From the human T2T-CHM13v2.0 reference genome, Homo sapiens, in the NCBI RefSeq assembly GCF_009914755.1, contig NC_060939.1: a stretch of 64,000 bases of DNA, one strand, 5' to 3'. Position 1 is the stretch's first letter. Each line of letters begins with the position of its first letter. The notes under the pieces are model-generated. The model was not told the origin of the DNA and searched no databases. It saw only the letters and a list, made by a program, of their open reading frames with translations. The translations under genes were made by a program, and so were the position numbers. Positions 1 to 64,000 of the stretch are shown here, one piece after another.

Positions 1-174
1 TCCAATGACACCCACCGCCTGCTTCTCCCCAAACAATCCCTGCACAGTCCCCTTGTTCAAATTCTTTCTGTCCCCATAGCTAGTGACTGAAGTTCTTCCT
101 GCTCCTGAAGGGTCAACACAAACCCTACCTTCCCCAGTAAGCTTTCTCAGTCGCACTTAATGTCTGAAGGATAA

Positions 175-395
175 TATGACATTGTGGTTGAGCTAACTCA
201 CCTGAGTTCAAATCCTAGTTCTTCCAGTACCTCATCATGTGACACTGAGCAAGTTATTTAACCTATGTGGGTCTCAGTTTTCTCATCTGTAAAATGAGAA
301 TAGTCTTTATACCTACCTCACGGGACCATTCTGAGAATCATGAATTAATACCTATAAAGTGCTTCGAATCAATGCCAGGCACACACTAAAAGCTC
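175..395 (+). mobile_element. MIR SINE
   Basis: MIR core: gtgacactgagcaagttatttaacc...ctcagttttctcatctgtaaaatgagaata. Confidence 0.75.
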
Positions 396-856
396 AAAAA
401 TATTGATTATTTTTAAGGTCTTTTTATCTCATTTCTATTATAGATTTAACACAGGATAAAATGTAATAAGTAAGTTGTGTTGTATATTCTGGCCTATTAG
501 GGTATGAGCTTGTATGGGGTAGGTACACAGCACCTCTGGATATTCTGTTTTGTCTTTTTCTATATAATCCCCCAACATGTTTATCAGAATGAATTGTATT
601 CATGGACATTCTTTTTAAATATGTTAGATGTGGTTCATTCTCAAAGTGCTGTTAGAAATCTACCTATCTTGGTTTCCAATCAGGCATCTGAAGAAAAGAA
701 GGATAACAGAAATATGTAGTGTTTGATTTTAGATTTTTTAAATTATGACTTTTAGGGTTCCTGAGCTTTGGTAAAGAAGAATTTTTATTTTTCCCCAAAG
801 TACTGAGATCAGGATGGATTAGGGAAGAGGAACCCAGGCATGCCCTATTTTATTGA

Positions 857-1265
<409 letters not shown>

Positions 1266-2069
1266 AGCCTGCGTCTTTAGTTCTCCAGCCTCCTACACAC
1301 CTCTTGGACTTTACCATTAGAATATGGTCTCCCCTGCTCTAACTCCTCCTCTAGCTTTGCTAGTTCTGGCTGCTTCCAGTAACACCCATCCCTGCTTGTC
1401 ATAGCTACAGTCGTAGAGACCCAGCCAGGCAGAGGCCTACCTCACCAGCACCCTCTTGGGCTGGCGGCACTTCCTGCAGGGTCCCAGGACGTACGTGTTA
1501 CTTTTTCTTTTACTCATTCATTGCCTTAATTCATTCAACAAACAGAAGGCAGTGGTCAGTGACACTGGGTGGTTAGAGGTCAGGAAGAAATTCACAGAGG
1601 AGGAACTCTTGAGCAGACTTCTGAATGACATGTCTGTTCATCGGGCCCACATGTGGGTAGATACAGAAGAATGTGAGGAAGGAGAGCAGTGTGGATAAAA
1701 GTAGGGGGTGTCAAATGGAGTGGTAAGTTTGGGGGAACTTCAGCAGATTCCATAGGACTAGAACATAGGTTCAAGAGAGAGCTTGCAAAGTTAGCTATAG
1801 AGACTCTTGAACTCCATGTGAAGGAGTTAAAATTGTATCCAAGAAGGAAGTGACTTGGTCAGGTTTTATTTTAGTTCATTTACTCTAAGAGCTATATAGA
1901 TATATTGGGGAAATATGAGAGTATGGCTGGGAGTCTAGTGAAGGGGATATGACAATATCTTGGTGAGAGAGCATGAGAGTAGAAGCAATGGGGATGAATT
2001 CTAATGATGTTTCACATGTGTCCTCTAAATTCCCGATGCCTGATGAGAGTTGGGAGCTATAGGACAGAG

Positions 2070-2296
2070 ACGGTGGTGGGTTTGTGAATATTGAACAGCT
2101 GGCTTCGGTAGTAGGGTGGTGAGTGGGGAGAGGTAGCTATCATTTGTTGTGGTCGCCTATTTCCATAGTGTAAATACTCCCATTGTAGCTGTTTTCCAGC
2201 TACCAATGTGATGTCATTGAATGCAGAGTTGGGAATAGTTGCTAGCAGTCTCATTGACTTGTGATTCAGGGAGAGGCAGGGCCAGCACACCACTGG
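2070..2296 (-). mobile_element. hAT MITE, MER63A-like
   Basis: Terminus ccagcacaccactgg; internal taaatactccca...agctaccaatgtgatgtcattgaatgcagagttggga matches recalled MER63A. Confidence 0.6.
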
Positions 2297-2314
2297 ACAG
2301 GAGGAAATCTAGAT

Positions 2315-2818
2315 CAGTGGTCTACAGCCATTTTGGCACCAGGGACCAGTTTCATGGAAGACAGTTTTTCCACGGACCAGTCGTAGGGGATGGTTTTGGG
2401 ATGATTCTAGCACATTAAATGTATTGTGTACTTTCTTTATATTATTATTACATTGTAATGTGTAATGGAATAGTTATATAACTCACCATGATGTAGAATC
2501 AGTGAGAGTCCTGAGCTTGTTTTCCTGCAACTAGATGGTCCCATCCGGGGTTGATGAGAGACAGAGACACATCATTAGGCATTAGATTCTCATAAGGAGC
2601 CCGCAACCTAGATCCCTCACGTGCACAGTTCACAGTAGGGTTTGTGTTCCTATGAGAATCTAATGCCACCACTCATCTGACAGGAGGCGGAGTTCAGGCA
2701 GTAATGGCAGTGATGGGGAACGGCTGTAAATACAGATGAAGCTTCGCTCACTGGCCTTACTCACCTCCTGCTGTGAGGCCTGATTCCTAACAGGGGGTTC
2801 GGTGGTTGGGGACCCATG
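2315..2818 (-). mobile_element. MER1A hAT-Charlie element
   Basis: Termini cagtggtc...ggttggggacccatg; perfect 8-bp TSD atctagat at 2307-2314 and 2819-2826. Confidence 0.85.
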
Positions 2819-2945
2819 ATCTAGATGATTCCCTGGTTTCTGGCTTGAGTAAATTGGCAGAAGTTGACGCCATTAACTTGGGGAATATAAGAAGAGGAGA
2901 ATAATTGGGATGGGATAGGGTAGGGGGCATATAACATGTTGAGAT

Positions 2946-3298
2946 CAGGGGTCCCCAACCCCCAAGCCATGGACGGATACTGGTCCATAGCCTGTTGGGA
3001 ACTGAGCTGCACAATAGGAGGTGAGCGGGAGGCAAGCAGGCATTACCACCTGAGCTCTGCCTTCTGTCAGATCAGCAGCGGCATTAGCTTCTCATGGGAA
3101 CACAAACCCTATTGTGAACTGCGCATGCGAGGGATCTAGATTGCAGCTCCTTATGAAAATCTAATGCCTGATGATCTGAGGTGGAACAGTTTCATCCCAA
3201 AACCATCTAGCCCCCAATCCCCACCCCGACAACTGGTTTGTGGAAAAACTGTTTTCTATGAAACCAGTACCTGGTGCCAGAAAGGTTGGGGACTGCTG
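2946..3298 (+). mobile_element. MER1B hAT-Charlie element
   Basis: TIRs caggggtccccaacc / ggttggggactgctg; TSD gttgagat / gtttagat (7 of 8). Confidence 0.85.
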
Positions 3299-3779
3299 GT
3301 TTAGATTATGATCATTTAAACTTGAGGGACCTGGAAGAGATTTCCAGTAAGAAGTGGATAATTAGGTCTGAAGTTCCAGAAAGAGATCTAGGCTAGACAG
3401 ATAAACTTGAAGGCATTAACCTAGAGTTGTTAGTTAAAACTACAAAATCATCCAAGGAAAAGCATAGAGCAAGAGAGATAGTGGCTGTGCATTGGCACCT
3501 GAGGGGTAGAAACAGCCAGCTGGGTACTGGCAATGGTGGTCAGAAAGGACCAGAAAAAAAAAGGTAAAAAAAAAATCTTGGGGAGGAGAGACTTCTTCAT
3601 GAAGTGAGTGATTAAAGTTACCACATGCCCTAAGACGGTCAAGTAAGAATACTGAAGAGAAGGCACTGAATTTGTCACTAGGGGGCCCTTGGTTGTCTCT
3701 TCCAAGTAACATTTAATGTGGTGTTGGGAGCAGAAGCCAGACTGAAATTGGTGGAAGAGTAACACAGAAGCAACCTGAA

Positions 3780-5170
3780 TTTACTGTAGCCGGGCCTCCA
3801 TGGGCCTCAGGGGCCTCCACTGCTCATTTCAGAATCCACCCACAGCATCCCTGGTGGCCTCCTCTCAGCCCACTGTGTTCAGAGAAGCCTGAAGAGAATC
3901 CAGAGTATCTGCCCAGGTTCTTGGTACAGCTTCAAATGAGCTTCTCAGATCTTTACTCCTATTGGGAGGAGTGGAAACCAGCACCAGCCCAGCAGCCATA
4001 TTCAGGGCTGGTTCCTGAGAGGCCAGGGTTCCAGCAGGGTAATAGGAAGGTATTGATGCTGTGTCATGGCCAGAGCAAATGCTGCCAAGACCATGCAGAA
4101 ATATCCAGCCAGATGGCTTGGGGTAGAAACCTGGCCTGGCACCAGGACTTGAAGCCATGCCAGGGATATGACTGGAGTAAAGGCAGGACCCAGCAAGCAA
4201 GGAGCTGAGGTCATTGCCATAGATGGCCTTGGGCACCCAGAACTGGCCTTGACTGGGTGTGGCAGACTGCACAAAGACCCAGAGAGAGGAGTTACAGAAG
4301 AAAGCTCATTTCATTTTCTAGAATGTGGCATTTCTCACATTTAGCACAGTGGGAGAGGTGGAGGGATGGGTTAATGCTCTTGCACAGCCCAGCAGCCCCT
4401 TCAGGAGGGTGCTGCAGTCGGTACCTGGCCACTGTCTGCAGAGTGCATGATGCCCCTGCCTAATCAGGCTTGGCCAGTGTTGCTGTTTTGGGGCATCTCC
4501 AGATGAGAGAGGAAGGTCACCCCAAACCAGACCGGTTTCTTGCCCAAGAACTATGTTTGATGATGCCACGTTCCAGGCATTGCTCTCAAGGAACTCACAG
4601 GAGCCCCAAGAAAGGAAGTGGCTCAAACTGTGGAACCTGGCAGCCTGGCAGAGCCCATGAATTCCGATCTCTGGCTGGAATCCCCGTTTACTCCCCAGGC
4701 ACACCTGCCAGTCAAAATGCCCCATACCCCAGTGTGAGCAATGGCCAAAGCAGAGTTGGGAAAGGGACCATCTGGGGCCACAAGGCCTGCCTTCCAGTAA
4801 ATGGGCATGCAGCCACAGGGAGCAGCTGGGCTTCTTCTGTGTTCACCCCACCATTTGGGCAGGCTCTTCACCAAGGCTATGCCCTGCCCACCACCTGAGG
4901 CTTCATGGCCTCCCTTAGAAGGAGTCAGAATCCCATCAACTTTAAGCCCCAAGCTCAGCTGAGGGACATGTGGTACCAGTGGAAATGAGCATCACTGGAA
5001 CCCACTTTCCTGCTGGTCCCAGGGCACCAGGATGCTTTGTGGGTTTCATGTTAGAATCAGGTCATCCCCAGCTTGAGCTGTTTAGCCAGACGTTTCCCCA
5101 TGTGTGCTTCCGCACCATCCCAGTGAGAGCAAGAACATTCAAGCTTCCACCCGATCTGTAGCAGCCACTG
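3780..5170 (+). pseudogene. Decayed Ty3/gypsy gag(-pro) sequence related to the PEG10/RTL (Mart/Sirh) family
   Basis: Collinear blocks across frameshifts: SEKPEENPEYLPRFLVQLQ (3879-3935); NVAFLTFSTVGEVEGWVNALAQPSSP (4322-4399); SRYLATVCRVHDAP; EGHPKPDRFLAQEL/FDDATFQA (~4510-4579); LKELTGAPRKEVAQTVEPGSLAEPMNSDLWLE (4585-4680); knuckle-like KWACSHREQLGFFCVHP/HLGR (4799-4863). Compared by eye with recalled PEG10, RTL3, RTL5 and RTL6 sequences. Confidence 0.75.
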
Positions 5171-5872
5171 CTACCTTGAAACAATCGATCTCCACATATT
5201 CCTTAGTTGTATTAATTCAAAAGTTTGACTGAACACAGTTTATGCTCTGCTTGCAAAGAAGTGAGTTACAAAACCATCCATGTGCACATCCATCTTTTAT
5301 ATTGTCCACCACTGAAAGGCCCATAGCCAGACAGTGTCCACCTGGATCTTTTTAAATAAAAATGATACTTACACGGGTAGGCATACCTTGCCTTGTTACA
5401 ATAGGCTACTTCTAAGTATTCATAACATGCAATCCAATTAGTAAAAATAGAAGCAGGTGAGTAATAAAAAAAGGAGAACAAACAACGTTAATATGTGATT
5501 GTGTCTTGAATTTTATATTCCTTTTACATGTAGGCACTAATTTGGCTCCAAACTTGCTTTAACAGCCATCTTGAAAAAGGCAACCTTGCCAATTGCAGTT
5601 TAGGAATTCATTAGATAGGAAATGAGCTAATTACTCAGAGTAAAGTATAATGATTTCTGATGCTAAAACCAGAAAGAAATCCTCCCATGATCCTCTTGCA
5701 GAAGACACTGGATATTGTGAAGACTAGAATGTGCTCATAGACAACACAGATGCTGCTTCCTATTTTCCCTTCCCTCTTGACCAGCAGCTTCCTGTCAAAT
5801 TGTCTTTCAGTGAAAGAAACTGGGTCAGGAATGCCTTTCTCTAGTGCTTTGGCTTAATTCATGGTACATGCT

Positions 5873-6052
5873 GGGGTAATGGTCCTCGAACTTTGCTGCA
5901 CATTTCAGTCAACTGGGGAACTTTAAAAAATTCTGATGTCCTGGCTGCACCCCGTAAGTCAGAATTTCTGGGGATGGGACCCAGGATACTGAGATTAGTG
6001 AATACTAACAATAACAGGTGATTCTAACAAATAGCAAAATTTGAGAGCCATT
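5873..6052. mobile_element. MER5A-like hAT MITE
   Basis: tcagaatttctggggatgggacccagg...caggtgattctaac...tttgagagcca. Confidence 0.6.
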
Positions 6053-7384
6053 TTTTTTAGAGCATCTGTGGTCAGAGTTGATATTGAACCTGCACATACC
6101 AGTATGGACATGGTCAGAAATATGGTCAGAAAAAAAAGAATTAGTAAACAGCCTCTGCTGGAACCCCATGAGCATTTCTCACCTGCTCAGGCCACTCTGC
6201 CAGTAACCGCCTGACTTGTCCATAATCGAACAACTATGGGGTTAACACTTCGTACCATAGTAGGCCTCCAAGACCCTATTCCAGTGCTATGGCCAGACAC
6301 ATTCTGTTGATTGAGCCCTTGCTGTGAAGATTTAGTATTTTGAACACCATCTATATTATCTATAGTAATGGATTGACTATAAATTTACCAGGGAGTCTTC
6401 CATACATGTTTTTCAGCTTTTGATTGTTGAACAGTAGAAAGTTCAAAATTGTATTCTAGCCAAATTAGGGGAAATTTACATGGCTTAACTGGCTGGGCCA
6501 TTTGACATACTTTGTAGATACTCTGTCTCCCAAAAAGTAAAAGTATGTATGTGGCAGTTCATCCAGCTCCACTTAGAGATGATGTGACAGAGCATTTTCA
6601 AGCAGAACCCTGGACCCATCCTGAGATCAATAGGCCTGACCTACCAATTGCATCTGTATGGAATTTGTATACAAACAAATTATGTATGTCCTTCACTGAG
6701 AACATTCTCTACCACAGAAATTATGGGTTCACCTCCATTGTTTCCCTGAACCTGTTGACACCACGAAACCCCAGTAGGCAGCCAGACTTCAAAGGGCTCA
6801 TGAGGCGTGCAAGAGGACTTCAGTTATTCTCAGTTCTCAGGGTACCAGTAAACACACTGTAGCCAGCGCCAAGGGCCTGAGAAGGCTATGAAAGAGAAGT
6901 CTCAATCTGCTTCTTCTCCCAGCGTGTGCTACAACAAGGAGGACCTGTAACTGGGGTCCCCCAAGGTAAATTAGGTCCCCATTGCATGACCTTCTAAATC
7001 CAGAGGTATTCTTGATGTTAGTCCAGTATCTCTTCTGCCACTCACTAGTGCTTCCAAGCCATCCATCCTACACTCCACAATCTGCTCAGGAACCTAAATA
7101 CATCATCAAAGAGGATCCAGACTTCCACCCATATCACTGTCCTTCTCCCATGCCTACCTCAGAATCACCCCAGAACACATTGAGCCTTCTCTCAGGTGAA
7201 ACAAGGGAGAGAAATACTTCTCTTGGGGACAGGATCTGAGAAGTATTGTCTTTGGGCCTAGCCCATTAAGAGGAGCCGATCGATGCCCAGGAACAAGTCA
7301 AAGCCAACCCCATCTCTGTTCCCTCTTAGTCTTCCCTGCTGTGCATTGGCTGCACCTGCCCTTGTCACCAGATCAGTGGTGGCA

Positions 7385-7610
7385 GCAGTTATATATGAGA
7401 GCTCATTATGTGCCCGCTACTGTGCTGTGCACTTGATATAAACAATCTGACTTAATTTTTACTTCCCTCCCATTGAAAGCACTAACATTATTCACATTTC
7501 ACAGGTGAGGAAACTGAGGCTCAGAGAGATGAAAGAATTTGTCCAAGTGGCAGAGCTAAGATTCAAACTCAGGTTTATCTGACTTCAAACTGCCTATGCC
7601 ACCTGTTCTT
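7385..7610 (-). mobile_element. MIR SINE
   Basis: Reverse MIR core acaggtgaggaaactgaggctcagagag. Confidence 0.75.
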
Positions 7611-8236
7611 TTTTGATCACGGCTACCCATTGCTTCTTCAGACCCCCATGCCAATTTAATCGACATATTTGGGTTATATTCTGCAGCTGGCCAACCTCAG
7701 CCTCCTTTCAGACCCTTCAAATACATTTGCTCACATTCCCACTCTCACTTCCTCCCTCAGATTTGGGGTACCCATGGCTCTAAGCCAGAGGGCCTCTCTG
7801 CCAGATAGTAGAGACCTGACATATCAGACCCTTATTGATGGAAACATGTACCCAGAGGCTGGGTATTTATGGAGCCATTATATGAGCATGGCCTAGAACA
7901 AATATTCCTCAAATCTAGAAATAACTATTCCCTACATTTCACCAAATCATTTAACCTCATGCCTCCCCAAACCAGGGTTTTATCAAATCACTTACACATT
8001 TTCATGCACCTCATTCACACTTGCATTCTTTGCCACTAAAGTACTAGATAGTTGTGAAATTTACCCCAATCTGTGGATGTATAATGTTATTCATGGTTTT
8101 ATTCTTGAATGTTTTAAAATAGTAAAAAAGATACGTTTGTTAGCCTGTATCAGCCTTGAAAGATTACTGTCAAAAAGTCTGTATTTTTGAGATGTTTATT
8201 CGTATTTTCTTTTCTTTCTTTTTTTTTTTCTTGGAG

Positions 8237-9308
8237 AAATCAAATCAGAGATGAAGACAAAACTTGGTGAGCAGGGTCCGCAGATCCTCAGTGTCCAGAG
8301 AGTCTACATTCAGACAAGGGAAGAGAAGCGTATTAACCTGACCATTGGTAGCAGAGCCTATTTGCTGCCCAACACATCCGTGATTATTAAGTGCCCAGTG
8401 CGACGATTCCAGAAATCTCTGATCCAGTGGGAGAAGGATGGCCGTTGCCTGCAGAACTCCAAACGGCTTGGCATCACCAAGTCAGGCTCACTAAAAATCC
8501 ACGGTCTTGCTGCCCCCGACATCGGCGTGTACCGGTGCATTGCAGGCTCTGCACAGGAAACAGTTGTGCTCAAGCTCATTGGTACTGACAACCGGCTCAT
8601 CGCACGCCCAGCCCTCAGGGAGCCTATGAGGGAATATCCTGGGATGGACCACAGCGAAGCCAATAGTTTGGGAGTCACATGGCACAAAATGAGGCAAATG
8701 TGGAATAACAAAAATGACCTTTATCTGGATGATGACCACATTAGTAACCAGCCTTTCTTGAGAGCTCTGTTAGGCCACTGCAGCAATTCTGCAGGAAGCA
8801 CCAACTCCTGGGAGTTGAAGAATAAGCAGTTTGAAGCAGCAGTTAAACAAGGAGCATATAGCATGGATACAGCCCAGTTTGATGAGCTGATAAGAAACAT
8901 GAGTCAGCTCATGGAAACCGGAGAGGTCAGCGATGATCTTGCGTCCCAGCTGATATATCAGCTGGTGGCCGAATTAGCCAAGGCACAGCCAACACACATG
9001 CAGTGGCGGGGCATCCAGGAAGAGACACCTCCTGCTGCTCAGCTCAGAGGGGAAACAGGGAGTGTGTCCCAAAGCTCGCATGCAAAAAACTCAGGCAAGC
9101 TGACATTCAAGCCGAAAGGACCTGTTCTCATGAGGCAAAGCCAACCTCCCTCAATTTCATTTAATAAAACAATAAATTCCAGGATTGGAAATACAGTATA
9201 CATTACAAAAAGGACAGAGGTCATCAATATACTGTGTGACCTTATTACCCCCAGTGAGGCCACATATACATGGACCAAGGATGGAACCTTGTTACAGCCC
9301 TCAGTAAA
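8237..9308 (+). CDS. ADAMTSL3: ADAMTSL3 exon 21 (1072 nt, phase 1 to 2): Ig-like domain 1, spacer, start of Ig-like domain 2
   Basis: Long pyrimidine tract then ggag| acceptor; (K)IKSEMKTKLGEQGPQ...IKCPVRRF...W...GVYRCIAG...WTKDGTLLQPSV(K); donor AA|gtaagt. Confidence 0.97.
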
Positions 9309-10471
9309 GTAAGTAAAATAAAAATGCAGTATTCATTTTTGCACTACCTTCTTAATGGCTATTCCAGTTTTCTTGAAAATATTTTCAAATTCCTCTCCTA
9401 AGCATGTGTTTCCAACAGGATTCTTTAGGAAAGAAACTAAAAAATGTTAAGATGTGTTTTTCACATATACGTTGGAATTTTTAAATTCAACCGCCATATC
9501 ATCCCAATCACTGTCGTAGAGGTGTGATATGACTGGATCCAGCAAGAATAAGTTTAAGCATATATACACTCCCCCTTTACTCAGCACTTGGCATTTAAAA
9601 ATAAAATCAATATAAGGCCATTTTAAAAGTAAGCTTATTAATAGTAATCCTACATTATGTTGGAACTGCAAATCAGAATTTACAGAGCTCTTCCATGTCT
9701 AGGAGATGTGGTATCTTATTTGAGCTCACATCAGCCCCATGAGATTGGCAGGGCAGGGGTTAACCTTTCTGATGAGGTAATTGAGAAGCAGAATCCCATG
9801 ACTACTTCATGGCCAATCAGAACCAAGGGCCGTATCTCTTGAATACCCACCAGTGGTATTTGAGTATCACACAAATACGTAGCCTTGTCAAAAGCTTGGG
9901 TATCTGAAGTAGTTTTCTATTATCATGCAATTTTTAAATGTCATACAATCCAAAAATAAGAATCATAGTGTTTTGAGATGTTCAAAACACAGTATTAAGT
10001 CACATATTATTCTGATCTCTATGCCAGTGTAAAAATGTCACATTTCCTTTATTTTACATAACAGATACTAATTTACTTTTGCATTCTTTATTGCCTTCAA
10101 ATCTTGCTGTTTGTATACAAAGTACTATAGACATTGTGCCTTCTTTTGATTCACATGTAAGAGCTCCAGCTCTACCTTATCTGCCTTTAGAGATCGTTAA
10201 GAGACACAAATAACACAGCAGATGTGAAACTGTTTTGCATATCACAAGGTACTTTCAAAATGCAAGTTTTACTTTTATCATGTCCTTTGTGCATTGAGCC
10301 TCGTATGTGAAACATCAGAAAAAACTTAGGTAAAATTCAGTTTTTTAAAATAATAAACTATTAGGCTATATCTTAAAAAGGTAGAAAAAATCTAATTTTT
10401 GAATTTTTAATGCTAGAACTATGAACACAAGAGTACAATGAAATTTTAGAAGTAGAATAAACCTTAAAACA

Positions 10472-12166
<1,695 letters not shown>

Positions 12167-13319
12167 ACTTGGTTCAATAATCCATTTTATAAATTGTAAG
12201 GAAAGAGAGGCTGACAAGGTTGAAGTGATCTGTTGACCTATGGCCATATAAGTACTACAGTGATATAGAGGAGCCTGGTCAGTTTAAATAAATATTTATT
12301 TGAGTTCATTTTAAATAGATTGACTTGATGGAATGGCGTTAACATAAGTTTATCAGGCTGAGACCCCTGGAGCTTGTATAAAGAAGTTTTGACATGGTAC
12401 ATCCTCCTTAGATGTGTTTCTGCATCCTTTAAAGATCAGCCATTCAAAACAGAAGCAATTTCATATGTCTAATAAAAGGTTTTGTTTTTAATTTTTAAGA
12501 TAATAAGATCCATTTTCATTTCTATTTTTCCTCCAAAACCTACCCAATTAATTTGTTCAATTTATGTTTAATTCCCTTTACATAACAAATGTTCTCATCT
12601 TTAAATATACTTTCTGAATCTTACAAATCTTTTCAGTTGAAGTAATTGAGAAATGGAATTATGTTCCTGAAAGCCTCATTCAATGAGAGAAACTGTGTAG
12701 GCATGGAGTACTGTTCGGATGACAATTGAGTAAGAAATCTCAACTAGGAAGAGAAGTTTGTGGGTGTATCAATTAGAGATGGTGCCTATAGAAAGATCAA
12801 CTTTGTTATTACTTCAAGTTAAGAGTAAGATTACGCAGCAGAGGCCAAGGTCATATGTGTTACAGAATTCAACCTGGTGGTTCTCCAGCCCAAGGACAGA
12901 TCCAGGCTAGGTACCCAGTGGCCCCACCTGTCATGTAAGGTTCATGCATGCTCAGCTATTTCTGATCTCAATGATTTCTCACTGGACTGTTACCTGAAAC
13001 CTACAAAACAAAGGCATTATTTGAGAATTCCTAAATCATGCAAACATATATATGAAATAATTTAAGAAAATGATTTAATATGTTTATTTTTCATGTGTAG
13101 TCACTGGTTAGACTTTTGCTTTTAACCAACTATTTCTCCTCCATCAGGATTTGACACTGAAAATCTTGCCTTACTAACAGCGAGGTCTGCCATACTCTTG
13201 TTGCTCTGAGACACTTTCGCTGTTTTGACTTCTGCCAGCTTTTGTATATTTCTTATGTGTGCTGCAGCAGGGCTTGTATGCTCTTGGTACTATTGCTCTG
13301 TGCCATTATTTCATACTAT

Positions 13320-13760
13320 TCTAATCATTCATACATTTAGTCATCAAAGATTTTTGAGAACTTGCTATATAAAAGTCTAAGCAGTGAGTATGCACAGCTG
13401 TGAATAAGATTTGGTTCCTGCCCTTGAAAAGATCACAGTCTAGTGGGAAGAAATAGATATTTCATCAAATAAATATATGAACCAGAGAAGAAGGAGCCCA
13501 GAGGAGACAGAAGATAACTCTAGGAGTATTGGGGAAAACTTTACAGGGGAAATTACATTTGATCCAGGACTCAGTGGGCGGGTCTGAGTTTGCCAGAAAG
13601 GAGGAAGGGCATTTCAAATGAAGTGAACAACATATGCAAAAGCTCACAGTAATGAAAGATCATGGAATGTTCTGGAAACAGTTAAGGTTCATTATGACTG
13701 AAGCATAGAGCGAACGACATGAAGTGACAGGAAATAAAGAAGTGGCACAGTTCATTTCAT
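13320..13760 (-). mobile_element. L2 3' fragment
   Basis: ggttcctgcccttgaaaagatcacagtctagtgggaag L2-like core. Confidence 0.55.
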
Positions 13761-14654
13761 GATGAAACATACAGTATTTAGAGGGCAGAATAGTCCATAT
13801 TGCTAAGATCTATGAAGTGAGATGGGGCAGGGGAAAAATAGTATATAAACCACTGATCCGGGTGATTTAGAAGCAGATTCAAATTATTAAGAATAAAATA
13901 AAATAAAAGAACAAGCACTCTTCCCTTCCTAACAAAGGTTCTTCTCACCTTTAGATATATTTTCTGAATCTCTGAATTATTATCTAATTGGTTAGGCTAC
14001 ACCTGACCAACTCTGATTCTCAAAGCGGTATTTACACACAGGATTTTAGGAATATCAGTAATTGGGAAACCATAATGAACTCATGCAGGTTAGCCCTAAT
14101 TCTTAACAGCATGGTCCAAATCCAGTGTATGCCACAGACTTAGCATGATGACCTCAATCGACTTCTTCATACAGGAATAATGAGACCATAATCCATTGCA
14201 AAGCAGCCTTAGCCAAAGCCCAATCACCTCCAGCATGAAAATCCAAACAGAAAATCCACACCTGCAGTTTGTTAGGAAGGATTCGGGCAGAAAAGGAGTG
14301 TTTAACATCCAGCAAATGAATAGGTTTGCTAGGTTGTCTTTTTTTAAAATGTGGCAGATTAAGCATTGAGTTCACCAGAAAAGTCTTTTCTCATGTAAAG
14401 TGGGATGGGAAGACTGGATCTCTAAGCACTGTTGAGCTCTAACGTTGCTGTTAACCTATAGCAAGAGGAAACACTCCACCCTCCTGGTCTATATAGTTCT
14501 CTGCTTATAGGCAGGATGCTGGACAAAATTATCCTTTGTGAGCTTTGCCAGCCCAAAGCCTGTAATGGTGCAGTCTTCTTTCTCTGCAACTCACTGTAGC
14601 CCTAGGTCAGTTAAATTGTTATATGAATGTGTCGTCTTTCTAACTGTTCTACAG

Positions 14655-14782
14655 AATAATTTTGGATGGAACTGGGAAGATACAGATACAGAATCCTACA
14701 AGGAAAGAACAAGGCATATATGAATGTTCTGTAGCTAATCATCTTGGTTCAGATGTGGAAAGTTCTTCTGTGCTGTATGCAG
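14655..14782 (+). CDS. ADAMTSL3: ADAMTSL3 exon 22 (128 nt, phase 2 to 1): end of Ig-like domain 2
   Basis: ttctacag| IILDGTGKIQIQNPTRKEQGIYECSVANHLGSDVESSSVLYA; G|gtaatg. Not in the ORF track. Confidence 0.96.
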
Positions 14783-14799
14783 GTAATGCCCACTGTTGA

Positions 14800-15149
<350 letters not shown>

Positions 15150-15177
15150 GTTTATTTGTTTTTAACATTAAATTCTA

Positions 15178-15365
15178 GAGCAGCAGTTCTCATTAGCAGC
15201 TGTCAGAATCATCTGGAGTGCTTGTTAAAATACAGATTGCTGGACTCCACCCCTAGAAGTTCTGGCTTAGTAGGTTTGGGTTGGAGTCTGAGAATCAGCA
15301 TTTTCAACATGTGCCCAGGTTATGCCAATGCTGCCGGTCTGAGGACCACACTGAAAACAGCTGCT
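15178..15365. mobile_element. MER5A hAT MITE
   Basis: cagaatcatctggagtgcttgttaaaatacagattgctgg...gaggaccacactg. Confidence 0.7.
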
Positions 15366-16410
15366 CAGGAACTCACTTTCTAAGAATCAGGAAATAATGA
15401 GATGGAGTTTAACTGGCAGTGTTGATATTAATGAACTTTGCATTTTTTAAAGTTCCATCAGTCAACAAAAAAGAATAATTATCTTTTATAGATTGCAATT
15501 ACCTCCCAGTGGCATACCTGCCAATCCTGAGAAACACCTCCAGGAAGTTGTAACTATAAAGTAGTGTGAGTCTTCTTGGGAGGTGGACAATGTCATTTGG
15601 ATATTAAAATATGCTTTTATTATAAAGAAACATTTTTAATACTTAGTACTGCCATTGTCCAGCTCAGGCACAAAGTATGCTTCCTGAGTGAGTGAATAAA
15701 TTAATCTGGCAACTAAATATCAAAATCCAAAGAAAATAAACATTTTAAAATGGACGTTTGATTCTTTATGACCTTGTTTGTATTATTTTTGCATGCAAAT
15801 TTTATACATGTATTTGCTTCGTATTAATTAAACGTTAACTTTGCATTTTTCTTGCAGACAGTTCTGCTCCACTTGTAATAACCTCATATGGTCTCATAAA
15901 GTGGGAAGTCAGACATTTTCTCTCTTGAGACTTTCTGCAGTGTAGAGATGTAAATAATGTTTTAAATAGGTCTCCTTGCAATTGATGGTCTTTAAATAGT
16001 CTTTTCTATTTTAGATTGAAATGAGTTTATTTAAGTAGGGTCAGACAGGGCCTCTCTGAACCACACATTGGGTGAGGGAACTGCAGTTGGAAGAGATCTT
16101 CTAACCCAATCATTTTTTTAATGGGATTCAAACTGAAGTCCAGAGAGGGAAGATTTTGCCCAAGCACACATATAGCTTATTAGAAGAGGCTCAACAAGAA
16201 TCGTGGCCTCCTACCTGTCTCATCTTTCTCCAGTACAGCTTTGAATGAGCTCTGAACCGTGGTTACATCCTGGCATCCACATGTCAGCCTGGCTGTGGCA
16301 CCATATTCAGAAAAACTTTATAAGGATTAGGTACCACATTTATATTGAAAATGCCTGTGTACATCTCCTTCTGCACCCCTACACCTTGTGCTTATCGAAA
16401 GAGGAGATAC

Positions 16411-16452
16411 TTCTCATCTTGTACCCAGGTATTTCTCATCTTGTACCCAGGT
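16411..16452. repeat. 22-bp-period tandem duplication
   Basis: ttctcatcttgtacccaggt at 16411-16430 and 16433-16452. Confidence 0.9.
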
Positions 16453-17053
16453 GCAGACCACAGAGTGGACACTTGGTAAATGTTTACATTGGAAAAAACC
16501 TCTTATTACGCTGGGCCCAATGAGGGACAACAGAATGGATCAGGACCTTCTGTCCTGTCTTCATCAACCCCCTCCCCCAGTATCTCACATCCCTCCTTCC
16601 AGAAAAAGAGTCAGGTAGTCCCAAGCCCCAGTGTGTTTTGGCCCTACATTAATTCATTCATGGCTGCACTGCAGAGACATCATTCCTGCTCTGCCTGTCT
16701 TCTTTGCTTCTTATGAGCTTCTGAATTCCTTTTTTTTTCAAATTATCAAAGAGGAATTTATCCTCAATTTTAGTTATAAAACCAAAATATCCTCATAGTC
16801 TATACATACTGTTGTTGCAATGTACCTTTGAATTCATCGAACCATCTATCCATTCATCCATCTGTCCGTATGTCCACTGAGCACCTCCAGGTATGTATGT
16901 GCACATCCCCACGGTGCACCTTGAGGGATACAGAGAGAACCAGGACTCCACTCCTGCCCTCAAAGGGCTCAACAAAGCTTACCAAATGCAATATGTTTTA
17001 CCAAAGAGCAAAAGCCTGAACCTAACATAGTTTCCTGCTCCCTTTGAATTAAG

Positions 17054-17182
17054 AGGCACCTGTCATCTTGTCTGTTGAAAGAAATATCACCAAACCAGAG
17101 CACAACCATCTGTCTGTTGTGGTTGGAGGCATCGTGGAGGCAGCCCTTGGAGCAAACGTGACAATCCGATGTCCTGTAAAAG
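17054..17182 (+). CDS. ADAMTSL3: ADAMTSL3 exon 23 (129 nt, phase 1 to 1): start of Ig-like domain 3
   Basis: ttaag| (E)APVILSVERNITKPEHNHLSVVVGGIVEAALGANVTIRCPVK(G); AAG|gtaagt. Confidence 0.95.
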
Positions 17183-20100
17183 GTAAGTGTGGTCATTTCA
17201 GTGGGAGGCCATTTCAGTGGGAGGTAAGTGTGGCCATCCCAGTGTTGCCAGGAAACACCAGCTGGCATTTTGGTATTCGAGACCTCAGCCTGATAGGCTT
17301 AAAAAAAAGATTTTCCAGCACACTGACAGTGGATCTAACTCTCAAGGGTGAGGTCATACTGGCTCATGAGACCGATGTATAAAACAGAATGCCAAGTTAC
17401 TTGTTTCCAGTGTGGACTGTGACTGCCATGCACACTGGAATGTTCATATTGGCAAGACCAGAACACTCTGTGCCTATGGGTAGATCTACAAAAGAGGCCA
17501 ACTTTTAGTCAGAGGGTTACTTGGTGAATACAAAGTCAGAGGAGGGGATTTGTGGGAAATTGTAAGACATGTCCTCTAGATAGACAAAAGCTACACTTGG
17601 CAAAGCCAGATCGGGGAGCTAGAATGTCCCCTGGCCTAGGCTCTCTTCTGGATTGTCCCTGGGTAAGTGTCAGCAGCCTGTTCCTCAGTGGCTCTTTCTC
17701 CCGTGTTTACAACTGCAGACAAACCTCCTTTCTAATGTTCACACTCTTTCTTTAACAGAATTGACACTTTCAGTCTGACTTTGCCTTAATCTAGGGCCAT
17801 CCTGTCTCATTAAGCCATGGATTCTTAAGTCTTCATCTGGGCCCATGCATCTCTGAACTGTAGATAAATATTATATGCTGCATATACATGTACATTTTAC
17901 AGGGGCCAGGAGAGGTGGGAGTGAGGGGGTTTTGTGAATAGCGTTTTATTGCTTCCTTAGAGAAACTTATGAACTCCTCCAAATTGAGATATACTCTTTT
18001 AAGATGACTTTGCGTATGCCTTTGATTTCCCTAGCTTCCAAGTTCTAATTAGATACCTGTAGTTGCAGCCACCTAAGATGAGTCTTGCCTAGGCTGTGAC
18101 CCTGATTGCCTAGGGTGACAGAGGAGCTTTTGCTGCTGCTCTTAGAAATGCAGTGAGGGTGCATGTAATGAGGGATCCCAGGACACACTTATCCAGCTTT
18201 CAGGCTCTCCCTCCACTGTCATGATCAGTTACTTGCCATGTTTCCAAAGCTGCACCTTTGGCTCTACAAACAGTGGAAATTTGCTAACCCCCAAGATATT
18301 GTTTTTCACCCCTTGGAAATCCCTGCAGTGTTTGGCCTATGCAGACTTTTGAAAAATTGCTCCAGGCTCCCAACTGACTCCACCCACAAATATGTGAGTT
18401 TTCTGGCAAAATACACCCACCATTACAGAAAGGGCCGGCATTCTCTGGCCATAGCAAGGAGAAAAGCAGAACGGAACTCTGCAGATGCCAAGCCACAGAT
18501 GTCTACAGTTTCTACAGCCCTACACCTGCAGAGGATTCTGAAAAATAGATCTGACTTCTATTAAGAGAAACCTCAGCTTTCAACATGACTTCTAAATTTT
18601 TCACTTCCACAATACTTGAAAATCAGGCTTTCAGGGAGATGAGCCATTAAAAGGATTGGAGTGCATTATTTGCTATCGGAAGTCAAAGACTGGATTAGGT
18701 GGAAACTGCAAGTAAAGCCTCCAGCAAAGACCATTAAACTCATCTAGTTTTATTCTCATCCAGGCCCAGTCAGACATGGGCTATCTCTGACCCTCCCCAG
18801 CCCCACAGCCCTCCTGCCCTGTGCTGTGGGGCCATGGGTCTGCAGCACTGCTGCCTAGATGGAGCTCAGCACTGGGAGTACTCATCTCTCCCCTTCCTCC
18901 CTCACCTTTCAGCTCTTACTAGGAATTGTCCCATTTGGCCTTTCTTTATCTGGCAGTCTTCCCCCATGGACTCAGACCCCAGAACTCCTGATGAGTTCTT
19001 TCCTTTTAAAAATAAACCTGCCTCCAAATGCACCACAATCATTTTGAGTTATTTGCCATTTTAAACAAACCTGTAGTGAACTTACAGTGTTTTCTTATGG
19101 GCAGAAGCCATACCTAATGGAGTTTTCTAGGGAAATTCATCTTTTTTAAGACAGATGGTGAAGTTGATGAAGGGTCAGAAAACTTGAGTTTTACAGACAG
19201 TCTTGTCACTAGCTAGTATGTAACCATAGGTGAGTCATATATCTTTCTTCCCTCATCTCTAAAGCAGGGAATATATTATATTAATAGAAGAAGAGACTGT
19301 GGTTATCATCCAATTCAGTTTTTCATCTTATAGATGAGTACATTAAAACATAATTTACAAAATTGAACTCTGCTTTACAAATTACATTTTTATATTGCAA
19401 ATTGGGATTTCTGTAAATCAGTGGCACATATAATTTTTTTATTTGTTTAGTTGCCTTAGACTATTTCCCACTAATTGTAATGAACTTATTTTTATAGACC
19501 CCATAACACATATTCATAGCTTCTAGAGAAGTTCATCTTTTTTTATAGCCAAACATGTTTTGTCAACCCATGTGGTATGGATATCAATAGGGATTATCCC
19601 TAGTCATTCTTAGAGATATTTCTTTTAACTATATTAAATAACAGAACCTAAAAGTCCACATATTTGCCTATTTCTAAAGGTTAAAACTTCTAACTTGCGA
19701 GAGTTATTTGCCTTGCTCTTTAAAAAAAAGTTTTTTTCTGTCCATTTGGGTGGGGGTAATTTAAAGCGCACCTTTTTTGCCACCTTCTGGTAAGAAAGAA
19801 AAGCTCATCTGGGGAAAATCACCAGAAAATATCAGTTGCTGCATGTTTTATTTTCTTTCAGGTTAATGCATAGTAAGAACATTACTTATCCTGTAATTTT
19901 CTGTTGTGTATTACATGTTGTTTATGTTATTCCTTAAGCTCATCAGAGATGCAGCTGACGTGAGTCCCTTCTCTAAAGTGTTTTGTTGTGTGTCACGCTC
20001 CTCTTTAGTCTGTAAGGAACTCTCTTGGCCCATAGATGGTAATGAGTTTGAGCTAGATGGTGATTCCCAAATGAAGGGCACTGGCAAAGCCATCAATGGC

Positions 20101-20481
20101 CCAGCCCTAAGCTTAGAAAATTTCTTAAACACAAGGTGCACTGGACAACTGCTTCTTAGAGCAAACTCAAACTGCCTGGAAAGATTAGAGATGCTTCTAA
20201 ACTAAAACTAAGCTAAAGAATAAAAACATCTTTGAATGCTATTAGAGGACACTGGTGTACATCTCCTTTAGGAGGAAAAATTCTACAACTGTGGATGGCA
20301 CCTGACATCCCACCAGGCAGCTGGGTACATGTAGGTTATACAAAAGACTCTTAAACAATAAATGCAGAAGCAAATAAATCAAGTTTAACACATTCCCAAA
20401 TGAATCTAGTCATGTGGATGACTAAAGGAGAGTTTTTCCCAGGAATGCAAATTTTTTAACACTTAAAAATATCTACTTTAA

Positions 20482-21222
<741 letters not shown>

Positions 21223-21224
21223 AG

Positions 21225-23651
<2,427 letters not shown>

Positions 23652-24142
23652 GGAGAATGGACTTTTTTTTGACATGTGGTTATCAGTTACATTGTTTTGT
23701 TGTTGTTGTTGTTCACCTCCTAGCCCTGTTTCCTGTAAGACCTTGGACCTATCACATAGTTTCCTTGCTCCTTGGTTTTCTGTTATAAAATGAGGAATTA
23801 TGATGGGATGACCAGGAAGACTGTTTCCAGTCCTGAAATTCTATCTTGGACCATTGGTCCTTTGCAGGAATCTGGGACAAAATAAAAGTAAATGTAGAAA
23901 AAGTGCTTGAACTAAGATACCTGGCCAGTCAGGACTTAGAACTGAGTGCCAAGAGTCCTCACCTAGTATTGGGAGGGAATCTAGGAAGAAAAAAAAAAAA
24001 CAAAAAAACTCTCTCAAAATACGTAGACACAATGTCCTTTACAAAGGAGTTCTTGGAGCTGCAATATCAGCCCATGAAAAATCCAGTTACCTATATGATG
24101 ACTTGAAAACTATAGTTGTAGTAAAAAGAAAGGAACTAAATA

Positions 24143-24432
<290 letters not shown>

Positions 24433-26439
24433 TCAAATAATAAAAGAGTCTGTAAATCAATGAAACCAGAATTTGATAAATTTGAAAAAGCCTCTTACTT
24501 ACGTAAAAGCTAATGTTGAAGGTAAAACAAGTTCACTGGGGGGAAAGTAAGTAGAAAGGGTACTTTGAGGGGATTTGAACAGCCTTAGATGGAAATGACT
24601 CAGGTCTTGTTCATGTCCTCATGGCCTCAGAACGCACAGCTCTTTCTAGATGTCTGGATGCCAGCCACAGCCCTGTGTTTCCCAGCCTTGATCAGGCCCC
24701 TTCTTGCCTCCAAAAAGGGATGAAGAATAAACAGGGAAAGAGATTTTCCCTGAGATAACTAGATAAGATCTTACTGAAATAAAATCTTGAGAATTAAATA
24801 TGGAAGGACCTTAGGAATCCATGAGTCCAGCCCTGTTTTGCACACAAGGTCCCCAGAGAAGAGGCTTGACCAAAGTAACAGGCCTAGACAATGGCAAGGC
24901 CAAGTTCCGAACCCAGTTACTGCCTCTGAAGCTAGTGCCCTTTCTGTTCTGAATGCTGCTTTTGTGTGTTTTCTTGTCTCATAAAAAGTAACACATCTCA
25001 TTATAAAATATTTGGAAAGCATAGCAAAGTATCATGAGGCAAAAAAAAATTCCCATAATCCTGTCAAAGACACAACCATTATTTCTATTTTGTTATATTC
25101 CTGTAACCCTTTCTCTAAGTCATGGAATTTTCTCATGTTATTAAAAATTCATAAATATCATTTAATAGCCACACCAGTGTATCATTGTGTGAATGTAGCA
25201 TAAATAAACCCTTCTCTTGTTTTTGGAAACTTAAACCATTTGTACTTCTTTACAGTTCCATACAGCAGTGTAAGAAACCTTCTTATGCATATAACTTTTT
25301 GTGTCATTTGGATTATTTTTTTAAAAAAGAGTAACAGGAATGGAATTGTTAGGTCACAGGACATTCAACATTTTTGTAACTAAATAGGGCATTAAAATTA
25401 AAATGTCTAGAATTCTAAATACATTATCGCCAAATTGCCAGCTAGGAAGTCTGAATCTACTAGCGGGGTATTTTTAAACCCTATCCGCCCCCTGTCATTG
25501 TTGCTGCTCATTGATAGGAGAGAATGAGAAAAGGTAGGTAGAAGTTACAGTTTCCTGATTAATTCCACACGGTGCATGCACAAACAAATGATGGGAAGTG
25601 AGCATCTCACTGGGTCAAAGCAGGGCACTTGGTGCTCCAAGAGGTATGTGGAGGCAAGGAGGCCCTTTGATATCTATGGGAGGATGGTCAGTTTCAGAAG
25701 AAACATATCACATAAACTTAAAAGGATTTTCTTAATCGGGATTTTTTTTAAGGGATAAAATGCTGTGGAATATACCTAAGAATTTTATTGATGTCTAGGC
25801 GAATTATTAACTTTCTTTACTGGGTTTAACAATTACCCTTTCAGGGGAGGATCTTGAGAAAATATTTGTGGTGCAGCAGGATTATGTGGTTAAATTCCTA
25901 AACATGGTCTCATTGCTCTGACAATTATTTTCCCCTATCAACTGCTAGTTTATATTATATAGGGTGGAATTTAATGGTAGTGATTCTCATATGTCTTTAA
26001 GTCATAAATCCCTTTGGCCAAAAAAAAAAAAGAACTATCTCTCCAGAAAAATGTATTTACCCACCAGTTTTTGCATATACTTTTCAGAAGACTTAAAAAG
26101 AAATCTAAGATTATCTGCTTGCTCTTGTTTTATGAACTGGACATTTTGGTGCTTTTGACTATATTCTAAATTACAGTGAATTTATTTCCCCTGATCTGTG
26201 GTTTTTGAAATATATCCTCTCTTCTATACTGTTATCTCTTTTTAAAACTCATATACAATCTTTGAAATAGCTAAAATTGTCATTTTGAAATGTATATTTA
26301 AAATGTCTTTCCCTACTCAAAAAGGCTCCCCTTCCCCTTTTTTCCTTCCTCTGTCTATGATACAGAAATCTTCCCACTATCCTCTCTTAACCCTATATTC
26401 AGTCAAACAGCCAATCATAGATGGTTGGAAATTCCATCC

Positions 26440-26965
26440 ATCTTTTCTTCCCTTCAACAAGCATTCACTAAGCATTTACTAAGCCCAGTCTAGTTCCTTA
26501 GCATGCAGAGATGAATACAATCTGGTTTCTGCAGCTATATAGACAAAGGAATTATGATATGATGTCATAATGCAAAAATAGAAGTGTTTGTGAAGTGTAT
26601 CAGACACATTAAGGAGAGACTAATTAAGGCTTCTAACTAAGGAGTCAGAAAAGGTTTATTAAAAAGATGAATTGCAACCAGCCCACTTGTAACAAAAAGG
26701 AAGGGCATTTTAATCAAAGCAGCATATATGCAAAAGCACGGAAACATGAAAGCACCCTGCTTACTTGCAACATCACAAGCAGATCTGTGTGACTTAAAGC
26801 AGAGGATGTGAAGGGGAGTGGGAAGAGGTAGGTTTGGAAGTGTAAGTGTGGACCAGAATGTGAAGGGCTTTAATGTCATGCTGAAACCGATGGACTTCAT
26901 TTTATTGGCAAAGAGGAGACAAGAAACATTTTGAGCAGGGTAATGGTGTGAACCAATCTGTATTT
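26440..26965 (-). mobile_element. L2 fragment
   Basis: ttcaacaagcattcactaagcatttact 3' end, followed by L2-like body. Confidence 0.55.
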
Positions 26966-28869
26966 CAAAATGGATGAAAAATTAGAGGAGAAAGAAGCTG
27001 CAGAAAGCTGTAAATTGAACGCAACTAAATTGCATCAATGGTCATTGATTGGATTATTGGACCCCAAAAAGCCTGCCAGTCACTCAAGATATTAAGCTGA
27101 CGTTACATGTATCTGATTTATCCAGGAGTCAGCAGACATATCTGGCATTTAGCAACGGATGCGTCATTAATTGAGGGTGTGGGACACAGGTGTCCCGAGG
27201 CTAGGGCTAGGGTGTTGACAAGTAGAGTCATGCATGGAGGGCAGCCATATTGCAAAGAGCTGAGGAGTATGTGCTAATAGGCAGCATGTCAATAAATAAC
27301 ATGTTGGAAAACCATCAAAGCTCATCATCAAAAATAACAATAACTTGAGCTCCTAATGTGTATTGGCTTCAACAGCATACAAAGTGGATATTATATTTGT
27401 TTTGCAGATAAGGAAGCAAACTCAGATACACACAGTTACTTGTCTTTGTTTATGTACCTAATGAGTGTGTATACCAAGATTTAAACCCAATCCTGTGTGA
27501 CTCCAAAGGAGCTAGACAGAGAATGAAACTGTGTTTGAGACAGCAGAATAGGCACCACGCAGGAGGTCTGACCAGAGAGAAGACTGTCAAAGCGAGGTGT
27601 GAGGCAGAACCTAGGAAGTGCTGCAGCCTGGTGACAGAGTGTCATTGGCTTAGGGGTGGGCAACAGGCTCAACCTCCAGGGCTCAACCTCACCTGAGGAC
27701 TGCCCCATGGTATGAGATCCAGGGAGAGTACACTGGGAGCCTGGCCTCTTGCTGGGCCACAAGATGCCAGCCAGTATCAGGCCAAAGGTTGGCCCATTGT
27801 GCTCAACCAGGCACATGACCTTGACACATGCTTCTGCCATCACTGCAGCAGTGGGAAAGAATGTGGCAAATTATGCACTGTCTGGTAGTGACTATGGACT
27901 CCCTCACCTCACCCTTAATATATTTGCCCCAAATCTCTTTGGACTTGTATTTGGATTATTGATTTAGCAGATTAAAAAGACTCATTTATAAAACAATTAT
28001 CTGCTCTTTAAAGATTCACTGAAGCTCTATTTTGAGTGCTTCTTGAAAAAATGATTTTCTTTGCATTTTTTATCAATCTCAGTTTCTCATGTGGTGAAAA
28101 CATGGGCCTGTATACAATCAAGAAGTAGAAAGAAATCTAGAATAAGTTAGCTGGATATGCAATACGAAAAAACAGGAGGGGCCCTTCAAACACCTATCAA
28201 ATTTCAGACTTCATTGCAAAAAACCTTGTGCTTTGGCTTATGGGTCTACATGTATTGAGTGTCGCCATGTCTTGAAGCATTCAAGTACAGCCTTGATGGT
28301 CCAGTCCTATTGTTAACAACACTGCTTTCATCCCCAAAATCTATACCCCATCCCTGTCTTCAGTGCCACCAGTACATTTCTCTGTCCTGAAAACTCCACA
28401 GTCACTCAGCCCCATGTTAATGTTTAACCTATCACATGGTAACAACAGACTGACCCAAAAGGCCCCATATATTGTCATCATGTAGTTCCACATTGTGTGC
28501 CCACCCATTCCCTATCCTCCAAACAACCATGCACCTTTCTTCCATGCACCATCATTAGACCAATGGGTAAACCAATGGTTTTCAGACTATAGATTCCATG
28601 GAGCCTTGTCAAGGACCCAGCCTTCCCCTTCTACCCTACCTGTTCCCCGTCCCCCAACATATAACCCAACCAAAAGACCTCTATGCTTTGCAATTTTATG
28701 AATCGGACTTTCTTATAAAAAAAATTTTAAAGAACTTGTTCTGATACTAATGTTTGAAAGTCATGGATTCCTGTGACCATGGCAGATTCCTACTGCCAAA
28801 AGAACATATGAACACTCCATAATGATATCTTATTTAAGATTTCAAATAGATTTCACCTCCATAATCTCT

Positions 28870-28877
28870 CTTTTTTC

Positions 28878-28911
<34 letters not shown>

Positions 28912-29206
28912 GGCTTAGAGACAGTGCTTCATTCTTGCCCAAGCTGGAGTGCCACTGCAGTGCCATGCAGTGGCATGATCATAGCTCACTGCAGCCTCAA
29001 ACTCCTGTGCTAAGGCGATCCTCCTGCCTTAGCCCCTTGAGACTACAGCCATGCACCACCACATCTGACTAATTTTTTTTTTTCTTGTAGAGACAGAGGT
29101 CTCGCTGTGCTGCCAAGGCTGGTTTAGAACTCCTAGGCTCAAGCAACCCTCCTACCTCAGCCTCCCAAAGTACTGAGATTACAGGTGGGAGCCACGGTGC
29201 CTGGCC
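28870..29206 (-). mobile_element. AluJ
   Basis: Diverged dimer with atcatagctcactgcagcctcaaactcctg. Confidence 0.88.
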
Positions 29207-30410
29207 TCCCACTTTTTCTTGCTTACCATATTTCTGATATTAAGACTCATTTAGCTCCCCTAAGTTTTAACATTAATAAAATGGCCCTGGATCAGTCCTG
29301 TTGAGCCTGTGAGATGGTGCACTAAACACCTGTACAATCCACAGGGCAGGAGCCTCGTATCCTCCTCTGCTCTTGGACAGAAGCTCTTTCCTCAGTGATC
29401 TTCTGAAGTCCAGGCTTCTAAAGAAATGAGTTGCTTTAATTCCATGAGTCTCTGAGTGGTGCCTCCTGGCTGGCCTGTGTTCCCTTGGCTCCTCGTATTG
29501 GTGTCAGAGCAGGAGCCAGAGTGGCTAGTCCGGAGTTTCCCAAACCTGTATGAGATTTGATAGCAATTGGGAAGCTTTTCATACCAGGCAGTAAAAGTGA
29601 AGGGTTTTGAATGCCCTATACCACTCAAATCTACTTATACTGTAAGAAATGCCTTTGCTTGCTCTCTGCCCTCCAAGACTCTCTGCTTTTGGTTCTGTGT
29701 GCTGAGACCCCCAGGCAGCAGCAGAGAGCACAGGACAAGTGTGCAGCATGGAACAGCATCCATTATAAAACACAGGGAACCGTCAGAAGCCCCTGAATGA
29801 CCCACTAGTTCATTCCGGCTGCTATGACCTAACTATGCCTTCACAGCAAGACCGAGAGGCCCACAGCACCCACACAGGGTGGGGACTGAGGGAAAGGGAA
29901 TTTTGTTGGAATTCAACCCCCGGAAATAAGAAAGCATGCAAGCTTCTGAGTACAGTCTGGGAAAACCATGCAGGACCTTGTTAATGGAAGAAAAACACTC
30001 CTTTATGGGAAGAGCCCCATAGGACCTGTGTAGAATTTTGGCCTCTCTAGTAACATCCCAACTTATATAACCCTGTTTTTTTTCTTTTCATTCATTTATT
30101 TCCCCTAGTTATTAATTCAATACCCAGTTATTCATTTTGATGACTGACACATACTACAGTCAGGTCATTTTATTATTTTGGTTAATGTCAGTTCAGGCCT
30201 GGACACCACAACATCTCCCCAGCCCTGCCCTGAGAGATTCTGATTTAATTCATCGGCAGTATGTCCTGAGAACCAAGGATTTTTAAAGCTTCGCCAGAAG
30301 ATTCTAATGTGCAGCCAAGGTTAAGAACCACTGATTTAGCCAGTAAATGGGGCCAAAGAGGTCCCTGGAAATTATCTCAAATATCCTCTCAAAATGAGAG
30401 ACTCTTCCTC

Positions 30411-30580
30411 AGGAATTAGTGGGTAACCAGAGGTCAACTAGAACCAGGAGTAAACCAGGAGTAAACCAGGAGTGAACCAGGAGTGAGTAATCAGGAGTAA
30501 ACTAGAATTAACCAGGAGTGAGTAAACAGGAGTAAACTCAAATTAGGAGTGAACCAGGAGTGGGTAACTGGGAGTGAACT
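30411..30580. repeat. Degenerate 11-mer minisatellite (AACCAGGAGTR)n
   Basis: aaccaggagta aaccaggagta aaccaggagtg aaccaggagtg then decayed units. Confidence 0.85.
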
Positions 30581-33363
30581 AAAAGCGGGGGCTAAATGGT
30601 AGAACCCAGCTCCATGCTCTGGGCTCATTCTGAAGGTAGAATCAGGCATGCCAACAATTGATGCCTCAGTGTTCAAAGGTTCACACAGGAGAAATCAGCT
30701 GTCAATGTCCAAGAGGATCAAGGAAGTGATTTTGAGATGGGTCTTTAAGAATGAGGAGAAATGTTCCAGGTGGTGAAAGGGAATAGCAAATGATCTGCAA
30801 TGGCGAGAACAGCACATAGAACAGCTTTACAGCCAGTGTGGTGTGTTTGGAGAACAGTGCAGTTCCCGGGCTGGAGGATAGCTGTTCTTAGCAGTGACTC
30901 CCCTAAATTGAAAAGGCTTTTGTGCTTTTCTCCTCCAAGAACAGGAAAGGCTATAGAGCTAAGAAAACTGACTCTTACTCCCTACCATTCCTGAGGAGAA
31001 AAGACCCCCCAGAAATAGAGTGAGAGGTGCAGCTCAGAAGAACCAAAGGCAAGAGTTAGTGGTTTAAGGAAAGAGGAAATGGAATCCTGGGGAATCAACA
31101 CGGCCTTGAGATGTCACCCCAAGACACCAGCAGCCCACACATAGTCCTCTGGGGTTTTGCTGGTGATAGCAGTGGAATCCACTTGGAGATTTTGGTGCAT
31201 GATCTCCAAATAACTAATATTTTTAACTGGCTAATAGCTATTTGTTCATCTATATCCCAATGTTATCTTGATAGATTACCAGAATTGCTGATTATCAGGA
31301 AGGGCCTCAGGAATGTCCATGGTTCTCCCTTTGAGCTGCTGTTTAGGAGTTCCTCCTATCCCCTTTACTGGAATCAGTAGTTTACACCACTTGCATAGCT
31401 CCAGCATGTATCGCTATGCTTGATTTGCACCAACTCTTGACTTTCTTCTTCAAGGAACTACTGAAGGTTTTTGGTTTTGATATAATAATTTTCACTGGCA
31501 CTTTCTAGCCTATAAATAAGACTCTGGAGGACAATATCCAGCAGTGAACTGTGTGGTGCTCATGAGATACGTCTGGTGGCGTTAAAGAACTGCCCAGGCT
31601 CGCGCAAAGCAGAAGCCCAGGGTACGTGAGAGATGAGAATGACCACACCAGGAAGAGGACTTGTTGACACTCTTCTCCATGTCAGAAGAAACACAGTTCA
31701 AAACCTTTAGGGAAGGACTTTTAATGATGGAGTTGGGAATAGATACTATGACCCAGATGATTTCTAAATCCTCAGAAATCAAATTGGTTGGGGAACAGAT
31801 TATGTCAATCTAAACATGAGTTTACTAGAGAAAAGAAAGTACTTAAACAGCTATTCAAGAGAATTCTGTAAATAGTAAAAGCCAGAGCCCTCTATTTGGA
31901 GACAGTTCTGGATATGGCATCAATGATGGATAGTCCATTGTATCCAAAAAGCATACATAACGTATTTTTCAAAAAGAACAAAAGGGTATGCAGTTAACTC
32001 AGAAGAGGAACGTTCCTTACAAAATTTACTCTGCTGCACAGATTGGCCCTGCAGTTAAGAAGAGTGCATTCATTATTCTAGTAGCTTTGAGATACTTTCT
32101 CTGACACTGAACCCTTGAACTCTTATTTCTTTCTTTCATTTATTAGTGATGACTCCCTTTGTCTATCCTGTGTTTGATTTGCCTTTTATAAATTGGCAAC
32201 ATCATTTCTTCATGATTCCCCAGAGATAACTGATGGTAGCTTAAATCTTCATTTGTCGTATATGAAAAAGTAATGCAGAATTCTGAGTGAGTTTTGAGTA
32301 GCTGGAAGAAACAAACATGAGAAAAAAATATAGGTATAATATATATTTATTTAAAGATCCAGCATTTCAGGGCAGTCTGAACAGGCCAGGGATTTATAGT
32401 GTGGAATATTTCATGGGCCTTTCAAGGATGAAGGAAATTTGTTTTTAAACACTGACTAGTTTAAAGACACCCCCGAGGTGCAAACTTTTTGCAACACATG
32501 TTTCACAGCCCCTCCGGCTCTGAACTTTTTTCCACAACATTTGTCTTCCAAAACAATTTCAGCATTGTGGAAACAGAATGTTGAATATATCAGAGCTGCA
32601 AGTCTTGGGGGAAATAGCCTGTCTTTAAGGTTAGATAAATAAGTTTAAACTATTTCTGACGTTTTATAGCTGTTGCAACAGAGCAAATGTGTTATTTTGA
32701 AACACCATAAAGAGCAGTGGTACGAAGAAATCTGTCTGAATTTCCTCTGGCCTGTTCAGTTCTTTGAAAATGTTTACACGTGTAACGATGCTTCTAGGTG
32801 CTGAACAGACCTGTGGGGTAGGAGAGGGAGTTGGAGTTCACTATGGGACTTACGGAGTTTGAGGTGCCTGTGGGACATGTTGTGCCAATGGGAGATGTCC
32901 AGGAGTCTTGAATTCAAGGGAGAGATTAAGACTGGATAGGTAGATGTGGGAGTTTTCAGCATAGGAATTATCACTATATTTCCCAAAGTAGATGAAATGG
33001 CCCCTGGGACAGTGTGTAGTGTGAAGGAAGGACTTGGTCCTGTACTCTGGTGTGGTCCTGTGCTCTTCATTTCAAACTTCCTATTTCTGACATTTTCTTT
33101 TGGAATGTAACTTTGTCAGTTTGTTCTGAGAAGCTTGCGCTGGCATGGCTGTTTGGCCATCTTGGTTGTTTTCATACCTTAGTTTTTAGTCTAGACTCCC
33201 ATGGTCACGTGGAACAGAGAACCACCTCGAACTGGCTTAAGAAAAAATGGAGGAACTATTGGCTAATAAAACCGAAAAGTTCTGGAGTGTAGACACTCTG
33301 GACATAATTTTAGATACATCTGGATTCAGGAACTTAAATGATTTAGTCAAGAATCCACCCCTT

Positions 33364-33526
33364 AGCCAGGCACAATGATGCATACCTATAGTTCCAGCTA
33401 TTCAGGAGGCTGAGATGGGAGGATCCCTGGAGCCCAGAAGTTTGAAGCTTCCGTATGCTATGATCATGCCTGTGCATAGCCACTGCACTCCAGCCCAGTG
33501 AGACCCCATCACTAAAAAAATAAAAA
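33364..33526 (+). mobile_element. Fossil Alu monomer (FAM/FRAM-like)
   Basis: Single monomer with 7SL-type gcctgtgcatagccactgcactccagcc and A tail. Confidence 0.75.
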
Positions 33527-33815
33527 TCCATCTCTCTCTGGCTCTGTTTTTTTTCTGTGTTTTGAGGTGGTTGGTGGGCAAGGGTTGAGGGAAGACCATG
33601 TATGTTAGCAGATCATAAAACATCATAAGCAGTTTATTTTTTGTTCTAAGTGAGATGGAAGCCATTAGAGGATTCTAAGCAAAGGAGTGTCATGATCTGA
33701 GCTACCTTTTAGAAGAAATACTATGGCTATTGTGTTGAAAATAGACTGTAAAAAATCAGAGAGTAAAAGGAAGGCAAGGGTGGAAATAGGGAGATGAGAT
33801 AAGTATTCCAGGTGA

Positions 33816-35270
<1,455 letters not shown>

Positions 35271-35285
35271 GGAGGAATGTGTCCT

Positions 35286-35720
35286 GGACCAGTCTGATGA
35301 AGCCTATGGTACTACTTCTGAAATAATATTTTCAAAGGTATAAAATAAAATATACTGCATTTAAAGAAAACCAATTATAATAAAAATATAGGTATCAAAA
35401 TATTAATAAACCAAATGTGTGATCGAATAATATATGTACTTCATTACTAATGCATCAAATTCAAAATCTAGCATTGGGTCCAATAGTTACCATATTTTTG
35501 AAGTAGTGTTGGCATAAAAAATATTTTGAGAGAGCTGGTCACACTTGTAATGTGATACGAAAATATCTGTGACTTCCATTGGTGAGAGAGTTAAAGATAC
35601 TACTACCTTGGTCTGTGCTTACATTCATAATTGATAGAAGTGCTACATTTCAACTAGAGTTGGTGAAAAGGTCACCGACTCCTGAATCCTATCTGTGGAC
35701 CCACGTGAGTCTCATGGTCC
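35286..35720. mobile_element. Charlie4a-like hAT fragment
   Basis: cagtctgatgaagcctatgg...aaccaattata; similar to the copy at 49761. Confidence 0.55.
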
Positions 35721-37332
35721 CCGGGTTGAGGACCCCGTTTCAGGGCCAAGGTACTTGCTGTTCCCTCTGCCGGAAATGCTCTCCCTGGAGATCTCCACAC
35801 AGCTTGTTTAGCCTGGCTGAAGGCCTCTGGTAAACCTTGTTTCAATGTAGAATTGACAGCACCGCTTACCAGCTTCTTACCGTGGAGGAATAATGAATAA
35901 GCCAATGTATCTGAGATTGTTTAGGGTCTTTCACTGTAAGAGGCTTTATGTCTTGAGAAAACCTCACTAATTTGGACTGATTGTAAGAGGCAAGTCTGAA
36001 TTAATAAACATCCCTGAATTGTAAAATGCTTTCAAGTCTATGAATTGCTTTTAGAAATGTTCAGTCATTTAAGCGAGAATTGCTTAGGGTCTTAAAGGCA
36101 ACCACTTTAATTTATAAATGTCGATTTATACTCACATAACAATTGTGTATATGTTGTGGAGGCCAGTGAAGTATTTGAAGGAATTTCTGAAATGATTTGC
36201 ACTTTTGCCCTCAAATATGTAAGGAGATTTTTTTCTCTTCCTAGCTAGTATAGCCCTTCTCTAAATTACCATAGATTCCAAAATAATAGTGTCTGAGTTT
36301 ATGAGGATTTTACTATACAGTCAGTGCTTTATTATCTTTGCTGCTTGGAAGAGAGCATTGGCATGAATAACCAAAAAAGTCACGCTGATGTATCTTTGGG
36401 ATAGAATATGGTTTTCTTCTAGTAAATGCATTCCCTAGTTTATTCATTTATGCATTCAGCAAACATTCACACATCTAATCTTTGCCAGGCCTATACTCAT
36501 GATCTGCTGTGGAGAACTGAGATTAATGCAGTAATAATGCTATAAAAGAATTCTGGTCATAGAGAGTGAATAATGAGAGTGAATTAAATAATATATGAAA
36601 GAATAGATGGATGAATGAATGAATTGATCTCACACATATCTTAGAGCTAAAAGGGACCCCAAGAGAAAATTTAACAAGAAGTTAAATCAAAGTTGTTTCT
36701 GAGCTCCATTATTAACTTTTTAAAAGTTGGGGATAGGTGATCCAGGTAATACATTCAATCAAAAAACAAGGCACTATACCATGAAAAGTCTGGCTCCTGC
36801 TCCTGTTCCCATGCTTTCCTACATCTGCACTCTATGTTCCTCCTTGCAGGTATCTTCCCTTTCTCTCCAGTCTACATGAGGTACAGCTTCTGTGCTCCAG
36901 TGGCATCCAGTATTTTACCTTTATTGCACGCTCTTATCTCTTTGAATTGCAGCTGGCTGTTTTGATGCATGGGCCCACTCTAGATTAAGGTCCGTGAGGA
37001 ACTTAGTTTACCATTATATCCTTAGCATTGCCACAGAGTCTTACATAGAGTAGGCACTCCATAAACATTTTTCAAGTGAATGAAATAATGGCAATAGTTG
37101 TATTGCATTTCAAAACATAAGATATGTAGCCAAAGCTGTACTCAGAATAAAATTAACAGCTTTAAATGATTTACTTTAAAATAAGCAAATTAAATGTTAA
37201 ACTCAAAGACTGAGAAATTTTCTTGTAGGCTAGAAATAGAAGGAAATTTATATACCAAAAAAAGCATCATGCTTAAGAAAGAAACATTAGTAATATTCCC
37301 ATTAAAGTTGGAAACAAGACAAATATGCCTGC

Positions 37333-37510
37333 TGTCTTAGACCACTGGGGCTGCTATAAGAAAAATGCTATAGACTGAGTAGCTTATAAACAACAGAAAA
37401 TTTGTTTCTTACAGTTCTGGAGGATGGGAAGTCCAAGATTAAGCTTTTCATGTTGAAGGAGGTCCAAGATCAAGATGTGGTGGGGAGGGACACAAATATT
37501 CAGTCTAACG
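37333..37510 (-). mobile_element. MaLR LTR (MLT1A-like), internally deleted, inside an L1 fragment
   Basis: ggctgctataag...cttataaacaacagaaaatttgtttcttacagttctggagg. Confidence 0.6.
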
Positions 37511-38079
37511 TACCTGCTATAGTGGTTATTATTCAGCATTGTTCTGGAGACACTAATACAATAAGACAAGAAAAAGAAATCAGAAGTATACATATTGGAA
37601 AGGAAGAGAAAATTGTCATTATGTGCAAATGATATAATTATTTACCTTAAAAAACAAGAAAATCAATTAGAAAAACTATTCAAAATAATAAAGTTCAGTA
37701 AGATGACTAGAAACAAGATAAATATGCAGATGCTTATAGCTTTCCTAAGTGTTGGCAATAAACAACTATGAAATACATTTTTTAAAATCTTGTTTACCGC
37801 AACAACAAAGAACTATAACATGCATTGGAATAAATATATTAAGAGATGTATAACATCTACCTATGTTGTGGTTAAGAAAGGTTCTGAATCAAATTGTATT
37901 GGTATAAATCTCAGCTCCAATGTTTAATAGCTGTGACCTTTCAGAAAGCTTAAACTTTCTGTATGTGTATATGTGTAGAAGAAAATGCTAAAAAAGATAT
38001 ATGCACATGTGATTAGCATTCCTTCAGCTATTTAGGGCTAGCCTAGTTTTTATAACAATATTTAAAACAAATCTCTCGG

Positions 38080-38716
38080 TGTATTGGTTTTCTATTGCTG
38101 CTGTAACAAATTAACACAAACTTAGAAGCTTAAAACAATACCCATATATTATGTCACCTATGTTGCACAGAATTGCTGAACTGACTGTTACACTTAGAGT
38201 ATCTAAGGCCAAGATCAAGGTGGTGGCATGGCTGCATTCCTTTTTGGAGGCTCTGGGAATAAATCTGCTTCCAAGCTTCTTCAGGTTATTGGCTGAATCC
38301 CTTATCATTTTAGAACTGAAGTTCCCATTTTCTTGATAGCTGTCAGCTGAAGGCCACTCTCAGCTTTTAGAGGCCACCTGCACTCCCCAGCTCAGGTCCC
38401 TTTTATCTTTAAAACTAGCAATGGTGGGTTAGGTTGCTCTGACACTTTGAATCTCTCTGAACTCCTCTTCTGCCTCATCTCTCCTACTTTCTCTTTCTCC
38501 ATATGTCCCTGACAGCTTCTGTCCTTCTCTTCTGATTTTAAGGACTTATAGAATTACAATGGGCCCAACCAGATATCTCCCCATTTTAAGGCCAACTGAT
38601 TAGTAACCTTAATTACATCTGCAAATTCCTTCACACCAGTGCCTAGATTGACATTTGATTGAGTAATGAAAGGATGAGAATCTTGGGGCAATGTCTTTAG
38701 AATTCTGCCTACCATA
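38080..38716 (-). mobile_element. MaLR solo LTR (MLT1 family)
   Basis: tgtattggttttctattgctgctgtaacaaatt...ttagaattctgcctaccata. Confidence 0.75.
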
Positions 38717-39475
38717 CTTGGATCATACAAAGCCACAGGATTAAGGACAAAAAGTCCCAAGGGCAACCATCTCAGACTCCAATTTTGAAAACTTCAAATA
38801 GTATATCTGAACATAATGAAGTTCCTACTCTTCTTTCAGATTCCTTTCACAGACGACACAGTTGAAATCTAAAGGGCTTTGCCCAAGGCTACAGAACTAA
38901 TAACTATTGAGAATGAAAACAAAGCCTCACCCCAACCCAGCCAAGATAGTGCTCCCCCTATGCATTTCCACCTCCTCTTTGAATAGAAATTTAGTCTTTT
39001 TTTCACCTTGAGTTTTCAGGCAATACTTCAGTGCCAATATCAGTCTTAGGTTTCTACAAGTAAATTTAAGCATTTCTAGATAACAGTTTCCTCCAAAGCC
39101 ACACAATGACTTCCTTAAGAGACTTGAATAATCAGCTTGATGTAATGGACAGAACTGGACCTGAAGTCAAAAGGCTTACCAGGTTCCTCAATTGTGAGAT
39201 ACAGCTAACAATGACTGCCTCCCAGGAAATAGGAATAACTATGAGAATTCAAGTGTCACCATGTTCATGGAGCACGCATTTTGCCTACTGTAAGGTGTGT
39301 TGCACATGTCATGATAATAGCGGTCGCATCTATTTTTTAAGTCAGAAAACCATACCATGGCTTCTCCATTCTCACTAACCAGAGCACTGTAAGAGGAGAA
39401 AACATCCCCCAAAACAGTTGTCTAGAGCAATCTTGGCATCATCTGAAGCTATTCCAGCTCTTAAGAGCCAGATGA

Positions 39476-39755
39476 GGTCAGGTGCAGTGGGAGGCTGAGG
39501 CGGGGGATCGCTTGAGCCCAGGAGTTCAAGACGACCCTGAGGAACATGATGAAACCCTGTCTTTACAAAAATTACAAAAATTAGCTGGGTGTGATGGCTT
39601 GCACCTGTAGTCCCAGCTACTTGGAGGCTGAGGAAGGGAGGGTCACTTGAGCCCAGGAGGTTGCAGTGAGCCAAGATTGTGCCACTGCACTCCAGGCTAG
39701 GTGACAGAGGGAGCCTCCATCTCAAAAAGAAAAAGCAAAGAAGAAGAAGAAGAAC
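39476..39755 (+). mobile_element. AluJ with deletions
   Basis: cttgagcccaggagttcaagac (J-type); GAA-rich tail. Confidence 0.85.
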
Positions 39756-40497
39756 CAAATGAAATTTCTCTATTCCTCTGAATCTTAAATTCCAAAGCCC
39801 AGCAAAATGCTAAGCCTTCTGAAGACTTGGGGAAAGAAATTCTTTCAATTCCTCATGTTCCCCTCTGTGTCCAGGCTCCTGCAATGTTGCTTACAGTCCC
39901 TGCATCTCACTGCATTGACCCGGAATTGAAACTCAGCACTTACTTTTGCTCCCTGAAGTTATCCTCCTTTACAAAGAATTAATGAACTCTGTTTCCCTGG
40001 ATGTTGTATATTCTTCCTGAGGGAGGAATGTTTCATTGCTTATGCACAGCAAACAACTTAAAGACCTCTAGGAAATATTTATGTTTTCCAAAGACTTCCT
40101 TGTGACAACCTACCCCCTGGGAGTTTCTCACTGTGTCTCTACCTCCACATTCCCCCAGCTTCACCGACTCCTTCTTTCCAACCACACTCCCACTACCCTA
40201 CCCACCTTCAAAATTCTCTCCCTTCCCAATACAGAGCAATCCTACTCCTTGGTTTCCATTCCATAACTTATATGTGTAAACCAGTCACATGCCCCGTAGA
40301 CCAAAGCCCTTTGCTTTAAGAGGATCCTCCATCTGCCATAGAGTAGCTATAGAAATAGAAATAGCCATTTTTCCTATTATATATGATTAAACCCATATGC
40401 TGACTTACGGTCAAAACAGTGAATGGTATTTGTCAAGTGGTTCTGTGGCCCTGTTCTTAAAGGAATTGCCTTTGTCATATTTGTTTTTGTTCCAAAG

Positions 40498-40680
40498 GTG
40501 TCCCTCAGCCTAATATAACTTGGTTGAAGAGAGGAGGATCTCTGAGTGGCAATGTTTCCTTGCTTTTCAATGGATCCCTGTTGTTGCAGAATGTTTCCCT
40601 TGAAAATGAAGGAACCTACGTCTGCATAGCCACCAATGCTCTTGGAAAGGCAGTGGCAACATCTGTACTCCACTTGCTGG
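40498..40680 (+). CDS. ADAMTSL3: ADAMTSL3 exon 24 (183 nt, phase 1 to 1): rest of Ig-like domain 3
   Basis: ttccaaag| (G)VPQPNITWLKRGG...ENEGTYVCIATNALGKAVATSVLHLL(E); G|gtaagt. Confidence 0.96.
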
Positions 40681-40890
40681 GTAAGTGTCAAATTCTTATT
40701 GCTCCTTAAGTGCCTCCTGTAATATGCACAAAGTAGGCCCCAGTTTTGTTGATTTTGGAGTTGAGTGAACGAGATGGACATCAGATGGTTTTAACCATTG
40801 CTGCCACTGCCTGCTTAAAAACGAGCACTAAATTCTAACACCCTATTTTACCACCCCGTATTCCCAGCACCTAACACAGATGTTAGTGTT

Positions 40891-41198
<308 letters not shown>

Positions 41199-42337
41199 AG
41201 ATGTTAGTGTTAAGTAATGGTTTCATGAAGGAATGAAATTGAACCATTGGCAAAATTAGTATAAGAGTATAGAATCCATTGCTAAACCAAGAGGAAAAAA
41301 CATGAAAGAGATTTCTCCATAGCTTTCCTTGGGGCAGTTAGAGGAGCCCAGAGATATAAAGAGATAGGGGGTGCCAATGCAGGGAGTTGGAATAGCTGTC
41401 ATGCACAAAGCATTTTGATGAGCATTAATTCTTGTGATACTTATGATAGCACAGTGTTGTGGGTGGTATTTTTTAATCTCATTGTATTTATGAGGAGCCT
41501 TGGGCTCATAAAGAGTTTGAACTAGTGCCCAAATATGTAGTCTGCTCTTTTGGTGCTCTCCCTGCTACCCCTCATGGACTCTTAGTACTGACAAAGGCAG
41601 TGGTGTGCCACCACGTGGCTCTTTCCAAAAAGCCTCTGTGTGATCTTCCAAAATCTTCGAATGGAAGAGTTGCAACAGATTGGCTAGGCTAACCCTGTCT
41701 GGTTCTTGAATGATTTATCCATGCTCCCTGAGAAACCCCAGCCTTGTTTCTTTCTTCTGCCCATTTCCACTCATGAATCTGCATGCTTGTCTCACTCCTA
41801 CCTGGCATACCTCTTCTCTCAGGAATCCCCTCAAGCCAAGCAGCTCATGACTTTGGTAACTTGATGGAGAGATCAAATCATGGCATTCCTCCACCATCCT
41901 CTGCTCTTATGTGCAAGCTTCACAACCTTCCTAAAAGCCCGTACTCCTCACCATGCAAACCTAGGGAACATTGCCCGTTCTCTTGCTCCCAGCATTCCTC
42001 TTAAGAGGCAGAGCTCTATCCAACCAATCTGCTTCCTCCAGTCCCTTTTGGAATTCTGCTGAATACATTTTTTTCATCTTGCAATTTAGGCTAGAAACCC
42101 TGGAAACATGCAGAGATGCCACATGCTAGCACAGTGAGTAACTCTAAACTCTATAACACCCCACACGTCCATACTTATACACACCTCCCAGACCTGTGGT
42201 CATGAGCTTGAGTATCCAGGAGCACAGTATTATTATAGAGGACTCATTTTCTAATAGCTGTCTTTAAGAACACCCAAGCTGGACCAATAATTAGATAATG
42301 TCTAACTGGTAAAAGTGCTACTTTTTTTTTTCCTCAG

Positions 42338-42454
42338 AACGAAGATGGCCAGAGAGTAGAATCGTATTTCTGCAAGGACATAAAAAGTACATTCTCCAGG
42401 CAACCAACACTAGAACCAACAGCAATGACCCAACAGGAGAACCCCCGCCTCAAG
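42338..42454 (+). CDS. ADAMTSL3: ADAMTSL3 exon 25 (117 nt, phase 1 to 1): Ig-to-TSR linker
   Basis: Poly-T cctcag| (E)RRWPESRIVFLQGHKKYILQATNTRTNSNDPTGEPPPQ(E); AAG|gtctgg. Needed to reach the expected CDS length. Confidence 0.9.
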
Positions 42455-42959
42455 GTCTGGGATTTTGACCTTTTCAGATTTGCTATGTGTGAGGCATGTG
42501 TAAGGAAAAGGATTTAGCTAAAAGACCATCTGTATTTTTCACTTTGCAATATGTAAAATTATTTCTAGGCATTTGGCCAGCCTTTTTCTTGACCCTCAGT
42601 CTTTAGTGGTTCAACTTATTCTTTCCATATTGAAACACTTTTTAGAAAAATCCACTCCTGAGGAAGCCTACAGAGCTCATATCTCAAATGTGCACTATTA
42701 TTTGTGATAATATAGATATTGATTTCCAGTTTCAAAACTATTGCCAATTTGGTAAATATTAATAGATATTAATAGTCTGCTATGAGTATTGGAATTGATT
42801 TTTTAATTGTTCTTTTTTCAAGACATAGTTTTCCATACACACCAACTTTGTTATGCATCAGTGCTTAATCAGGAGAACCTAATCTAAGTATTACAAGCTT
42901 ATAAAACTCTGCAGAAGGCCAAGGGATCAAGGCAGAGTTAAGAAAATCAGAAATGCTAG

Positions 42960-43371
<412 letters not shown>

Positions 43372-45019
43372 ACAAAGAAACTCCTTTTAAACCTCATGTT
43401 GTACTCGTTATATAGGAACAATAATGGCCCCGTCATTTTCACCTTTTAAATCTTGAGAAGTGCCTCTCATTTGCATAATGTATCATGCAGAATATAACTC
43501 TACCGGTAGAGATTTTAAGAAATGTAGTTTCTAGGCTTTCACCTCCTGAGGTGCAAGAGAGAGCACAGAAGGGGAAAACAGTGTTGAGCTGCCAATCAGC
43601 AATCCATCACGTTACTTATGACATCATTCTCTTATAGTATTTGTATGACACATTTCTTCTCCTCTTTTAAACATAATACTAACATTATTGTATACCCAAA
43701 TATCCATTTATTGGACATTCAACAAATATTGCCCAGTGCTTACTCCTCCCAGGTCTGGGGTTGCAGATGACCTCCTCCTTGAGAAGCTCACAGTCTGAAG
43801 AGGGAGGCAGTCACGTAAACAGATACTGTAAAGCACTGGGACAAGTTCCATAATAAAAAGATGACCAAAGTACAATGGTAGCACTGAGGAAGGGGCCCTA
43901 CCTCTCTCTAGAGAAGTCAACTGAGTTTTCATGTAGGTCATGATGTTTGTTCTGGGAAGAGAAAAGAGGAAATTCCAGTCAGAGAAACCATGGTGTGTTG
44001 CATGTGGCATGGAACATGAAGATCAAAAGAACTGCCTAAAATAAATTAATGAAAAACAAAAAGGATATGTGTGAGGCTGAAGCTATTGGTGAAGGTGAAG
44101 CCTTTGGAATAGTCAAACTCTTGGTTTATTGGGACTACTTGCATTGTTCTGCCACCTCCTACACAGACACACACAAACACATGCCCAAATATACAATCAC
44201 ACACACACACATTGTGGAATGTCCCAGCCCTTCAAAGGATCCTTAGCTTAGCATTTCAAAGAGACTCCTTTATTAATTTAACAAATACTGCTTGCATGGC
44301 TAATATTTCACATACCCTGTCCTAGTGTTGGACAGGGTGGTGTTTATGGTCTTGACATTCCAGTAGGAAAGATGCACAAGAAACCAGTAAACAAATAAGT
44401 ATTTAAGATATTTCTCAGTGGTAAGGGCTATGAGATACACAGTGATAGGAGGAAGCCACTTTAGTGAAGACAGTCGGGATGGGCCTTCTAAGAGGTTATA
44501 TTTGAGCCCAGACCTAAAGGATGAGGTGAAACCATTTGTGCAGAAAAATGAGAAAGAAGCAAAGACCATAAAATTGGAATAAGGTTAATGTGGCCTCAGA
44601 ATGGAAATAAGATTCATGTGACTAGGGTACAGTTGAGGGAGAGGGAGAGGGATATGAGATGAGGTTGGAGAGTGGCTGAGGACCAAATCATTCAGAGCTT
44701 TGAGGTCCAAGGTAAAGACTCAAGAGTTTACTCCTAAAACATGGGAGGTCATTGAGGAGTCTTATATGGTAGTGATATGGCATGATCTGCTTTTCAAATG
44801 CATTTGTGTCAAAAAGCACTAAGTAGAAAACAAAAACAAATTATCAAATTGGACTGACCGCATCAAAATTTTAAAGATCTCCTTATCAAAGACACCAATA
44901 AGAATAATGAATACATAAGCCATAGACTGGGAAAAATATTGGCAGAACATATGTCTGATGAAGAACTTATATCTAGAATATATAAAGAACTCCCACAAGT
45001 TATCAATGAATATCCCCCA

Positions 45020-45024
45020 CCACA

Positions 45025-45074
<50 letters not shown>
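45020..45074. repeat. (CA)n microsatellite
   Basis: About 26 CA units with one TA interruption. Confidence 0.95.
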
Positions 45075-45076
<2 letters not shown>

Positions 45077-45570
45077 GGGCAACAGACTTGAACAGACGTT
45101 TCACAAAAGATGATATATAGATGGCATCAGGGAAATGGAAATTAAAACCTCAGTGACATACAATTTCATACCCAGTAGGGTAGCTAAAAACAAAAAGACT
45201 GACAATGCCAAATTTTGGCAAGAGTGTGAAGCAACTGAAACGCTCATGCATTGCTTAGGGTGTAAAATGTTTAGACCACTTTGGAAGACGATTTAGCAGC
45301 TCCTAAAAAAGTTAAGCGCACACCTACCCTCGACCTAGCAGTTTCACTCACAGGTATTTACCCGAAAAAAAAAATGTTCACAAAAAGCTTTGTTCATGAA
45401 TGTTCAACTTATTGATAATAGTCATTGACAGGAGAATAGATTAAAAACTATGGTAGATTTATACAATGGGAACATTATTCAGCAATAGAAGAAATGAAAT
45501 GAACTACTGATATGCACAATGATATGAGTGAATCTCAAAAACCTTATGCTAAGCAACGTAGGAAACCAAA

Positions 45571-45870
45571 GGCCGGGCGCAGTGGCTCACACCTGTAATC
45601 CCAGCACTTTGGGAGGCAGAAGCGGGTGGACCACAAGGTCAGGGGTTCGAGACCAGCCTGGCCAACATGATGAAACCCCATCTCTACTGAAAATACAAAA
45701 ATGAGCCCGGCGCGGTGGTGCACACCTGTAATCCCAGCTTCTCAGGAGGCTGAGGCAGGAGAATCGCTTGAACCTGGGGAGGCAGAGGCAGCACTGAGCT
45801 GAGATCATGCCACCACACTCCAGCCTGGGTGACAGAGTGAGACTCTGTCTCAAAAAAAAAAAAAAAAAAA
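45571..45870 (+). mobile_element. Alu (AluS-like)
   Basis: TSD gaaaccaaa at 45562-45570 and 45871-45879. Confidence 0.94.
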
Positions 45871-46265
45871 GAAACCAAATACACAAGAGTACATATTATA
45901 TGAAGTACAAGAATAAGTAAAACTAATGTATACTGATAGAAATGGACGAGTTGCTGCCTGGGAGGGGAGAGCAATTGATTGGAAAGAGACAAGAGGGGGA
46001 TGATGAAAATATTACATCCCTTGCTTTGGATCATGGTTACGTAAGTGCTTACAATTGTGAAACCTTGTAAAACTGCACACCTGAGATATAATCAATTTAT
46101 TGTATATGAATTATACCTCAATTAAAAAAACACACACATTTTAAAAGAAATGCACATGTCCTGCCTTGAACTGCCAAGGTGTCTTTGTGAAATGTGGCAT
46201 AATAGAGTCAGACACACTTGGGATCCAGTCCGGCTAACAGGTGACAGACCTTGGGCAAGGTACTC

Positions 46266-46498
46266 AGTTTCATTCAGTTTCCACCTCTGCAAATAAAAAT
46301 ATCAACTTCACAAGATGATCTTGAAAATTAAATGAAAAATTGATTATAAAGTGTCTAACTCAGTTCCTGTCACCTGGGAGGTTCTCAGTAAACGTATCTA
46401 CTTTTAAAAAATTATTTTTAAATAAACTGTAATCCTGAGTGTCCAACTAAAAATGTATTTTACATTTTTGCTTTGCAAATGATGCCATGTACAACTTA
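46266..46498 (+). repeat. 233-bp local duplication, copy 1 (MIR 3' part plus flank)
   Basis: Ungapped match to 48308-48540 with about 11 mismatches. Confidence 0.93.
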
Positions 46499-47368
46499 AA
46501 ACGAACTTCAAAAATCAGAAGGAAAAAGTGGAAAACAAGTGAAAGAAATCACTCTGCTATGTGAGAGAGCCTGTGGACACAGCTGGTAGCTATTAATTAC
46601 TTGTAATTATTACAGGAAAATCTGGCACCTTCTGTGATCACACACAAATCCATCATCATCATGTCCTACCTCATCTTTTGCTGAGTGTCAGCAGGGAAGG
46701 GAAAGGCTGTTTGGAATAGGGATTAAAATTTTTAAAAAGCTGGGATTACTGGAGGTGGTCGGCTTCTACTCTTGTAAAGGAAACTCCTACATTTATCTCT
46801 TCAGATGTCTCTGTGACAAATTATTTATGCAGTCACAGGATCAATCTGAAGTTTAGATTAAGAATTAATGGAAAAATAAGAACAGAACTCAAATGCATCT
46901 TTAACCTTACTGCTTAATCCCTAGTCCCTGTTCCTCCTGCTAAATCATCTTTCATTTCTCTGCCTGATCCACTTTTGAGAAATTGAACCCGTTAGGGCAT
47001 CCCCTAGAGAGGCCCTCCTCTCTTGTCCTGTTGGCTGTGGTTAGAGAACACTGAGGAGGCAGCCCACTGCTGAGAGTGCCTCCTCTCTCTCTGGGATTTT
47101 TCTGGCAGACCCAGCTGGCCGATGATAGTCCCTCTCCAGACTGTGGTCCAAGGACCCCATTCTGGCCGCCATTCTCACCAGTTATTACAGTAAATTAGTT
47201 GAGGGAAAATAAGATTTAGAGGACTCCCTTGCACTATGAGATGGCTTTCTCTCCATATGCTACTTAAAGAACCAAAAAACATCTCATGGTGGTTTTTGGC
47301 CATGTCTTCTCCAGCTCGTCGTCATTTCTCTTTTGGGGCTGGCATGATATTTTGTTTTCTTTCTGCAG

Positions 47369-47552
47369 AGCCTTTTTGGGAGCCTGGTAACTGGTCACAT
47401 TGTTCTGCCACCTGTGGTCATTTGGGAGCCCGCATTCAGAGACCCCAGTGTGTGATGGCCAATGGGCAGGAAGTGAGTGAGGCCCTGTGTGATCACCTCC
47501 AGAAGCCACTGGCTGGGTTTGAGCCCTGTAACATCCGGGACTGCCCAGCGAG
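47369..47552 (+). CDS. ADAMTSL3: ADAMTSL3 exon 26 (184 nt, phase 1 to 2): TSP1 repeat
   Basis: ctgcag| (E)PFWEPGNWSHCSATCG...CNIRDCPA(R); AG|gtaagt. Confidence 0.97.
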
Positions 47553-48029
47553 GTAAGTGAAGTCACTCTTTGTATCTCATCAACACCAAGTTTTTGTTTG
47601 TTTTGAAAGGTGCAGTGATTTGGACATAATAATTCAATAGCTAAGTTTTTTTTATCACTTACTGTATACTAGGCATCCTGCTAAGTGCTTTACATGGATC
47701 ACAGTGTCCTGTGAGGTAGATGTTGTTAATTTCCTGTTTCGTAGATGGGGAAACTCCCCTAGGCCATACAGTTATAAGGACCAGGATTCAAATGGTGATA
47801 GTCTGATTTTAGAGCCCCTGCTCTCAATCACTAACCAAACCTGCTTCCTGCACACACAATCCTGTCAGTTCTTTAAGACTTTAGTGAGGCTAATTTCTTG
47901 GGTTTACTTAGGAGATAATTCAGTGGGCCAGAATCACCAGAGGCACTAGTGAAAAACACAGTTCTCTAGACTTGATCCCTGGAGGTAAAACCATTAATAA
48001 GCTTTCTAAGCAATAGGTAATACAAATCA

Positions 48030-49162
48030 GTAATTTTTAAATGTCCAAAATCAAATTCATGGTCTCCAGCAAACTTACTCCATCCCCAGTATTTCAGATC
48101 TTGATGACTACATCCTAGATGCCCCTCTTTCTCTCACTTCCATCCATTCTTGTCCATTTCCACTGTTACCACTAAAGTCCAAGCCGTCATTTTTTCTTAC
48201 ATGGACTACTCCAGGAGTCTTCTGGTTCTTATCTCCCTCTCTGGAGTACTTTGTCCACTCTCTAAGAATAAAGATATTTGAAACAAATTCATCATGATGG
48301 TTCTCTTAGTTTCATTAGGTTTCTACCTCTGCAAATAAAAATATCGACTTCACAAGATGATCTTGAAAATTAAATGAAAAATTGATTATAAAGTGTCTAA
48401 CTCAGTACCTGTCACCTGGGAGGTTCTCAGTAAATATATCTACTTTTAAAAAATTATTTTTAAATAAGCTGTAATCCTGAGTGTCCAACTAAAAATATAT
48501 TTTACATTTTTGCTTTGCAAATGATGCCATGTGCAATTTACACATTTATCTTAGGACAAAGGCCAAAATTCCCAGCACTGGGGTTGTGACTATCTTGTAC
48601 ATCTTTTTATCTCATGTTTGAAACAGTGCCTAGCAATAGTAGGTGCTTAGTAAATATTTGCTGACTGACTGAGTAAATGAGTGGAAGAATTGAAGTCCCT
48701 TCATATTTGGGCCTTGGGCTATCTCTTTTATCGCTTGTCTCTCCCACACTGGTTATTTGATCTCCTTCCATGCTGGTCTTTTTTTGTCCCTTAGATATAC
48801 TATTCTGTTTCCTGACTCAGAGGCTTTGTGCATACTTCTCCCTCTGCCTAGGACACTGTCCCCTCTCTCTTCACTTAATCATTTCTGTTCATCTATATAT
48901 ACCTCAATACATGCTCAGGGAAACCATCCCTGAACTTAGCCCTCCAAAGTAAATCACGCCTTATGTTATATGATTTTTATATGTCCTTATCATTCTTCAT
49001 AATTCTTACCACAATTGTCTGTCTTGCTCTCCCACTAGACCGTAAATTCTATGGGGAGTAAATCCACAGGTATTTTGCTCAATAATTTATTCCTAGCACT
49101 TAGCACAATGTCTGCTGCATCATATACTCCCTATAAATATTTATGAAATCAATGAATGAATG
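48030..49162 (+). mobile_element. L2 fragments interrupted by duplication copy 2
   Basis: L2 motifs gtccaagccgtcat, cttaggacaaaggccaaaatt; 3' end aatgaatgaatga. Confidence 0.6.
48308..48540 (+). repeat. 233-bp local duplication, copy 2
   Basis: Direct repeat of 46266-46498 at offset 2042. Confidence 0.93.
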
Positions 49163-49760
49163 ATTACAACACAGACCCTAGCAGATAGTTGACCAAATAG
49201 TACCAAAATCCATAGTAAAAACAATTAACAAATAAAAAAGCATTTGTTGAGTACAAACCAATGAAGAAGATACTAACATTTTACTGATGAGAAACTGGAG
49301 AAATGTTTAATGTTATATAGCTCACTGCCCTTGGGCAGATGTCCACACTAGATCCAGTCTCTAAGAGTGCCTTGGAGGAGAGTGGGAGGCAGGGTCACAG
49401 TGTAAAGCAAAATAGGTTCCTTAGGACATGTTCTTAGGAGGGCTATCAATATTGCAGGCACCCTAACTGATAGGTCTTCCAGTACCCTTTGTAATTCTCA
49501 AAAGGAAGATCTCATGTTAAGGTCATCCCTCAGAAAGCAGCAAACTCATGCTTCAGTAACTTGGAGTAACCTGATTGAGAAAGCTGTTTTATGGCATTTC
49601 TTGATTTTCAAAACGCGGAGAGAATCCACATTGGGAAATCTGTCAGCAGTCTTGTTTCTCGAATATTCTAAAACCTTTGCACACTCCTAGGATAAACAGT
49701 CCCACACTTTCATACCTAGAAGAGACCATAGAGATCATCTAATCCCAGATCCCTCTACAT

Positions 49761-50553
<793 letters not shown>

Positions 50554-51196
50554 CTGCAGTCTCCCAACAGCATCTTTGTCCCAACAGACAAAGCACTCAA
50601 TATCTCAAAGGTGTCCAGCTCCAAGTTCAGTCTCCTATAATCATTAAAGCATGAACTTTAGAGTCAGATAAATCTAGAATCCAATCCCAGCTCTGCTGGC
50701 AGGTTAGTCATGTGGTCATAGCTAAGTTATTCAGTTCAGTGGACATCCGTTTCTTTTCTACAAGAATGGGAATAACATGAGAATTATACAAGCTAACATG
50801 TAAGTATCTTGCAGGGTAAACAACACTTAGATGCTGGAAATATATTTTCTTCATTTTAGTTTCAGTGAGTTGAACTCCACCTTTTGGAAATTTCCTCCTA
50901 AATTTGCCCCAGCTTTACCCTCTAGGGCCACACAAGTAACAGCTCTTCATAAACCTGAAGACAGCTGTACCCCATTCCTAAAGTAGTCATCTCTACATGA
51001 TGACACTGTTTCTCCCGAGTTAAAGAAGGTCTGAGAAAAAGGCTGGGAGTCATCTGTGCTGCTTCCCATTCCCATAGAGACATGTGACAGCCTAAGATAG
51101 CCATGGTGTTGGGATCAGCTTTTTCCTTTGATGAGACGCCCCCTCTAAGATCTGGCATACCAGTCCTTACTAAAGTCCTGTAGTTTTTGTTCCTAG

Positions 51197-51395
51197 GTGG
51201 TTCACAAGTGTGTGGTCACAGTGCTCTGTGTCTTGCGGTGAAGGATACCACAGTCGGCAGGTGACGTGCAAGCGGACAAAAGCCAATGGAACTGTGCAGG
51301 TGGTGTCTCCAAGAGCATGTGCCCCTAAAGACCGGCCTCTGGGAAGAAAACCATGTTTTGGTCATCCATGTGTTCAGTGGGAACCAGGGAACCGG
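51197..51395 (+). CDS. ADAMTSL3: ADAMTSL3 exon 27 (199 nt, phase 2 to 0): TSP1 repeat
   Basis: tcctag| (R)WFTSVWSQCSVSCGEG...CFGHPCVQWEPGNR; CGG|gtaaag. Confidence 0.97.
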
Positions 51396-51754
51396 GTAAA
51401 GCTAACACATCTAGTTTGTGGACAGCACTATCTGTCCACACAGATAGTGTGATAATAATCACCTTGTTTCCAATAAACTACTTTTGGGGCGGGGGGCAGG
51501 AATCTGACTGGTCTCTGAAATGAATGTATGTCTTTGACCTCAAGGTTTACATTTAGAAATCATAGTATCTCTGTCTTCCAGTACAAAAGTGAACCAAGTT
51601 TGGGTTCTTTGAATGCAGTGATGCCATAACAGAAGCTCCAAGTTAGACCAGTTTAGGGCAGTAAGAATAAAAGTAGCCTTCAGGAAAATGAGGAGGGGAA
51701 CATTAGTGGTATCTGCACAAAAGCCTCAGAATCTTCATCCCAAATGCCACCTTT

Positions 51755-54480
<2,726 letters not shown>

Positions 54481-54673
54481 TTTTTCCTGTAATTGAACCC
54501 ACCTTAGCACACAAGTCTTCATTTTTGCTCACAGCAGAAAAACCCAAACTTGGCAGACATTTATGGTTTTAAGCATAGTCATTTCCGGACTTAAACCCAA
54601 TTGATTCAAGATTTGCCCTGTCATTTTTTCCTTCTCCCCAGAGGTGGTCTAAGTTTTGTGGGAGAAAGGAGGG

Positions 54674-57066
54674 TGATATGGTTAGGCTTTGTGTCCCCAC
54701 CCAGATCTCATCTTGAATTATAATCCCCATAATCCTCAATATCCCCACATGTCAAGGGAGAGACCAGGTGGAGGTAATTGAGTCATGGGGGCAGTTTCCC
54801 CCATGCTGTTCTTGTGACAGTGAGTGAGTTCTCACAAGATCTGATGGTTTTATAAGAGGCTTTTCCCCCTTTGGCACTTCTCCTTCCTGCTGCCTTGTGA
54901 AGAAAGTTCCTTGCTTCCTCTTTGCCTTCCATCATGATTTTAAGTTTCCTGAGGCCTCCTCAGCCATGCAGATATGTGAGTCAATTAAACCTCTTTCCTT
55001 TGTAAATTACTCAGTCTCAGGTATTTCTTTATAGAAGTGTAAAAATGAACTAATATAGTAAATTGGTACAGCAGAGAGAGGGATGTTGCTATAAAGATAC
55101 CCAAAAATGTGGAAGCGACTTTGGAACTGGGTAACAGGCACAGACTGGAACAGTTTGGAGGGCTCAGAAGAAGACAGGAAGATTTGGGAGAGTTTGGAAC
55201 TTCCTAGAGATCTGTTGAAGGGTTTTGACCAAAATGCTGATAGTGGTGTGGACAATAAAGTCCAGGCTGAAATGGTCTCAGGTGGAGATGAGGAACTTCT
55301 TGGGAACTAGAGCAAAGGTGACTCTTGCTATGCTTTAGCAAAGAGAATGGAGGCATTTTGCCCCTGTCCTAGAGATCTGTGGAATGTTGAACTTGAGAGA
55401 GATGATTTAGGGTATCTGGTAGAAGAAATTTCTAAGCATCAAAGCATTCAAGAGGTGACTTGGATGCTCTTAAAAGCATTCAGTTTTATGCATTCACAAA
55501 GAGATGACTTGGAATTGGAACTTATGTTTCAAAGGGAAGCAGAGCATAAAAGTTTGGAAAATTTGCAGCCTGAGGATGCAATGGAAAAGAAAAACCCATT
55601 TTCTGAGGAGAAATTCAAGCTGGCTGCAGAAATTTGCATAAGGAATGAGGAGCAAAATGCCAATACAATGGGGAACATGTCTCCAGGGCACGTCAGTGGT
55701 CTTCACAGCAGCCCCTCCCATCACATACCCTGAGGCATAGGAGAAAAAAGTGGTTTCCTGGGCTGAGCCCAGGAACTTGCTGCTTTGTGCAGTCCGAGCA
55801 CTTGGAGCCCTGTGTCTCAGCCATGGCTAAAAGGAACCAACATACAACTCAGGCCATTGCTTCAGAGGGCGCAAGCCCCAACCCTTGGCAGCTTACACAT
55901 GGTGTTGGGCCTGCAGGTGCACAGAAGTCAAGAATTGAGGTTTGAGAACCTCTGCCTAGATTTCAGAGGAATGTATGGAAAACCCTAGATGTCCAGACAG
56001 AAGTTTGCTGCAGGAGTAGGGTCCTCATAAAGAACCTCTGTTACAGCAGTGCAGAAGGGAAATGTGGGGTTGGAGCCTCCACACAGAGTCTCCACTGGTG
56101 CATTGCCTAGTGGAGCTGTGAGAAGAGGACCACCATCCTTCTGACCCCAGAATGGTAGATCTACTGACAGCTTGTGCTGTGTGCCTGGAAAAGCCACAGT
56201 CACTTAACACCAGCCCATGAAAGCAGCCAGGAGTGAGGACTGTACCCTGCAAAGCCACAGAGGAGGAGCTGCTTAAGGCCATGGGAGCCCACCTCTTACA
56301 TCAGCATGATGGAAGACACGGGGTCATGTCTGGATGTGAGACATGGGGTCAAAGGAGATCATATCGGAACTTTAAGATTTGACTGCCCCATTGGATTTTG
56401 GCCTTGTATGGGGCCTATAGTCCCATTATTTTGGCCAACTTCTCCCATTTGGAATGGGTGTATTTATCCACTGCCTGTACCTCCACTGTATCTAGGAAGT
56501 AACTAACTTACTTTTCATGTTACAGGCTCATAGGCAGAAGAGACTTGCCTTATTTCAGATGAGACTTTGGACTTGGACTTTTGGGTTAATGCTGGAATGA
56601 ATTAAGACTTTGGGGGACTGTTGGGAAGGCATGAATGCTTTTGAAATGTGAAAGGGACATGAGATTTGGGAGGGGCCACGGGCAGAATGATATGGTTAGG
56701 CTTTTTGTCCTCACCCAAATCTCATCTTGAATTTTAATCCCCACAATCCCCACATGTCAAGGGAGAGACCAGGTGGAGGCAGTTGGATCATGGCGACAGT
56801 TTCCCTCATGCTATTCTCATGATAGTGAGTGAGTTCTCACAAGATCTGATTGTTTTATAAAGGGGGCTCTTCTCCCTTCACTTGGCACTTCTCCTCTTTG
56901 CCGCTTGTGAAGAAGGTGCCTTGTTTCCCCTTCACCTTCTGACATGATTGTAAGTCTTCTGAGGCTTCCCCAGCCATGCTGACTGTGAGTCAATTAAACC
57001 TCTTTCCTTTGTAAATTACCCAGTCTCGGGTATGTCTTTAGAGCAGTGTGAAAATGGACTAATACA
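54674..57066 (+). mobile_element. Full-length THE1D-like MaLR: LTR 54674-55057, internal 55058-56687, LTR 56688-57066
   Basis: Two similar tgatatggttaggc...taata(t/c)a LTRs; internal start gtaaattggtac; PPT-like gggaggggccacgggcagaa; perfect 5-bp TSD gaggg at 54669-54673 and 57067-57071. Confidence 0.92.
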
Positions 57067-57285
57067 GAGGGGATGGTAAGCTTAGGCAGTTTCTTCCTGA
57101 CTCTGAAAAAGAGGTGTCTGGTCCACAGAGCTGTACCCTAATCCTCTTTAACTCCCCCCTGGGGACAGTTGGTTACAGTCCCCTTGTAATAGGTCTTCAG
57201 CTATCCTGCCTCAGTACATGATCTTAGTACACACAGCATGGATGAGCTTGCAGGATTTACACTGCACTGTGCTTTTTTGTTCCAG

Positions 57286-57383
57286 TGTCCTGGACGTTGC
57301 ATGGGCCGTGCTGTGAGGATGCAGCAGCGTCACACAGCTTGTCAACACAACAGCTCTGACTCCAACTGTGATGACAGAAAGAG
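57286..57383 (+). CDS. ADAMTSL3: ADAMTSL3 exon 28 (98 nt, phase 0 to 2): atypical TSP1 repeat
   Basis: ttccag| CPGRCMGRAVRMQQRHTACQHNSSDSNCDDRK(R); AG|gtaggg. Confidence 0.94.
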
Positions 57384-59328
57384 GTAGGGGCCCCACCCCA
57401 GAGCAGCACACATTCTCTCCTGACTCACTCAGGACAATGATTATAACTGCCTGAAAATGGAATCCTTTCTAGTTTCTACCAACTCTCATAATTGACAGTT
57501 TTCAATTATGATTTATTTAGTGTCATCTTCAATAGTATATATTATACTGAAATACTAGTTAATGTGCACTATTTATAACTATAAATTGTTTGGATGTTAA
57601 ACAATAAAGGGACACCACTCTATGTGGTAAAAGGGGAAAAGGATATCATTGAGAAAACGGAGATACTTCTCCCTCTATATACTAAGTTAATCAAGCCTAA
57701 TAATATTCCATTTAGGCTTACAGATTAAATCTTCTTAATGCTTTTAATGAACTGCTTTATTTCTCTGTTTAGAAAATGTTTTGATTAGGATATTGTCACA
57801 GTGGTTGGCAGATAGTAAAATAAACTTTAATCTTGTTGAGGAGGTTAAATAAGGGTGGAGTTTGCTTTCCTCCTTTTATAAAAGTCTGAGCTGGTAGATG
57901 GTTTAGGGATAGAAGAGCTTTTTTCATGGGGTCATCCAGAGATCCAGATGCCCTCCATCTGGCAGCTCTACCATCCAAGAGGACAGCACCCCAGCCAGCA
58001 GAAAGTGGGGAGAGAGCCTAGAAGGCACACTAATCGGGGGCTTGGGAGTTCTATTATATCACTCACTTACTGTGTGACCCTGGACTGCCTAGCCACCTAA
58101 TCTGCAAAGTGGGATATTATCATCCATGTGAACTTATGTTTAGAAAGTTTTAATGATTTAGCTTAGTGTGAAACACGAGGCAGCCTGGGTCATGGAAGAT
58201 GCTCAATATCTGGCTATTTCTTCCTTTTCCATGTCCTGAGTCTTGCTGGAGAAAATGAGATGACCTTGACAGTTGGCTGGGTTACCATTTTGAGCCTTCA
58301 GTAAGGTTTGGCAATGTAGGGTCAGTTGCATTTCCTATTCCCCACAAAGTGATTTCAAGCCAAAACCATTCTCCTCAAATGGAAAATGTTTGGAACGGCT
58401 GCTCTCATTCTCAACAGACAACCTAAGTTTCCTATTTTCCTGAGAAGATACAGACCACACACAGATTGATATGCATCATCCCAGGTGCTTTACTTTGCAT
58501 TCACAAAGATATACTTAAAGCACAAATACATACATGGGTCACATACATATTTTTCTGAAACTTGCTTTTTCTACCTAAGAATATATTATAGATAATTCCC
58601 ATCAAGTAAAGATTAACTTTATTCTTTTTAATTTTGTACTTAATACTCTATTCTACTCAATATTCTATCTAAATTTTGTACTTAATATTCTGTTGCTAAT
58701 GGACATTGGATAGTTTCAAACTTTTTGCTATTATAAACTAAGCTTCAGTAAATATCGTGGAACATATATCTTTGGGTACAAAGGGTAATATTTTTATAGA
58801 GTAGATTTTTAGATAATGGAATTGAATTGGTAGGAATGCTCATTTTGATGCTATCAAATTGCCATCAAAATTTCTATGCCAGCAATATGTGAGAGTTGCC
58901 CCCTTTTCATCAACATGATATAGGTTTGCAGTCTTTTAAAATTTTTGCCAATCTGATGGATGAAAATTTATCTCATTGTAATGTGTACTTTCCTGATTAC
59001 TTTTTTATATGATTTTTTATTCCTTATATTTTTTTTCTTGAACTCATCTTCATTTTTTCTTTTCTGCCACCATTACCCTTGGCCAAACCACCATCGTATC
59101 TCACCTGGTATACTGTCACAGCTGTCCAACTGGTCCCCCTTCATCCATCCATGCTCCTTTCCAACCCAGTCTCCACAGTACAGCCAGAGTGAGTTTTCCC
59201 AGATGCAAATCTGATCCTACCACCACCACAACCCATCTCCCTGCTAGACTAAAATTACTTTAGAGGTTTTACTTGCTCTTAGGAAGATTGACCAAATCCT
59301 CAATGTGACCTATAAAATACCACATGCT

Positions 59329-59645
<317 letters not shown>

Positions 59646-62600
59646 TCAAGTCCTACTTTTCTTCACAGCCTCATCCATTATCTCATGCTGTCTCACTCTT
59701 CATGTTCCAGCCACACTGTCCTTCTGTCAGTTTCTCAGATATGTCACATACTTTCCAATCAAAGGTAGCAAAAAATAAGAGGCAGAAAATGTAATACGGA
59801 AGATAAAGAGTATAGAAGGATCTATCAAGAGGCTCAAAATCTGATTAAATTGGGTTTTAGACCAAGAGATATGAAAGTGAAATTAAAGGGTAGACTTTTT
59901 TTTAATAATGGAAGAAAATTCCTAGAGCTGGGGGTGAGTCAGAGTGGCAGGGAGTCAAGTTACCATTCATTTTCTCTTTTATTTCTGTTTCCTCCAGGAT
60001 TGGCTGTTCTGTTTTTATAACCTGATGCTTTTCTTTCATGGTGTTAATATTTTTTCCTCAGATATCTGGTGGTTTATGGATGAGGGATGAAGTTGGTTAG
60101 TATAGAGAGCTGTCGAGGGTTTCTTCTGCAGTGTTTTAGCCCCCTTTTCCCCACAGACCTCTTCTGCTGGATTGGTTTATGACCATGGGCTCTCTGTAGG
60201 TAGGTGAGGTGTTAGATCTCACTTTTGAGTGGGTGGACAGGGAGCAATGGAGACCCCCCATTTGCCATAGTAGGGCCTCAGGAAATGTTAGAGAGTGTTG
60301 TAGAAGGAGTAGCATTAGTGGCGTGGGCAGAGGATCAGTGGTGGGCAGGCTGTCTGCTAGTGTTTACTATATGCCCTGGGAAGGTTTTGGGAGCTGTGGC
60401 TTCCATTGAAAAGTTGTAGAGGGAATGGGAATTGTCAGGGTGGAGCTAGCCCAGACTTATGGCAAGGTGACAACATGGGGACCTATAGAATGCTGAGGAC
60501 ACAGAAAGTTGGTTTCTCAAAGTGGCGATTTCTAACTTCTGAAATCAGAATCACCTAGGAAATTTCTGTAAAATAAAGATGCTTGGGCCTCACCTCAGGC
60601 AGTGAATCAGAACCTTCATGAGATTGCCTGGCCATCTACAGCATTTTAAAGCTGTGTGCTTCTGCCTGCTTCGAATAACCAGGCAGGCTTGGGATCTACT
60701 GCCGTCAGAATCAGCAGTTCCATCTGGCTGATGGTGAAAGGAGTTACTTGAGGCAGAAGTGGAGCCAGACTGAATAGAAGTGAGAAATTGAAAAAAGCTA
60801 GTAGAAACAGGGTTCCTTTATGATTTCTGCTACCATTTCTACACTCATGCTTCATGTAGAAAAACACATGAACCCCAGTTATGTGCATAGTGCAGGTGCC
60901 CAGACTGCATTCACCTGGCTCAGGTGTCTCTGTCCTGAGTCCTGTCCCTGGCCAGGAGGAAGTTACGCCCTCTACTGGACAGACCTTGCTTTTTATTTAT
61001 TATGATTTTTTCTACTGTATCCTTAGTGAGCAGCCTCTTAGCTTTCCTGGGCTTCAGCTTCTGTGTTGGTCCATAGCTCCCTGTGCCCCTCTCATTCTTT
61101 GTATTTAGAAAGCTCAATAGTCCTGTCTGACTTCCCACTGGCCCTGCCTTTCATCAAAGCAAAAGGGGCTGTTTTACAATCCTTTGGGCTAGAAGCAAAA
61201 GTCAACTTGGCATGATTTATGCAAAAAAGGGTGAGGGATTTATTAATAAGACAAGACCACCCAAAACTTGTGCACAATAATTTGGTATTCTTTTAAATAT
61301 ATTATTTGAATATTTGTTCAAGTTTCTTCAGTGGAAGGCTGATCTCTATATAGGGATGGTTGAGGAGTACTCAGTCTCTTCTCTGTTGTTCAAAGTGACT
61401 CAATTTTTGGTCCCTAAGATTCATACCTACTGGGGAAAACAAAAGCAGCTAACAGGACACCCACCTCTTCCATATATCGTATGAACAGTTTGGTAGGACA
61501 GCACTGTGTTAAGTAAACCCTTTGATAGAGTCTCCTCCTACTGGCTAGTGATAGGATTACTTCCAACTACATGCAATACTCTCAGAGTTCTTGGATATCA
61601 CAAATTTCTCCATTTTATTACATTTCCCATAAAACACTCCTTATGGATTTATGTGCCCTGATAAGGAACCTTTAATGGGATAACAAAAATATCTCATAGA
61701 ATCCAAAGGGAGAACAGGGAGCATGCAGTCAGACCTCAGGAAGGACTACAACTAAGAAATGGGAAGTCATTGTTTTTTTTCTCTTCTCTCATCTCTGCAG
61801 TTCTGTGTGTTTCTGCTTCATTATTTGCTCTTTATGAAAACTGGTTTTTTTCTATATTTCTGGCCGATGTGGAAGAATATAGCCACCTAATACTCCACAC
61901 TTCAGGTTTGCATGCCTGGTTCTAGCAACCTCCAAATCCTAAGAGAAATACATTTCTTCAACCAGCTCAAGTTAGGGCCCTCTTCCAGTCATCTTTGGAA
62001 CTGGGAAGACACTCTCAAGCAGTGCAAATATGTCTTCAGGAGCCCTGCCTTAGGGAACAAGGGCAGATACCCCAAAGTGGGCCCACTAAGTTTGGCTCTA
62101 TCCTCTTTAGCATGTGTCTTTTCAAAAATCAGAGGGTATTAACTTTCCATTCTGTTTTAAAAGGCAAGGAAATCAGAGATAGATTCTTATTCTCATATGG
62201 TCTTCAGTAGTTTCTGACTGCAAGTCTTGGTGTGACCTAAATGTAAAAAAGAGTACTTCTTTTAGCAGACAAGGTTGCTCACATAGAAAGTCATACACCG
62301 CAGTATGTTTTGAGCGCTTACAAACAGAAAATTGAAGTCTTGTTAATGAATTTGAGGTGGCTTATTGTAGATCATTATAGTAAATAATTCTCTTCCTTGC
62401 CAAAATTGATTTCTTCCAGCTAGTCAGGATGTGTGTGCCTTGACTTGGTGTTGGAAGTCAGTGGAAACACATGGTTTGCTTGCCATGCCCTCTTCATCAG
62501 AGCACATCTAAGCAGGCGCACTCCACCCCAGGTGGTGGAGAATGTTGTCACTGTCGTTCTAGCCTGTATGGCATAAAAGCAGAGGAATGTCTTGGTCTTA

Positions 62601-62723
62601 GACTCTCCATCCAACCTTTAATACGTAGTATAGAGTAAGGTAAAAAGGCTTGGTCCCAGCAAAAAGTTACACCCTGCCTCTCCTATTTTTTGTTTTTCCG
62701 TTTTGTTTTATTTTTCACTTCAG

Positions 62724-62938
62724 ACCCACCTTAAGAAGGAACTGCACATCAGGGGCCTGTGATGTGTGTTGGCACACAGGCCCTTGGAAGCCCTGTACAG
62801 CAGCCTGTGGCAGGGGTTTCCAGTCTCGGAAAGTCGACTGTATCCACACAAGGAGTTGCAAACCTGTGGCCAAGAGACACTGTGTACAGAAAAAGAAACC
62901 AATTTCCTGGCGGCACTGTCTTGGGCCCTCCTGTGATA
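62724..62938 (+). CDS. ADAMTSL3: ADAMTSL3 exon 29 (215 nt, phase 2 to 1): last TSP1 repeat
   Basis: cttcag| (R)PTLRRNCTSGACDVCWHTGPWKPCTAACGRG...CLGPSCD; A|gtacgt. Confidence 0.95.
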
Positions 62939-63650
62939 GTACGTACACCTCCCAGGTATCTCCACTGCCCCAGAGGCCTTGATGGCATCAGATCCTGATG
63001 CTACCATCACGGCACCAAACCCTGCTAGTGATTACCTCATCAGTGTCCCAACTGAGGGGCTATTCAGAATGGATTTGGTAGCTTGGGACATCAGGGGATG
63101 AACTCCTTTATGTGGGTGCAGCTGCATGTTCTCTAGAGAAAAGGCAGTTGGATTAGTAGCATGCCAGCATCATTGGTTACTGCCTTTCCGACAAGCACTG
63201 TCAGTCTCTCCACACACTTCTCTTCTGCCTGGTAGTCTTACGTGCTAAGACAAAGATTCCATGGATGGGCTTGGGTAGGTATGCTGATGTCCTGAAGTTA
63301 TATGTAAAAACTGTAGGTTTATTTTTCTAGGGAGTAGGTGTGTAGCATTCATAAGTTTTTCAAGGAGTCCATGACCCTGCAAAAGTTAAGCATTGCTGCT
63401 CTGAGAACTCAAAGGAGCAGCATGGGCCAGAGGGACTGGGAGGGTCCAGAGAGCAGCAAGAGGTCACTTGGCTGAGCTGAAAGGGAATCCAATGCACTTC
63501 TGACTCTCATGCAAAACAATGGCCCTAACCCAAAGCTGGTTTCTTCACCTCACTCTGTGATCTCAATTTATGGCTTTTCATAAAGTCAAATAATTTTTAA
63601 TTAGGTCTCTAATAAGCTATATGTTACAGATATTTGTTTCTTTTTTGCAG

Positions 63651-63757
63651 GAGACTGCACAGACACAACTCACTACTGTATGTTTGTAAAACATCTTAAT
63701 TTGTGTTCTCTAGACCGCTACAAACAAAGGTGCTGCCAGTCATGTCAAGAGGGATAA
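63651..63757 (+). CDS. ADAMTSL3: ADAMTSL3 exon 30 coding part: PLAC domain and stop
   Basis: ttttttgcag| (R)DCTDTTHYCMFVKHLNLCSLDRYKQRCCQSCQEG* with the 6-Cys PLAC pattern. Confidence 0.96.
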
Positions 63758-64000
63758 ACCTTTGGAGGGGTCATGATGCTGCTGTGAAGATAAAAGTAGA
63801 ATATAAAAGCTCTTTTCCCCATGTCGCTGATTCAAAAACATGTATTTCTTAAAAGACTAGATTCTATGGATCAAACAGAGGTTGATGCAAAAACACCACT
63901 GTTAAGGTGTAAAGTGAAATTTTCCAATGGTAGTTTTATATTCCAATTTTTTAAAATGATGTATTCAAGGATGAACAAAATACTATAGCATGCATGCCAC
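63758..64000 (+). other. ADAMTSL3: ADAMTSL3 3' UTR (probably continues beyond the window)
   Basis: AT-rich sequence after the stop; no canonical AATAAA seen in this stretch. Confidence 0.85.

What the first reader, a model, noticed from the sequence alone, without database searches (positions are those of the whole stretch)
3780..5170. Hidden fossil of a PEG10/RTL-type retrotransposon capsid (gag) gene inside an ADAMTSL3 intron
Seen: a ~1.4-kb GC-richer island. Read across about five frameshifts and two stops, it gives Gag blocks in the correct order. (1) SEKPEENPEYLPRFLVQLQ (3879-3935) aligns without gaps to PEG10 PEKFDGNPDMLAPFMAQCQ. (2) *NVAFLTFSTVGEVEGWVNALAQPSSP (4319-4399) aligns to RTL6 [27 protein letters not shown]. 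(3) SRYLATVCRVHDAP resembles QGFLAELRRTYKSP. (4) EGHPKPDRFLAQEL/FDDATFQA resembles RTL3 EGHVATHFHLIAQELNWDESTL. (5) LKELTGAPRKEVAQTVEPGSLAEPMNSDLWLE (4585-4680) aligns to PEG10 HEGLSDHIQEELSHLEVAKSLSALIGQCIHIE. Reference strings are recalled from memory. Established: Ty3/gypsy elements survive in eutherians mainly as domesticated genes (PEG10, RTL1, RTL3-10, LDOC1; also PNMA, ARC), and I know of no RTL gene at 15q25. Inference: this is a lost domesticated capsid gene, a retrocopy of an ancestral RTL, or a rare relic of the founder element. It may be intact in other mammals.
Basis: partly seen in the sequence, partly recalled or inferred. Interest (0 to 1): 0.9.

Follow-up and report, generated by a model that had tools for sequence, protein, structure and literature searches.

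The report
Decayed RTL5/RTL6-like capsid gene fossil
An intron of the human ADAMTSL3 gene holds the broken, long-dead remains of a retrotransposon capsid (Gag) gene closest to RTL5 and RTL6; it is a real but apparently functionless fossil that ordinary searches miss.

Summary

A frameshift-aware alignment to a profile of eight human RTL-family capsid parts gives one alignment at 4325-4653 (+). It covers profile 52-163 across three frameshifts and one stop, and scores 56.8. No control reached it: 0 of 300 and 0 of 1914 shuffles, and 0 of 240 tiles from elsewhere in the genome. A separate upstream block at 3897-3935 scores 43.9 and is reached by 1 of 5223 shuffles.

PNMA and ARC queries score at null level. 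The closest relatives are RTL5 (41/122 identical) and RTL6 (25/79), and a tree groups the relic with them.

Evidence against: Pfam sees nothing in single-frame pieces, and a wider family profile is much weaker.

No zinc knuckle, pol, LTRs or DNA-level likeness to RTL loci were found.

Best reading: a neutrally decaying dead copy that is old and not a recent retrocopy. Whether RepeatMasker/Dfam already labels it, and its state in other mammals, could not be checked.

The parts
3814..3950 (+). N-terminal piece: a proline-rich lead-in and the first capsid helix motif. The significant core is 3897-3935 (profile positions 23-35).
   Evidence: Profile block score 43.9. It is reached by 1 of 5223 shuffles of the 600 nt upstream of the main alignment and by 0 of 404 real 600-nt stretches of the window. 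Against the RTL5-like ORF residues 128-176, 20 of 44 aligned residues are identical. It keeps near-invariant L, F and Q. The P..F.G motif just before it is degenerate.
3951..4324 (+). 374 nt that stand where the family has only 11-16 residues. Origin unexplained.
   Evidence: RTL5 has 11 residues between the two aligned parts. Composition matches the rest of the relic: GC 0.52 and no CpG. The profile finds nothing above null here (25.5 on + and 26.1 on -). Sensitive blastn gives no match to the rest of the window. No convincing internal duplication was found.
4325..4683 (+). Main capsid body, from the N-terminal-domain helices to the end of the C-terminal domain. Broken by a +1 shift near 4406, a TAA at 4461-4463, and -1 shifts near 4553 and 4585.
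   Evidence: Single frameshift-aware local alignment of 4325-4653 to profile 52-163, score 56.8. Nulls: 300 shuffles 29.3+-3.2, max 40.0. 1914 shuffles max 45.9. 240 tiles from elsewhere in the genome 29.8+-3.5, max 44.7. Best independent tile in the window 41.9. RTL5 alone traces the same path, 34 of 108 identical. Five library representatives extend it to 4680-4717. It keeps near-invariant V, G, W, P and A, and departs conservatively at three columns.
4684..5170 (+). GC-rich tail of the island with no demonstrable homology. A zinc-knuckle remnant at 4787-4888 is possible but not supported.
   Evidence: GC 0.55. The RTL3-like C-terminus scores 40 at 4787-4873, reached by 24 of 300 shuffles. 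A C-terminal profile from 125 representatives picks the same place but scores 24.2, below the null mean of 31.0; 297 of 300 shuffles reach it. PEG10 ORF2 and RTL1 380-780 give only short proline-rich or scattered hits of 42 over 4650-8200 (no shuffles were run for these two).

Best explanation
Window 3814-4683 (+ strand, sense to ADAMTSL3) is the broken remnant of a sushi-class Metaviridae (Ty3/gypsy) Gag capsid coding sequence. It belongs to the same lineage as the human genes RTL5 and RTL6. It now does nothing: it has no open frame, is split by a 374-nt stretch of unknown origin, and has lost its CpGs. It is not part of any annotated ADAMTSL3 exon.

I infer that it is a dead copy that entered the locus around or before the eutherian radiation and has drifted neutrally for most of the time since. 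It could be a truncated insertion of the founder element or an early gag-only copy of the RTL5/RTL6 ancestor. These cannot be told apart here.

Shown: homology, collinearity, the breaks, and the affinity to RTL5/RTL6. Inferred: the age, the neutrality and the mode of origin.
For: The frameshift-aware profile alignment scores 56.8, with a chained score of 89.2. Shuffles give 29.3+-3.2 and 38.5+-5.9, and 0 of 300 reach either score. A further 0 of 1914 shuffles reach the local score. Among 240 control tiles from 20 other chromosomal stretches, the maxima are 44.7 and 60.9.

In an unguided scan of the whole window on both strands (156 tiles), only tiles holding the region top both lists. The reverse strand and a reversed profile score at null level.

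The upstream block is independent and collinear: 1 of 5223 shuffles reaches it.

Single human ORFs give these z scores: RTL6 6.6, RTL5 4.4, LDOC1 3.4, RTL1 3.1, RTL10 3.0. PNMA2, PNMA1, MOAP1 and ARC give z<=0.7.

For capsid domains of 144 library representatives, the observed mean is 36.2 against ten shuffle means of 32.4-34.3. 31 of 144 exceed the pooled 95th percentile.

The relic keeps 8 of the 11 near-invariant family columns it covers.

In plain hmmsearch, the two best of 3437 stop-to-stop pieces of the window are the relic's two pieces, in collinear order (E 0.14 and 0.85).

The tree gives (RTL6,(relic,(RTL5,P0002))) with support 96/85 and a relic end branch of 1.5, against 0.36 for RTL6. 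Identity is 33.6% to RTL5 and 31.6% to RTL6, inside the 24-62% range seen among the human paralogues.

There is no DNA-level match to 10 RTL loci (best E 0.18) and none to the rest of the genome. CpG o/e is 0-0.13.
Against: Curated Pfam models find no Gag family in any of 22 single-frame pieces at E<=10.

Genome searches do not return this place, though the tool scores only about 15 first-look candidates. This holds for DUF4939, Retrotrans_gag and the RTL5 capsid.

A wider profile of 169 sequences is far weaker. Its local score is 38.2, reached by 6 of 300 shuffles. Its chained score is 60.5, reached by 0 of 300 (null max 57.2). In plain hmmsearch with that profile, the relic piece ranks only fifth (E=5).

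P-values beyond the shuffle counts are Gumbel extrapolations, about 1e-5 to 3e-5 for the main alignment.

The relic was placed on the tree through an alignment fitted to that profile, and its branch is long, so its exact position is unsure. The relic+RTL5 node has support of only 92/33.

The 374-nt interruption is unexplained. Age and neutrality rest on rough reasoning, not on orthologues.
Confidence: 0.8

Rival explanations
1. It is a once-functional domesticated RTL-family gene, a twelfth eutherian member, that was later lost in the lineage to humans and may survive elsewhere.
For: It is gag-only, like RTL5/RTL6. It lies inside the clade of two domesticated genes. The capsid body has only three frameshifts and one stop over about 330 nt. 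It keeps 8 of the 11 near-invariant columns it covers.
Against: The relic's end branch is 1.5, against 0.36 for RTL6 and about 0.5 for RTL5. CpG is fully depleted. No DNA-level likeness to any RTL locus remains. The frame is interrupted by 374 nt. A survey of 18 mammals by six-frame HMM and iterative BLAST reports 19 placental groups, and its main text mentions neither ADAMTSL3 nor chromosome 15 (PMC11011659). Its supplement was seen only in part.
Confidence: 0.07
2. It is a chance resemblance: unique GC-richer intronic DNA that happens to translate into Gag-like strings, picked by a reader who was looking for them.
For: Pfam finds nothing. Plain hmmsearch E-values are 0.14 and 0.85. The wider profile gives only P of about 0.005-0.02. 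At about 1e-5 per 1.6-kb tile, tens of chance hits to the main alignment alone are expected genome-wide (my arithmetic).
Against: The main alignment and the upstream block lie on non-overlapping DNA, so under chance they multiply: about 1e-5 to 3e-5 times about 2e-4. That is about 0.01-0.02 expected in the whole genome. The spacing of blocks 2-5 fits the family over 330 nt. The likeness is specific to the RTL lineage and absent for PNMA and ARC. Independent non-human-like representatives trace the same path through the same frame changes. The match coincides with a compositional island.
Confidence: 0.1
3. It is a copy of an already catalogued ancient LTR/Gypsy repeat family and is routinely labelled by RepeatMasker. 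The biology would be the same, but nothing would be new.
For: Repbase/Dfam list mammalian Gypsy internal families: MamGyp-int and X1-X4_LR (PMC5753468, passages), and MamGypsy2-I, seen only as a name in a table (PMC11353194). Fragmented Metaviridae fossils in mammals are described (PMC3670739).
Against: The PNMA2 ORF is described as the Gag part of MamGyp-int (bioRxiv 10.1101/2023.02.09.527862, passage). PNMA-type queries score at null level here, so it is not that family. No second copy was found by DNA or protein searches of the genome or of the window, though these searches are insensitive to old repeats.
Confidence: 0.3

Closest known systems
RTL5 (SIRH8/RGAG4) and RTL6 (SIRH3/LDOC1L), human domesticated sushi-class Gag genes
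   Same: Same capsid fold-coding layout in the same order. Identity is 41/122 to RTL5 and 25/79 to RTL6. The proline-rich lead-in resembles that of RTL5. The tree groups the three together (96/85).
   Different: The relic has no open frame and is interrupted by 374 nt. It shows no detectable N-terminal coiled-coil or C-terminal tail. It lies on chromosome 15 inside another gene's intron. There is no evidence of selection or expression.
The LDOC1-related pseudogene of the human genome (Henriques et al. 2024, PMC11011659), probably the broken DUF4939 locus at G000:C18:5400521-5400762
   Same: A dead RTL-family Gag copy on an autosome.
   Different: The chr18 copy is far better preserved. It gives profile score 179.7 with one frameshift and two stops, and Pfam E=2.3e-8. 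It is therefore found by ordinary HMM scans, while the chr15 relic is not.
MamGyp-int / PNMA-type Gag (Repbase family; PNMA2 ORF)
   Same: Ancient mammalian Ty3/gypsy Gag remains.
   Different: A different Gag lineage. PNMA2, PNMA1 and MOAP1 ORFs score z<=0.7 against the relic.
Opossum SIRH12 pseudogene (PMC3158469)
   Same: A sushi-class gag-only copy degraded by nonsense mutations.
   Different: It is marsupial-specific and lies between ENC1 and RGNEF (human chr5 synteny), not in ADAMTSL3.

Membership tests
RTL/SIRH (sushi-class Metaviridae Gag capsid; Pfam DUF4939 / Retrotrans_gag) | Significant sequence likeness to the capsid domain | tested here: met
   Met only with frameshift-aware alignment: 56.8 against a null of 29-30+-3.5, and 0 of 2214 shuffles and 0 of 240 genomic tiles reach it. 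Curated Pfam models on single-frame pieces gave 0 Gag families.
RTL/SIRH (sushi-class Metaviridae Gag capsid; Pfam DUF4939 / Retrotrans_gag) | N-terminal and C-terminal capsid parts in family order and spacing | tested here: met
   Profile positions 23-35 then 52-163 on one strand. Spacing inside 4325-4653 fits the family. The exception is 374 extra nt between positions 35 and 52.
RTL/SIRH (sushi-class Metaviridae Gag capsid; Pfam DUF4939 / Retrotrans_gag) | Near-invariant residues of the family | tested here: inconclusive
   The relic keeps 8 of the 11 such columns it covers, and the three departures are conservative. The four columns of the P..P..F.G motif are not recognisably kept.
RTL/SIRH (sushi-class Metaviridae Gag capsid; Pfam DUF4939 / Retrotrans_gag) | Intact ORF under purifying selection (what makes it a domesticated gene rather than a fossil) | tested here: not met
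   Three frameshifts and one stop in the capsid body, plus the 374-nt break. Selection across species is not testable with these tools.
RTL/SIRH (sushi-class Metaviridae Gag capsid; Pfam DUF4939 / Retrotrans_gag) | CCHC zinc knuckle after the capsid (present in PEG10, RTL3 and most retrotransposon Gags; absent in RTL5, RTL6 and LDOC1) | tested here: not met
   24 of 300 shuffles and 297 of 300 shuffles reach the observed scores.
Full-length Ty3/gypsy LTR retrotransposon insertion | Flanking LTRs and downstream protease/RT/integrase | tested here: not met
   No flanking direct repeats of 16 nt or more bracket the relic in 2000-7500. PEG10 ORF2 and RTL1 380-780 give only scores of 42 over 4650-8200, and those hits are not in protease or RT motifs (without shuffles). 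Great age could have erased both features.
MamGyp-int / PNMA-type Gag | Likeness to PNMA-family capsid | tested here: not met
   PNMA2, PNMA1 and MOAP1 ORFs give z 0.7, -0.3 and 0.3.
Recent processed pseudogene of a living RTL gene | Nucleotide-level likeness to the parent gene, poly(A) tail, target-site duplication | tested here: not met
   blastn with word size 7 against 10 RTL-family loci gives nothing below E=0.18, and the hits are not collinear. Poly(A) tail and target-site duplication were not examined rigorously.

The most novel reading that the evidence does not exclude
The relic marks a previously uncounted insertion or duplication in the RTL5/RTL6 lineage: a twelfth eutherian RTL locus at 15q25. 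It was a working gene in early placentals, or is still open in some unsampled mammalian lineage. Its orthologues could date when the founder element or the RTL5/RTL6 ancestor was still copying itself.
Probability: 0.06. Interest if true: 0.6.

Novelty: new member of a known kind. Interest (0 to 1): 0.33.

Why it matters
The catalogue of human Metaviridae capsid sequences is regarded as complete at 24 intact genes plus two pseudogenes (PMC11011659, section 5). That catalogue rests on stop-to-stop six-frame HMM scans, which cannot see a copy this fragmented.

A third member of the RTL5/RTL6 clade, dead and on an autosome, bears on how that clade arose. It may have come from repeated insertion of one element or from copying of an already captured gene. 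The relic also offers a neutral yardstick against which the constraint on RTL5 and RTL6 can be measured.

More generally, it shows that more such fossils may lie below the reach of standard scans. In itself it is non-functional intronic DNA, and nothing suggests an effect on ADAMTSL3.

Tried and rejected
Pfam scans of 18 + 4 single-frame pieces found no Gag family. The only hits were chance-level Med12 and DUF202.

Genome-wide searches did not return this locus or any second copy. They used DUF4939, Retrotrans_gag, the RTL5 capsid, two relic pieces, and the relic DNA.

The zinc-knuckle remnant at 4787-4888 was rejected as unsupported. Protease/pol remnants downstream were not found. LTR-like flanking repeats were not found.

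An internal duplication or a common repeat as the source of the 374-nt interruption is not supported. Only a 22-nt match at E=0.57 was found, and there was no match to the rest of the window.

I looked for a closer relative among the best 150 of 11410 library representatives. None beats human RTL6/RTL5. The other 11260 were not examined.

The wider 169-sequence profile did not sharpen the signal but weakened it.

SIRH12 as the orthologue was rejected because it lies at a different locus.

I did not fold the relic. A read-through across frameshifts could not be handed to the folding tool by reference, and single-frame pieces are 31-48 residues long.

Full report
WHAT IS THERE

The window is human T2T chr15:81,840,001-81,904,000. 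The flagged stretch lies in an ADAMTSL3 intron, on the gene's sense strand, about 3 kb upstream of the exon at 8237-9308 (hub annotation).

GC content is 0.50-0.57 from about 3600 to 5100 and 0.33-0.45 on either side. CpG observed/expected is only 0.00-0.13. This is therefore a compositional island, not a CpG island.

I read the true human RTL-family ORFs out of the genome itself.

STANDARD SEARCHES SEE NOTHING

- Pfam hmmscan of 18 stop-to-stop pieces on both strands, and of four further pieces cut to the blocks (one read through its stop as X), found no Gag family at E<=10.
- Genome-wide searches with DUF4939, Retrotrans_gag and the RTL5 capsid recover the known RTL, PEG10, LDOC1 and ARC loci and a broken locus on chr18. 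They do not recover this place. These searches score only about 7-15 first-look candidates.
- tblastn of eight RTL ORFs against the whole 64-kb window put this region first of 400 hits. The top hit was RTL6-like residues 137-167 against 4325-4417, at 45% identity but only E=0.016.

FRAMESHIFT-AWARE TEST

I wrote a local protein/profile-to-DNA aligner with frameshift moves. I also built a 181-position profile from the capsid parts of eight human RTL-family ORFs.

The main result is one local alignment, 4325-4653 (+) to profile 52-163, with score 56.8.

A second block, 3897-3935 to profile 23-35, scores 43.9. The chained score is 89.2.

Nulls and controls for the local score of 56.8 and the chained score of 89.2:

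| Control | Local | Chain | Reach observed |
|---|---|---|---|
| 300 dinucleotide shuffles | 29.3+-3.2, max 40.0 | 38.5+-5.9, max 66.7 | 0 of 300 |
| 1914 further shuffles | max 45.9 | not run | 0 of 1914 |
| 156 tiles of the window, both strands | next independent tile 41.9 | not compared | only tiles holding the region |
| 240 tiles from 20 other 10-kb genome stretches | 29.8+-3.5, max 44.7 | 39.0+-6.4, max 60.9 | 0 of 240 |
| Reverse strand | 33.7 | 48.2 | no |
| Reversed profile | 27.1 | 37.1 | no |

Reference scores for loci not in the profile: the chr18 broken locus scores 179.7 and the RTL9-like locus 196.9. The distant ARC and PNMA2 loci score 48.0 and 41.4.

The upstream block was tested on its own against profile 1-51. 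It is reached by 1 of 5223 shuffles of the 600 nt upstream, and by 0 of 404 real 600-nt stretches.

The two parts lie on non-overlapping DNA, so under chance their probabilities multiply. That gives about 1e-5 to 3e-5 (Gumbel extrapolation) times about 2e-4. This last figure is my arithmetic, not a tool result.

RESULTS THAT WEAKEN THE CASE

- A wider profile of 169 sequences (the eight human ORFs plus library representatives) gives a local score of only 38.2, which 6 of 300 shuffles reach. Its chained score is 60.5, which 0 of 300 reach (null max 57.2).
- In plain hmmsearch over all 3437 stop-to-stop pieces of the window, the RTL-only profile ranks the relic's two pieces first and second and in collinear order. 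Their E-values are only 0.14 and 0.85.
- In the same search, the wider profile ranks the relic piece fifth, at E=5.

Partly independent support comes from 144 representative capsid domains. Their observed mean score is 36.2, against ten shuffle means of 32.4-34.3. 31 of 144 exceed the pooled 95th percentile and 15 exceed the 99th. Of the 136 representatives under 45% identical to any human ORF used, 26 and 12 do so. Five representatives trace the same path through the same frame changes and carry it to 4680-4717.

WHICH GAG

Frameshift-aware z scores for single ORFs:

| Query ORF | z |
|---|---|
| RTL6 | 6.6 |
| RTL5 | 4.4 |
| LDOC1 | 3.4 |
| RTL1 | 3.1 |
| RTL10 | 3.0 |
| RTL3 | 2.1 |
| PEG10 | 1.4 |
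| RTL8 | 1.4 |
| PNMA2, PNMA1, MOAP1, ARC | <=0.7 |

The PNMA2 ORF is described as the Gag part of the repeat family MamGyp-int (bioRxiv 10.1101/2023.02.09.527862, passage). The relic is therefore not of that type.

Identity on profile columns:

| ORF | Identity to relic |
|---|---|
| RTL5 | 41/122 (33.6%) |
| RTL6 | 25/79 (31.6%) |
| LDOC1 | 31.0% |
| RTL8 | 29.3% |
| RTL3 | 25.2% |
| RTL1 | 24.6% |
| RTL10 | 22.3% |
| PEG10 | 20.5% |

The human paralogues are 24-62% identical among themselves on the same columns. The relic keeps 8 of the 11 near-invariant family columns it covers, including the tryptophan kept by 149 of 149 representatives. It departs conservatively at the other three.

An ML tree (38 rows, 122 columns, LG+G4) gives (RTL6,(relic,(RTL5,P0002))). 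Support is 96/85 for the clade and 92/33 for relic+RTL5. The relic's end branch is 1.5. That placement rests on an alignment fitted to the profile and on a long branch, so it is a lead, not proof.

None of the best 150 of 11410 library hits is closer than human RTL6/RTL5.

WHAT IS MISSING

- Zinc knuckle: the best place for both tests is 4787-4888, but 24 of 300 and 297 of 300 shuffles reach the observed scores.
- Protease or pol in 4650-8200: only hits of 42 in proline-rich or scattered stretches (no shuffles run for these).
- Flanking direct repeats: none.
- Nucleotide-level likeness: none to 10 RTL-family loci (best E 0.18, not collinear). There is none to the rest of the genome or window either.
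- The 374 nt between the two parts: RTL5 has 11 residues here. The stretch shares the island's composition but matched nothing.

READING

The relic is real (about 0.9) and dead. The evidence for great age is its long branch, vanished CpGs, absent DNA-level likeness, and identity to RTL5/RTL6 no higher than between old paralogues. All of this fits neutral decay since about the time the RTL5/RTL6 lineage arose. It does not fit a recent retrocopy or a recently lost gene.

I cannot separate a truncated insertion of the founder element from an early gag-only copy of the RTL5/RTL6 ancestor. Both leave the same picture after this much time.

IN PRINT

Henriques et al. 2024 (PMC11011659; section 5 read, passages elsewhere) scanned the T2T genome in six frames between stops. 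They report 24 intact metaviral capsid genes plus two pseudogenes, one PNMA6E/F-like and one LDOC1-like. 'ADAMTSL3' and 'chromosome 15' do not occur in the main text. Three peptides of the relic are absent from the part of the supplement that is held, but the file is cut.

Kokosar and Kordis 2013 (PMC3670739, passages) describe rare, highly fragmented Metaviridae fossils in mammals as a class. A full-text search for ADAMTSL3 with gypsy gave two unrelated papers (listing only). SIRH12 lies elsewhere (PMC3158469, passages).

Whether RepeatMasker/Dfam already labels the stretch could not be checked. MamGypsy2-I, for example, was seen only as a name. This is the main open point for novelty.

VERDICT

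This is a new member of a known kind unless a repeat annotation already exists. Interest is modest.

Noticed in passing
G000:C18:5400521-5400762 (L021:2022-2260, + strand): A broken DUF4939/LDOC1-like Gag copy on chromosome 18. Pfam gives E=2.3e-8 and 0.52 for two pieces with TGA/TAG stops. My profile scores it 179.7 with one frameshift and two stops. It is probably the LDOC1-related pseudogene mentioned in PMC11011659.
   Followed up: partly
window 2306-2706 and 3041-3307: An inverted repeat just upstream of the relic. 2568-2706 matches 3178-3041 at 85% identity, and 2306-2400 matches 3307-3213 at 77%. It is likely two copies of one interspersed repeat in opposite orientation, with no link to the relic shown.
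   Followed up: partly
window 3951-4324: The 374-nt stretch that splits the relic has the relic's composition and not a single CpG. It contains a weak second P-Y-S-G...F-like motif near 3966-4030 (score 25.5, below null). It also has a 22-nt 86% match, 3985-4006 against 4385-4405, at E=0.57. Its origin is unexplained.
   Followed up: partly
G000:C23:151297145-151297624, C23:107841639-107841995, C7:117103607-117103819: PNMA-domain matches that carry in-frame stops. These are further broken PNMA-family copies in the human genome.
   Followed up: no
window 3553-3577 and 5463-5475: A-rich runs lie 5' of the island, and an AATAAA-plus-A run lies about 300 nt 3' of it. They were not evaluated as poly(A) remnants.
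   Followed up: no
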